This document shows, piece after piece, positions 1 through 64,000 of a stretch of DNA of 64,000 nucleotides. Under the pieces are notes generated by a model that made no database searches, had not been told where the DNA came from, and saw only the letters and a list, made by a program, of their open reading frames with translations. Source of the DNA: an uncultured Phycisphaerales bacterium (GTDB taxonomy: Bacteria; Planctomycetota; Phycisphaerae; Tepidisphaerales; Tepidisphaeraceae); contig CAWJPJ010000006.1 of the NCBI GenBank assembly GCA_963844715.1, positions 704,001 to 768,000 on the forward strand, in the 5' to 3' direction. Position numbers and translations under genes: made by a program. Numbering within the stretch: the stretch's first letter is position 1; each line of letters begins with the position of its first letter.

Positions 1-1066
1 GGAGCTTCCAAGCGCGTATTGATTCGCCATCCATTTGGCCCAGCGGCGGTGGCGGTTGGAACGCCAATTCGCATGCCGTAGCAACTGCCCGGTGATAGCT
101 CCCCACCTCATAGTGGCTCTTGGGTCGCCGTTTTGGCTGGCGTTTGCGATTCGTGCCGATGGTGTTGCCGTAGTTGGGGGGCGTTTTGCGTTTGGCGTGT
201 TGGTCTTCCCGCCGTTCACGTTCGGCTTCTGTCGGAGAGAAGCAGTAGGCAGCAGGATCGAGCCGAAGAAAGGGCCGTAATACACCCTGTGCCTTCGGGC
301 CGATGAAAATGTTTCGGTGGTGGCCGTGGTGAGCCGTCTTGTGACTTGAAGGGGTATAGGTCCAGATTTCGCCGTTACGGTCGATATCGCTTGTTCGCAT
401 GGCGCAGATTTCACCTGGGCGGGCGCCGGTCAAGCGCTGCAGTTGCACCATTGCGGCAACTGTGCGGGAGAGGACTTTCAGAGTGGCGTCAACCGTTGCG
501 TCCAGGACGGGTTTCACGGGCTCGCTTTCCTGGGCGTTCGTCCTGCCGGCGCGTAAACCTGCGAGGGCCGAAAGCGCATGGTGCACCGAAGCCGGCACGA
601 GTTCCTTTGCGACTGCCCACTTGAATATTCTTTTGATCCTACCCACGCTGATATTGATGCTCCGGCGCATCCAGCCCTTTTCGATCATCGCAGTGCGAAT
701 AGCATCTAAGGCAAGAGGGCCAAAATCGCGGGCTGCGGTCGGCCCGTATAGCCGATTCAAAATTGCGAGCGGTGGCTTGTAGGATCGGATTTCCGACGTG
801 GGCGATCCGTCGGCGTGTCTGTAATAGGTCTGGGCGTGTTCCCAAAAACGGGCGATCAATTCGGTGACGGTAATATCGTTCAAACCGGAGCCAGGCGTGC
901 GGCGACCACCAGCGAGCCATATGCCCACCAAGCGGTCATACTCCGCTCTGGATGCCTGCGTTTTCCAAGGACCAAGGTAAAAGTCCTTCCCATCTATTGT
1001 GACGACGGCTTGTCCTGTGGCCTTGTGCTTACGATACGATGGATTCCGATTGATGAGTCGTGGCAT
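1..1066 (-). CDS. Tyrosine recombinase/phage-type integrase, planctomycete type; 3' end beyond the left edge
   Basis: Translated by hand (absent from the ORF track). GGAGG precedes ATG at 1066: MPRLINRNPSYRKHKATGQAVVTIDGKDFYLGPW...FGPLALDAIR...LQRLTGARPGEICAMR...HKTAHHG...YCFSP. The frame stays open to the edge; catalytic R (TGAR) and K (HKT) are visible. Confidence 0.9.
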   Translation of the reverse strand, partial: MPRLINRNPSYRKHKATGQAVVTIDGKDFYLGPWKTQASRAEYDRLVGIWLAGGRRTPGSGLNDITVTELIARFWEHAQTYYRHADGSPTSEIRSYKPPLAILNRLYGPTAARDFGPLALDAIRTAMIEKGWMRRSINISVGRIKRIFKWAVAKELVPASVHHALSALAGLRAGRTNAQESEPVKPVLDATVDATLKVLSRTVAAMVQLQRLTGARPGEICAMRTSDIDRNGEIWTYTPSSHKTAHHGHHRNIFIGPKAQGVLRPFLRLDPAAYCFSPTEAERERREDQHAKRKTPPNYGNTIGTNRKRQPKRRPKSHYEVGSYHRAVATACELAFQPPPPLGQMDGESIRAWKL

Positions 1067-1186
1067 TGCGGATACCTCCAATCCAAGCCAAAAACGGTAA
1101 TTACCGTTTTGGTGAGGGATTCAAGGCCGCTCTGCCCGACACGGACAGGTACGCTATTCTTTGCGTTCGGCGTGACTTACATTATA

Positions 1187-1259
<73 letters not shown>

Positions 1260-1306
1260 GGATGGAACGGATGACGACATTATTCGCCGTCTGGAAGTTG
1301 TCAAGG

Positions 1307-3220
1307 TTACTGAGGCGGCCCGGATCCGTTGACCGCGGCTAGTTGGAAATTCATGCGATGCGCGGCTGCGTCTTTCGTGCAAAGCTGGGCAATCATCTGG
1401 AGCTGGGCGTCGCGAAGAGCCAGGCGGTAGGCGCCCAGGTCGGCGAGGCTCGGCATGCTGGCTGTCCACATGGGGGTGGCCTGCTGGAGATGGATGGCCG
1501 CGACGATCGCGTTGGGCCAGAGTTCGGCGACATCGACGGGGCGGCCATCGGCGCCGGGGACTGCGGAGACGAGTTGCTGGCTGTCTTTGGCCAAAAGATA
1601 AATCGACTGCGGCGTGAGCCTCAGCGGCGGAATGCCGCCGTTTTGCATCGGGTGGGCGACGATCTCGGCCGGACGGAATAGATCGGTGGTGATGACGGGC
1701 ATGCCGGACGTGACCGTAGCCCATGGGTGCTTTTGGGCGTCGGCGACCAGATTCTTGGCGGCGTCGGAAGCCAGCTTAAAGGCGGCCGAGAGTTTGCAGT
1801 CGTTGATGACCGTGTCGCGCACCTCGGCCAAGGGGGGAGTGTGCGATGGATCGACTTGGGTGATGCGGAAAATATAGGAGTCGCCGCCGGCGGACCGGAA
1901 CGCTTCGGAAGGCTGCCACAATTGCAGGCCGCCCTGATTCGGATCAACAACCGCGTACTGCGCAAACATGACGGTCTGGTTGGTCATCGAATTGGCGCTG
2001 GTCAGGCCGATCTCGGGCATCTGCACCAGCTCGCGCGTGCCTTTGAACTGGTCGCTCGATCCGACGACGGGGAGCACGCCGTTTTCTTTTTGGATTGTCT
2101 GCGCCAGGTCCTGGATGAAACTCATATCGATGTACGCGTTGACAGAGGGGGCGCTGGCGGCGCCGGCGTTTTGGGCATCGTGCCAGGCGGCATAGCCGGC
2201 CGTCAGGGCGTCGGAAATCTGATGGAGGAGCTTCTGGTGAAGATCGTCGGCAGCCTGCTGGTAGAGGTGATCGAGAACAATCTGCACGTGGAGAGCGAAA
2301 TCCTGGTCTAGGTCGTCGGCATGCTGCGCCGAGGGAGCCGTGGTTGTTCCGGGACGCGTGGTGGGTGTGGCGATGGGCTGGGCGTCGTAGACGTCGCGGT
2401 TTGCCTTGTAATCCTGGTAGGCGGCAATGTACCAATCCTGCAGGCTCTTGCCGGCCTTGGCGGCGTTATAGACATCCGCGGCCTTGAGACCGATGTACTG
2501 GATCTTGACCCGATTCGGATATTTGTATCCGAAACCCATGGGGTCATCGGCCGCACCGAAGGTCTGCTCGCCGCTGACTCGATCGCTGAAAGAATCAAAC
2601 TGATTCTTGATGTCCATTTCGCTGGGGGTCGGGACCTGCGACGAGTAGTGATCGGCGCTAAAGGTCACGATATCCAGCGCCACGGACTGACCATCCTGAG
2701 CCTTCCAAAGATCGCGGACCGGCTGGTTGATTTTGATCATCTGAAGATCGCTGTTCAGAAGATCCCTGACCAGGACGAAGTGGCTGACGCATTGGGCGAT
2801 CGCCGCGCGTTCATCGGTGTCCTCGGGCGGGATGTCCTGAATGTTATTGGCAAGCAAGGATTCGACTTCATCCCGATTGGGCAACAGGCCGCGCTGGTAG
2901 GCTTCCTGGGCGAGCAGGTAAAAGGTTTCAGGATCCTTACTGATGATCTCGGCGGCCCCCCCGGGGAGGAGCTGGACAAACGGATTGTTGGTATCCGGAT
3001 TGTTGGGATCGATGTAATGGAGTTCCCTAAGGGTCTGCCACTCATTGCGAAAATCCTGAAGATCGCTGGAAAGGACGGGTTTGCCGTTGATGGTGGCGAC
3101 CTGTCGCGCGCTCGTCGAGCGCATCTGACTGGGAACGAGGCCGTAGAGGAAGGAGATCATGCCAAATACGCAGAATAGGGCCATGATCCTTTTTTGGTTC
3201 TTACTGATCCATTTAAGCAT
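1307..3220 (-). CDS. SurA-N/PpiD-like membrane-anchored periplasmic chaperone
   Basis: 637 aa; basic N-terminus plus TM helix, then 'VATINGKPV', 'LLAQEAYQRGL' and 'PPLAEVRDTV', which are PpiD-like features. Confidence 0.55.
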   Translation of the reverse strand: MLKWISKNQKRIMALFCVFGMISFLYGLVPSQMRSTSARQVATINGKPVLSSDLQDFRNEWQTLRELHYIDPNNPDTNNPFVQLLPGGAAEIISKDPETFYLLAQEAYQRGLLPNRDEVESLLANNIQDIPPEDTDERAAIAQCVSHFVLVRDLLNSDLQMIKINQPVRDLWKAQDGQSVALDIVTFSADHYSSQVPTPSEMDIKNQFDSFSDRVSGEQTFGAADDPMGFGYKYPNRVKIQYIGLKAADVYNAAKAGKSLQDWYIAAYQDYKANRDVYDAQPIATPTTRPGTTTAPSAQHADDLDQDFALHVQIVLDHLYQQAADDLHQKLLHQISDALTAGYAAWHDAQNAGAASAPSVNAYIDMSFIQDLAQTIQKENGVLPVVGSSDQFKGTRELVQMPEIGLTSANSMTNQTVMFAQYAVVDPNQGGLQLWQPSEAFRSAGGDSYIFRITQVDPSHTPPLAEVRDTVINDCKLSAAFKLASDAAKNLVADAQKHPWATVTSGMPVITTDLFRPAEIVAHPMQNGGIPPLRLTPQSIYLLAKDSQQLVSAVPGADGRPVDVAELWPNAIVAAIHLQQATPMWTASMPSLADLGAYRLALRDAQLQMIAQLCTKDAAAHRMNFQLAAVNGSGPPQ

Positions 3221-3247
3221 TGCGCGGAGCCCTTGTTGGTTATTGCT

Positions 3248-3329
3248 TGCAGGAGAGGGGAGTCGAACCCCTACACCTTGCGGTACAGGATCCTAAGTCC
3301 TGCGCGTCTGCCAATTCCGCCACTCCTGC
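3248..3329 (-). tRNA. tRNA-Leu(TAG)
   Basis: GCAGGAG/CTCCTGC acceptor stem, GGCGGAATTGGCAGACGC D-arm, CAGGACT-TAG-GATCCTG anticodon arm, long variable arm, GGTTCGACTCC. Confidence 0.96.
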
Positions 3330-3393
3330 TCGCCAAGTGATTAAATCCGGTCGAGGACTCGGGGTCAAATGGGGGGGGAAAAGTTGCTAGTTG

Positions 3394-4232
3394 CTAGGGC
3401 CTGTCTGATGAATCCAAAATCCTGAAATAGCGACGGATCATGGCGAGCTTGGCCATGGCCTGAAAGTTCACCGCCAGTTTCTCGTAACGCGTGCCCAGGC
3501 GGCGATTCTCCTTCATCCAATTCACGCAACGCTCCACCACGTTCCGTCGGCGATACGCCTTGCGATCAAAGTTCTCCTGCGGCGGCTGATTCGATTTCGC
3601 CGGGATCACCGCTTGGATTCGGTGGCGACGCAGCCATCGCCGCACATTTCCGTAACTGTATCCCTTGTCGCCCGCCAGCCTCCTGGGGCGACGACGGCGG
3701 CGACCGATGCGCATCGCGTTCATCACCGGCTCCACGTACCGGCTCTCGTGGCATTGGCCGGCGCTGGCCTCGACGGCGAGCGGAACTCCCTGGCCGTCAG
3801 TAACCAGGTGGAGCTTGCTGCCCCACCCGCCTCGGCTGCGGCCCAACGCGTAATCCGCCGGTTCTTCCGGGGCGGTTTTGATTTTCTGGCTCCGGCGGCG
3901 GATCGACTGGCTCGCACATTGGTGCCGTCGATGCACCACAGGTCCCAGTCGATTCGTCCTTGCTTGTCCAACCTCATCTGCAGCCGCTGGAGGATTCGAT
4001 CAATCGTTCCGTCCTTTCTCCAGCGGTTGAAGCGGTCGTAGACGCTTTGCCATCTGCCGTAACGTTCGGGCATCTCGCGCCATTGAGCGCCCGAGTGCAG
4101 AATCCAGAACATGCCGTTGAGCGTGGTGCGGTGGTCGTTCCACTGCCCGCCGCGCTTGCCGTTGCCGGGCAGCAGATCGCCGATCAACTCGTACTGCTCA
4201 TCCGTGAGCTCATAACGTCGCATCCGTGACAC
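3394..4232 (-). CDS. IS5-family transposase, OrfA (3723-4232) plus OrfB (3394-3939) joined by a -1 frameshift
   Basis: MRRYELTDEQY...WREMPERYG N-terminal domain and IDGT in OrfA; GRSRGG..KLH, GDKGY and RRRNVVER in OrfB. The split is the same in both IS copies. Confidence 0.92.
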
Positions 4233-4283
4233 CTCGTCTGAAAACCGCTATTTATAACCAAAAGCGATTCATCAGACAGGCCC
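3397..4283 (-). mobile_element. IS5-family (IS427-like, two-ORF) insertion sequence, copy 1
   Basis: Perfect terminal inverted repeats GGGCCTGTCTGATGAATC / GATTCATCAGACAGGCCC flanked by TA (within CTAG); near-identical copy at 14621-15507. Confidence 0.95.
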
Positions 4284-4350
4284 TAGTTGTTAGTTGCTAG
4301 TGGGGGCGCTCGGGTGGCTTGTGAAGGGCTTGGACTTCTATAATCCGACT

Positions 4351-5055
4351 ATGCGCGGTCGATATACGCTTCGGCGGCCGGATTTGTTGCGCGCGGGGCT
4401 GCGGGCGCAGCCGACGTTTGGGTTTGAGGAATTCACTGAACGACCGCGGTTTAAGGCTGCGCCGACGCAGAAACTGCCGATTGTTCGGATTTCGGGGCGG
4501 GGAGAGCCGGAACTGGTGGCGGCGAGTTGGGGGTTCATTCCCCAATGGGTGAAGGAGAAGCCGAAGCTGCGGCCGATCAACGCTTGATCGGAGACGGTTC
4601 GAACCAGCCCGATGTTTCGGGAGGCGTATCGGCAAAGGCGGTGCTTTGTCCCGGCGGATGGGTTTTACGAGTGGGAGGCGGTCAAGGGGTCGAAGCAGCC
4701 CTACTTCGTCCATATGAAGGACGACGGGATATTCACGATGGCGGGTGTTTGGGAGGAGTGGCAGCCGCCGGAGGGGCCGGCGGTCGAGACGTTCACGATT
4801 CTGACGACGCGGCCGAATGAACTTTTGGCGCCGATTCACGATCGCATGCCGGTGGTCGTCGATGAGAAGGATCGCGGAGATTGGCGGGCGGGGAAGGACG
4901 CCAAGAAAATTTTGCGCCCGTTCGACGCCTCTCGGATGGACGCGTATCCGATCTCTTCGAGAATCAACAGTCCGAGAAACGACGACGCCAGGTTGATCGA
5001 GCGAACGCCGGGGGGAACTCGGAAAAAGAGCCCGGAACAGGGTTCGCTATTTTGA
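4351..5055 (+). pseudogene. SOS response-associated peptidase (SRAP/YedK, DUF159), inactivated
   Basis: Starts MRGRY instead of MCGR; WGFIP.W; INA-TGA-SET with an in-frame stop at 4585-4587; RRCFVPADGFYEW; IHDRMP. Confidence 0.85.
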
Positions 5056-5161
5056 CAAGGTGCTCATCCGGGCTTAACTTCCCGCCCAGGCGACTTTTTT
5101 GTGGATATACGCCGACTTTAAGGGTCAGTAGGGAAGGATGACGAGCCAGCGTCGCGCAAGC

Positions 5162-7628
5162 ATGCCACAATCGGCCCAAAGGTGCTCGCCATGGATTCGG
5201 CTTGCGGGGCTGAGCTTTCTGGCAATTCTTATATTGTATACGTCGGTTGGGTTCGGGCAGGAAGCCGCGCCGCAGGAGGCTCCGCCGCCTCCCCCCACCA
5301 CCGCACCCGCGCCCCCTGCCCTGACGAGTCTGGACGCAGCCGCCGACCTGGCCGGAAGGACCGTGGAAGCCGTTCGCATCGAGGGGAACACGCGGGTAGC
5401 GACTGCGGTTATTCGGGAACTCGTCCGCACGCGCGAGGGGGAAAAGTTCGATCCGAACACGGTGGTCGAGGATTACCAGCGCATTTTCGAGCGGATGCGT
5501 TCCTTCGCCAACGTGCAGGCGCGGGTTCAGCCTACGGAAAAAGGGGTCATCGTCATCTTCATTGTGACCGAGCAGAAGCAAATCGCTGAGATACGCTACG
5601 TGGGCAATAAAGACATCTCCACGGAGGACATGCGGAAAGTCGTCGATCTGCGAAAAGGGCAGGCGATCGAAATGTTCCGCATCACCATGGCGCGACAGGC
5701 GATCGAAAAGCTCTATCGGGACAAGTGCTATCCCTTCGCCCATGTGACGGTTTCCCAGGATGAGCTGACCAGCACCGGAGACGTGGTCTTCCATATCGTC
5801 GAAGGGCCGCAGGTTCGAATTCGCAAAGTCGATTTCATCGGGGTCAACGCCTTCACCGTTTGGCGGCTGAAAGACCAGATCAAGACGGGCTATTACATTT
5901 TCATCTTTCGAAACGGCGCGTTCGATCCGGAGCAGGTGGATCAGGATGTGATTTCGCTTGAAACGTATTACCACAACAAGGGATTTTTCGATGCCCGAGT
6001 GGGGCGGAAGCTGTCGATGTCGCCGGACATGAAGGAAATGCAGGTGACGTTCCTCGTGGATGAAGGGATGCGCTACACGGTGAACAGCGTCGAGTTCCGG
6101 GGAATCCGCTCGGTGACGGAAGGGGCACTGCGCAAACAAATGAAGATGCTGGAAGGGGTTCCGTTCGACCAGGATGGCGTCGATGCGGACCGGCGGGCGA
6201 TCGTGCGCGTTTACAGCACGGCGGGCGGATTCATCTACGAGGATCTGCCGGGACTGCCGCCGAATCCGGACTATCTTCAGATCAACGTGAAGCAGAAATT
6301 CCTTTCCGAGCCGGGAAAGGTCGATCTGATTTATGAAATCAGCGAAGGGAAGCAGTTCCGCCTCGGGCGACATCCTGGTGAAAGGGAATACGCGGACGCA
6401 GGACAAGGTGATCCTGCGCGAGATGCACCTGCGGCCGGGGCAGGTTTACAATTCCGCCGAAGTCGAGGACGCGACGGATCGGCTGCGGGGGACGCCTTAT
6501 TTCAGCGCCGTTACGGTCACGACGATCGGCGACGATCCGGGCGTGCGCGATCTTCTGATTGACGTTGAGGAAGCGCATACGGCGCAAATCTCGGCGGGAA
6601 TCGGCGTCAACAGCAACGGCGGATTCGGCGGGCAGCTTTCCTACGAGCAAAAGAATTTTGACATCGCCAATCCCCCGGCTTCATGGAGCGACATTTTCAG
6701 CGACCGGGCCTGGACCGGGGCGGGGCAGGACTTCATCGCCAGCTTCTCGCCGGGCACGGAGGGGACCGATGCGCGCGTGGGAATCACCGAGCCGTATCTA
6801 TTCGATCAGCCTTACAGTCTTTCGGTGCAGGGGTATTTGGAGGACCGCATTCGCGAGAGCTATAACGACAATCGGCTTGGCTCTACGTACACGGTCGGGC
6901 AACAATTCAACTACATCTATTCCGGGCAGGTCACCCTTCGGTTCGAGAACATTCACATTACCGAGGTTGTCGATCCCACGCCGCAGTATCGGTCGCTGCA
7001 AATTCTGGATGGGCAGGGGTATCACCTGCTGACGAGTTGGGGGGTCCTGGTTCGGCGCGACACCACGAACCATGGTCCGATTACCTATGAAGGAACGGAC
7101 ACGGAAATGAGTTTCGAGAAGGGAGACTTTGTCGGCGGCGACGTCGACTTCAGCCGGGTGATCTTCAGCTTTAACGATTATGTGCCGGTGTCCGAGGATT
7201 TGCTTGGGCGCAAGGTGGTGCTGAATAGCCGCGTCGATGAGGGTTGGGACCCGCAAGATCCCCCGTTTTACGAACGATTCTACGGCGGGGGATTTGGAAC
7301 AGTGCGCGGGTTTGCGTTTCGCGGGATCAGCCCCAGGGATGGTCCGAGCGAAGATCCGATCGGCGGCGCCTATACCCTTACCGGTACCGAAGAACTCGGA
7401 TTCCCGCTGGCGGAAGACTTTCTGCGCGGCGATGTATTCGTGGACTACGGGGATGTGGAGCCGCAGGTCCACATCGGCGTTATGCGAACGGCAGTGGGTT
7501 TTGGGTTCCGGTTGATCCTGCCGTTCTTCGGTTCAACGCCGCTGGCTCTGGACTTCGGCTTCCCAATCACTAAGAATTCGCAGGATAATACACAGGTGGT
7601 AAGCTTCTCGTTCGGCATTTCCCGTTGA
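5162..7628 (+). CDS. bamA: Outer membrane protein assembly factor BamA (one apparent frameshift near 6365)
   Basis: Signal peptide, POTRA repeats (IEGNTRV, VEGPQVRI, VKGNTRTQDKVILRE), 'FYGGGFGTVRGF' (VRGF motif), C-terminal FSFG; lies upstream of skp-lpxD. Confidence 0.92.
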
Positions 7629-7691
7629 CGGCGTGCGTCAAAAGGGGCATCAGCCGCTTCCGTTAGGCTTTATCGAAAGGACCCGAGCATC

Positions 7692-8294
7692 ATGAAGACC
7701 CATTGGACCGCCATGGTCGTGACCCTTTTTGCGGCGACCCTGTTTGTCGCCCAGTCGCCCGCCCGCGCCGACGACGCGCCCCTCAAGATCGCCATCTGCA
7801 ACCCGCTGAAGGTCGCGACGCAGCTTCAGGAATACAAGGACATGGTCGAAAAGGTCAAATCCGACCAGGCGTCGTTGGAATCGCAACTCGATCAGCGCAA
7901 GGAAAAGATCAAGTCGATGGAAGATGAACTCAAGCTTCTGCTTCCCGATTCGCCCGAGTATTCAGAAAAGAATAACGCGCTGATCCAATACCAGATCGAA
8001 ACGGAAGTCTGGACCAAGATGCAGCAGATCGACCAGACGCGCAAGCAGAAGACGAACACCAAGGCGCTGTTCGACAAGATCGAGGCGGCCGTCGCGCAGA
8101 TCGCCAAGGACCGGGGAATCACGCTGGTGATTTCGGACCATGGCGCGGACATTCCGGACAATCTCGATCAGATTACGCCGGACCAGCTGAACAGCCTGCT
8201 CATCGAGCGGACGATCCTTTTCGAGGATTCCAAACTGGATATCACGCAGGACGTCGTGATCGCGCTTGACAAGGCGTATACAGCGAGCCACTGA
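7692..8294 (+). CDS. skp: Skp/OmpH periplasmic chaperone
   Basis: Signal peptide, KIA, coiled coil, 'IAKDRGITLVI', 'DITQDVV'; sits between bamA and lpxD. Confidence 0.88.
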   Translation: MKTHWTAMVVTLFAATLFVAQSPARADDAPLKIAICNPLKVATQLQEYKDMVEKVKSDQASLESQLDQRKEKIKSMEDELKLLLPDSPEYSEKNNALIQYQIETEVWTKMQQIDQTRKQKTNTKALFDKIEAAVAQIAKDRGITLVISDHGADIPDNLDQITPDQLNSLLIERTILFEDSKLDITQDVVIALDKAYTASH

Positions 8295-8361
8295 TCGCGT
8301 TAGTCTCAATCTTGATCTCGCGCCGCACGTGATGCTGCGGCGGGTTTTTTCGTCGCAAGCA

Positions 8362-9417
8362 ATGCCGAAATCCATCCCCCTTTCGAAAATCTCGGCCCTG
8401 GTGGGCGCGGCAGCGCCGGCGGGGAAGGAATCACTGGCGATCACGGGCGTGGCGACGCTCACCGACGCCACGCCGAACGACCTTTCGTTTCTCGGCTCGG
8501 ACGCCTTTGTGAAGGATTTTGTGGGGACGCGCGCCGGGGTGGTTCTGGTCCAGAAAAAAGTGAAGCTGAAGAGCGAATCGCACACGATCGTGCTGCGGGT
8601 GGAGGATGCGGATCTGGCGATGGCCAAAGTGCTGGAACAACTGGCGGAGCCGATTCCGCGCCCCGCCGCCGGAGCGGACGCCAGTGCGCGGGTCGATCCG
8701 ACGGCGCAGCTTGACGAGGGAGCCGCGGTCGGGCCGTTTTGCTTCGTCGGCGCCCGCTCAAAGATCGGGGCGGGGTCCATCCTGCACGCCCACGTCTTTG
8801 TTGGGCCGGATGTCTCGATCGGGCAAAACTGCGAAATCTTTCCAAACGTGACCATCCGCGAGCGCATCACCATCGGGGATCGCGTCATCATCAATGCGGG
8901 ATCGGTGCTCGGAACCGACGGGTTCGGCTACCGCTGGGACGGTTCGAAGCACGCCAAAATTCCTCAGATCGGCACCGTGATTATTGAGGACGATGTTGAG
9001 ATCGGATCATGCGTTTGCGTCGATCGGGCTAAATTCTCGGTGACACGGGTGGGACGGGGAACAAAAATCGACAATCTTGTGCAGATCGCTCACAACTGCG
9101 TCATCGGACCTCACTGTGTGATCGTCGGGCAGGTCGGGCTGGCGGGAAGCGCAACCCTGGGGGCGGGGGTCGTTCTGGGCGGGCAGGTGGCGGTTCGGGA
9201 TCACGTGACCATTGGGGATCGGGCAATGGTGGCGGCTTGCGCGGCCGTGGCGGAAGATATCCCGCCGGGGGCGGTTGTGAGCGGGGTTCCGGCGTTGCCC
9301 CATCGCCAAACCTTGCGCGAACAGGCGGCAATTCGGCGGCTACCGGACCTGATCGTGCATGCCCGAAAATTACAGGAACAGGTTGACGAATTGTTAAAAC
9401 GCCAGTCAACCCCCTGA
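8362..9417 (+). CDS. lpxD: UDP-3-O-(3-hydroxyacyl)glucosamine N-acyltransferase
   Basis: Hexapeptide repeats, GTDGFGY, KIPQIG, DNLVQIAHN. Confidence 0.95.
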   Translation: MPKSIPLSKISALVGAAAPAGKESLAITGVATLTDATPNDLSFLGSDAFVKDFVGTRAGVVLVQKKVKLKSESHTIVLRVEDADLAMAKVLEQLAEPIPRPAAGADASARVDPTAQLDEGAAVGPFCFVGARSKIGAGSILHAHVFVGPDVSIGQNCEIFPNVTIRERITIGDRVIINAGSVLGTDGFGYRWDGSKHAKIPQIGTVIIEDDVEIGSCVCVDRAKFSVTRVGRGTKIDNLVQIAHNCVIGPHCVIVGQVGLAGSATLGAGVVLGGQVAVRDHVTIGDRAMVAACAAVAEDIPPGAVVSGVPALPHRQTLREQAAIRRLPDLIVHARKLQEQVDELLKRQSTP

Positions 9418-9729
9418 AAATTGCAAATTTTCATATCGCTAAATAAATGGGGTATCGGGTACCCTTCACATCCGGCCGGCTTCAACGTCCGTAATGGTGG
9501 TTGACGCCGGCGTCGTACGCCGGCCAACCCGGAAAGGAGGCAACCCGACAAACAACCGCAGATATTTGGAATCGGCGTACACCTTTTCAGATGAATAATT
9601 AGTGGGCGGGCGAAGCTCGCCGTGGGAAGGTCAATGCGGTCACAGACCGCCGCGCCGGCACGGGGAGGAAGAAATCGTTCAGGAAGCCCCAATCTTATTC
9701 ACCAGGACCACAAGTCGAAAGGAAAAGTC

Positions 9730-10050
9730 ATGAAGCGCACAACCAAGATTCTCGGATCGACCACCGGCCTTCTCGCCGCCGCGGCATTCGCGGGATTGAT
9801 CAGCGGCTCGGCCACGCGCGCCGCCGCCAGCACAACCGGCGTCAAGGCGAGCACGGCCCAGATGACCATCGCCGCGAAAGTGGGCGCCAAGGCCCGCTCG
9901 CTCGACGATTCGTCCAAGCACGACTGCTCCGGCCAGAATTCCTGCAAGGGCCAGGGCGGGTGCAAGAGCAGCGACAACGGCTGCAAAGGCAAGAATTCCT
10001 GCAAGGGCAAGGGCGGCTGCAACACCAGCGGTGGCGGCGGCTCCCTCTAA
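9730..10050 (+). CDS. Secreted Cys-rich RiPP precursor, bufferin BufA2-like
   Basis: Signal-peptide-like N-terminus; C-terminal HDCSGQNSCKGQGGCKSSDNGCKGKNSCKGKGGC (6 Cys); directly upstream of a DUF692 gene. Confidence 0.8.
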   Translation: MKRTTKILGSTTGLLAAAAFAGLISGSATRAAASTTGVKASTAQMTIAAKVGAKARSLDDSSKHDCSGQNSCKGQGGCKSSDNGCKGKNSCKGKGGCNTSGGGGSL

Positions 10051-10077
10051 TTCAGTTTCTTTGCCTATAGTACTCGG

Positions 10078-10111
10078 GAAACCCGCCCTTGACCGGTCGG
10101 GTTTCTCTTTT
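10078..10111 (+). terminator. Terminator-like hairpin between the precursor and MNIO genes
   Basis: GAAACCCG...CGGGTTTC followed by TCTTTT. Confidence 0.5.
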
Positions 10112-10129
10112 AATTCCGCTGGAGGTTTT

Positions 10130-11005
10130 ATGCCGGCCAACCGATTCAACGCCAACACCCAATTGGGCATCGGGATCGGGTTGCGCATCCCCCACTACGA
10201 TCACATTCTTAAAAACAAGCCGACCGTCGATTGGTTTGAGATCATTTCCGAGAATTACATGTGCGACGGCGGCCGGCCGCTGGCGATCTTGGATCAGATT
10301 CTTGAGCAGTATCAGGTTATCCAGCACGGCGTTTCGCTTTACTTCGGCTCGACCGATCGAATGGATCGGGAGCAGCTCAAACGGCTGAGAACTCTGGTCA
10401 AGCGGACCAAGACGCCCTTCCTCTCGGATCACCTCTGCTGGGGGAGTGTGGATGGGACGTACACGCACGATTTGCTCCCAATGCCCTACACCTTCGCGGC
10501 AGCGAAGAACACGGCCCGGCGCGTGCGCGACGTGCAGGATTTTCTCGAAGTGCCGATCATTGTCGAGAACGTGTCGAGCTACGCGGAGTTTCATGCTTCG
10601 GAAATGACCGAGTGGGAATTCCTCAGCGAAGTGGTCGAGCAGGCCGACTGCGGGATATTGCTGGACGTGAACAACATTTACGTGTCGAGCAAGAATCACA
10701 ATTTCGATCCATACGATTATCTGAACAACGTCCCCCACCATCGGGTCGGGCAGATGCACATCGCGGGACACAGCAAATACGAGAAATACATTCTGGATAC
10801 GCACGACCATCCGGTGCTCGACCCGGTTTGGAAAATGTACGCTCACGCGATCCGCAAATGCGGGCCGACGTCCACGCTCCTGGAGTGGGATGCGCACATC
10901 CCGTCCTTCGAGGAGGTGCACAAGGAAGCGCTGAAGGCAAAGAAATTCCTGGACGCGGTTCAGAAAGCGCCCGACGACAAGGCCCTGGCCGCCGCGACCG
11001 CATGA
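10130..11005 (+). CDS. Multinuclear non-heme iron oxidative enzyme (MNIO, DUF692/BufB-like)
   Basis: GGAGG RBS; GIGLRIPHY, EIISENY, HGVSL, SDHLCW, ENVSSY, LLDVNNIYV, HIAGH, DTHD, LLEWD. Confidence 0.95.
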   Translation: MPANRFNANTQLGIGIGLRIPHYDHILKNKPTVDWFEIISENYMCDGGRPLAILDQILEQYQVIQHGVSLYFGSTDRMDREQLKRLRTLVKRTKTPFLSDHLCWGSVDGTYTHDLLPMPYTFAAAKNTARRVRDVQDFLEVPIIVENVSSYAEFHASEMTEWEFLSEVVEQADCGILLDVNNIYVSSKNHNFDPYDYLNNVPHHRVGQMHIAGHSKYEKYILDTHDHPVLDPVWKMYAHAIRKCGPTSTLLEWDAHIPSFEEVHKEALKAKKFLDAVQKAPDDKALAAATA

Positions 11006-11898
11006 GCACGGCTATCACCGCCAAACCTCGCCAGACATTGGCCCAACTGCGGCGGCTGCAGCGGCTCGCCGGCGCGGTCATCATGAATCCGCTGGCGCGG
11101 GATTGGCGCATGCAGCGGCGATGGATCGACGACCGCGATATGCGCGAGGTGACGGCCGAGTTCATCAAGCCGAATGATCGCCTGACTTCGCTGGAGCGGA
11201 TCGAGATTTACAACAAGCAGTACTGGTTTCGGATTTTCGACTCCTTGATCGACGATTTTCCGGGTTTGAAGATCGTTCTGGGGCATGCCAACTTCATGAA
11301 GCTCGCGCGGGCCTATCTGACGGCACATCCTTCGCGGTCCTATACGTTGCGAAATTTGGGGTCGCGCCTTATCTCATTCATGGAAAAACATCCGCGCCTG
11401 CTCGGGGCGCGAAAGCAATTGGCCCTGGACATGGCGCGGTTTGAATGGGCGCAGATCGTGGCGTTCGACGGACCGGCCAGGCCCCCTGTCGGCGTCGATG
11501 ATCTTCTGGGCAAGCCCGCGGCAAAGCTTCGCCTGGCGATTCAGCCGTACGTCACTCTCCTCGAACTGAAATATCCGCTGGACGATTATGTCATTCAGCT
11601 TAAGCAGCACGGCCTGCGGCGCGACGCGAGCAACGCGATTGAGGAATCCGACGCCCCGGCGCGGACAAAGCGCCGCCCCCCATTGCCCCGGCGTCAAACC
11701 GTTTACATCGGCGTGCACCGCCATAACAACGCACTCTATTACAAAAGGCTCGATCCGCAGGCATTTAAGCTGCTGACAAACCTGGATGCGGGGCGAAGCC
11801 TTCGGCAGGCAATTCGGATATCGCGGATCACCGATCCCCCGAAAGTCGGCACGATTTTCGAAACTTACGCGACACTCGGCTGGTTTTACTTTCCCTGA
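11002..11898 (+). CDS. MNIO partner protein (DUF2063/BufC-like)
   Basis: ATGA overlap with the MNIO gene; 'ERIEIYNKQYWFRI..L.DDFPGL', 'HPSRSYTL', 'DMARFEWA'. Confidence 0.85.
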   Translation: MSTAITAKPRQTLAQLRRLQRLAGAVIMNPLARDWRMQRRWIDDRDMREVTAEFIKPNDRLTSLERIEIYNKQYWFRIFDSLIDDFPGLKIVLGHANFMKLARAYLTAHPSRSYTLRNLGSRLISFMEKHPRLLGARKQLALDMARFEWAQIVAFDGPARPPVGVDDLLGKPAAKLRLAIQPYVTLLELKYPLDDYVIQLKQHGLRRDASNAIEESDAPARTKRRPPLPRRQTVYIGVHRHNNALYYKRLDPQAFKLLTNLDAGRSLRQAIRISRITDPPKVGTIFETYATLGWFYFP

Positions 11899-11934
11899 TG
11901 CTTGGGCAAAATTGGGTGGTAAAATCAGGTTTGA

Positions 11935-12513
11935 ATGACCCTTCCGCAGCTCCCCAATGCGTCGCCGACGGTTCCGCTGGCGAAGCTTGAATATTACACG
12001 GCCGCGCCGGCGGCGGACGCCGCGCCGGCTTGGCGCACGGGCAAGACGCTGATCGTGGCTCAAGGAGCGGTTTTGCCGGAACGGTGCGTGAAGTGCAACG
12101 AGCCGACGGATCGGCGATTTCGACGCAGAGTGTCGTGGTATCCGTCCTACTTGCTGGCGGGATTTATCACGCCGCTGGGCCCGCTGTTTTTGCTGCTTCT
12201 TTATTTGGTATTAAAAAAGACGATGCGGATCGATGTGGGGGTCTGCCGGCGGCATTTGCGACGCCGGCGCTGGTTCATTGCCGGAGCGTTCGTCGCCTTG
12301 GCGGGATGCGCATACGCGATCGTCTATACGGTGGGACATCAATCGGTTATCTCTTGTGTGGCGTCGGCAATATTGGCGGTCGCCGCCGCGGTGATGGGAC
12401 ATTATGCGCGGATTCTTCGGCCCACGAAGATCGACACGCTGCACGGTTATTTTCGCGGCGCGTCGCCGGAGTTCTTGAATTCGCTTCCCGGCGTGGCCGC
12501 GCCGCCGCGCTAG
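11935..12513 (+). CDS. Hypothetical membrane protein with CxxC...CxxH putative zinc site
   Basis: LPERCVKCNEP and VCRRH flank a hydrophobic segment; two further TM helices follow. Confidence 0.65.
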   Translation: MTLPQLPNASPTVPLAKLEYYTAAPAADAAPAWRTGKTLIVAQGAVLPERCVKCNEPTDRRFRRRVSWYPSYLLAGFITPLGPLFLLLLYLVLKKTMRIDVGVCRRHLRRRRWFIAGAFVALAGCAYAIVYTVGHQSVISCVASAILAVAAAVMGHYARILRPTKIDTLHGYFRGASPEFLNSLPGVAAPPR

Positions 12514-13163
12514 TCTTCGTGTTCCCACAGGCGAAAACCGCCTAGAAATGCGTTGTTGTTTTCGCCGCGTCGGCAGCCTTCCGGCAGCGATTTGAGCTTG
12601 TGCACGTTTCCGCCGCCGAGGACCACATAATCCGGCTCCAGGGCCGCCATAAGTTTCTCGACCGTGATCGTGACGTGCTTGTGCCACTTCTTTTTCCCGA
12701 GGCGATCCAAGCCGCGCAGACCGACGTAGTCCTCGAACGTCAGCTTCTTGTACGGCAAATGGCCCAATTCCATCGGGAGGACTTTTCCATCGACGACCAT
12801 GGCCGTTCCGAGCCCGGTCCCTAGGCCGAGGAAGAGCATCTTGCCCCCCTTATGACTGCCCAGGGCCTGCATCGCCGCGTCGTTGATCACTCTGACGGGG
12901 CATCCGAAGGCTTTTTGAAAATCGAAACCGACCCAGCCATGTGCGAGGTTGTGCGGGTCCGCGACCGGGCGATGATTTTTAACGGGACCGGGATACCCGA
13001 TGGAAACGACTTCGTATTCCCAGTCCTGGGCCAGCTTCTTCACGCCCTGAACCATCTCGCGCGGGCCCAATTCGGGGCCGGAATCGAACTGGCGTTTTTC
13101 CCTTTTGCTCGTGGCGAGGATTTTTACGTGCGTGCCGCCGACATCGATGACCAGGACGTTCAT
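12510..13163 (-). CDS. ROK family sugar kinase (polyphosphate glucokinase-like)
   Basis: IDVGGTHVK, INDAAMQALG, LGLGTGLG, MELGH, VLGGG. Confidence 0.88.
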   Translation of the reverse strand: MNVLVIDVGGTHVKILATSKREKRQFDSGPELGPREMVQGVKKLAQDWEYEVVSIGYPGPVKNHRPVADPHNLAHGWVGFDFQKAFGCPVRVINDAAMQALGSHKGGKMLFLGLGTGLGTAMVVDGKVLPMELGHLPYKKLTFEDYVGLRGLDRLGKKKWHKHVTITVEKLMAALEPDYVVLGGGNVHKLKSLPEGCRRGENNNAFLGGFRLWEHED

Positions 13164-13208
13164 ATCTCTTCTCCAGCCGAATTGGTGCACAGAGTATCAG
13201 AGACGGGC

Positions 13209-13816
13209 TTAAATTTCCCGAGGGCAATCGTTCCGCCGGCAGACCAGTTCCCCGTTGCCGATTGGCACGATCAGGGCGTCCACCCGTGGGTCGCTCAGGG
13301 CGCGATCGAGCATGGGCTGCAAAACCGGGCGATGATTGATGGCATTGTCGGCGACAAGGATTCCGCCGGGAACCATGTTGGGCACGACCGCCTCGTAACA
13401 CGGGCCGTAGATTTCCTTCTCGGCGTCCAAAAAGCAAAACGCGATGTCCGGGATGCCGGACAAGTGCTCAAGGGCATCGCCGTGCACGAGTTTGACAACG
13501 TCGCCGACGCCGGCTTGCGCGAACGTTTTTGCTGCCAGTTCCGCTTTTTCACCGAGGATTTCGAAGGTGGTGATTTTCGTCCCGTCGCACGGCAGGCGAG
13601 GGCCAGCCAAAGCGTCGAGTAACCGGCGCTGGCGCCGATTTCGATCCAGTTTCCCTCGGGCGAGGCGGCGGCGAGGATGGCGATGAATTTCCCCACGTCG
13701 GGCGGGATTTGGCGCAGGCGTTTCAATCGGGGCGTGCCGTCATGGCGATCCTGCCGATCAATTTGCTCCAGCTCGCGCATCACGGTCTGAATGTTTTGCG
13801 GGATTTCGTTAAACAT
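13209..13816 (-). CDS. Class I SAM-dependent O-methyltransferase (apparent frameshift near 13575)
   Basis: [14 protein letters not shown] in one frame; FLDAEK and GGILVADNA in the next. Confidence 0.82.
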
Positions 13817-14023
13817 CGAACTATCTTTGCTTCATTAGCGTCTTAACAATTCCTGGGGGTGAAAAACGCCAGTTTTTGAATCAATTCAGGCATTACGAAA
13901 ATGCGTCCGGTTTCGAACGCGAACGGCGGGCGCGTTTGGTTATCATATGTGGCATATGTTCGCAGGCGGTAAAATATTCGCCGGCTTACACGAACAGAAC
14001 GGGCACCATTTCGGGAGGTTGAG

Positions 14024-17000
14024 ATGTTAGGCCTGTCCACATTTTCCGGCGGCATTCTGGCCACGAATCCCTTTTCGCCCACTCTTCCGGACGCGGCATT
14101 CTGGACGCTGGTCGTCATCGGCGCGCTGATCCTCGTCTGGCTTTCGCTGGGGATGCGCTACATTCCCAACAATATGGTGGGAGTCGTCGAAAAACTATGG
14201 TCCGCGCGCGGTTCGGTTGGGGGCGGGCGCATCATCGCGACGCACGGGGAGGCCGGTTATCAATCGGATCTCCTTCGCGGCGGTATCCATTTCTTCCTTT
14301 GGCGCATCCAGTACCGAATTCACCGCGCCCCGCTTGTGATGATCGGACAGGGGAAAATCGGCTACGTCTACGCGCGCGATGGCGAGGGACTTTTGCCCAG
14401 CCAGACACTGGGGCGATTCATTGAATGCAACAAATTCCAGGACGCGCGGGCGTTCATCGGCGACGGGCAAAACGCCGCCACCGTGGGCCAGCGCGGTCGG
14501 CAACGGATCATCCTGCGCGAAGGCATGTATGCGATCAATCTCGCGCTATTCGTGGTCGTGACAGAAGACACTGTCTATCGACTGGACCTGCAAGGCCGCC
14601 AGGAATTCCAGGCGATCCTAGGGCCTGTCTGATGAATCCAAAATCCTGAAATAGCGACGGATCATGGCGAGCTTGGCCATGGCCTGAAAGTTCACCGCCA
14701 GTTTCTCGTAACGCGTGCCCAGGCGGCGATTCTCCTTCATCCAATTCACGCAACGCTCCACCACGTTCCGTCGGCGATACGCCTTGCGATCAAAGTTCTC
14801 CTGCGGCGGCTGATTCGATTTCGCCGGGATCACCGCTTGGATTCGGTGGCGACGCAGCCATCGCCGCACATTTCCGTAACTGTATCCCTTGTCGCCCGCC
14901 AGCCTCCTGGGGCGACGACGGCGGCGACCGATGCGCATCGCGTTCATCACCGGCTCCACGTACCGGCTCTCGTGGCATTGGCCGGCGCTGGCCTCGACGG
15001 CGAGCGGAACTCCCTGGCCGTCAGTAACCAGGTGGAGCTTGCTGCCCCACCCGCCTCGGCTGCGGCCCAACGCGTGATCCGCCGGTTCTTCCGGGGCGGT
15101 TTTGATTTTCTGGCTCCGGCGGCGGATCGACTGGCTCGCACATTGGTGCCGTCGATGCACCACAGGTCCCAGTCGATTCGTCCTTGCTTGTCCAACCTCA
15201 TCTGCAGCCGCTGGAGGATTCGATCAATCGTTCCGTCCTTTCTCCAGCGGTTGAAGCGGTCGTAGACGCTTTGCCATCTGCCGTAACGTTCGGGCATCTC
15301 GCGCCATTGAGCGCCCGAGTGCAGAATCCAGAACATGCCGTTGAGCGTGGTGCGGTGGTCGTTCCACTGCCCGCCGCGCTTGCCGTTGCCGGGCAGCAGA
15401 TCGCCGATCAACTCGTACTGCTCATCCGTGAGCTCATAACGTCGCATCCGTGACACCTCGTCTGAAAACCGCTATTTATAACCAAAAGCGATTCATCAGA
15501 CAGGCCCTAGGCTGGCAGCAGGAACTGAAGCAAGTCAACGGATTCGATCCGGTCGTCATCGGCGGGCCGATCAATACCGAGGACCCGCTCACGCCCGGCA
15601 AGCAGATGCAGGTGGATACCCTCGGCATCGTGACGATTCACGATGGGCCAAGCCTCTCGCCCGGCGAGATCATCGCCCCGGCCGTGGGCAATGGGCTTAA
15701 CGAGGAAAACTATCACAATAATTATCAGGACCCCGAGGCATTTTTGCGCGCCGGCGGGCGACGAGGCCGGCAATATGTTCCCCTCACTGACGGCACTTAT
15801 TTCATTAATCGCTGGTTTGCGACGATAGAAGTAACACCCAAGACGGTCGTTCCCATCGGCTACGTGGGCGTTGTCGTAAGTTATTACGGGCCGCTCGGGC
15901 GCCGATGTTTCCGGCGAAAGCTTCCGCCACGGCGAGCGCGTGGCTCGCGGCGACCGCGGTGTCTGGGAAAAGCCGCTGGGGCCGGGCAAATATCCGTTCA
16001 ATACCTACGCCGGAAAACTGATCCTCGTGCCGACGACCAACTTCGTGCTTCACTGGATCACGGGTAAGAGCGAGAGCCATCATTACGATGAAAGTCTGAA
16101 GTCGATCGATCTGGTCACGAAGGATGCTTATGAGCCACTCTTACCGCTGAGTATTGTCGTGCATATCGACTATCAGCGCGCCCGAGCGTGATTCAGCGGT
16201 TCGGCGACGTGAAGAAGCTGATCACCCAGACCCTGGACCCGATGCTCAGCGCCTATTTCCGAGACGTGGCGCATAAGAAGACGATGATCGAATTGCTCCA
16301 GCGGCGCGATGAAATCCAGATCGAGTCACGGACGGAACTCCAACAGCGGTTCCGGGAATTTGACATCGAATGCGTGGACGTGCTGATCGGCAAGCCCGAC
16401 ACGGCCGAGGGAACCGGCGTCGGAAAAATCGAAACACTCCTCGAGCAGCTGCGCACCCGGCAGCTCAGCATTGAGCAGTTGGAAACCTACGACCGCCAGC
16501 GCGCGGCGGCGGATAAGCTGCGAACCCTCAACGAAGCGCAGGCGATCGCCGCCAAGCAGGCGGAACTGACCAATTCTCAGGTTCAGATTCGCATCGCCGA
16601 AAACCAGGGAGACGCCGATCTGGCCCGCTCGCGCAAGCAGGCGGAGCAGACGGTTGTCGTGGCCGAGGCTGAATTGGCACGCTCGCGCAGGCAAGCCGAG
16701 CAGACGGTGGTCATCGCGCAGGCGGACAGCCAGTCGCGGATTCTGGCGGGAAAAGGCGAATCGACCCGAGCGCTGCAAGTCGGCCTCGCCGAGGCGACGG
16801 TTCTGCTGCGCAGCATCACCAGCTTTGGCGATCCGCGGCTTTATGCCCTCTCAAAGGTCGCGGAATATCTTTCCAAGGCAAGCCAGCCGCTCGTGCCGGA
16901 GCGCGTCTTCCTGGCCGGCGGTGCGCCGACGACCAACGGCGAATCCGCCGCGGCGCTTCAGCCAGCTCCGGAATGCTTGGCATGCTGATCAATTTAATGG

Positions 17001-17129
17001 TCGCCGAAAAGAGCGGCTTCGCCATCGCGGACAATCCGGACATGGCGATCCCTCAAGGAGATCGCCGACCGGATGACCAAGCAGGTCGTGGAAAGCCTGG
17101 AAGATTCGAATGGGCATCCTAAAGTATAA
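14024..17129 (+). pseudogene. SPFH/band-7 (flotillin-like) protein interrupted by IS copy 2; further apparent indels near 15897, 16180, 16960 and 17055
   Basis: TM plus VGVVEK; repeated GQRGRQ/GRRGRQ units; FGDVKKLITQTLDP; coiled-coil tail. Removing the IS restores ...QAILGWQQEL... in frame. Confidence 0.85.
14621..15507 (-). mobile_element. IS5-family insertion sequence, copy 2 (transposase ORFs 14618-15456)
   Basis: Same inverted repeats and TA/CTAG flanks as copy 1; one difference seen (A3852 vs G15076). Confidence 0.95.
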
Positions 17130-17228
17130 ATGCGCCGTGCGCAGGGTGGGATAGTGGAATGCGCACACGCATGTTTAATTCGCATCGCTGGATGAAATTG
17201 AACGGGTTCGAGGCGAAAGTGCCGCCCA

Positions 17229-18470
17229 TTAATATGTGCGAATTAGCTTCGCCCCCGGGTAGGAAGCCATGAGGATTTGCTCGGCCGACTGGCCCGCTTC
17301 CGCGCGGGCTTCAGCGCACCATTGGCACATCCCCACGCCGTGCCCGAAGCCGTGCCCGTCGAAGAAGGTGACCGTTCCCAGATTCGGGTCCCCGTTGATT
17401 CGGCAAAAGCTGCTGGGAAGGGTGGACCCAAAGGAGGCGTCCGTGTTGACGGCGGCGCCGCGCATTTCTTCGGCCGCGAGGGAATATTGCACGCCTCGGG
17501 CGTCGGTGATCAGGACGCGCGTGGGTCTGCCGTAGCGGTTGGATGACTGAACCTGCATGCCGGAGAGTTGTGCCATCGAAGCCTCGGGGACGGGTTTGCC
17601 GGTGCTTTGCCCCAGATGATCAGCCCATAATCGAATGCGTCGGGTGAGTTCCGATTTTTGGATCGTGATGGGTCCCCAGTTGAAATATTTGGACGCGCTG
17701 CAACAGGCGCCGCGATATTGCTCGGCCAGGGGCGGCAGAAAGGGCTCGCCCGGGAAGGCGTCCGCGGCCGCCTGGGCGACGCCGCCGCAGCAACTGCTGA
17801 AATAGGCCTTGAAGATTTTCCCGTTGCCGGGGCCGTAGGTGAGGACCACGCCGGCGGTGGATTGGGCGGCGTAGCGGCTATTTGCGGTCTCGCCGGAGAT
17901 CGCACCGTACATCTGACTGCGCTGATCGGCAAAGACATCCCATTCACGACCGACGCCGGCGGTTTTGGCCTCGAAGAGGGCATAGGTACGCGATGCGACG
18001 GCCTGGGCTCGGAAGGCCTCGGGGAGCCAATCGTGATACATCTCGGCCGCCACAACGCCCTGCACATACTGGTCGATATCGACATCGTTCACGGCGTTAA
18101 AATTGGACACACCGATTGGCAGGAAGCGGAAAAAGCCGTGATACGCGACGCCGTTGATGCGGATGGAGTCGCCGATGGGCTGAATCGAGAGAATACCGGA
18201 GCCGAGCGTTGTGGAATTGAGTTGCCAGACGCCGCCGGGGCGGGAGAGATGGGCTGAGTTGCCGAGGCGGACGACTCGCGCGGCGGATGCGGAATCGAGC
18301 CAGACCTGAACGGGTGAATCGGCCGAGACCTCCGCGACCGGGGCATTCTCCAGAATCAGCACTCGAATCCGCGGATTATTCGGGGGAGGAGCCGGCTCCG
18401 TCTGCTCCGTGCAGGACTGCGCAAAAAGAAAAGCAACAACGCAAAGCGACAACGCGAGTGTTTGTCGCAT
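17229..18470 (-). CDS. SpoIID/LytB domain protein (lytic transglycosylase-like), probable lipoprotein
   Basis: YVQGVVAAEM, EAFRAQAVASRTYA, SQMYG, FSSCCGG, GHGFGHGVGMCQW. Confidence 0.9.
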   Translation of the reverse strand: MRQTLALSLCVVAFLFAQSCTEQTEPAPPPNNPRIRVLILENAPVAEVSADSPVQVWLDSASAARVVRLGNSAHLSRPGGVWQLNSTTLGSGILSIQPIGDSIRINGVAYHGFFRFLPIGVSNFNAVNDVDIDQYVQGVVAAEMYHDWLPEAFRAQAVASRTYALFEAKTAGVGREWDVFADQRSQMYGAISGETANSRYAAQSTAGVVLTYGPGNGKIFKAYFSSCCGGVAQAAADAFPGEPFLPPLAEQYRGACCSASKYFNWGPITIQKSELTRRIRLWADHLGQSTGKPVPEASMAQLSGMQVQSSNRYGRPTRVLITDARGVQYSLAAEEMRGAAVNTDASFGSTLPSSFCRINGDPNLGTVTFFDGHGFGHGVGMCQWCAEARAEAGQSAEQILMASYPGAKLIRTY

Positions 18471-18552
18471 GGGGCCTCCTTGCCCTCAGAATTATTCGTC
18501 TTTCCATTAGCGGGGGCGCGGTTTGAGACGCGGTGCTCCGCACGGCCGCTAA

Positions 18553-19461
18553 TTATTCTTCCAGGCGGCGCAGGCCAACCCCGAACGTCGCAAGCTGCTG
18601 CTTGATTTCGTTCAGGCTGGTCTGTCCGAAGTTCTTGCACCCCAGAAGCTCGTCTTCGGTCCGCGAGGCCAGTTCGCCCAGCGTATTGATGTTCAATCGC
18701 TGTAAAGCCTTTCGACTGCGCACGGAGAGTTCCATATCGCCGACGCTCTTGGCCAGAGTTTCCGGGGGGACATTTCCCTCGACGGCTGCCGCCGGACGCG
18801 GCACGCCGCCCTTGGCTTCTTCTGCCGCCTGGCCGAGGCGCAATCCCTTTTGCGCCAACAGCGCCTTGATTTCGTTCAGGCTCGTCTCGCCAAAATTCTT
18901 GTAGCTGAGCAATTCCTGCTCGGTGGTCTTGAGCAGGTCCCCCAGCGTGCGGATGTTCATCTTCTTCAGGCAATTGCGGCTGCGTACCGACAACTCAAAA
19001 TCCGTGACGGGGACGTTCAGGACGGCGCTGCGGCGATCGGAACGGCCGTCCAGGTCGTCGTCGTAGTGCATGCTGCGCGCGGATTCGACATCGCGCATAT
19101 ACAGCCGGGCCCGGACGTGATTGGGATTCGTCCGCAGAACGGCGTCCAGGCAGCGGTGCGCCTCGTCATAGTGATTGTTGTCTTCGTAAAGAACCGCCAG
19201 ATTCATCAAGGCGTTAAGATGTACCGGCGGGCTGGTGCAGATACGTTCATAAAGCTCGATGGCCTTGGCGTCCTCGGCGCGGCGGTCGTATAGCACCGCC
19301 AGGCGGAACGCCGCCATTTCGTGGTCCGGGTTTTCATTCAGGGACCGCTCGTAAAATTCGACGGCCTTTTCGTGAATTCCCGTCTGCTCGGATTCCTGAC
19401 CTCGGCGGTAATATTCTTCGGCCGCCCTCTCGTTTATCGACGAAACACTGGCTTCGCTCAT
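18553..19461 (-). CDS. TPR protein with tandem RNA polymerase alpha C-terminal domains
   Basis: N-terminal TPR-like helices; two copies of ELSVRS...NI.TLG.L...E.ELL..KNFG.TSLNEIK. Confidence 0.9.
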   Translation of the reverse strand: MSEASVSSINERAAEEYYRRGQESEQTGIHEKAVEFYERSLNENPDHEMAAFRLAVLYDRRAEDAKAIELYERICTSPPVHLNALMNLAVLYEDNNHYDEAHRCLDAVLRTNPNHVRARLYMRDVESARSMHYDDDLDGRSDRRSAVLNVPVTDFELSVRSRNCLKKMNIRTLGDLLKTTEQELLSYKNFGETSLNEIKALLAQKGLRLGQAAEEAKGGVPRPAAAVEGNVPPETLAKSVGDMELSVRSRKALQRLNINTLGELASRTEDELLGCKNFGQTSLNEIKQQLATFGVGLRRLEE

Positions 19462-19526
19462 CGTTACGATCCATCCCTAAAGTAAGAAAAACTGGCCCCG
19501 CATGGGGAAACTCCCGCCGAGGCGGA

Positions 19527-20465
19527 TTGGCCCGCCTGCATCACGGCGATACTATTAAATGGGTGAGGGCACATTCTGTCAACCGCCGCGTCGTCCTGCT
19601 GGTCAATACCATCGCGGGCAAGGGGAAGGGACGCCTGGTCGCGCGACGCATCTCACAGAGCCTGGATTCGCACGACCTTGAATCGAAAATCGTCTCCGAC
19701 GACCCCGAGAAGGCCGCAAAACTCGCCCGGGACGCCCGCGCAATCGTTGTCATCGGAGGCGACGGCACCCTCCGCGCGGCGGCCAGAGCTTTCATCCAGT
19801 TACAAATCCTACCGCCGCCAATCCTCCCCGTGCCGATGGGAACGGCCAATCTGATGGGCAAATATCTAGGTATCGACTGGGACAATGAAGAGCTGCCGGC
19901 CCACGTCGCCCAGTCCCTAATTCAAGGTAAAATCTGGAACTGCGACGTCGCGGCAGTGAATGGCGAGCCGTTTCTGCTCGTCGCCGGGGTGGGGATCGAC
20001 GCGCAGATCGTTCATGAAGTGGATCGCCTGCGCCACGGGCCGATCAATTACGCCAGCTATTTTCTGCCGGCGGCCAAGACCCTGGTTTCGTACGAATATC
20101 CGTCGCTTGAAGCCTCGGTTGACGGAAGATCGGTTTTTGCCCTCGCGCCAGCGGTGGCGTTCGTGGGAAATGTGAGCCAGTACGGGACGGGGTTCGCGAT
20201 GCTGCCCGATGCACGGCCGGATGACGGGTTGCTTGATTTATGCATCGTGCCGGTCAAATCACGCTTCGAGGCGATCCGCAAGTTCCTTCTGTCAGCGGCC
20301 GGGGAACACGTGCTCGAAGAAGGAGTCGTCCACGTTCGGGGCAAGGAAATTGCCATCCGGTCCCCTAAAAACGTGCCAGTGCAGGCGGATGGCGACCCCG
20401 CCGGCTACACGCCGGCGGCGTTCAGCTTGCTTCCCGTGCGCCTGCAATTTATCGTTCCCGTGTGA
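19527..20465 (+). CDS. Diacylglycerol kinase family lipid kinase (start uncertain)
   Basis: VIGGDGT, PMGTAN, GVGIDA, DDGLLD, QADGD. Confidence 0.88.
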   Translation: MARLHHGDTIKWVRAHSVNRRVVLLVNTIAGKGKGRLVARRISQSLDSHDLESKIVSDDPEKAAKLARDARAIVVIGGDGTLRAAARAFIQLQILPPPILPVPMGTANLMGKYLGIDWDNEELPAHVAQSLIQGKIWNCDVAAVNGEPFLLVAGVGIDAQIVHEVDRLRHGPINYASYFLPAAKTLVSYEYPSLEASVDGRSVFALAPAVAFVGNVSQYGTGFAMLPDARPDDGLLDLCIVPVKSRFEAIRKFLLSAAGEHVLEEGVVHVRGKEIAIRSPKNVPVQADGDPAGYTPAAFSLLPVRLQFIVPV

Positions 20466-21280
20466 AACAAACCCCTGATATTCTTCATCGCGATAAGAGC
20501 CATTTGCTGGTGATCGCCGGGCCGTGCGTGATCGAATCGGCGGAGCTTTGCCTGTCGATCGCGGCGCATTTGAAAAAGGTATGCGAGAGCCTGCATCTGG
20601 CTTACGTCTTCAAGGCGAGCTTCGACAAGGCCAATCGATCCAGCAATTCCACATTTCGCGGGCCCGGATTGGTCGATGGACTTGCGGTTTTAAAAAGAGT
20701 GAAGACCGAGATCGGCGTGCCGGTGCTGACGGATGTGCATGAGACCGATCAGGTGGACGACGCGGCGAAGATTGTGGACGCGTTACAGGTCCCGGCGTTT
20801 TTGGCTCGGCAGACGGATCTACTCCTTGCCTGCGGCAAAACCGGGCGCTGGGTGAACGTAAAAAAAGGCCAATTCATGTCGCCGGCTGAAATGGGAAACG
20901 CGGTCGAGAAAATCAAATCGACCGGTAACGATAAAATTCTCCTCACCGAGCGCGGCACATTTTTCGGCTACAACCGGCTGGTCAACGATTTCACGGGTTT
21001 GCAGGTCATGAGCCAGTTCGGCTGCCCGGTCATCTTCGACGTGACGCACAGCACGCAACAGCCGGCCGGCCAAGGCAACCAAAGCGGCGGGAACCCGCAG
21101 TTCTCGCCCCTACTCGCGCGGGCGGCGGTGGCAGCCGGAGTTGATGGGCTATTCCTGGAATGCCATCCCGACCCGAAGAATGCGAAAAGCGACGCGGCTA
21201 CGATGTTGAATATAAAGGTCGTGGAGAAGTTACTCAGGGAATGTGCGCAGATCGCGGAGTTAAGGGTCGGGTGGAGATAG
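20462..21280 (+). CDS. kdsA: KDO-8-phosphate synthase
   Basis: IAGPCVIES, FKASFDKANRS, PAFLARQTDLL, KKGQF, ERGTFFGY, FDVTHS. Confidence 0.96.
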   Translation: MKQTPDILHRDKSHLLVIAGPCVIESAELCLSIAAHLKKVCESLHLAYVFKASFDKANRSSNSTFRGPGLVDGLAVLKRVKTEIGVPVLTDVHETDQVDDAAKIVDALQVPAFLARQTDLLLACGKTGRWVNVKKGQFMSPAEMGNAVEKIKSTGNDKILLTERGTFFGYNRLVNDFTGLQVMSQFGCPVIFDVTHSTQQPAGQGNQSGGNPQFSPLLARAAVAAGVDGLFLECHPDPKNAKSDAATMLNIKVVEKLLRECAQIAELRVGWR

Positions 21281-21290
21281 AAGGGTTTCT

Positions 21291-21878
21291 GTGGCAGAGA
21301 GCAATCTAAATAAGCCTCAGCCGCTTGACTATGAAACACCCCGACCGGGCCGAGGTCATGAGGCCCTCTACCGGGCCATTGCGATCGCGATCACTATTTT
21401 ATTCGTATTGTTGCTCTTTACGATTGATTGGGGCAGTAGCAATAAGAGTGTGATAACGGCAAATCGCGTTAGGTCCGCTTCGAACCTGCGACAGATCGGG
21501 CAAGCGATTTTGCTGTACTGTAACGATCACAATGGCCAATATCCGGACTCTTTCGGCACTATTTTGCTCAACGAGGATGTGACGAGTTCCGTATTTGTCT
21601 CTCCTCTTCGGGGAGAGATAGCGGCGGTGGGACCAACAACCCGGTCGCCGGCGGCGCTCCTGGTGCCGGGCCCCAATCTATCATATGTATACTTGGGGCG
21701 GGGCTTAACAACGTCTACCGTGACTCCGGATTCGGTAGTGGCCTATGAGATCCCAAGCCCGTCAGGCGCGATGGTTCTATTCGGTGATGGGCATGTCGAA
21801 TTCGTCTCCAACATCGCCGCGATTATCCAACAAGCAGCCGCGGGAAAATTTCCCGTGACGATGCCGTCGCCGAAATAA
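21291..21878 (+). CDS. DUF1559-like/H-X9-DG-CTERM-like membrane protein
   Basis: TM helix, 'SASNLRQIGQAILLY.ND', 'VLFGDGHVEF'. Confidence 0.7.
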   Translation: MAESNLNKPQPLDYETPRPGRGHEALYRAIAIAITILFVLLLFTIDWGSSNKSVITANRVRSASNLRQIGQAILLYCNDHNGQYPDSFGTILLNEDVTSSVFVSPLRGEIAAVGPTTRSPAALLVPGPNLSYVYLGRGLTTSTVTPDSVVAYEIPSPSGAMVLFGDGHVEFVSNIAAIIQQAAAGKFPVTMPSPK

Positions 21879-21879
21879 T

Positions 21880-21909
21880 AAGGCCGAGGGATCGCTGCCC
21901 CTCGGCCTT
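21880..21909. terminator. Hairpin between convergent genes
   Basis: AAGGCCGAGGG...CCCTCGGCCTT perfect stem. Confidence 0.6.
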
Positions 21910-21930
21910 CGCAACTCTCCCGTGATTCGT

Positions 21931-23706
21931 TCAATCTCGGACCCTAAACGGAATCGCGGCGACTTTGCCTTGGCGAGATTTTGCGCCGTAGGTGCCGATC
22001 AAAACACCGACGCCTATTAAGGCTGCCCATTTCTCCCATTGCTGGGAATTCGCAGATTCAACATTGGAGGCGGCAATGGCGATGCCGCCACCGGCGAATT
22101 TGCTTTCGATCGACGGCGCGGATTCGATCTGGTGAGACGCGGCGGGAATCGCGACGATATGCATCGACGAATTGGCCGCTATGCTGGGCGAATTTGCCGG
22201 CAACGGCGTCGATGCGAATATATTGCCCGCAAAAGCGGCGGCCGACTCCACGGTGAATCCCGGCAACACGATGGTCGGCATCAACTCCGGCCCAGCGGTG
22301 TGCGTGGCAATCGTCGTCACCTCGGCTGAGGCCGTCAGCACGTTCGACGCGGATGTGAGCGCAATGTGGGGCATGTACGTCGTGCCTGCGTCGCTCAGAT
22401 GCAATTCGGCGGCGACCGGATTCCCTTCGGCTTTTGCCGAGGCGGTGACGTTTGCGACGACGGCGCCTTTGACATATTGCAGATTGATTGATCCGCCGGA
22501 CGTCGTGTTCTGAAGAGCGCTGACGATGAACGAGACTTTCGGCGAGCCCAAGCCGGTGACGAGATCGTAATCTAGCCCGGCTGAGTATTCGCCACTCGAG
22601 CCCCCGCTGACGTCGTGGTAGGCGTTTGTGTAGTTGGCGCTCGTGTAAAGGGAAAAGAGCGCGGGAATGGTCTGGGTAGTGCCGTTAAGAGTGCCCAATC
22701 CGATTTGGCGAGCTTGATTGGCGATCGCGATGAGCGAGGCCCACTGGGGCGCGCCGCGCTGGTGCCCCCGACTTCCCACCAGCCTGAGGAGCCATCGAGG
22801 GGGACGGAGTCATAGACGTAGAACCCTGTGCTGGGATTGGCGTCGTAGGAGACGTCCGGAGAAGCCTGCTTGCCGTAGGATGAGACGATGCGCTGATAGG
22901 CGGCTTCAGATTCGTACTTGGAGATGCCGCCGGTGCTGTCTGACCAACCCGATTCTGAACCGTAGTTCCCGGAGGTGGACGAAATCTTGAGGGTGGTTCC
23001 GCCGACGGAGAGCACATTCGGCGAAGTTGCGGGGTATTCCGGCCCGTACCAGGAGCCTTCGTCGCCCGAAGCCGCGATGAAGGTAACGCCTTGATGCCCG
23101 CTCGGCGTCGTGAAATAGGAGTCGTAAGAAGTCTCGGAGGAGAATTCGTTGGTCCCCCAGCTCATGGAGACGACGGAGACGCCCGATGCGTCGCGGGCAT
23201 AGTTTACGCCGTCGAGAAGGTCGCCCAGGTTCGCCGAATTCGCCTCGACGAGAAGGATGTTCGCGCCGGCGCCATGGCGTGCGCCCATTCGACGTCCAGC
23301 GAAATCTCCGTGTCCCAGGTGGCGTTGGTGGAGGGCAGTGACGACCCGCCGGATTCGTTGACCACCTTCAGGCTCGGGGGCGCGGCGATTCCCCACGTGG
23401 AATCAAACGTCTTCAGATCGCCGGTGATATCGGGATCGTTGTATGCGTCGACGATGGCAATCGTCTGCCCTTGCCGGTGCCGGCAGCGCCGTTATTCAGC
23501 TTGGCGGCGTTGAAGCCGTAAGCCGTGGCAACCTGGGAGGGCGTATAGGGCGCGGAGGTGCTGCCGGTGACGAGAGGAGAGGCCGTGATGTCCGGCAAGA
23601 CCACCGTGTTCACGGCCGAGAGCAAACATCTCGTCTCGAGAGCCTCGAAAGTTGCCTTGAAATTCCGACGACGATCCCCGTTTCGAATTCCTTTTCGCGC
23701 CATCAC
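21931..23706 (-). CDS. S53 (sedolisin-like) serine peptidase with planctomycete export motif; about four apparent indels
   Basis: FEALETRCLLS; EISLDVEW (E-x3-D); SMSWG; ASGDEG; GGTS; YDLVTGLGSP, spread across frames. Confidence 0.8.
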
Positions 23707-23873
23707 AACTCCTCGCTTTAGTTTTTCTTAAGATTCAAAACCCGATGGTCCCTTTTAAGGGACTGTTGCCGTATGGGTGGGCGGATTCTAGAAGACTCAG
23801 TTAACGCCGCAATACGAAAACCCGCGAAAAATCAATATAAATTGCGCCAATCAAATCGGCGACGGTACATGAA

Positions 23874-25677
23874 TTACTTCGCCTGAATTGAAATCGAGTG
23901 GTGGGAGAAAAATAGAACGACAAAAAAGATGAGGATGGGCAGAGCGATGCAGAGTGCGACAAGGCGGTAGCGCTTGAGATTCCCCGACGCGGGCGATTTT
24001 GGCGCGACCAGCCGATCGGCGCGGCCGGTGACCTGCACGGCGTCGGGGTTGTCCAGGTCATGTTTCATCGCCAGCGCGGTGGGGTAACGCTCCTGCGGAT
24101 CGCGCGCCATGGCGTGGAGGATGATCTCTTCGACCTGCGGGGAAATCTTGTCGTTCTTAATTCGCGGCGCGATCGGATCGCCGCTCAGGCGCGCGTTCAT
24201 GATGATGAACGGATTGGCCCCCTCGAAAGGAACGGAGCCGGTGACCATTTCGTAAAGGATGGCGCCCAGGCTGTAGATGTCGGTGCGCGCGTCGCCTCTT
24301 TTCCCCTTGACCTGCTCGGGGGCCATATAGTCCGGAGTTCCCATGGCGGGAGTGAAGGCGCCAAACGTCAGCCGTGCGCGGTCTCGAATTTGGCGATCCC
24401 AAAATCCATGATGCGAATCGACCCGTCGCTGCAAATCATGATGTTGTCCGGTTTGAGATCGCGATGCACGACATCGTGCTCGTGCATGTAATGCAGCGCT
24501 TCGCAGATTCGGCTGGCGATCTTGAGGGCATCCGCCTGCGGCATGGGGCTGATCGTGTGCATCAGATGGCCGAGCGTCTGGCCGTCCAGGAATTCCATGA
24601 CGATGTACGGCCGGCTCTTGTTCAGCTTTTCGTCGTCCATGAGCCGCAGGATGTAGGGATGCTGGAGCACCTTGCCGATCTGCTGTTCGCGTTGAAATCG
24701 CTGATAAAATCCGGGGTCTGATTCGAACTGCATGAAGGGGACCTTCAGCGCGACGATCCCATCGTTGGAGAGGTCCATCGCCTTGTAGATGGTCGCCATT
24801 CCTGACCGGCTGACGATGTCGGTGATCTTGTAGCGGCCGTCCAACGTTTGACCGACTTCCAGTTCGCTTCCCATGATGGCCGGGCTCTCTTTCTGAAACG
24901 TGGGCAGTCCACGATAGTAGCTGAGTCGTTCTATTCCCAATATTTTGACGACCTGAACCGACAAATTATCGTCCGCGCCGCGCCGTTCGGCCATTCTCAC
25001 CAGGCTTTTGCACGCGTCGTCCGGCGCTTGCTTATTCACGGCATCGAGGATTTCGCCTTCGGTGATCTGGGTCCAGATGCCGTCGCACATTTGCACGAGG
25101 ATATCGCCGCGGGAAACCGTCTGGGTATGAAAGTCGATGCGGAGAGTCGGTTCCTGCCCGACGGTGCGCGTGAGGACGGAGCGCATATCCGAATTCATGG
25201 CGTCCTCGACGGTGATCAGGCCAAGCTTGAGCTGCACGCCGGCGTAGGAGTGATCGTTGGTTATCCTGCGAATCCGCCCCTGCTGGATGATGTAAGCCCG
25301 GCAGTCGCCGACGTGGCCGATGGTGACCTCGTTATGCCGGAACAGCGCAACCGTCATCGTCGTGGCCATCCGGCCTTTGCCGCTCTCCTTCAGATTATGG
25401 TCATACACCGCGATGTTGGCGGCGTTGAACATCTGATTCAGGACCTGCGTCGGCGGCGCCAGGGGTTTGGCCTCCAGGAAAGTCTTCAGCGCCGCATCAC
25501 AGGCCGCGCGGCTGGCGACCTCTCCCCGTTCCTGCCCCCCCACCCCGTCGGCCAGAACGACGACGGCGCCACGCCCGCGCCAATCGGCCTCCGTGCTCGG
25601 CTGCCACGCGGTAATGGAGTCCTCGTTGATTTGCGCACAGGGCCGGTCGAAGATAGGCTGCCGTATACAATTTGCAT
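23874..25677 (-). CDS. Bifunctional PP2C phosphatase / Ser-Thr kinase with C-terminal TM (apparent indels near 25632 and 24377)
   Basis: [19 protein letters not shown] (PP2C); [31 protein letters not shown] (kinase). Confidence 0.88.
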
Positions 25678-25950
25678 GATGGCTGCGGCTGAGTCGTGCC
25701 CGAAAAGGCGGCGGGCGATTCTATTGCCCCCATTGGGCAAAACAAGGGCCGAACAAACGGCCTGGGGCACGCATTTCCACACTTTGACTCGTCCCGCCCA
25801 TGTTTCAGGCTCGCATAGAGGGCCTCCCCGGCTTTGCATACTTTTTAAGCATGCTTTCTTGAACTCATTGCTTTTTGCAAATGCGAGGTTGACGAGAGAA
25901 ATGTCCCCTTACACGGCATAAACCGATGTAATCGGACCCAGAAATACCAC

Positions 25951-25965
25951 TGGCACATGGTTTGT
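25951..25965 (+). promoter_or_regulatory. Possible sigma54 -24/-12 promoter
   Basis: TGGCAC-N5-TTGT (consensus ends TTGC), upstream of nitrogen-uptake genes. Confidence 0.35.
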
Positions 25966-26150
25966 GATGGCCCGGCTGCAATAGGTCCACAAATCGTCGG
26001 CTTTATTGCAGTCAGGACCTGTCAGCAGCGGCAGCAGCTCGGAAGGAAGAACACGTTGTCCGTGCCGACGAAAAGAGCACTCTGCGTTGCCGCGCCAGAA
26101 ACCCATTAGGCAGGCCATGGTGGCCGCCAGAAAGCAAAGGAGAAGAGTCT

Positions 26151-28162
26151 GTGGCAAACGAAACCTCTGGAACTCCATCCAGTTCGGGACCGGCCCAAGG
26201 AACGATGAAGCCGACGTTGGGCCTCACGGGTCTGACGAGTAACGCGATGGCCCTGATCGCGCCGGGCGCGTTCTTGTGGCTGACGTTCGAAGAACAGTCT
26301 GCGTACGGGCGCCGTCCGCAGGCTCGGCGATGTGGATGGGCATGTTGCTCGCCACGGTGCTATGTTTGGCGACAGCCATCTCCTACGCGGAACTTAGCAA
26401 ACTTTATCCCGGCGCGGGTTCGAGCTACTTCTTCGCCGAACAGGCGTTTCTCTCCAAGAAGCAAGCCTACAAGTGGGCGCGCCTTTACAAATTCATGGTG
26501 GGCTGGGCAAGCCACCTCTACTACTGGATTTACCCCGGCGTGATGGTGTGCGTGACGGCCATCTTCATCGGCTACATGGCCGGGCAGCTCTTCCCCAACA
26601 CCTTTAACGTCGCCGAGGGTAGTCCCCTCTTGATGATCGTGTTCTCGATCATATTCGCGTACGGCGTATCGTGGATCGCTTACCGCGGCGTCGTGGGCGC
26701 AACGGGCGTCAACGTCGCGATCAACATCATTCAGATCACCGCACTGCTGATCTTCTCGGTCATGGCGATTGCCCATCGCGTGCACGTCAAGGAAGGCGAC
26801 GTCGACTGGACGCTCGACTCGACCGGCACGCCGACGCAGTTTCAGCAAGACTCCACTCCGAACATGATTCAGGATCCGAAGTTCCCCAACGATCCGACCA
26901 AACAGATCGTCGATCCCAGCGGCGCGACCAGTCCGAAAGTTGACGGCAGCGGCGCGCCGATCTGGATTTACAACGCCGTGGACGCCAAGGGGACCGTGAT
27001 GAACGATTCCAGCGGCAACCCGATCGTTGTCGCCACGGATGCCACCGGAAAGCTGGCGGCGCTGCCCTCCGGCGCGGCCAAGGCGGTTCCGGCTCCAGTG
27101 ACAATTTCGTACCTGGGCGGCATGGTCAAGGACAGCAAGGGCGTCTGGCAGTTCAACTACCACGATTCGGCCAAGTCCGTGTTTCACTGGCACAGCGGTC
27201 AGTACGTGCTGATTCAGGGATGTATCGCGATTCTGTGCCTGGTCGGTTTCGAATCGGTCTCCTCGATGGGTGAGGAAGCGAAGAACCCGAAGAAGCACAT
27301 TCCGATCGCCATCGTCGCGTCACTGCTGATCCAGGGCGGCTTCTGCTACCTGTTTGAATATTTCGCCGCCAACTATTTCCAGAGTTCGCTGTACACCAAT
27401 CAAACCGCGGCAGGTTCGCCGGCTCCGATCGGCGACATGATGCAGCTAGCCGGCGCCTGGTGCTTCGGCTCGGCCAAGGCGGGCTGGTGGTTCATGTTCC
27501 TGGAAGCCATCACCGTCTTCCTGGCGATGATCGGAACGACTCTGTCGTGCATCAACACCGGCGCTCGCGTGACCTACGCGATGGGCCGCGATGAGGAAGT
27601 TCCGACTCACTTCGGCATCCTCCACGGCAAGAACAACACCCCGCACCGCTGCATCTGGGTGCTGGCGACGATCTCCGCTCTGGTCGGAATCTACGGGATT
27701 CTCTTCTATCTGTGCGGTCCGTCCGCTTCGTCTGCGCTCGATACCAACCTCTCGACGGCGCAAACCTCGAGCATGTGGTACAAGGGCGTGTTTAGTTTTG
27801 CGACGGCGCAGAAGTTCCCGTGCAGCTTGCTGGTGATCACCCTGATCAGTAACTTCGGAACGTTCCTCCTGTACATGATGAGCTGCATCATCGCGATGGT
27901 CGCCTTCCACGAGCACCACATGTACAACCCGATCAAGCACATCCTGATCCCCGGTTTCGGCCTGATCGCGAACCTGGGTTGCATGTTGTTCTACTTGATC
28001 GGTCCCTTCTCGGTCCCTGGCATGAGCGCCAAGGAACCATTTATCGCCCTCGGCGTAGCCGCCGCGTGGGGCATCTTTGGTGCGATATATTTCGTGATGA
28101 AGAGCAAGAAGATGGGACGCGAGATTTTCGTGAGCAAGCCCCAAACCTCGACTCCGGCCTAA
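26151..28162 (+). CDS. APC family amino acid permease (apparent indel near 26308)
   Basis: AGGAG before GTG; NAMALIAPGAF, SYAELSKLYPGAGSSY, GFES...GEEAKNP, ARVTYAMGRD; many TM helices. Confidence 0.9.
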
Positions 28163-28188
28163 CAGCCGACGGTTCGAGATGTCAAATT

Positions 28189-28229
28189 AAACGGCCGTCC
28201 GAGAATATTCGGACGGCCGTTTCCTTTTT
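28189..28229 (+). terminator. Intrinsic terminator between the permease and amt
   Basis: AAACGGCCGTCCGA...TCGGACGGCCGTTT followed by CCTTTTT. Confidence 0.8.
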
Positions 28230-28257
28230 CTACCCTTCAACATTAACCTTGGCGAAT

Positions 28258-29727
28258 ATGACCGATTCAATGGCTCAGACGGTCGCGAACAACACCCGCG
28301 CCATCAATTTCATCTGGACTCTCATCGCCGGTTTTTTGGTCATGTTCATGCAGGCGGGCTTCGCTCTGGTTGAAACCGGGATGTGCCGGGCGAAAAACGT
28401 GGCCCACACCATGAGCATGAATTTTTTGATCTATAGCCTGGCCGTGATCGGGTTTTTCATAACGGGATTTGCGTTCATGATGGGCGGAGTCAACGCAGTG
28501 CCGGCCGGCGCTTCGGCGCCCCTGGTCGGCGGCCCGCAATCCCTGGGGCTTTCGGGCGGCGACGTCCTGAACCGCATGTTCTACATCCACGTCTTCGGGA
28601 AACCGTGGGGAATCCTCGGCCACAGCGGATTTTTCCTCTCGAATTCCAATCTTCCCGCAGGGGTGTTCGTTCTCTTTCTCTACATGATGGTTTTCATGGA
28701 CACCGCCGCGACGATCCCCACGGGCGCGCTGGCGGAAAGATGGAGCTTCAAGAGCTTTACCATATTCAGCGCCTGCGTCGGGGCATTCATCTACAGCTTT
28801 TACGGCTGCTGGATGTGGGGCGGCGGGTGGCTCGCCAGCCTCGGCGTGAACTACGGGCTGGGGCATGGCGCGGTCGATTACGCGGGGTCTTCCGTCGTTC
28901 ATCTTCAGGGCGGGTCGCTGGCCTTTATCACATGCCTCATGATCGGCCCGCGAATCGGGAAATATGATGCCGAAGGAAATCCCCGCCCCATCTTCGGCCA
29001 TCACGTCCCGATGATGATGCTCGGCACGTTCATCCTCGCCTTTGGCTGGTTCGGATTCAACGCCGGTTCGAGCCTCTCCGGCACGACCGATCGCATCGGT
29101 CTCATCGCCACCAACACCATGATCGCCTCAGCCTCGGCCACCGCCGCGGCGTGCTTTTATATGTGGAAAATGTATGGCAAGCCCGACCCCTCGATGATGT
29201 GCAACGGAATGCTCGGGGGGCTGGTCGCCATCACGGCGCCGTGTGCGTTCATTTCACCGGCGTGCGCGTTTCTGATCGGAATCATCGCGGGCATCTTCGT
29301 GGTGTGGGCGGTTCTTTATTTCGAGAAGAAGCAAATCGACGATCCGGTCGGCGCGATCAGCGTTCACGGCATCGCGGGACTTTGGGGGATCATCGCCGTG
29401 GGACTGTTCGCCAACGGCACCTATGGCGACGGATACAATAACGTTTCCGGCAACGTGATCGGATTGTTTTACGGGAACCATTCGTTCAAGCAACTCATTG
29501 CCCAGTTGATCTCGGCGGTCACGTGCATCGTCTGGAATCTCGCGGTAGGCGGCCTGGTATTCTACTCAATCGGCCGATTCCTGCGGTCCAATCGCGTTTC
29601 TCCGAGCATCGAACTGGCCGGCTTGGATATTCCGGAAATGGGCGCGCCAGGCTATCCCGAGTTTGTCAGCCATATGGGGCAGGAGAGCTTCTCCTCGGCG
29701 GAACTGCCGCCCACGTCGGGTTCATAG
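28258..29727 (+). CDS. amt: Ammonium transporter
   Basis: FMQAGFALVE, GALAER, DYAGSSVVH, FGWFGFNAGS, DDPVGAISVH (both conserved His present). Confidence 0.95.
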   Translation: MTDSMAQTVANNTRAINFIWTLIAGFLVMFMQAGFALVETGMCRAKNVAHTMSMNFLIYSLAVIGFFITGFAFMMGGVNAVPAGASAPLVGGPQSLGLSGGDVLNRMFYIHVFGKPWGILGHSGFFLSNSNLPAGVFVLFLYMMVFMDTAATIPTGALAERWSFKSFTIFSACVGAFIYSFYGCWMWGGGWLASLGVNYGLGHGAVDYAGSSVVHLQGGSLAFITCLMIGPRIGKYDAEGNPRPIFGHHVPMMMLGTFILAFGWFGFNAGSSLSGTTDRIGLIATNTMIASASATAAACFYMWKMYGKPDPSMMCNGMLGGLVAITAPCAFISPACAFLIGIIAGIFVVWAVLYFEKKQIDDPVGAISVHGIAGLWGIIAVGLFANGTYGDGYNNVSGNVIGLFYGNHSFKQLIAQLISAVTCIVWNLAVGGLVFYSIGRFLRSNRVSPSIELAGLDIPEMGAPGYPEFVSHMGQESFSSAELPPTSGS

Positions 29728-29782
29728 AGCCACGTGTTAGCGATTGACCCTGGCGAGCGAGGCGATTATCGTGCGCGCCGCG

Positions 29783-30658
29783 ATGGACCCGCTGATTGTC
29801 TCCGCTGCCGACGCCGAGTATTTCCCGCTGCTCAAAGGCCTCGTTCTATCGATCCGGCAGAATGCTCCGGATCAATCCACAAACATCGCCGCCGTGGATT
29901 TGGGGCTGACCGAATCGCAAAAATCAGAATTAAACGAGCTGGGCGTTCGAATCGTGACCATCGATTGGAAAACCGAGTTCGCGCAGCGGACGGAAGCGGC
30001 TCCCTGGGAAATCTGGATAACGGCGCGGGCGGACCTCCCTCGTTATGTGCCGGGAGCGGAATTTTACATCTGGCTGGACGCGGATGTCTGGTTGCAGGAT
30101 TGGCGAGCGATTGAGTTGCTCCAGCGGGCCGCCGCGACCGGCGCTGGGCATCGTGCCCGAGTTGCACCGCGGATACGCCAAAACCTACGAGCCGAGTCCG
30201 CTGGAAGAACGCCAGGTTTACAACTTCTATCGCGAATCGTATGACGAGACGATCGCGCGGCGCCTGACGGCGGTGCCCGTTCTCAACGCCGGCGTGTTTG
30301 CGCTCGCGCCGACTCGCCGATCTGGAAATCCTGGCAAGAGTGGCAGCGGGCGGCTTCACAGAAAATCATTCACAAGCTGACCGATCAATGTGCTCTCAAC
30401 GGCGCGGTTTATGGGAGCCAGCTCCCGTTTCATCCGTTGCCGGCCTGGTGCAACTGGATGTGCGGGCAGGCATTGCCGAAATGGGACCCGGCAAGTCGGA
30501 AATTTGTCGTTCCTCTATTGCCGTTTGAGCCGATTTCGATATTGCACGTGACGCCCCGCGAGATCGCCGTGCAGAGGATTCAGAATGTGGACGGCCAGCG
30601 GCAGACGCGCCCGCTGGATTATCTGGCGCATCTGGAGTGGCTGAAGTCCGTCAGTTGA
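29783..30658 (+). CDS. GT-A fold glycosyltransferase-like protein (apparent indels near 30142 and 30310)
   Basis: SAAD..YF, VDLGL, WLDAD (DxD), LNAGVF, DQCALN, CNW. Confidence 0.6.
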
Positions 30659-30691
30659 CCCCCCAACCGCCGGGCTTAAAATCACAATTAT

Positions 30692-30764
30692 GGCAGCGTA
30701 GCTCAGTTGGCAGAGCAGGGGATTCATAAGCCCCGGGTCACAGGTTCGAGTCCTGTCGCTGCTA
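30692..30764 (+). tRNA. tRNA with CAT anticodon (elongator Met or Ile2; not initiator-like)
   Basis: GGCAGCG/CGCTGCT acceptor stem, TAGCTCAGTTGG, TT-CAT-AA loop, GGTTCGAGTCC. Confidence 0.93.
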
Positions 30765-31100
30765 CTTCAATAACCTGCGACGATCCGCGCGGCCTGGAAT
30801 GGGCCGGTTCGGAATTCCCCGACCGATAACTCCCACGCCCGATTACCTGCGTTCCATCTCCAACGCCCCCACCGCACCAAGAAACAGGAAATTGCCGAAT
30901 TTCACGCATAAGTAATCCACGTCTCTCGCGGGAAGCCACTGCGCTCGCTCGTCTTGCGCAACTCGTACGCGGCTAAATGCGCACCATCGATAAACCGATT
31001 AATTGTGGCACGGCATTCTGTGCGGCTTGCGCGGATCGTGCCGTTTAAACGTCAGGCGTTGAAGGACTGCTTCCGTATTTTCGGACCGTCGAAGCAAGTT

Positions 31101-34100
31101 ATGTTGCAGACGTTCTCTCACTCGCCCACTTCACGGTGCGCCGCGGCGCCGTTGAGCCTGCTGTCGTCGGCAACGTCGACCGCTTTCCGTTTACCTGGAT
31201 GCGCCGGCAAAAGCGGTCGCAGCGACATCCCGCATCGCCTTGCCCGCGCCGTGCGCGCGGCGATGGAACGACTCGAGCCGCGAATTCTGTTTACCTGGAT
31301 CGGCGCGACCAGCGGCAGCACCAACGACGCCGCCCACAACTTCAACAATACAAGCAACTGGAGCGGCGGCACTATCGACGATTCGTTTTCCGGCGTCACG
31401 CTCACCGCTAACACCACCCTCTATCTCTCCGCCAATCAAACGACCGGGACATCCGGCTTGAATCTCGGATACAGCGGGAACTTCAGCCTCACGTTTCTTT
31501 CCAGCAGCACGACGGCGCGCACCCTGACACTGGCCGGCGATGTCGCCAGCGCCCCCTCAAATCAAACCGTTACCATCGGCGACACCACCGACGCGGACGA
31601 CGTCAATGTCGTCCTCAGCGGCGGAAACGCGCACCTTGAACACCGCCTCCGGCGAAAACCTGGTCCTGGCCAACGTCGTCTCCGGGGCCGAGGCTTTGGA
31701 CGTCGCCGGATCCGGCACGGTCGTGCTCAGGGGCGCCAATACCTTTACTGGCGGCGCCACACTGGCGTCCGGCGGCTCAACTCGATATCAACAACGCCAG
31801 CGCCCTCGGCACTGGAATGTTCACGATCAACGGCGGAACCATCGACAACACCAGCGGCGCGGCCATTACGCTCGGCACCAACAACGCGCAGACCTGGGCA
31901 TCGGATTTTACGTTTGCCGGAACCAATAACCTCAATCTCGGCACCGGCGCCGTTACCATGACGGATGACATCCAGATCACCACGACGGCCGGCGACCTCA
32001 CCGTCGGCGGGGCCATCGGCGACGGCGGCGACGCTTACCAACTAACGCTGTCCGGAGTCAACGGCACACTAACTCTTTCGGGCAACAATACCTTTTCCGG
32101 CGGCGTCCAATTCACCTCAGGGGGCACCGCCGGCACCTTCGACATCGACAGTGCCACCGCCCTGGGAACCGGCATCTTCACGATTAACACCGGCGCAATA
32201 CTCGACAACACCAGCAGCGGCGCACTGACGCTCAGCGCCAACAACACAATTCATCTCAACGGCGATTTCACTTTCGCCGGCACCCAAAACCTGAATCTCG
32301 GCACCGGCGCCGTCAGCATGAATGCCAATCACATCCTGACGATCAACGCCGGCACCCTAACTTTCGGGGGCGTCATTTCGGGGTCTCACGCGGTGACGAA
32401 AGCCGGCGCCGGCGACTTGCTGTTATCGGCAGCGAACACTTATTCCGGCGGCACAACCATTAGCGGCGGGACCTTGCTGGCGAATAATTCCAGCGGCTCC
32501 GCCACCGGGACCGGATCGATAACGGTCGACAGCGGCGGCACGCTCGGCGGCACCGGAACGGTCACCGGCGCAGTTACCGTCGATTCTGGGGGAAACCTCT
32601 CGCCCGGCTCCGGCGGCACGGCAATCTTCAATACGGGAAATCTGGTCCTCTCCTCCGGATCAAATCTGAATATCGCGCTCAACAGCAATACCGCCGGCAC
32701 CGGATATGACCAGGTCAACGTCACCGGCACCGTCAGTGTCACGGGCAGCAACCTGGTCCTTTCCGGCTCCAGATCCGCCCGCGACGGTTCGATCCTGGAA
32801 ATAATCGCCAACGACGCCTCCGACGCTGTGACTGGCACCTTCCAGGGCCTCAGCCAGGGCGGCACCATCGCTTTCAACGGCGTCACCTACGGCGCCAGCT
32901 ACACCGGTGGAACCGGCAACGATGTCTCCCTGACCGCCGAAGTGCCCGCCACATCCACGGCCGTCTCTTCGAACCTCAATCCCTCCACCTACAACACCTC
33001 CGTGACCTTCACCGCAACCGTCTCGTCGACTTTCTCCGGCGTCCCAACCGGAACCGTAACTTTCTATGACGGCGCAACCTCCCTGGGAACAGGAACGCTC
33101 AATGGCTCGGGCCAGGCAACTCTCAGCATCTCAAGCTTGAGCGTCGGTTCTCATTCAATTACCGCGACGTACGGCGGAGACTCCAATTTCAACTCAAGCA
33201 CTTCGTCCGCGTTAACTCAAACCGTCACTGCCGCCGCCGCCGCAAAACTGGTTTACTCCGTTCAGCCGAGCAACGTCACCGCGGGTGTCGCCGACAGCCC
33301 GTCCATCGTTGTCGACGTTGAAGATCAATACGGCAACATCGTGACCACGGACAGCTCCAACGTGACCCTCGCCGTGGCGACTGGCCCGGGAAGCGCCACC
33401 GGCACTTTGACCGTGGCCGCGTCCAGCGGCGCTGCAACATTCAGCAATGTCAAATTTGACACCGCCGGCAGTTACAAGCTTTCCGCAACCGACGGCAGCC
33501 TGACTTCCGCGACCTCGAGTAGCTTTACCGTCTCCGCCGCAGCCGCGTCGAAACTGGTTTACGGCACACAGCCCAGCAACGTCACGGCCGGCGTCGCCGA
33601 CAGCCCCTCCATCGTCGTTGATGTCGAGGACCAATTCGGGAACGTGGTCACCAGCAACACTTCGAACGTCACCCTCGCCGTGGCAACCGGGCCGGGAAGC
33701 GCCACGGGAACATTGACCGTTGCCGCCAGCAGCGGCGTGGCGATCTTCAGCAATGTGAAGCTGGACACGGTCGGCAGTTACACCCTCTCCGCGACAGACG
33801 GCAGCCTGACCTCGGCTACTTCCGGTAGTTTCACAGTCTCCGCAGCCGCGGCTTCGAAATTGGCTTATGGCACGCAGCCGAGTAACGTCACCGCCGGGGT
33901 CGCCGACAGCCCGTCGATCGTCGTCGATGTCGAAGACCAGTTCGGCAACATCGTCACCAGTAACGGTTCAAACGTTACCGTTGCCATGGCGACCGGACCG
34001 GGAAGTGCAACCGGCACCTTAACGGTTGCCGCCAGCGGCGGGATTGCCACGTTTAGCAACGTGATTTTAGACACGGCGGGAAGTTACACACTTTCCGCCA

Positions 34101-37100
34101 CCGACGGGAGCCTGACTTCCGCGACCTCGAGCAGCTTTACCGTTTCGGCGGCCGCCGCCTCGAAGTTGGCCTACGGCACACAGCCAAGCAATGTCACCGC
34201 CGGCGTTGCCGACAGCCCCTCCATCATCGTCGATGTCGAGGACCAATTCGGGAACGTCGTCACCAGCAACAGTTCGAATGTCACCCTCGCCGTGGCAACC
34301 GGACCAGGAAGCGCCACGGGAACATTGACCGTTGCCGCCAGCAGCGGATTGGCGACCTTCAGCAATGTGAAGCTGGACACGGTCGGCAGTTACACCCTCT
34401 CCGCAACCGACGGCAGCCTGACCTCGGCGACGTCCAGCAGCTTTACCGTCTCGGCGGCCGCTGCCTCGAAGGTGGTTTACGGCACACAACCCAGCAATGT
34501 GACGGCCGGCGTCGCCGACAGCCCCTCCATCGTCGTTGATGTCGAGGATCAATTCGGGAACATCGTCACCAGCAACAGTTCGAACGTCACGCTTGCCGTC
34601 GCGACCGGACCAGGAAGCGCCACGGGAACATTGACGGTTGCCGCAAGCAGCGGCGTCGCGACGTTCAGCAACGTGAAGCTGGACACAGCCGGAAGCTACA
34701 CACTCTCCGCGACAGACGGCAGCCTGACGTCGGCTACTTCCGGTAGTTTCACCGTCTCCGCAGCCGCGGCATCGAAATTGGCTTATGGCACACAGCCGAG
34801 CAACGTCACCGCCGGGGTCGCCGACAGCCCATCGATCGTCGTTGATGTCGAGGACCAATTCGGCAACATCATCACCGGCAACAGTTCAAACGTGACCCTG
34901 GCCGTGGCCACCGGACCAGGAAGCGCCACGGGCACCTTGACGGTTGCGGCCGCCAGCGGGGTGGCGACCTTCAGCAACGTCATTCTGGACACGGCCGGCA
35001 GTTATACGCTCTCGGCGACAGACGGTAGTCTGACGTCGGCCACCTCCGGCAGCTTCACGGTCTCTCCAGCCGCCGCCTCAAAACTTGCCTACAGCACCCA
35101 GCCGAGCAACGTCACCGCCGGCGTCGCCGATAGTCCGTTCATCGTCGTCGATGTCGAGGACCAATTCGGCAACATCGTCACCAGCAACACTTCTAATGTC
35201 ACACTCGCCGTGGCAACCGGGCCTGGAAGCGCCACAGGAACCGTAACCGTGGCGGCCAGCAGTGGCGTGGCGACCTTCAGCAATGCGAAGCTGGACACCG
35301 CCGGCAGTTACACCCTCTCCGCGACCGACGGCAGTCTGACTTCCGCGACGTCCAACAGCTTCACGGTTTCTCCAGCCGCTGCCTCAAAACTCGCCTATAG
35401 CACTCAGCCAAGCAACGTGACCGCTGGGGTCGCGATAAGTCCTTCAATTGTTGTCGATGTCGAAGACCAGTTCGGCAACATCGTCACCACGGACGGTTCC
35501 AACGTGACCCTCGCCGCGGCCACTGGTCCGGGGCGCTGTCCGGCACATTGACGGTCGCGGCGAGCAGCGGCGTCGCCACCTTCAGCAACGTGAAAATTGA
35601 TGCGGCTGGTAGTTATACCCTAAGCGCGAGTGACGGCAGCCTCACCAGCGCGACCTCCGGCAGCCTCACGGTCTCCCCCGCCGCGGCGTCGAAGCTTGTC
35701 TACGGCACCCAGCCGAGCAACGTCGCGACCGGCGCCGCGATTAGTCCGTCCATCGTTGTCGACGTCGAGGACCAGTTCGGGAACATCGTCACCAGTAACA
35801 CTTCGAGCGTGACACTCGCCGTGGCAACCGGACCAGGAAGTGCCACGGGCACCTTAACCGTATCGGCCAGCAGCGGCGTGGCGACGTTTAGCAATGTGAA
35901 GCTCGACACCGCCGGAAATTACACACTCTCCGCCAGCGATGGCAGTCTAACCGCAGCGACTTCGAACAGCTTCACCGTCTCCGCCGCCGCCGCCTCGAAA
36001 TTGGCCTACGGCACGCAGCCAAGCAACGTCACCGCCGGGGTAGCCGACAGCCCATCGATCGTCGTTGATGTCGAAGACCAGTTCGGGAACATCGTCACCG
36101 GCAACACGTCGAACGTCACGCTCGCCGTGGCAAGCGGACCAGGCAGTGCCACTGGAACCTTGACGGTGGCGGCCTCCAACGGCGTCGCAACGTTTAGCAG
36201 CGTGATTTTTGATACCGCCGGAAGTTACACGCTCTCCGCCACCGATGGCAGCTTGACATCCGCGACTTCCAACAGCTTCACCGTCACCGCAGCCGCCGCA
36301 TCGAAATTGGTTTACGCCACCCAGCCAAGCAACGTCACTGCCGGGGTTGCTGATGCGCCATCCATCGTCGTCGATGTCGAGGATCAGTTCGGCAACATCG
36401 TCACCAGCAACGGTTCGAATGTGACACTCGCCGTGGCCACCGGCCCAGGAAGGCGCGACAGGCACGCTGACCGTAGCCGCCTCATCTGGCGTGGCAACGT
36501 TCAGCAGCGTGAAATTTGATACAGTCGGCAGTTACACTCTCTCCGCGACCGATGGCAGTCTGACGTCGGCGACTTCCAACGCCTTCACCGTCTCCCCAGC
36601 CGCGGCCTCGAAACTGGTTTATGGCACGCAGCCAAGCAATGTCACCGCCGGCGTTGCCGACAGTCCCGCCATTGTCGTCGATGTCGAGGATCAGTTCGGG
36701 AACATCGTCACCAGCAACAGTTCGAACGTCACCCTCGCTGTGGCCAACGGTCCCGGTTCTCTGTCCGGCACTTTGACCGTCGCGGCAAGCAGCGGCGTGG
36801 CAACTTTTAGTAACGTGAAAATTGATACGGCGGGCAGTTACACGCTGACCGCTACCGACGGCAGTCTGACATCCGCGACTTCCAACAGCTACACAGTCTC
36901 GCCAGCCGCCGCTTCGAAACTGATCTACGGCACAGAGCCGAGCAATGTCGCCGCGGGCGTCGCCGTAAGCCCGTCCATTGTCGTCGATGTCGAGGACGCG
37001 TTCGGCAACATCGTCACCAGCAACAGTTCGAATGTAACACTCGCCGTGGCAACCGGACCAGGAACCGCCACGGGCACGCTAACCGTCGCGGCCACAAGTG

Positions 37101-40100
37101 GGGTGGCAACATTCAGCAATGTGACGCTGGACACGGTCGGCAACTACACTCTCTCCGCGACCGACGGCGCGTCTGACCTCCGTCACTTCCAGCAGCTTCA
37201 CGGTTTCTCCCGCCGCCGCCTCGAAACTGGTTTACGCCACAGGCCCAAGCAACGTCACCGCCGGCGTCGCCGTGAGCCCGTCGATTGTTGTTGATATCGA
37301 GGACCAGTTTGGCAATCTCGTCACCGGCAACACATCAAGCGTCACGCTCGCCGTAGCCAGCGGGCCGGGAAGCGCCAAGCGGCACCGTAACCGTGGCGGC
37401 CAGCAGCGGCGTGGCCACGTTCAGCAATGTGAAATTTGATACGGCCGGAAGTTACACACTCTCCGCCGCCGACGGCAGTCTCACCTCCGCGACTTCCGGC
37501 AGCTTCACCGTCTCCGCTGCCGCCGTCTCAAAACTTGGGTTCACCCAGCAGCCGACCAATGTCCAGCCCGGCGGTACGATTTCGCCCGCGGTCACCGTCA
37601 GCGTCGAGGACGCATTTGGAAATGTCATCAGCGGCAACACCTCCAACGTGACGATCGCTCTCGCTAGCGGCCCGGGGTCCTTGAGCGGAACACTCACCGT
37701 CGCGGCCGTCAACGGCGTGGCGACATTCAGCGATCTCTCGGTGAATGCAACCGGAAGTTACTCCCTGAAGGCAACGGACGGCAGCCTGACCTCCGCCACG
37801 TCCGCCGGATTCACCGTAGGCACGGCGATCGCATCCATGCTTGCCTTCGTCCAGCAGCCCAGCAACGGCACCGCCGGCGCGGCGGAGAGTCCCTCCATCA
37901 CCGTCGAAGTCGAAGATCAATTTGGCAACCTCGTCACCACCGACAATTCCAATGTGACCCTCGCCGTCGCGTCCGGACCCGGGAAGCGCCACCGGCACAC
38001 TGACCGTCGCTGCCGACGGGGGCGTGGCGACATTCAGCGATGTCGAGTTTGATGCGGCCGGAAATTACACCCTCTCCGCCAGCGACGGCAGTCTGACTCC
38101 CGCGACCTCCAATGGCTTCACCGTCTCCGCGGCCGCCCCGTCCAACGTCGTCTTCAGCACCGGCCCGAGCGACGTGACGGCCGGCGTCCCCGAGAGTCCA
38201 TCCATAGTCGTCGATGTCGAAGATCAGTTCGGCAACATCGTCACCGCTGACAATTCCAATGTGACCCTCGCCGTCTCGTCCGGGCCAGGAAGTCGCCACC
38301 GGCACCTTAACCGTGGCGGCCACCAATGGCGTCGCGACCTTTAATAATGTGGTGCTGGACGCCGCCGGAACTTACACGCTCTCCGCCACCGACGGCAGCT
38401 TAGCCTCTGCGACTTCCGATAACTTCACGGTCTCGGCGGCCGGCGCATCGCAATTGGTCTACGGCACACAGCCGAGCAACGTCACCGCCGGCGTCGCCGC
38501 CAGTCCGTCCATCGTCGTGAATGTCGAGGATCAGTTCGGGAATATCGTTACCAGCGATGGTTCCAACGTAACGCTTGCCGTCGCGACGGGCGTGGGAAAT
38601 GCCAGTGGCACATTAACGGTTTCCGCCACCAACGGCGTGGCGACGTTCAACGACGTGAAGATTGACACCGCGGGAAGTTACACATTAACCGCGACGGACG
38701 GCAGTCTCAGCTCGGCGACCTCCGGCAGTTTCACCGTCACCCCCGCCGCCGCCTCGACACTGGTCTTCGCCGTGCAGCCCAGCAGCGTAACCGCCGGGGA
38801 CCCCAACAGCCCCGCCATCACCGTGGATGTCGAGGACCGGTTCGGCAACCTCGTCACCACCAACAGTTCCAACGTGACGCTCTCCGTCGCAACCGGACCC
38901 GGAAGCGCAAGCGGCGCCTTGACCGTGGCGGCCACCAGCGGCGTGGCGACATTCACCGACGTCATCCTCGGCACCGCCGGCAACTACACACTCGCCGCCA
39001 ACGATGGAAGTCTCACCCCCGCCACATCCAATAGCTTCACGATAAACGCGTCTCATGGCGGTCCGTCGGTCGCCGAGATCGCCTCCGCCACGCCGAGCCC
39101 GGTCTCTGGGACCACCACAAATCTCAGCGTCTTGGGAGCCGATGTTTCCGGGGAATCAATTCTCACCTACACCTGGGCCGCGACGGTCCAGCCGGCCGGA
39201 AGCAATCCCATTTTCAGTCTCAACGGCACGAACGCCGCTAAAAACTCGACGGTCACGTTCGACCAGGCCGGCAATTACACCTTCACCTGCACCATCAGCG
39301 ATGGACAGGGCGGCACTGACACCAGCAGCGTGAATGTCGCCGTGAACCAATCCTTCACGACTATCGCCCTGACCGCCAGTCCCGCGGTTTACGTCGGCAT
39401 CGGCGGAAATCTATCTCTCACCGCGATCCAATTGGACCAGTTCGCCCGTCCCATGTCCGAGCAACTTCCCGTCACTTGGTCCATCGTTTCCGGAACCGGG
39501 ACGATTAGCCCCGACGGCGTCTTCACCGCCCCGGCTCTACCCGGCACCGCGGTCATACAGGCAACCGTGGGATCATTTACCGGCAGCATCACCCTCGCCG
39601 CGGTGACGGGCACCGCGCCCGTCAAGATTCCCGTAGCAACTTTCTTTACCGCCACCGAGGCCTCCGGAAACACCAACCCGCTTCTGGAATCCGGCGACAC
39701 GACGAATACGTCGATCCAGCCGCAGGAGCAATCCACGTCCCTTAATTCGACCGACCAGTCGGGATTATCGCTCGGTGTCTCGGGAACGACCTCCGCCCCC
39801 GCGAGCGGATTTCAGCCGAGCCCATTCTTTTCCCCAGCCGGTCATTTCGCCGCGCGGCCCAATAATTCGCTCGTCGCCGGCGCTGCCCAAGGGGCTCTTC
39901 ATCATCCCGCCCCAATAGCCAACGTGCTCAAGCCCGTCGCGGCGCCGCCAGCGCAAAGCCGCATTCGACCCAGTCGCCTGCCCAATTAGGCCCGGTCGAA
40001 ATTACACCGATTAATAGAACGGCGATATTGCGCGATCTTGGCCAGGGGCAGTCGCCTCAGTGGAATCAGGACGTTGCCACCGAGGTTCGCCTCAAGCTTC

Positions 40101-40336
40101 GCGTCGGACTGGTCAGCGCCATCGGCACCGGCGCGATCAGCGCCTATCTGCTCTGGCTGATCCGCGGCGGCGGCGTGCTGGCCTCGCTCCTTTCCAGCGC
40201 GCCAGTGTGGAAGCTCGTCGATCCCTTCTTCGTGCTCCCGCGCCGCCGCCTGAGCCGCGCATTTTGGAGACGAAGGAATAAAAAGGAACTCGAAAATCCC
40301 GAAGATCGCCTCTTCGGAAAAAACGAACCGAAATAA
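31101..40336 (+). CDS. Giant (~3000 aa) surface protein: planctomycete export motif, autotransporter-type beta-strand repeats, Ig-like domains, 19 tandem 102-aa repeats, C-terminal TM motif; split by about nine apparent indels
   Basis: MERLEPRILF; TKAGAGDLLLSAANTYSGGTTISGGTL; PTGTVTFYDG...YGGDSNF. The repeat sequence continues across each frame break, and the frame of ORF 40028-40336 is open back past the stop at 39989. Confidence 0.8.
33240..39055 (+). repeat. 19 tandem ~306-bp coding repeats (Ig-like units)
   Basis: Unit SKLxYGTQPSNVTAGVADSPSIVVDVEDQFGN...SFTVSAAAA recurs every ~306 nt with mainly synonymous divergence. Confidence 0.92.
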
Positions 40337-40340
40337 ACCT

Positions 40341-42753
40341 ATGGCCAAGCTTTCAGATATTCTCAAGCTCGGAAACGCGACCCGCATCAGCTTCGGTCTG
40401 ATTCTCATCGTCCTTTCCGCGCTCGGCATCAGCTACAGCCTCGGCTACCTTCCCAGCCAGGCCGGTGCGTGCGCCCAGCGGCAGATGGAAATCGCCAAAA
40501 CCCTGGCGATCCAATTCTCGGCGGCGATCGAAAACCACGACGCCGGCGCACGTTCAAGACCTCGCCGGCTCGATCGTCGGGTCTCTTCCCGACGTGGCCA
40601 GCATCGGCCTGCGCGGCGTAAGCGGAAATCTCATTTTCGCCACCGCCGATCATGCGGCTAAATGGCAGATCGCCACCACCGCGAAATCCTCCGACGGTCT
40701 TCTCCCCGTCAACGTCGAAATATTCGATCACGACAAGGTCTGGGGCCGATTGGAACTGACCTTCAAACCCGATCCAGTCAGCCCCCAGCGTGAACTACTC
40801 GCCCTCTTCATTTTCGTTACCGCTTCATGCATGCTCGGGTTCATCCTGTTCATGAAGCGAACCCTCCACATTCTGGATCCGTCCCAGGTCATTCCCGAGC
40901 GCGTCCGAGCCATGCTCGATACCCTGGCCGAAGGCGCCGCCATCGTCGACGGCGACGGGCGCATCGTTCTCGCCAACCAATCCCTCGCCGGAATGCTCAA
41001 CACCGCGCGCGATCAATTGCTCGGCGTGCGCCTGGCGGAACTCCCCTGGGTCAATCGCGCCCCGCAGAACGCCGATTCGGATCCCCAGCCCATCCAACTT
41101 CCCTGGGATGACTTTTCCAACAAGGTCGATTGCCGCGGAAAAATGGTCCAACTGAAAACCGAGGCCGGTTCGCGATCCTTGGTCGTCAACGCCTCCAGCA
41201 TTCTCGACGGGCGGCACGGCGTCCGCGGCGGGGTCTTCACCTTCGACGACGTCACTGGAATCGAGCAGAAAAATCAGCAGCTAGTCGAGATGGTCCAGCA
41301 GTTAGGCCACGCCCAGCAGCGCGTCCAGAAACAAAACGAGGAATTGCAACGCCTGGCGACCCGCGACGCACTGACCGGCTGCCTGAACCGCCGCGCGTTC
41401 CACGAACACCTGGCTTCGCTGTTTGCCGCCGCGAAACGGCAGAAACAGCCGCTCTCGGCGATCATGCTCGACATCGACCATTTCAAATCCATCAACGACA
41501 ACCACGGCCACGCGCGCGGCGACGAAGTTCTCCGCGGCGTCGCCGAAATTTTGCGCAAATCCGTGCGCGGCGCGGATGTGGTCTGCCGATATGGCGGCGA
41601 AGAATTCTGCATCCTCACCCCCGCCACCGATATCGACGGCGCCTTTGCCTTGGCCGAAAAATTGCGCCAGGCCGTCTCTCGCGACAAGATCTTTGAAATC
41701 GCGGTGACCGCGAGCCTCGGCGTCAGTTGCACGTCCCTGGGCATTACCACGACGCAGGCACTGATCGACCAGGCCGACGAAGCGCTCTACAACTCCAAAA
41801 ATGCCGGCAGAAATCTCAGCACACGCTTTGATCGTCTCGATCCTTCGGTCGTCAAATCCGAAGACAAGGCCGAAACCATCGTAAGCGGCGAGGAGCCTAT
41901 TCCGATTCAGGCCGTGCGATCGCTCTTTGCCGCCCTCAGCTTCCGCGACCCCAACACGGCGCAGCATTCCAAGCGCGTATCGGAAATGTGCGTCAAGGTC
42001 GGCAGCACCTTTCTCAGCGGCCGTGAACTGCTGATCATCGAAACCGCCGGCCTTTTGCACGATATCGGAAAGGTCGGCGTCCCCGACGCCGTCCTGCTCA
42101 AACCCGGCCCCCTGAACAAAGAAGAATGGCGGCTGATGCACGAGCACGACCGCATGGGCGCCGAGATTATCCAGACCGCCTTCAGTTGCCCGCAGCTTTC
42201 GGCGATCATCGCCCATCATCACGCCAGGCACGAATGGATCACCGACAGCGGCAAACTCGGGCCCGGCGAATTCATACCCCTGTGCGCCCGCCTGCTCGCG
42301 ATTGCCGACGCATACGACGCCATGACCACCTACCGCTGCTATCGCGCCGCCATGTCCACCGACGCCGCTGTGGCCGAACTGCGCCGCTGCGCCGGCACCC
42401 AGTTCGATCCGCACCTCGTCGAGCAATTCATCCGGATCGTCGTCGTCGATTCTTCCGACGCGTCTTCCGCCCAGGCCGAGTCAGACCGCCTCGCCCAAAC
42501 CCTCCGCCTTTCCATGGAGGCCGAGATGCTGGCCACGAAGCTGCTGGAGCGCGATCTGGAGTCCACCGCCGCCATCGCCCACCATCTCGCACAGACCGCG
42601 GCGTCGTTAGGCTCCGACCAAGTCGCCGAGCAATGTTCACTGATCACCCGTTCGCTCGAGTCCGCCGCCGATACGCAAACCCTGCTTGCGCAGACAAGAG
42701 ATTTGCTGGAATGCGTCGCCGGCCGCGAGACCCATGGCTCCGACAAGGCGTGA
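40341..42753 (+). CDS. Membrane sensor PAS-GGDEF-HD(-GYP-like)-Hpt-like c-di-GMP enzyme (apparent indel near 40547)
   Basis: Two TM helices; LDTLAEG PAS; DALTG, DIDHFK, RGAD-x5-GGEEF; LHDIGK and IADAYDAMT; C-terminal AHHL...AASLG. Confidence 0.9.
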
Positions 42754-43057
42754 AGGCTGATACCGTTTGTTCGCTGCACTGCGACAACAGGCCGATTTTT
42801 CCAATATGCAGGCGTCCTCATTTATTGAAAAAGGACTGCCTAGATCCGCGGTCCCAGGCGGGTACCGCGAACCATATCACCCAAATTACGTGATATCTTA
42901 CCAACCAATACCGCGTCGGTTCCCGAGTTGGGCGTTCATGATCGGGACATTCGCCGACGCCGACTCCCGCCGCCGAATAACCTGATATCGGCCCGGAAAG
43001 AATAAACTCCCCCTCCGCGCGTTCCCTTGTTACCCTTTACACGGAGGGAACCGCGGC

Positions 43058-43889
43058 ATGCCCCGATACCGAAAATCCTTTCGTTCCGCCGACATCGAAT
43101 ATCTCGAGTCGCGCCTCCTCTTCACCTCGATCCCGCTCCCAGTAATCCCCACCGGCGCGGGCCATTTGTTCGTGGTTACCAGTTCACCGTACAACGCCGT
43201 GGGTGACGGGTCGACGGACGACACGGCCGCTATTCAGGCGGCCATCAATGCCTGCAACGCAGCCGGCGGAGGCACCGTCGAGATACCCGTCGTGACGGGC
43301 GCAAAGAATATCTACGAGTTCACCCAGCTCACGCTTGGCAGCAACACCAATTTCCAGATCGACGCCGGCGCGGAGTTGCAAGTGGAACCGCTGGGCGTCG
43401 AGCCCGGAGGAGTCGTTTGCATCGAGGCTTCCCAAGTAAGCAATTTAGAGATCACCGGCGGCGGGGATATCGACGGGAACGGCGGGTCCGGCTCGACGGC
43501 GCCTAGACCGACGGCTCCAGCACCTACCCCTCCGGCGATGGCAGCCCAAGCGGAGATTTCCTGTTCAGTTTCGACGTGTTGCCAGGTGACGTCAACCAAT
43601 CCGGCGGCGTCACCATTCAGGACGTCCTCAACGTCGTGAGCAAACAAGGCTCCAGCACAAGCACCCCGCCAATTATTCCATCTTCGACGACGTCAACGGT
43701 TCCGGCTCGATCACCATCCAGGACGTCCTGGCCACCAACAGCTTCGTCGGCTCGTCGTTGCCCGCCGGCACGCCTACCGAACCGACGATCGTCATTCAAA
43801 CGGCCAACCCCGTATTGCAATCCGCAACCTCCACCGCCCTTCTGAAGAAAAAACACCACATCGCGGATGCTCTTCTAGAAACCCATTGA
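43058..43889 (+). pseudogene. Remnant of a GH28/pectate-lyase-fold protein with a dockerin-like C-terminus
   Basis: IEYLESRLLF and AVGDGSTDDTAAIQAAINAC...GGGTV are joined out of frame near 43491 to LDGA*TDG...LPGDVN...DVNGSG. Confidence 0.7.
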
Positions 43890-43960
43890 AAAATCCCTCA
43901 ATCCGCCGAGAATGGCTTTTTCTGGGGCGATCGAAGGTCCAGAAAGGCCAGGAGTACGCC

Positions 43961-45231
43961 ATTAGCAAAACCGCCACCATCACCATCGACGGCAAGTCTT
44001 ATGAATTCCCGATCATCGTCGGCACCGAGGGGGAACAGGCCATCGACATTACCGACCTCCGCGCCAAAACCGGCCTGATCACCTTCGACCCGTCCTACGG
44101 AAACACCGGCTGCTGCACCAGTTCCATCACCTTCATCGACGGCGAAAAAGGAATCCTCCGCTATCGCGGCATCCCCATCGAAGAGCTGGCCGAAAAATCC
44201 ACCTTCATCGAAACCGCGCAGCTCCTGATCTTCGGAAAAATGCCCACCGAGGAGCAAATCCACCGCTTCAGCGAGCGGCTGACCCGAAACGCCCCGCTTC
44301 ACGAAGGTTTCAAGCACCACTTCGAGGCCTTCCCCGTCGACGCCCCGCCGATGGCGATGCTCTCGGCGATGATCAATTCCCTCTCCTGTTTCCATCAGCA
44401 GTTTATCAGAATCGAAGATGAGGACATGTTCGAGGAAATCGCCGCCCGCCTCATCAGCAAGGTGCGAACGATCGCGGCGTATTCCTATCGCATGTCCTGC
44501 GGCATGCCCTACATCTCGCCCGATCCAAAAATGAAATACGTCCCCAACTTCCTGCACATGATGTTTTCGCAGCCTTACGATCAGTATTTCGCCTCGCCGG
44601 AAGTGGATCGCGCCCTCAACCTGATTCTTCTCCTCCATGCCGATCACGAGCAGAATTGCTCGACCTCAACCGTTCGCGCCGTCGGCTCCAGCAAGGCGAA
44701 TCTGTTCGCCTCCATCGCCGCCGGCGTCAACGCCCTCTGGGGCCCGCTGCACGGCGGCGCCAACGTCGCCGTTTTGGAAATGCTCGAGCAAATTCAATCC
44801 GGCAGAATCAAGCCGCAGGATTATGTCCGCCTCGCCAAAGACAAGGGGAGCGGAATTCGATTGATGGGATTCGGACACCGCATTTATCGAAATTTCGACC
44901 CGCGCGCAAAATCCTGAAGAACGCCGCGGAAAAAGTGCTGGCGCAACTCAAAGTTTCCGATCCGCTTCTGGAAATCGCCCAGGAATTGGAAGCAATGGCA
45001 CAAAGCGACCCCTATTTCATCGAGCGAAAGCTTTATCCCAACGTCGATTTTTACAGCGGAATCATCATGAAGGCGATCGGACTCCCGGTGAATATGTTCA
45101 CCGTCATGTTCGCGATGGGGAGAATGCCCGGCTGGATCGCGCAGTGGAAAGAACAACACGATGATCCAACGACGCGAATCGCCCGCCCGCGGCAAATTTA
45201 TGTGGGGCCGACGAAACAAACTTTGAGTTAA
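43961..45231 (+). CDS. gltA: Citrate synthase (apparent indel near 44908; ATT at the expected start)
   Basis: [50 protein letters not shown]. Confidence 0.95.
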
Positions 45232-45288
45232 GGTCTTCGCGGGCGGGAATTCGCGGAACTTTGCCGACTCTCGCGCGTCTAAACGGGG

Positions 45289-46513
45289 ATGAAGGGATTT
45301 GCCTTGAAAATAATCCCCCTGCTTCTGGCTCTCCTTTGCTTTCCTGTCTTCGCTTGGGCCGATGCGCCGGTGAATCCTTCGGATAATCTGGCGGGTGATA
45401 TGAATCGATTTGCGTTTGATCTTTATCCTAAAACGGGTGATCCGAATGCGAATCTCATCTTCAGCCCTTACAGCATTCATCTCGCCCTGGATATCGTCGT
45501 GGCGGGCGCACGCGGCGATACGCTTTCGCAAATGCAATCGGTGCTGCATTTATCCGCAAACGATGCAACGCTTGCGTCGGCGGCGGGAAAATTGATGGAC
45601 TCTCTCCAATCGTCCGGCGAATCCGGGCCGATTGTGAAAATCGCCAACGCGCTCTGGTCGCAACTCGGGGTGAACTGGAACGCCGCTTACTTCGATTCGG
45701 TGCAGAAAGACTACCGGGCGAAACTCGCGTCCCTCGACTTCAATGACACGGAGGCGGCGCAAGACCATCAACGATTGGGTGGCTGCTCAAACGAACGACA
45801 AGATTCAAAATCTACTCGGCAAGGGCTCGATTCAGCCGCATGTTACCAAGCTGATCATCACCAATGCGGTGTATTTCAAAGGGGATTGGCTCCTGCCTTT
45901 TGACGCGAACCATACTTCGAATTTTCCGTTCCATGTGCGGGGCGCGGCGGAAACGACGCCGGCGGCGACCATGCACCAAACGGCGCAGGTGGGGTATATG
46001 GAGAACGATTCGTTCCAGGCGATCGAGTTGCCGTATGCGCATTCGAATCTCGCGATGCTGATCGTGCTGCCGAAGGCAACTGATGGATTCCCTGCCGTGG
46101 AGGCGCATCTTGATACGGATTTGCTAGGGACGATCGATAAGGGACTGGGGAACGATCGGGTGGCGATTGCGCTGCCGAAGTTCAAGTTCGCGGCGTCGCT
46201 GGACCTGGCGCAGCCGCTGACGGAGCTGGGGATGAAAGCCGCGTTTGATCCCTCGGCCGCGGACTTCTCCGGCATGGATAACCAGCGCGATCTGTATGTG
46301 TCAGGCGTGGTGCATCAGGCGTATGTGGCGGTGGATGAGAAAGGAACGGAGGCGGCAGCCGCGACGGGGATCATGGTGGGAGCGACGGCGATCATCATGC
46401 CGCCGCCGCAGGAGTTCAGGGCGGATCACCCCTTTATCTTCGCTATACGCGATAAGCAGACTGGGGCGATCATGTTCCTAGGCAGGGTTGTAGACCCCGC
46501 TAGCGGGGAATGA
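45289..46513 (+). CDS. Secreted serpin (apparent indel near 45758)
   Basis: NLIFSPYSI, NAVYFKGDW, LPKF, VDEKGTEAAAAT hinge, FRADHPFIF. Confidence 0.92.
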
Positions 46514-46553
46514 CTAAGGTTAAATGACGAATTTTAAATGGGGGAAAGGCGGG

Positions 46554-46593
46554 CCCTTCGACGGAGCTCCCTTCGACTTCGCTCAGGGCAGGC
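46554..46593. repeat. REP-like CCCTTCGACTTCGCTCAGGG element with a partial duplicate
   Basis: CCCTTCGAC occurs twice 15 nt apart; resembles a dispersed intergenic repeat motif. Confidence 0.45.
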
Positions 46594-47017
46594 AGGGCCG
46601 GCCGAAGGATGCATAAGTAAGCGCTTTTGAAATTCGCGGGCGCGCTTCGTTTGGGGTAACCTGTTGTGGGATAATTAGTTAAGTTTAATCCATGGTCTCC
46701 CCTGTCGATATGCGCGCATACCTACGCCAGAAGAGGGCAACGGGTGATCAGGTGAGCCGGTGAGGGAGCGAGGCAGTCGCCGCGGCAATTGGGTTCCGGC
46801 TGGGGTTTGTTGAATGTTCAACAAACGATAATTGCGCGACGCAATCTTTGCCGCACCGGTACTCGCCGGAGATAATTTAAGGATATATTGCATCGATCAA
46901 CGTCAGTCCGTGTCCCGGGAGAGGCGCGTCGCATTTTAATCCGTCGAACAATCGCTCAATAATTGACCAGCGTAGCGCGGTTGGGCTATGTTCCCTAGAA
47001 ATCAGGTAGCGATCCGA

Positions 47018-48715
47018 ATGGAATTGGACAAAATCTATAATAAGGATTGTGTTTCGGGGATGTCGCGGCTGGCGGCGGGAAGCGTGGATCTCGCCTTTGC
47101 CGATCCTCCGTTCAATATCGGGTACAAATACGACGTTTATGAGGACCGTCTGGCGGCGGACAAATACTTGAATTGGACGAGGGAATGGGGCGCGGCACTC
47201 ATTCACGCGCTCAAGCCGACGGGAACTTTCTGGCTTGCGATCGGGGACGATTTCGCGGCCGAATTAAAGTTGCTGTTCCAGCGCGACTTGGGGCTTGTCT
47301 GTCGTAGCTGGATCATTTGGTATTACACGTTTGGCGTAAACTGCAGGCAGAAGTTCAGCCGCAGCCACACGCACCTCTTCCATTTTGTTAAGAACGCGAA
47401 GGAATTCACGTTCAATGTGGATGCGATTCGAGTGCCGTCGGCGCGGCAATTGGTATATGGAGACGCGCGGGCTCATTCGAAAGGGCGGCTTCCGGACGAC
47501 ACTTGGATTCTTCGTCCCCAGGATGCAGCGGAAAGCTTTTCGCCTGAGGAGGACGTTTGGTACGTTCCACGCGTATGCGGCACATTCAAGGAACGTGCCG
47601 GATGGCACGGTTGTCAGATGCCTGAGCAGTTGCTGGGGCGCATCATTCGGGCGTGTTCAAATGCTGGGGAAACGGTGCTGGACCCGTTCGGGGGGAGCGG
47701 AACGACTCTGGCGGTGGCCAAGAAGTTGGGGCGTCGATTCATCGGATTTGAGTTGTCGAAAAGTTACTCGCGGCAGATCGAAATACGGTTAAAAGGCGCG
47801 AAATTCGGTGATGCCTTGCTGGGCGCGGAAGAACCGAAAGTGGTTCCCGGCCTCGCACGAGTGCGCAAGAGCGAAGAAAAGGCCACGCAAGCGCCGGATT
47901 TAAAGCCGCTGACGAAACGATCCAACGCCGAAGAGGTTAACCGCGGGATTATGGAGGCATTTTTTTCCACGCGGCAGGGCTTTCCCGTCGATCGGGTAAT
48001 CGCCGATCCCGAGCTAAACGAGGAATTTGTGGGGATATGCGGGCGACTTGGTCTGCCTGGGAGGGCCTTCGATTGGAATCAGCGGCTGATGAACTTGCGT
48101 AAGGCCGGGCATTTGAAGGGCATCCCTCACTCGCTGCGCACGACGTTTCCGCTGGAGGACAGGCAGTTCTACCGTTACAAGTTTGCCTGCGAGATCGCGA
48201 TACAAACATTCGAGCAGGCGGGGAAGACGACGCTGGACCAGGTTTTGTGCGATCCCGAAATGGCCCGTGACTTTGATCAATACGTTCGCAAGATGCTCCC
48301 CGACCCAGACCAACCTACTTCCCTGATGATACGGTGGTTCGCACTGCGAATTCGCAAGGCGGCGCACCAGATTTCCCAGGCGTCAGCCAAACTCGGAAGC
48401 GTTATCGAGATTTCCCGCGATAGGGAGAATCCGTTCTCGTTGAATTGCTCAAAAGTGCCGGAGTCGCCGGGTTTGTATTGGTTGCACGATAAGAGCAACC
48501 ACCTGTATGTGGGTGAGACGGATAATCTTCGCGAGCGAATGGAGATTCAATTCGGGCACAAGAAATTCGATTTCTGGAAAGCTTCGCTCGGCGAGTTGCA
48601 AGTGGCCTATAAAACGGTGGATGTCCCGGACGGCGTTCTTCCGCGACATCAATCTCGTTGGATCTCCAGTTGGAGCCCCATTGGAAACTACGCGAAGCTG
48701 GCAGCGTCGAAATGA
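47018..48715 (+). CDS. Beta-class N4/N6 DNA methyltransferase fused to two helical repeats and a C-terminal GIY-YIG-like domain
   Basis: DPPF before LDPFGGSGTT; repeats DRVIADPELN...LMNLRK and DQVLCDPEM...LRIRK; PGLY-x9-YVGETDNLRER. Confidence 0.88.
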   Translation: MELDKIYNKDCVSGMSRLAAGSVDLAFADPPFNIGYKYDVYEDRLAADKYLNWTREWGAALIHALKPTGTFWLAIGDDFAAELKLLFQRDLGLVCRSWIIWYYTFGVNCRQKFSRSHTHLFHFVKNAKEFTFNVDAIRVPSARQLVYGDARAHSKGRLPDDTWILRPQDAAESFSPEEDVWYVPRVCGTFKERAGWHGCQMPEQLLGRIIRACSNAGETVLDPFGGSGTTLAVAKKLGRRFIGFELSKSYSRQIEIRLKGAKFGDALLGAEEPKVVPGLARVRKSEEKATQAPDLKPLTKRSNAEEVNRGIMEAFFSTRQGFPVDRVIADPELNEEFVGICGRLGLPGRAFDWNQRLMNLRKAGHLKGIPHSLRTTFPLEDRQFYRYKFACEIAIQTFEQAGKTTLDQVLCDPEMARDFDQYVRKMLPDPDQPTSLMIRWFALRIRKAAHQISQASAKLGSVIEISRDRENPFSLNCSKVPESPGLYWLHDKSNHLYVGETDNLRERMEIQFGHKKFDFWKASLGELQVAYKTVDVPDGVLPRHQSRWISSWSPIGNYAKLAASK

Positions 48716-49495
48716 AGGACGACCCGGTGAAGGTGGCGTTTCAGGAGATTCGAGAAGGTCGATCTCCCGAATTTGTGATCTGCGATCCAGCATTCAACGA
48801 ACGATTTCTCGCGGCAAGCCGGCGCACTGGGGGTGGGAGGAAGTGACGGGGAAATCAATACGTGATTGCTCAATCTGCGCAAGCGGAACAAACTGAAAGA
48901 TTGTCGAACGACTTATCGCAAGAAGACCGATTCCAATCGCCGCCACTATCTGAATCTGGTTTCGAACGTAATTCGGTTGGTCGAGAGGCAGTTCGGGAAA
49001 ACCGTCGACAACGTCATTTGCGATCCCGAGATGAGATCGCAGTTTGACGCGATGATCAAGTTCTTAAGTCCCAGCGCTTCACCTTTCGAAGCTGAATATA
49101 CGGCACTTAGTCTACGGAAAACCAATCGGCTTAAGCCCGAGCCAGTGGGACAAATCATTGGCGCGGTGACCAGCAACATCGTCGGTTTGGCGGATTTGGA
49201 ACCCCGACTAATTGAGGTTCCGAAGAATCCCGGCGTATACGTATTTTTCGACGAGGACACCACCTTTTACATCGGAAAAGCGGACGATTTGAAGCGGAGG
49301 ATAGGCGGCCATATCTCGTCCTGGACCTATCGAGAGATGATCCATCAGATTCGCAAGAAGCTCAGGCCCGACGCCTTTGTCGCATACCACGAGCTTCCCG
49401 TAACAATCTCGCCCAGAGAGTTGGCTGCATATGAAACGGAACTGATTCGGTCCAGAAAGCCGCAACATAATCGCGCCGGCCGGCTTGGCGAATAA
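48712..49495 (+). CDS. GIY-YIG nuclease with the same two N-terminal repeats (apparent indel near 48823 and in-frame TGA at 48863; possibly a pseudogene)
   Basis: ATGA overlap with the MTase; EFVICDPAFN...LLNLRK, DNVICDPEM...LSLRK, PGVY-x9-YIGKADDLKRRI, E..LI....P.HN. Confidence 0.8.
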
Positions 49496-49506
49496 TTGGG
49501 GGACTT

Positions 49507-49863
49507 GTGAAAAGCATCGCGAAGAAATCGCTTGAGTTCACCAGCTTGTTTGAAGCAGAGCTTCTCGTTGGCCTTTTGCTTTGGAAATGGGGGCACCCTC
49601 TCGCAGGTGACGAAGAATTTGCCAACACCCTGCTGGAGGAGGCATCCATCGCGCTTCGAGAGGCAATGGCCGGGAAGCAACTCATTGAGTCCGTGCCGGC
49701 AAGCCAGTTGAATTTCGTCGCCGCGGTTTGGTATGCGGAACAGTGCGGGATAGAACGAGTGGATGAATCAAAAATGGTCGAGTCAAGGCGAGCCTGGCTC
49801 TCGGCGGTCCGACGTGCGTTGCCGTCTTGCTTCTGCGATCCGTCTGACCTTCCCCCTTCCTAA
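49507..49863 (+). CDS. Hypothetical 118-aa protein, third gene of the MTase operon
   Basis: GGGGA RBS, 11 nt after the previous stop; WGHP and LPSCFC motifs; no family recognised. Confidence 0.6.
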   Translation: MKSIAKKSLEFTSLFEAELLVGLLLWKWGHPLAGDEEFANTLLEEASIALREAMAGKQLIESVPASQLNFVAAVWYAEQCGIERVDESKMVESRRAWLSAVRRALPSCFCDPSDLPPS

Positions 49864-50042
49864 TAATCGGCCGTCACATGGTGTGCGGCCGCGAGAGTGG
49901 TGGAGCAAGTGCGCAGTTGGACAGTGGAAAAGATAACACCCTCCGGTCCTCCGGAAACTAGCGGAGACCTGTGGGACGGGGCGCGTTCCGCGAGAGCACC
50001 GGAGCGGGTGAACAGTTGAACAGTGGAGAAGACGCTCGATGC

Positions 50043-50209
50043 TAGAGCGGTTTGCGGCTCCACGTGGCGAGCCAGTTGGCCTCGGCTGCAACGGAGGCAA
50101 GGATGAGCGGCGAAGCGTATCAGAAAATCAGATACGTTGAGCCGCGAAGACGCGGCATCCGTTGCAGCCGTGGACAAATGGCCGCTACGCGGAGCCGCAA
50201 ACCGCTCTA
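50043..50209. mobile_element. MITE-like element with ~55-bp imperfect inverted repeats
   Basis: TAGAGCGGTTTGCGGCTCC...CGGCTGCAACGGA mirrored by TCCGTTGCAGCCG...GGAGCCGCAAACCGCTCTA; no plausible gene inside. Confidence 0.65.
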
Positions 50210-50279
50210 ATCCCCGCCCGTCCTGCGGAAACTAGTGGAGGACCGGGGGAAGGAGGATGAGGAACTCTGGGCCAGGAAA

Positions 50280-50317
50280 AAGAGATCCGGTGCAACAAGT
50301 TGCACCGGCTTCGCGGG
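50280..50317. repeat. 38-bp palindromic repeat, copy 1
   Basis: AAGAGATCCGGTGCAACAAGTTGCACCGGCTTCGCGGG; identical at 54956-54993. Confidence 0.85.
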
Positions 50318-50326
50318 AGGGCGGGT

Positions 50327-51355
50327 TCAGTTCGTCCTAATCGCGGCGGCTCTGCGTCGGGCCAGGACTGCCGGGGCGGCGAGCAAGACAAGCGAAAGCG
50401 AGGTTGGTTCCGGAACGGTGACTTCAAAACTGTGGGTATCGCCGGTGGTGTCAAGGTACTGCCCCACCACGACGTTGCCGTCAATTCCCCCGAGGTAGGT
50501 GCCGCCAATCACTCCAGCCAATCCGCCGAGGAAGATGTCGCCCTCGGCGGGCAATGCCAACGGGTCGTCCACGGTGGTGAAGGTTCCGCCGTCGTCCAAA
50601 AAGCCGTGGACGCCGGCGGCGTCGAGATACGATCCGGTGATGGTGCTGCCGGATAGGCTAAAGACATTTGTATCCACGGCCGATGGAAAATCGATCGTGG
50701 TGTACGTCCCGGCGCTGATACTGTAGGCGAAGCCGTTGTGATACCCAAAATGAACAGACGTCGAATCGCCGAAATCTCCGACGGCGGTGTCGCCGGCGAC
50801 ACCGAGCAGTACGGTTCCCCTGTCCGGAGTAGCCGACGGATCGTCCACGGTGGTATAAACGCCGGTAAGAGAATCGTAGATAAATCCATGGTCGACGCCC
50901 GATTTATCGAAGTATGCACCAACGATGGTATTGCCGGAGACTCCCAGCGCCTCTGTGCCGCCAACCACCGCCGACGCAGGACCGGCAATCGGCGTATAAA
51001 TGCCGCTGGTAATGTTGTAACTGAAGGAGAATACGGAAGTATCTGGGAGCGAATAAAACCCGACCACGGTGTTGCCGGAAATGCCTATCGTGTACGTCGA
51101 TCCGCCGGTGCCTTCCGCCGGGTCATCCAGGGTGGTGTAGGTGCTGCCATTGTAGAGGAATCCATGTCCGATGTTGGAGGAATCGAGGTAGACCCCGCTC
51201 ACATAGCTGCCGCTGATGCCCTCGGCCAAGGTGCCTTGGCCATTGGCGGTACCGGCTGATGGGTCATCCAATTCGGTGAATGTAAACCCGGCGGCAGCCG
51301 GCCTGGGGAGGACCACCAAAAACGCCAACGAAAGCAGAAAGATGAGTTTTCGCAT
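50327..51355 (-). CDS. PEP-CTERM protein with HGF-type repeats (beta-propeller-like)
   Basis: Signal peptide; repeated GISG..VG.Y.D....HGF.Y...YTT.DDP; VPEP-TM-RRR. Confidence 0.88.
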   Translation of the reverse strand: MRKLIFLLSLAFLVVLPRPAAAGFTFTELDDPSAGTANGQGTLAEGISGSYVSGVYLDSSNIGHGFLYNGSTYTTLDDPAEGTGGSTYTIGISGNTVVGFYSLPDTSVFSFSYNITSGIYTPIAGPASAVVGGTEALGVSGNTIVGAYFDKSGVDHGFIYDSLTGVYTTVDDPSATPDRGTVLLGVAGDTAVGDFGDSTSVHFGYHNGFAYSISAGTYTTIDFPSAVDTNVFSLSGSTITGSYLDAAGVHGFLDDGGTFTTVDDPLALPAEGDIFLGGLAGVIGGTYLGGIDGNVVVGQYLDTTGDTHSFEVTVPEPTSLSLVLLAAPAVLARRRAAAIRTN

Positions 51356-51421
51356 TTGCCTCTCCCGAAAAAAGATGTTCCTCCATCAGTCGAGAGAACT
51401 AAATGTGAAGCGAACCATAAC

Positions 51422-52211
51422 CTAATGGTCCGCGTCGCCTTTAGTTCGTCCCCTCCGTCGCGCCAGGACTGCCGGGGCGGCGAGCAATACGAGGGAAAGC
51501 GTGGCCGGTTCCGGGACGGCGGTGGTCGTCACGCCCACGGTCGTGAAATCGACGGCCCAACCATCTCCACCGTTGCCGCCTTCGTCGATGGAGAGGGTCA
51601 AAACATTTGAAGGGCCCAAGGTCGAGGGCGAGATGCCAAGCGTGACGTATTGCACTATTGGCCCGGATTGGTCGAGCGACTCCAGCAAACTGGTTAACGC
51701 CGGAGGCGCTGGCGCCGTTGAGCGTTATGTTGAAGGGCTGTCCAAAAACGGGAAACTCAAAATTGTCGGCGGCAATACCAAGGGTCACGGTCTGAATCGT
51801 TGAATCGGCTGGCACAAGAGAACTGTAGTCCATGGTAATGACATCCGGCCCGCTGATTCGGTCAGGAGAGGACGAATATCCGTCATCGCTCGCGGTTTGG
51901 ACGCTGCCGACGTAGATTTGGTCGGTGCCGGGAAAATCACCAGGCGAGGGCGTAAAGGGAAAAGTATGCGCGTACGATTTCGTCGCCAGACTGCTGACGT
52001 TCGGCGCCAAACCGATTTTCGTGGCCCCGGCGGTCGGATCGTCGGTGCCATAGGCGCCGGTCCCGAGGGCATCTTCGGTGCCGTAGGTTTGTACGCCATC
52101 CGCATGAGCTACGGCAGGCCGCAATATCAAGGGAACGGCGGCGAGCAATAAACCCATCGCGGAAAGCGAAGAAAAGTTCAAAAACGAGAAGTTTTTTGAA
52201 ACGGCAAGCAT
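51422..52211 (-). CDS. PEP-CTERM protein of unknown function (apparent indel near 51700)
   Basis: Signal peptide ending AHA; acidic body; VPEPATLSLVLLAAPAVLARRR. Confidence 0.8.
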
Positions 52212-52763
52212 TATCTTCTCTCGAATCGAAGTGAAGATGATCTGCCGGAAATCAAAGCAACACGATTTCCACCGATCCGGCGTCGCATCACACTCCCGCC
52301 GGCAAGTTGCAATTTCCCTGCCCTTTCGCGTGTTTGGGAACGGGTATGTTCGGACGTGACAATACGAACATCGCGAGAAGGCTTGCAAGGAAATTTGCGC
52401 GGGTTTCAGCTGGAAAACACGTTAAATCTTGCGCGACTTCCTTGCTGCAACCGGTCATTTTGGGAGGCGCATAGTGTGAGCCGAGACGACCAAGGCGTGA
52501 TCTGTCGCAAGAGCCTCCAAGGATGGCGCAAACGATCACTCAACCACCTGGCAATTTAGGCAAGAAATTGGGGGGCGCGATCGCTCTCGGGTTGACCGCG
52601 CTATTCGTGTGGCTCAGTAGTAAAAGTTTTTTTTGTGGCCTGCGAGGTTCTCCTGATCGCGAAATTTATTGGAATCATAGCGCGGGGCTTGATCTTTCGG
52701 GGCTAGGATTTTGGCAGCATCTGGGGGGATCGGTTTTCATTTCGTGTAAGGAAGGAGCCTGTC

Positions 52764-53942
52764 ATGATTCGGAATCGGCGTGCTATCATCGAACAATTGG
52801 AATCGCGGACGCTGCTTAGCGTCAATATTGGCGGGGAATTTTTGAACCTCGCGGTCACGGACCCGGCGGCGCTGGCTCCGGTGGCGGCGCCGGGGTTGGG
52901 GGTGAACATTCGTGCCAGGGCGGGGGTTCCGTTTACGAAGGAGGTTGCGTTTTATGCGTCGCCGGAGGTGACGACGGGGACGTTTACGGCGACGATCGAC
53001 TGGGGGGATGGCGTGACGTCGGCGGGTGTGGTGACGTACGGGGCGGAGGGGAACAAGCCGGGGTATGAGATCATGGGGTCGAGCGTTTACGCGGAGGCGG
53101 GGTTGTTCCGGGTCACGACGGTTTTGTCTTTGACGAGCAGCCCGGTGGGTGCGGCGGCGTCCGCGCCGTCAACGACGTCGGTTGTCGCGACGATTCACAG
53201 TGATGCGGTTGTGTCGCCGCTGGCGCGGGTGTCTCCTTTGGGCGTGACGTTAACGGAGGTGGCGGGACAGGGATTTACGGATGATGTGGGAGCGGTGTTC
53301 CTGCCGGCCGTGCAGAATGAGATTTTTACGGCGACGATCAACTGGGGGGATGGGACGACGTCGGCGGGGCAGCTCGCCCCAACGACTATCACCAATGCGA
53401 CAGGTGAGACGGAGTATGAAATCATCGGCGGGCACACGTATTCTCAGAATGGGACCTATCCGGTGCGGATTGTGGTGGATGAGACGCCGGCGGCGGTGGG
53501 TAGCGCGGCGACGGAATTTGATGTCATCCATAGCCGGATCATTGTGCAGACGGGGATTTCGCTGGCGGGGACGATCACAGGGACGTACAGGCTCTTCGAC
53601 GACAATCCCATCCGGGGTATAGGGTACGGCTTCACGGGGAGCGGGACGGCCGGGGCTTTGGGGGCGGTGACGCTGAGCGGAACAATTACCACCCCTGGCA
53701 CGATCACCACACCGCCCGAGGCCACCGGAAGAATAACGCTCAGCAATTCGAGTGGTTCGGTGACACTGCAATTGACCGGGCCGACGGAAAGCATACTGGG
53801 GCCAATCCCGGATACGATGAGTTACAAAATTCTGAGCGGGACCGGCGCCTACTACGAGGAGACGGGGAGCGGGACGATTGCGATCACCGCGCCGCCGTAC
53901 GTAGGGGGACCGCCGGTGCCGTTTACGTTTGTGATTAGTTGA
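52764..53942 (+). CDS. Secreted protein with planctomycete export motif and two PKD/Ig-like domains
   Basis: AAGGAG RBS; IEQLESRTLLS; FTATI(D/N)WGDG twice. Confidence 0.85.
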   Translation: MIRNRRAIIEQLESRTLLSVNIGGEFLNLAVTDPAALAPVAAPGLGVNIRARAGVPFTKEVAFYASPEVTTGTFTATIDWGDGVTSAGVVTYGAEGNKPGYEIMGSSVYAEAGLFRVTTVLSLTSSPVGAAASAPSTTSVVATIHSDAVVSPLARVSPLGVTLTEVAGQGFTDDVGAVFLPAVQNEIFTATINWGDGTTSAGQLAPTTITNATGETEYEIIGGHTYSQNGTYPVRIVVDETPAAVGSAATEFDVIHSRIIVQTGISLAGTITGTYRLFDDNPIRGIGYGFTGSGTAGALGAVTLSGTITTPGTITTPPEATGRITLSNSSGSVTLQLTGPTESILGPIPDTMSYKILSGTGAYYEETGSGTIAITAPPYVGGPPVPFTFVIS

Positions 53943-54053
53943 GGGGAGTTGCCAGTCGCCAGTTGCGAAACGGATGCTTTATCCCTGTGCATCGGCATCC
54001 AATCTGTGGCTAACTCGGTTTTTCCTGTCTCGCAATCTGTGGTTCCGGGCGAG

Positions 54054-54791
54054 CTACTTTGGTTTCCCCTCAAGAGACTCCCCGATCCAGGCAATCATGG
54101 CTGGTCTGGCGTGGGCCAACTGACGCTTGAGTTCCGCGAAGATGCTGCGGGAAGTGATGGCTATGGAAAGCGTTTCATCGGCGATTTTGTAGGTCACGAT
54201 CACGGTTCGGTTGTTGCGATGCGGGTAAAGTTCCACGACGTCTTTGCGGAGGATCATGTAGCGAAAACTGACGCCTTCGATTTCGACGCGATCGGGATAG
54301 ACTAGAACCAGCCCGATGTCTTCGGCCAGAAATTTGAATCTGCCGTAGGTGGCGGCGTTTTCGATCGAGACGTGGGCTTGGCGAAAATTCAACTCGGACC
54401 AGAATTGCCTGTCGTTCTCGCGGATAAATCGGGTGATCAGATATTTTTCGGCGATGGAAGGGACGAGAAACAATAGAAAGCCGCCGAGCCAACAGGTTGT
54501 TATCACCACGGCGCCGAGCGCGTCGCTGGGAAAGAAATGGTGATGGGCGGATTTTACGAGCCAATAGCCGATGGCCCAGGCACAGGGGGCGGCGAGTGTG
54601 CTGAGGACAGCTATCAACTTGATCTTGCGCCTGATTTCTTGGGAAGATCCCTTGCTGGGGAGGCAGTAGGAGATTCCAGCTTTCGCGGGGGAGGATTGAA
54701 CGGACTGGGGGCGCGATTGAAGGGCGGCCTGGCTGGCTTTGACGGCTCTGGCGCGAAAGTCCTGGTCCGTCTCGCGCGCGAGTTCTGTCAT
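54054..54791 (-). CDS. Hypothetical two-TM membrane protein (start uncertain)
   Basis: Long ORF with two hydrophobic helices; the ORF-track extension to 54899 runs through a heptamer repeat. Confidence 0.6.
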   Translation of the reverse strand: MTELARETDQDFRARAVKASQAALQSRPQSVQSSPAKAGISYCLPSKGSSQEIRRKIKLIAVLSTLAAPCAWAIGYWLVKSAHHHFFPSDALGAVVITTCWLGGFLLFLVPSIAEKYLITRFIRENDRQFWSELNFRQAHVSIENAATYGRFKFLAEDIGLVLVYPDRVEIEGVSFRYMILRKDVVELYPHRNNRTVIVTYKIADETLSIAITSRSIFAELKRQLAHARPAMIAWIGESLEGKPK

Positions 54792-54840
54792 GAGCGGGAT
54801 GTTACCTTGGACGGGGGCGGGTGGCGAGAAAGAGGGGGAT

Positions 54841-54875
54841 GGTTGCTGGTTGTTAGTTGCTGGTTGCTGGTTGTC
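54841..54875. repeat. Tandem heptamer (RGTTGYT) x5
   Basis: GGTTGCT GGTTGTT AGTTGCT GGTTGCT GGTTGTC. Confidence 0.8.
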
Positions 54876-54955
54876 GGCACGAGCCGCAGCTGAATGCACT
54901 CCCTTCCGGTCGGGCGGAAGCTAGGGAGGGGCACTGGTGGCGTCGTATCAACAAG

Positions 54956-54993
54956 AAGAGATCCGGTGCAACAAGTTGCACCGGCTTCGCGGG
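54956..54993. repeat. 38-bp palindromic repeat, copy 2
   Basis: Identical to 50280-50317. Confidence 0.85.
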
Positions 54994-55110
54994 GATGTTC
55001 GCGGAAGAATTGTTCCTCAGCTTGATCCTCTCCGATACTGCGGAAGCCATCTGAGGAGATGGGGAGGAAATGGGCGTGTCGCGCGCAGTCGCAGGACTCC
55101 GCGCGAAATG

Positions 55111-55152
55111 CCCCTCACCTTGATCCTCTCCCCATGGGTACATGGGGAGAGG
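55111..55152. repeat. REP-like CCCTCACC...CCTCTCCC...GGGAGAGG hairpin
   Basis: CCTCTCCCCATG GGTA CATGGGGAGAGG perfect stem; degenerate partial copy near 55015. Confidence 0.7.
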
Positions 55153-55197
55153 AAAGTTGTGAGGGGTTCGACGTGGCGCGGTGCGGGCGGCGCAGGC

Positions 55198-56717
55198 TTA
55201 TGTCGCGCGGCGTTTGCGCGGGCGCTGGCGCCCAGGATTGTCGCGGCGCCGAGCATCAGGCCTAGGGACATCGGCTCGGGGACGACCGCCAGGGGCGGGG
55301 TATAGATGGGCGCGTTGTTGGGGGGCGTTACGAAATTGGTGTCGTCGGCCTCGTCGTTTTCGGTGTTGCCGCCGCTTTTGACGCCGGTTTCGTTGTTTTC
55401 CAGTTCGGCTCCGGCGACATCGACATTGTCCATATAGATGTCGTTGGCGTAGTACATTTTCCAGGGGCTTTCGGTTGAGCCGAAAGTGATATTTTCAAAA
55501 TTCAGGCCGGAGATATCGGGGGTGGCGGTGTTCAGGCCATAGATCTGGGCGGCGGAGCCCAGGGAATTGGTGCAGTTGATGTTTTCCATGGTGATATTTT
55601 TCCAGATCGGTTCGGTGGGCGTCGGGGTGTAGGCGGGGGCGGGGATACTGGGATAGTTATCGCTGCCATTGTTGTAATAGCTGTTGATGACCAGGACGTC
55701 GTCGACGTTGGTCATGGTGAAATTGTTGAAAGTGACGTTCTGGACGAGGCCGCCGTTTTCGTTGTTGGTGGTGTTTCCGTCGCCGGCTTTGAGGTGGATA
55801 CCGTTGGAGATTCTGCCGCTGCTGCCGGTGTTGGCGCCGGTTTCGGTGACGTTGTTGACGTACATGCCGTTGAGGCCGGCGTTGGTTTGGCCGCCGATGG
55901 AGATTCCGTGGCCGGCGGTGATGGTGATGTTTTCGATGTTGACGTTGGCGGTATAGGCGGTCATGCCGTTGACGACGGTGGTGTCGGGTTTGGCGCAGAT
56001 GTCATCGTCGCCGTCGGAGATGTTGCAGTTTTCGATGAGGAAATTGGTGCCGGAGAAGTCTATTCCGTCGGTGTTGGCCTGCGTTTTGAGGGGGTCCTGA
56101 ATGGTGACGTCGTTGATGGTGACGTTGTTGTCACACTCGGCGACGAGGTGTTCGTTGGGGGCGTTTTCGATGGTGATATCGTTGACCTCGATGTTGGTGA
56201 GGCCTTCGAGCTGGACCATTTTGTTGTTGGAGGTGCTGGTGGCGTTGCTGTTGAGGATTCCGCCGCCGCTGATTTCGACGTTACCCGTCGCTCCGACGGC
56301 GGAGGAGACGAAGGTGGCGGTGGTTGAGAAATTCTGCAGGGTGGCGCCGGTTTGGATGTCGAGGTTGACGTTGTTGCCGAGGAGAATTTCATCCGCGTCG
56401 TAGGTTCCCGTGGGAATGACGACGGTGCCGCCGCCGTGGGACGCGGCATAGGAGATGTAATCGTTGATGACGGTGGTGTTGTTGGTGGCGATGGTGCTGG
56501 TGGTGCCGACGACGAGGACGTTGGAGGTTCCGATGGAGGGATCGGAAACGTTGGCGTCGTAGACGGAGGAGCCGATGGTTGGGAGCGTGGGGACGGCGTA
56601 GGTTTGCGCGAAGGCGGCGCACGCCGTTCCGGCCGCGAGGATCGCGGGGAGGAGAAATTTCAGGTTTCGACTTCGTTTGGCGATGAGTTTTCGTTCGTGT
56701 CTGGATTGGATCAACAT
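55198..56717 (-). CDS. GH28 polygalacturonase-like PEP-CTERM protein, paralogue 1 (true stop probably 55198; apparent indel near 55225)
   Basis: NTDGID, GDDD, GHGISIG, GIHLK; VPEP-TM, then RPRKRRAT* in the shifted frame. Confidence 0.85.
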
Positions 56718-56766
56718 ATTTCCACTCTCCTGAAGAGAATTTCCGAACCCCTTTTAACCGGCCCGG

Positions 56767-58032
56767 TCAGGCCGGGACCCTACGAGTTCGCCGCGTGAGA
56801 AAACCGATGCCGGCCAATCCGAGGAGGGAGAGGGACATCGGTTCCGGGACTGCAATGACCTGCGTTTCGATTTCGACTTGCGAGATTTCGATGCCGGAGC
56901 CGCCGGTAGCGTCGTCGGTGGATCGATAGCCGACGGCGAGGCTGTCGAAAGAGCTGGTGAGGAAGTTGCTGTTGGTGCTGGTGGAGACGGTGTTGGTGGT
57001 GTCGAGGAGATCGGCGTTGTTGCCGACGTTGGCGGACGTGCCGCTATAAAGTTGGCCGGTCATGGACTCGACGTTGGTGCCGGTGAGTTCGATGGTGAAG
57101 TCTTCCGTGTAGACGCTGCCGCCGGTGAGGTACATGTCGCCGCTGGCATTTTTGCTGCCGACGGTGGTGCCGCCGGTGTAGCTGGAGCTGCTGCTGCTGG
57201 CGTCGCTGACGAGGTCCTGGTCTCGGTTGTCGCCCAGGCTTTGGGCGGGGCGGGTGTCGATGCGGGAGCCGTTGGAGTTACCGGAGGCGAAGAGTTCGGA
57301 GACGTAGCCGATGTCGCTGGCGACGCCGCCGGTGGCGTCGTTGGTGTCGGTGTTCAGAAGCGCGTCTTCAAGATTGTTATCCGGGGCGGAGGTGCCGGCG
57401 TAGCCGGGGCTGGCCTGGGAATTATAGAGGCCGAAATAAATGGCGGCGGAGGTGGACCCGCCACTGGTGACGACGCCATTGGTGCCGTTGGTATCGGTGA
57501 AGGTGAGGATGAGGCTGATTTCTCCGCCGTTGCCCAGAGAAGCGATGGAAACGGGGGAATGGGTGAAGATGGACTCGATTTCGGCGATCTGGTTGCTCGA
57601 TTTGGCGGTGGAGAGGGTGAGTTTGCCGCTGGCGCCGGTGGTGAGAGCGCTGCCGGTGGCGAGCTGGTTGGAGGCGATGTCGTAACCGGCGGAGCTGCCG
57701 GAGGCGAGGGAGCTGTCGGTTGGCGCGGGGTAAGTCGCCGGCTGAAGGACGCTGGCGGTGGGACTGCCGTCGAACATGTCGTTGAAGACGATGGTCGAGG
57801 CGGCCAACGCATGGTTGCATATCGATGCGACCAATGTAATAGTTGCAAACACAACCGATTTTGAAACGAAAGAAACGCGGCGCGCGACGTTGCGAGCAGC
57901 GCTGAGGCGATGGGTGATGGTCAGGTTGTTCAATGGGACGCGTTTGCGCGGGACGGCGCGTGGTGTCTCGCACCGGGTTGTAATTTCAGGCCTGAGGCGC
58001 AGACTCTCGGCGCGGAACATGAGCTCCTCCAA
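56767..58032 (-). CDS. Ser/Thr-rich PEP-CTERM protein of unknown function (start uncertain)
   Basis: Long basic N-terminus plus signal helix; VPEPMSLSLLGLAGIGFLTRRTRR. Confidence 0.85.
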   Translation of the reverse strand: MEELMFRAESLRLRPEITTRCETPRAVPRKRVPLNNLTITHRLSAARNVARRVSFVSKSVVFATITLVASICNHALAASTIVFNDMFDGSPTASVLQPATYPAPTDSSLASGSSAGYDIASNQLATGSALTTGASGKLTLSTAKSSNQIAEIESIFTHSPVSIASLGNGGEISLILTFTDTNGTNGVVTSGGSTSAAIYFGLYNSQASPGYAGTSAPDNNLEDALLNTDTNDATGGVASDIGYVSELFASGNSNGSRIDTRPAQSLGDNRDQDLVSDASSSSSSYTGGTTVGSKNASGDMYLTGGSVYTEDFTIELTGTNVESMTGQLYSGTSANVGNNADLLDTTNTVSTSTNSNFLTSSFDSLAVGYRSTDDATGGSGIEISQVEIETQVIAVPEPMSLSLLGLAGIGFLTRRTRRVPA

Positions 58033-58662
58033 TCGGTCAGTGGCGCAAGAAGAGCGCGCGATCCGTGAAGAACGATTTCACCGCGCCGTCATGGCGCGGA
58101 TCCTATGATGAAATTTGGGCCGTTGGTGCGCGAGGAGTTGCTGAAGCAGGCGGGTCACACCGCTACGGGCGACACATCTACTTTGCAGCACACACGCTCA
58201 AACTGACATGGGTAAAAGAGGGATGAACGAGGTTAGATATACGAATTACTCTCCGCGTGTCAGGCCGGATCCATTGCCGTGGCCGGCCTCCCTTTTTTCC
58301 CACCCTACGTCGCGAATCGCGCACGAGCGATCCGATGAAACAAAATTACACCGCGGATCGCAGTGCTGCAAGATAAAAAGAGACGGCAACATCGCGATAG
58401 CCACAGTTCACAAAGTGGAAATTCTACGCGAGGGAGTATTAATGCCTACGACGTAAAGATTTGGAATGTGCGGAATGTTTGATTTTGTTTGCGGATATTT
58501 TTTTTAAAAAAAATGGAAACGCGAAATGCTTTTTGCAGTTTGCATCTAAGGACGGCGCCGACCTGCGAGTTCCGAGAAGTAGAGAAACGCCGCGAAAAAC
58601 AGGCGGTTTCCCGCCAATAAGATTGTCGCAGTCGAGCCGATAGGATGGGTGCCTATATTCCA

Positions 58663-60189
58663 CTAAGCATTAGCAGACGGCTTGGGGCCGCGTCGCGGGC
58701 GTCTTGAGCCGAGGATTGTCGCGGTGCCGAGCATGAGGCCGGCGGACATTGGCTCGGGCACCGGGGCCAGGGGCGGAGTGTAGATGGGGCTGGCGTTGCC
58801 CGCGGAGACGAAGGTGTCAAATTGTTCGTCGTCGAGGGTGATGCCGCCGTTTTTGTAAGTTCCTTCGACGTCGGGCAAGCTTGCTCCGCGGCAGGAGACA
58901 TTGCTGAAGTAAACGCCGGTTGCGTAGTACATTTTAAAGGCGCTGCCGGAGTTGATGATGTTGACGTTGAGGACATTGACGCCGTTCATATTAAGGGGGT
59001 TGCTGTTGAGTCCGTAGATCCCGGCGGCGTCGCTGACGGCGTTGTTGACGAGGATATTTTCCATCGTGATGTTTTCCCAGATGGGCTCGGTGGAATCGGT
59101 GGGACTGGACGGTGAGGGGACGTTGGGGAAATTGTCGCTCCCGTCGTTGTAGTAGCTGTTGACGACGAGGGCGTCGTCGACGTTGGTCATGGTCATGTTG
59201 TTGAAGGTAACGTTCTGGACGAGGCCGCCATTTTCGTTGTTGGTGACGTTGCCGTCACCGGCCTTGAGGTGGATACCGTCCTGAATGCGTCCGTTGCTGG
59301 TGGTGTTGGCGCCGGTTTCGGTGACGTTATTGACGTACATGCCATTGAGACCGGCGTTGGTCTGCCCGCCGATGGAGATTCCGTGGCCCGCGGTGATGGT
59401 GATGTTTTCTACGTTGACGTTGGCGGTATAGGCGGTCATCCCATTGATGACGGTGGTGTCGGGCTTGGCGACGATATCGTCGTCGCCGTCAGAAAGGCTG
59501 CAATTTTGGATCAGGTAGTTGGTTCCGGAGAAGTCGATGCCATCCGTGTTGGCCTGGGTTTTGAGGGGGTCCTGGATGGTGATCCCGTTGATGGTAACGT
59601 TGTTGTCGCATTCGGCGACGAGATGCTCGTTGGAGGCGTTTTCGATGGTGAGATTCTGGACTTCGACGTTGGTCAGTCCGGCAAGGAAGACCATTTTGTT
59701 GTTGGAGGTGCTGCTGGCGTTGTCGTTGAGAACCCCCCCGCCGCCGACTTCGATGTTGCCGCTGGATCCGGCGGCTTGGGTAACGAACGTGTTGAGCGGC
59801 GTGAAATTCACCAGGGTCGCGCCGGTCTGAACGTCCAGGTTGACGTTATTTTTCATCAAAATTTCGTTGGAGTCGTAGGTACCGGTTGGGACGACGACCG
59901 TCCCGCCGCCGTTGGCCGAGGCGTAGGAGATGTAGTCGTTAAGGACGGTGGTGTTGTTGGTGGCGATGCCGGTTGTAGTGCCGGCGAGAAGGACGTTGGA
60001 GGTTCCGATGGCGGGATCGGAGACGCTGGCGTTGTAGACGGCGGAGCCTATGGTCGGGAGTGTGGGGACGGCGTATTGGGCGATCGCCGAGCGCGTGGCG
60101 GCCGCGACGACGATCGCCGGGACGAGGCGCTGAATGTTGCGGCGGGCGTTTTTGGACAAACCGAAATTACGCGTGGGTTGAATGGACAA
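58663..60189 (-). CDS. GH28 polygalacturonase-like PEP-CTERM protein, paralogue 2
   Basis: TTG start aligned with paralogue 3 (xSIQP.RNFGLSKNARRNIQ); same motifs; VPEP-TM-RRPRR. Confidence 0.88.
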   Translation of the reverse strand: MSIQPTRNFGLSKNARRNIQRLVPAIVVAAATRSAIAQYAVPTLPTIGSAVYNASVSDPAIGTSNVLLAGTTTGIATNNTTVLNDYISYASANGGGTVVVPTGTYDSNEILMKNNVNLDVQTGATLVNFTPLNTFVTQAAGSSGNIEVGGGGVLNDNASSTSNNKMVFLAGLTNVEVQNLTIENASNEHLVAECDNNVTINGITIQDPLKTQANTDGIDFSGTNYLIQNCSLSDGDDDIVAKPDTTVINGMTAYTANVNVENITITAGHGISIGGQTNAGLNGMYVNNVTETGANTTSNGRIQDGIHLKAGDGNVTNNENGGLVQNVTFNNMTMTNVDDALVVNSYYNDGSDNFPNVPSPSSPTDSTEPIWENITMENILVNNAVSDAAGIYGLNSNPLNMNGVNVLNVNIINSGSAFKMYYATGVYFSNVSCRGASLPDVEGTYKNGGITLDDEQFDTFVSAGNASPIYTPPLAPVPEPMSAGLMLGTATILGSRRPRRGPKPSANA

Positions 60190-60277
60190 GGGTTCCCCTT
60201 TTCGTATGGAGTATTTAACCGTCGGGAACGAGAACAAGGCTACTATTTCGAATGCGATGCATCGGATTATCCGTAAA

Positions 60278-61813
60278 TTAAGAGGTGCGTCGCGGGCGTC
60301 TTGAGCCGAGGATTGTCGCGGCGCCGAGCATGAGGCCGGCGGACATCGGCTCGGGCACCGGGGCCAAAGGCGGGGTGTAAATGGGGCCGGCTACCGCGGG
60401 ACTGGCGAAGGTGTCAAATTCTTCGTCGTTCACGGTCACGCCGCCGCTGTTTTTTACGTCCATTTCGGAATCGGGGATGAGGGCGCCGCGGACGTTAACG
60501 TTATTGAAATAGAGGCCGGTGGAGTAGTACATTTTCCATGCGCTGCCGGAATTCTGGACGTTGATGTTGAGGAAGTTGAGGCCGATGGTGTTGGCGGGGC
60601 TGGAGTTGAGGCCGTAGATTTCAGCGGCGGAGCCCACTGCGCTGACGACATTGATGTTTTCCATGGTGATGTTTTCCCACAGGGGCTCGGTGGAATCCGT
60701 GGGCGCGGAGGGGGCGGGGATGGTGGGGAAATTGTCATCGCCGTCGTTGTAGTAGCTGTTGATGACCAGGGCGTCGTCAACGTTTGTCATGGTCATGTTG
60801 TTGAAGGTGACGTTTTCGACGAGGCCGCCGTTTTCGGTGTTGGAGGTTGTGCCGTCGCCCGACTTGAGGTGAATTCCCTGCTCGATACGCGTGGTGCTGG
60901 AGGTTCCGGCGCCGGTTTCGGTGACGTTGTTCACGTACATCCCGTTGAGACCGGCGTTGGTCTGGCCGCCGATAGAGATGCCGTGGCCGGCGGTGATGGT
61001 GATGTTTTCGACGTTGACGTTTGCCGTGTAGGCGGTGATGCCGTTGACGACCGTGGTGTCGGGCTTGGCGACGAGGTTGTCATCGCCGTCGGCGATGCTG
61101 GCGTTTTCGATGAGGTAATTGGTGCCGGAGAAGTCGATGCCATCCGTGTTGGCGAGATACTTGCCGCTGTTGGCGGTGAGTGTATTGGGGTCGGCGATGG
61201 TGATGTTGTTGATCGTGACGTTGTTATCGCACTCGGTGACGAGATGCTCGTTGGAGGCGTCCTCGATGGAGAGGTTCTGGACTTCGATGTTGGTCAGGCC
61301 GGAGAGGAAGACCATTTTGTTGTTGGAGGTTTTGGTGGTGGCGTTGTCGTCGAGGACACCGCCGCCGCTGAGTTCGATGTTGCCGGTGGCGCCGCCGGCC
61401 TCGGTGACGAAGGTATTGAGCGGGGTGAAATTCACCAGGGTCGCGCCAGTCTGGACGTCGAGATTGACGTTGTTTTTCATGAGGATTTCGTTCGCGTCGA
61501 AGCTGCCGGTGGGGATGACGACGGTTCCGCCGCCGTTGGCGGAGGCGTAGGAAATATAGTCGTTGAGGACGGTGGTGTTGTTGGTGGCGATGGCGGTTGT
61601 GGTGCCGGCGAGGAGGACGTTGGAGGTTCCGATGGCGGAGTCGGAAACGCCGGCGTTGTAGACGGCGGAGCCGATGGTCGGGAGAGCGGGAACGGCATAT
61701 TGCGCAAGGACGGAGTGCGCGGCGGCGGCGATGACGATCGCCGGGACCAGCCGCTGGATGTTGCGGCGGGCGTTCTTGGACAATCCGAAATTACGAGCGG
61801 GTTGAATGGACAT
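60278..61813 (-). CDS. GH28 polygalacturonase-like PEP-CTERM protein, paralogue 3
   Basis: GGGAG RBS; NTDGID, GDDN, GHG, GIHLK; VPEP-TM-RRPRR. Confidence 0.9.
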   Translation of the reverse strand: MSIQPARNFGLSKNARRNIQRLVPAIVIAAAAHSVLAQYAVPALPTIGSAVYNAGVSDSAIGTSNVLLAGTTTAIATNNTTVLNDYISYASANGGGTVVIPTGSFDANEILMKNNVNLDVQTGATLVNFTPLNTFVTEAGGATGNIELSGGGVLDDNATTKTSNNKMVFLSGLTNIEVQNLSIEDASNEHLVTECDNNVTINNITIADPNTLTANSGKYLANTDGIDFSGTNYLIENASIADGDDNLVAKPDTTVVNGITAYTANVNVENITITAGHGISIGGQTNAGLNGMYVNNVTETGAGTSSTTRIEQGIHLKSGDGTTSNTENGGLVENVTFNNMTMTNVDDALVINSYYNDGDDNFPTIPAPSAPTDSTEPLWENITMENINVVSAVGSAAEIYGLNSSPANTIGLNFLNINVQNSGSAWKMYYSTGLYFNNVNVRGALIPDSEMDVKNSGGVTVNDEEFDTFASPAVAGPIYTPPLAPVPEPMSAGLMLGAATILGSRRPRRTS

Positions 61814-62574
61814 AAAATGCTCTCCCTTTCAAGTTGATAGACAAAACCGACCGCAACCACAGTGAATAATGTGATTGCACTAAATACGACTAATCTGGAG
61901 GCTCATGGCGCGGGGCGGCGAACGTACGCCTGCGCGGCGCGGGGAGCTATCCTTGTTTGGATCTCCGTTGCAACCAGAGGGAACGAAAATGGGCGCTCGG
62001 CGCATCGCAGCCGAGAGCGCTTTGCGCCATGCGCGAAGCATGCGCCCTCCCTCGGGAGCCGGCGGCCCTAAAAACGCCGGCGGCGGAGATCGGGTAAATG
62101 GGCAGTGCGCGTCATCATCGACGCATGCCCTGCGGATTAAATTGGGATCGAAGGCGTGCGAGAGGCAGGAAGGAAATGAGGACGATTCACACCGCTACAG
62201 GTGAACAGTCACACATTTCGCGCAGCGCATTATAAATGGCTGCCAATGAGATGGATACAAACCGATGAAAAATGGAAAGGCCTAAAACAAATGCCCTTTT
62301 TATTTGAGTGCGCAAATGCTCCCAATATTGAAGCCTGCGCCAACCACCCTCCACCGTTTTCCGTCTCACCCTGGTCGCGAATCGCTTACCGACGATCCGA
62401 TTTAGTCAGTTTAACTCATAGGGAATTCCCTGACAAGAAAAAAGCGAGTGCCCCGTTCAATTTTTTTAACTTATCTTTCATTTTGTTGGCCGGAGAGGAA
62501 GTGCTAGTGCCGTTCTGCTCGGAAATTACGGCGAAATATCGTTGTCGGAACGAATGAAAAATAAATTCTTTAAT

Positions 62575-64000
62575 TCATAAACGAGAAATTGGATCTGAGG
62601 AAATCGAAGGGGACTGGGAGGGGTAGCTCTGGTTTGCGGGAGCGGCGTGGAGTTTGAGATGGACGATGAAGAGGCCGCCCTGGCTCGGTTCGACGGTCAG
62701 GTCGCCATTGAGAATGCGGACCAGTCTTTGGCAGAGGGAGAGGCCCAGGCCGCAGTGGGCGCCGTTGTTGGAACGGGCCTGGTCGCCGCGCCAGAAACGG
62801 TCGAAAACGCTGGGGACCTCGGCGGCGGCGACCTGGCTGCCGGTGTTGCTCAGCAGAATTTCGACGGAATTTTGGTCGGAATTGGTGGCGAGATTGAGGG
62901 CACCCCCGGCATCAGCGTAGGAGACGGCGTTGTCGAAGAGGTTGTCGATGACAATGCGGAGGAGGTCGGGGTCGGAGTGAATAAAAATGGAGGACAGAGC
63001 CCCCCACTGCATGGAAAGGCCCCGGGCAATAGCGCGGGGGGAATACTGGGCCCAGGATTCCTCGAGGAATTGACGGAGATCGATGGATTGGGGACGGGCG
63101 GTGAGCTGCCGACTGTCGGCGCGGGCCAGGAGTAGAAGGCGCTGAACCATTTCCTGCATGCGAACGACGATCATCGAGCATTTGTCGATGGCGGCTTCGT
63201 ACCCGGTCGAATCGCGCGGGCGAAGGCGGCAGACTTCGAGGGTGGTTCGCAAGCCGGCCAGAGGGGTGCGGAGTTCGTGGGCGACGTCGGCGGTGAAAGC
63301 GCGTTCGCGGGAGAAGGCGGATTCGAGGCGTTCGAGCAGACCATTGAGGCGGTCGACCATGGGGGCGAGTTCGGCGGGGACGCCGTCCAGATTGAAACGG
63401 TGCGAGAGTTCGGTTTCGCCGAGTGATTCGATTTCGCGGGACAGGCGGCGCATGGGGCGGAGGGCGCGATTGACGACGATCATCAGAACGGCGCCGCAAA
63501 TGAGAGCCGCGGCGGCGGAGAGCCCGGCGAGAAGGCCGCGAAGGTTTTCAAGGGTTTCGTCGACGGGGAAAGTGCCGTGCGCGACAGTGAGCATCGCGGT
63601 ATGGGGAGAAGTGCTGGTCGGGAGCTTATCTTCATCGAGGGGCATGTAGTGGATATTGATCCAGCGGCCGGGGCGGCCGTCGGGGAGGGGGGAATTGTAA
63701 TACGCCGAGGAGTCGGAGACGGCCGGGTGCGCGAGTTGGGAGGAGCCGAGCGAGACGGAGTGCCCGAGGGAGCCGGCGCCGTCGGTCCAGATCTGGAAGT
63801 ATTCGGGATTGTGGGCGGTTTGGAATTCGGGCATTTCGTCGCGGACGAATTCGAACTTGACGCGGCCGTGATGCTGCTCGGTCATGGAGGCCAGCGCACG
63901 GGCCTCAGTAAAAAGGTCCTGATCGAACTGCGATCGGATGGCATTTGCGAAGAAGTAATAGATGCCGGCGCTCGAGGAGACCGAGGAGGATGACCATGGT
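62575..64000 (-). CDS. HAMP-HisKA-HATPase sensor histidine kinase (CusS/QseC-like); 5' end at or beyond the right edge, apparent indel near 63971
   Basis: AFTADVAHELRTPL, NLFDNAVSY, FDRFWRGD, GLGLSL. Confidence 0.92.
   Translation of the reverse strand, partial: PWSSSSVSSSAGIYYFFANAIRSQFDQDLFTEARALASMTEQHHGRVKFEFVRDEMPEFQTAHNPEYFQIWTDGAGSLGHSVSLGSSQLAHPAVSDSSAYYNSPLPDGRPGRWINIHYMPLDEDKLPTSTSPHTAMLTVAHGTFPVDETLENLRGLLAGLSAAAALICGAVLMIVVNRALRPMRRLSREIESLGETELSHRFNLDGVPAELAPMVDRLNGLLERLESAFSRERAFTADVAHELRTPLAGLRTTLEVCRLRPRDSTGYEAAIDKCSMIVVRMQEMVQRLLLLARADSRQLTARPQSIDLRQFLEESWAQYSPRAIARGLSMQWGALSSIFIHSDPDLLRIVIDNLFDNAVSYADAGGALNLATNSDQNSVEILLSNTGSQVAAAEVPSVFDRFWRGDQARSNNGAHCGLGLSLCQRLVRILNGDLTVEPSQGGLFIVHLKLHAAPANQSYPSQSPSISSDPISRL

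Follow-up and report, generated by a model that had tools for sequence, protein, structure and literature searches.

What is a DNA methyltransferase doing with a nuclease-like domain at its own C terminus, when a stand-alone copy of the same module is encoded directly downstream? The three genes that raise this question lie on the forward strand of a 64,000-nucleotide stretch of DNA from an uncultured Phycisphaerales bacterium (hereafter the window, in whose positions all coordinates are given). Our answer, reached from sequence comparison and held tentatively, at somewhat less than even confidence, is that they may form a Type II-like restriction-modification (RM) cassette of Planctomycetota, in which a duplicated module is present in two copies, on a methyltransferase (MTase) and on a nuclease, and whose nuclease gene has acquired a premature stop in this genome. 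The first-pass annotation had proposed a restriction/defence or repair system, and an RM-like role emerged as the most likely of the readings weighed here, with a full active site in gene 2 and genes that are co-conserved.

Gene 1 (47018..48715, + strand) encodes 565 aa from the ATG at 47018, or 575 aa from an alternative ATG at 46988, from which its residues are numbered below; the stop is at 48715. It was originally described as a beta-class amino-methyltransferase followed by two repeats (A, then B) and a GIY-YIG-like domain, a description with which its motifs and Pfam match agree. The MTase domain (47084..47779, +) matched PF01555 (N6_N4_Mtase) at an E value of 2.8e-49, and motif IV (DPPY/F; DPPF at 47102) lies N-terminal to the S-adenosylmethionine (SAM)-binding motif I (FxGxG; FGGSG at 47687) within an MTase fold, as defines the beta class. 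Foldseek matched CcrM, M.BceJIV, M.MboIIA, and M.RsrI (E 1e-16 to 1e-14), beta-class orphans that share the order of DPPF before FGGSG, the fold, and a persistent, mostly single-copy presence in their lineage, but that align structurally at 25-28% identity, whereas a subset of the present family bears a C-terminal repeat-GIY-YIG module. In gene 1, repeat A (47927..48103, +; four predicted helices) ends in NLRK and repeat B (48170..48367, +) in RIRK, and the degenerate GIY-YIG domain (48440..48688, +) scored 15.2 bits, under the cut-off of 22.6, with Gln555 (codon 48650-48652) at the catalytic Glu site and Gln521 at the His site. The recognition loops of the MTase are conserved in module-bearing and module-less members alike, which suggests that the repeats are dispensable for MTase specificity.

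Gene 2 (48712..49495, +) encodes both repeats, A and B, ahead of a GIY-YIG domain whose catalytic set is complete, and is broken in the present assembly. The initial description of it as gene 1 minus the MTase, overlapping by ATGA, is borne out for the overlap (48712-48715) and for the homologous module (tblastn E 4e-12), but a single open reading frame is not what the assembly holds: from the ATG at 48712 the frame reaches a stop at 48844-48846 after 44 aa and the remainder lies in the +1 frame. The frameshift, caused by an extra base at 48826 (+), is likely an error of the window's assembly, because a 1335-base contig from run X1 has zero mismatches over 47813-49148 and one base fewer at 48826, a comparison that concerns one contig at depth 6.6 from what may be the same sample. 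The X1 contig also contains the in-frame TGA at 48863..48865 (+), which falls at codon 51, within repeat A and just 5' of LLNLRK. The nuclease gene carries a premature stop in the window's genome and is intact in relatives. Selenocysteine insertion at this TGA is unlikely, since the homologous column is variable (Cys in 15 of 116) and a search of the 85% complete genome assembly turned up no tRNA-Sec. The GIY-YIG domain itself belongs to the superfamily by its profile score (PF01541, 32 bits against a cut-off of 22.6) and by its retained Tyr/Tyr/Arg/His/Glu/Asn residues, with the catalytic Glu at codon 49433-49435. Gene 3 (49507..49863, +) encodes the tightly linked 118-aa protein noted at the outset; it drew no family match among the Pfam, NCBIfam, PHROGs, and PADLOC models searched, and occurs only beside fused gene 1.

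Repeat A is a homologue of repeat B (hhalign probability 97%, E 3.5e-11), and the RK pairs and a single Asp recur without exception in all 143 copies aligned. The first-pass annotation could not assign the repeat to a named family, and neither could we: searches of the repeat pair gave zero Pfam matches among 143 members, no NCBIfam family, and nothing significant against PDB sequences, ESM Atlas features, or the Foldseek PDB and viral sets, an absence of matches that does not amount to a new fold. The predicted model is all-helical, without predicted wing strands. In structure comparisons run on each repeat by itself, both aligned to DNA-binding domains of the homeodomain, Myb, and winged-helix types at Z 5.2-5.7 (1k61: Z 5.7, rmsd 2.8, 60 residues aligned; 5cqq: Z 5.6, rmsd 2.8, 63 aligned; 2jmw: Z 5.6, rmsd 3.2, 62 aligned), and repeat A to the winged-helix (wH) domain of DpnI (Z 4.9, rmsd 4.0, 59 aligned), the best fold match of all reaching Z 5.9, and all of these values fall in the range (Z < 8) in which, as the tool warns, similarity may reflect a common arrangement. 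The repeat is thus predicted to be an all-helical unit with a weak likeness to Myb/homeodomain folds. HARE-HTH (PF05066), suggested by an Atlas row at 0.75, was rejected, as hhalign gave probabilities of 2.2% and 0.25% against 15 planctomycete HARE-HTH domains and none of the 143 members had a Pfam match to it. The module was also found on HicB-type, HTH_3, DUF6575, Eco57I-type, other-MTase, and signal-peptide-like proteins, a distribution indicating that it is mobile across many other proteins.

The two GIY-YIG copies differ consistently. The catalytic Glu, 12 residues before a conserved Asn and in the column of Thermotoga maritima UvrC E76, is present in 62 of 63 stand-alone copies versus 0 of 53 alignable fused copies, so that the clearer catalytic pattern first seen in gene 2 of this locus extends to the whole family. 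Every one of 120 gene-2 homologues has the full set of Y, Y, R, H, E, and N, whereas close homologues of gene 1, in the clade nearest the window, keep G, Y, Y, G, R, and N but have Gln at both catalytic sites in 119/120. Over 50 paired loci, mean identity of the repeats was 0.455 in gene 1 versus 0.511 in gene 2, and that of the GIY-YIG domain 0.26 versus 0.554, values which indicate that the fused GIY-YIG decays across paired loci while the fused repeats persist. A FastTree phylogeny placed the gene-1 modules in a single clade (support 98) and grouped gene 2 with the signal-peptide forms in a second (support 96), and the two module trees contain subclades that run parallel.

To judge linkage, we examined the 80 best of 258 confirmed gene-2 loci; they were chosen by likeness to gene 2, so the frequency with which gene 1 has a partner is overstated. 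An MTase lies within the locus in 62 of the 80, four more start inside a gene-1 tail, two lack room upstream, and 12 are without an MTase; gene 3, tied to the MTase-module fusion, accompanies 36 of the 80. The first-pass annotation would have been undermined had the three genes not been co-conserved, which these counts show not to be the case. Eleven of the 12 MTase-less loci carry the motif of a separate clade, to which L075 was added by hand. Of the 38 representatives of this clade that are extended at the N terminus, 30 show a hydrophobic, signal-peptide-like stretch, versus 4 of 53 others. Forms predicted to be exported thus appear to go without an MTase and gene-2 forms do not, as expected if a cytoplasmic nuclease needs protection. 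No defence gene recurs in the 40 largest neighbour clusters of the cassettes, which sit amid housekeeping genes with synteny conserved in some subclades, and no module carrier was found in viral contigs, plasmids, or PHROGs. Scanning metagenomes with a single protein recovered three loci, all with genes 2 and 3, though L205, whose contig is as long as that of L033, may be the same DNA. In the window's own cassette, GC3 is 0.62-0.66 versus 0.73-0.77 in three flanking genes; both same-genus genomes searched lack the cassette and have lost the surrounding synteny, so that no empty insertion site could be delimited there, and a promoter and terminator scan gave chance-level results.

How, then, does the cassette compare with known systems? 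Type IIG/IIC enzymes unite an active nuclease and a gamma-class MTase in one chain, an identity rejected here on account of the beta-class MTase and the missing catalytic Glu of the fused nuclease. Closer are the GIY-YIG Type II RM systems (Eco29kI, Cfr42I, Hpy188I, and the m4C system M.DraR1/R.DraR1), which likewise pair an amino-MTase with a GIY-YIG protein bearing the full catalytic set, the two being encoded by linked genes here as well. The present system differs in the two N-terminal helical repeats of its nuclease, in the inactive copy of the nuclease module on its MTase, and in its third gene, whereas the nucleases of those systems lack added domains (PMC1564403). Gene 2 matched no PADLOC restriction-enzyme model and, with its two extra repeats, is not a single-domain restriction enzyme of these families; among PADLOC systems it gave only weak UzuA and PDC-S14 matches, mostly at the GIY-YIG motif and at E 1.8e-5 or weaker, and gene 3 gave none. 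The wH-GIY-YIG nucleases Ahi29725I and Apa233I (PMC11037411) place an HTH-type domain N-terminal to GIY-YIG, a layout that gene 2 may share, but the present proteins have two repeats without predicted wing strands and an MTase nearby in 62/80 loci, whereas 87% of wH fusions have no MTase nearby (PMC11037411); gene 2 is not a stand-alone nuclease as those Type IV enzymes are. The best sequence match of the nuclease domain was the N-terminal GIY-YIG of UvrC/Cho (1ycz, E 5.9e-8), but a UvrC/Cho identity was rejected, as the GIY-YIG domain alone is shared, at 17-35 bits against curated full-length cut-offs of 285-1108, and the other UvrC domains are absent. The architecture is undescribed in the literature searched, which excluded most subscription papers.

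The mark written by the MTase is possibly m4C in GCGC, by elimination from published methylomes only. The closest member ever put to the test, listed with a negative result, is the MTase of the Planctomycetaceae MAG CM1_200m.P2 (PMC8919816, Data S4), which by eye shares the DPPFNIGY, RVPSARQ, and GCQMPEQLL stretches but is a module-less orphan; an unexplained m4C motif, GCGC, occurs in the same genome, with 74% of its sites methylated (PMC8919816). In that study, two gene identifiers are swapped between text and tables. GCGC is mildly depleted in the window's genome (observed/expected 0.90), and genome-wide word avoidance singled out no site. Near gene-2 cassettes the ratio was 0.81, versus 0.58 for fused-only and 0.70 for orphan MTases, a weaker depletion that is the opposite of the expectation under active GCGC restriction.

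Under the RM reading, we propose that the repeats are HTH-like DNA-binding units whose invariant RK pairs touch DNA, and that these units would let gene 2 attach to unmethylated DNA, which it would then nick or cut. The repeats of gene 1 would bring it to the same sites, which it would methylate and shield; the dead nuclease domain of gene 1 would be no more than a binding scaffold or decoy, with gene 3 as a putative accessory regulator of gene 1; the nuclease would often be lost and the MTase stay on as an orphan. Against this reading we count the middling fold matches of the repeats, the lack of a Foldseek match for them, the lack of recurrent defence neighbours, the mostly module-less state of the MTase, a GIY-YIG domain nearest to UvrC/Cho profiles rather than restriction enzymes, and the GCGC depletion pattern. 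A bolder version, unlikely as a whole, envisages a phylum-specific system. In it, the enzyme behind the unexplained GCGC m4C marks of Planctomycetota would bear an inactive copy of its partner nuclease for targeting and as a decoy, along with a small dedicated regulator, and the sister-clade nuclease, being exported, would have no need of methylation. A single new DNA-binding domain would then have been put to use in methylation, cytoplasmic restriction, and extracytoplasmic DNA cleavage.

Of 101 relatives, 83 have the MTase, most often in a module-less form, and it occurs in 24 of 24 genomes of one family, mostly as a single copy, which is the pattern that would be expected of a housekeeping orphan. 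Such a distribution, together with the eight genomes in which the fused form is the sole copy found, the housekeeping setting and synteny of the cassettes, closest profiles among UvrC, Cho, and DEDD-exonuclease GIY-YIG domains, and GCGC that is no more depleted where gene 2 is present, favours methylation-coupled repair or strand marking. Here an orphan MTase would be served by gene 2 as a nickase at hemimethylated, mismatched, or damaged sites, the gene 1 repeats being readers that steer maintenance methylation. Vsr serves Dcm and MutH reads Dam marks in a comparable way. We nevertheless consider this unlikely, as gene 2 is patchy and repeatedly lost (present in 1 of 100 relatives and intact in 2 of 11 fused-gene-1 genomes of one family, f19), and the range of other proteins that bear the module, from HicB-type to signal-peptide-like, ill suits a repair partner.

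The same family bears on the tethered heterodimer suggested in the first-pass annotation, in which the dead module of gene 1 and the active module of gene 2 would make a complex with a single active site, a nickase carried on its MTase. Translational coupling (ATGA at the gene 1 end in 29 of 57 loci), the parallel subclades of the two module trees, and the residues retained around the paired Gln substitutions in the nearest clade would all fit, and GIY-YIG enzymes such as T4 EndoII and Cfr42I act as oligomers (PMC2764454). However, such a dimer is not required by the genomic data, because 9 of the 11 f19 genomes retain fused gene 1 but have no gene 2, and the GIY-YIG domain of gene 1 decays, down to 26% mean identity versus 55% in gene 2 across distant loci, while its repeats are kept; signal-peptide nuclease forms also occur without a partner module, and we regard the heterodimer as distinctly unlikely. 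Very unlikely, finally, is a selfish, homing-endonuclease-like module that inserts at gene 3' ends and would have arrived on two occasions downstream of a conserved MTase, where the copy that became fused died and the fusion stayed as a tolerated relic: its attachment to many unrelated N-terminal domains, the interspersion of fused and module-less MTases on a quick tree, and a layout of non-specific GIY-YIG plus DNA-binding modules like that of homing endonucleases (PMC1564403) speak for it, but gene-1 modules make up a single old clade whose repeats fall little short of the gene 2 repeats in conservation, gene 3 goes with the fusion, and neither viral contigs nor plasmids yielded a copy.

Returning to the RM reading, the window's genome appears to be part-way from a cassette to an orphan MTase. 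Of the nine f19 genomes missing gene 2, eight have fused gene 1 alone and one has it with gene 3 only, and in another genome (G019) a stub of repeat A remains. The series from cassette through broken nuclease, fused-only MTase, and stub to orphan offers a record of how an orphan MTase may arise. The cassette adds a phylum-restricted, nameless helical repeat domain and an RM-like architecture in which MTase and nuclease share a duplicated module, the fused copy consistently lacking a catalytic residue. Since GIY-YIG restriction enzymes are few, with two subfamilies (PMC2441816), enzymes that rely on accessory repeats to bind DNA would provide a new scaffold. GCGC methylation in Planctomycetota has been reported by three studies without an assigned enzyme, for which this MTase is a testable candidate, and as a candidate GCGC MTase it may bear on the difficulty of transforming Planctomycetota.

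Gene 1 runs from an ATG at 47018 to 48715, a start position shared by its homologues, and its N-terminal part is a beta-class amino-methyltransferase (MTase); in the predicted structure, a linker of low confidence leads from it to two helical repeats (A and B) and a GIY-YIG-like domain, with block pLDDT of 76-97 across this module. Domain and structure analysis bore out the layout proposed in the first-pass annotation, and its description of gene 3 (49507-49863, plus strand, 118 aa) matches the sequence. Repeats A and B are homologous to each other, with invariant RK pairs, and the pair is predicted to fold as eight helices (pLDDT 94). Family libraries and structure searches gave no matching family and no Foldseek match for the pair, as the earlier failure to assign it to a named family had anticipated, and the repeat appears to be a new domain. 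HARE-HTH was tried as its identity and rejected. Most hits of a wide structural search with the repeats were to homeodomain, Myb-type and winged-helix DNA-binding domains, one repeat each and at Z <=5.9, and this middling likeness makes it likely that the repeats bind DNA.

The catalytic pattern had been thought clearer in gene 2 than in gene 1, and the family agrees: with the gene-2 profile aligned to Glu76 and Asn88 of T. maritima UvrC, twelve residues apart, Glu occupies the catalytic position in 62/63 alignable stand-alone copies versus 0/53 alignable fused copies (3/56 fused and 2/65 stand-alone proteins, their Asn unaligned, were excluded). In five of the fused copies a Glu lies no more than two residues from that position, and Gln stands at both the Glu and His positions in 119/120 close gene-1 homologues. 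T4 EndoII lacking this Glu loses catalysis but keeps binding, according to the accessible text of PMC2764454. Across 50 paired loci, the gene-1 repeats are conserved nearly as well as those of gene 2, but the gene-1 GIY-YIG domain is not, which suggests that selection on the fusion acts mainly on the repeats.

Gene 2 (48712-49495, plus strand) had been read as one open reading frame, but is broken here: the frame from the ATG at 48712 ends after 44 aa, and a TGA at 48863-48865 lies in the downstream frame. Frameshifts also split genes for citrate synthase (43886-45231), a serpin (45289-46513) and a GGDEF/HD-GYP protein (40341-42753) in the window, and since the serpin is unbroken in two same-genus genomes, the assembly likely carries many indel errors. 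A contig from sequencing run X1 matches 47813-49148 with zero mismatches and lacks the base at 48826; judged by this single contig, which may come from the same sample, the gene 2 frameshift is likely an assembly artefact and the TGA likely a genuine nonsense codon.

The gene 1 module as query recovered 218 proteins among 1001 candidates, an intact gene 2 recovered 183 among 1269, 633 representatives matched the gene-2 profile at E 1e-10, and a species-genome scan confirmed 258 loci. Among the best 80 of these 258 (by title, 79 Planctomycetota and one Granulosicoccus), which were selected for gene-2 likeness, the MTase is present in 62 and gene 3 in 36, in keeping with the proposed co-conservation of the three genes; four begin within a gene-1 tail, two have no upstream room and 12 lack the MTase. 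In genome samples not picked by gene-2 likeness, the repeat pair occurs in 13/301 phylum genomes, and gene 3 in 2/101 relatives and 3/301 phylum genomes (the present genome, G000, counted in both), always adjoining a fused gene 1. Eleven genomes of family f19 have a fused gene 1, with gene 2 intact in two, gene 3 alone in one and neither in eight. Locus L069 has the rearranged order 1-3-2, and L118 has genes 1 and 3 with gene 2 absent.

The MTase family, mostly single-copy and without the module, is found in 83/101 relatives (a tally including the unpublished G004) and 47/301 phylum genomes; one relative's MTase ends in a repeat A stub. G000 has a second, module-less paralogue (C7:42354-43136, L125) 52% identical to the MTase, and it and its family-level orthologues have a conserved terminal tail with a TDAFGR-like motif. 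A quick, midpoint-rooted tree of 126 rows, its careful search unfinished, places this paralogue with resident copies of its family and gene 1 with cassette forms, and we therefore claim no order of events.

GCGC is a candidate target for the MTase. P. limnophila has an m4C GCGC motif without a matched enzyme (accessible text of PMC4752239), and the available parts of PMC8919816 report GCGC m4C at 74% and 62% in two marine Planctomycetaceae MAGs, both given very low completeness. One MAG lists an MTase confirmed for CAAAT, another that is TTAA-like and a third, negative when tested, whose printed sequence shows the motifs of gene 1's MTase family; none of the three listed for the second MAG belongs to that family. 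The ids CM1200mP2_5150 and CM1200mP2_32760 are interchanged between the text and Data S3/S4 of that paper. A 2026 preprint, in its accessible part, finds GCGC in every Planctomycetota genome of its set (10.64898/2026.06.24.734251). Mean GCGC observed/expected in 20-kb samples was 0.70 for 10 MTase-carrying genomes versus 0.92 for 10 in which no copy was found, though one sample was just 3.6 kb and the groups were unequal in GC and included kin. Counter to this lead, the ratio is 0.90 in G000 and depletion is weakest beside gene-2 cassettes. A DPPF beta-class enzyme, M.BamHI, can write m4C, and the case for m4C in GCGC as the mark is about evenly balanced.

Fusions of the module to HicB-type ribbon-helix-helix, HTH_3, DUF6575 and Eco57I-type proteins also occur (81/150 representatives scanned). 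It sits on a HicB-type or other N-terminus at L003 (773-2247), L004 (762-2280), L005, L026 and L029, four of which have a small upstream gene (110-145 aa, PII-like by eye); a Dam-like MTase lies downstream at L003 and another beta-class MTase upstream at L026. A 1749-aa MTase-like protein bears the module at its C-terminal end at L009/L028 (genome G096), a stub of this kind of protein bears it at L008 (G032), and at L025 (G041) it follows a sigma-factor-like gene, with Type I RM genes nearby. A separate clade (L080, L089, L092, L097, L102, L103, L105, L106, L108-L110; a subset of P0252-P0386), many of its members titled Pirellulaceae, has intact catalytic residues including the Glu, and signal-peptide-like N-termini by a hydropathy heuristic; it is possibly an exported nuclease family. 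No MTase neighbours it in 11/12 loci (L075 classed by hand), the exception being L107, where genes 1 and 3 are convergent with a module gene of that other clade.

Directly downstream of the cassette, several minus-strand genes (50327-58032) have a terminal VPEP sorting-signal-like motif. A MITE- or REP-like imperfect palindrome of ~170 bases with nested inverted arms lies at 50043-50209, with six more copies elsewhere in the genome at 83-99% identity and shorter repeated pieces at about 50217-50330.

We tentatively favor a restriction-modification-like cassette, a reading we hold at somewhat below an even chance. That the genes serve methylation-coupled repair is unlikely, a tethered heterodimer, as first proposed, is less likely still, and a selfish module is the most doubtful. 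The cassette belongs neither to the Eco29kI, Hpy188I or DraR1 families (accessible parts of PMC2441816, PMC1564403 and PMC10855626) nor to Type IIG or the wH-GIY-YIG nucleases (likewise PMC11037411), and no description of its architecture was found in the accessible literature searched. As a restriction-modification-like cassette, predicted from its genes, it would work like Type II systems with a GIY-YIG nuclease: the gene 2 nuclease and the gene 1 MTase would each reach DNA through its own paralogous repeat pair, and the nuclease domain fused to the MTase would be inactive.
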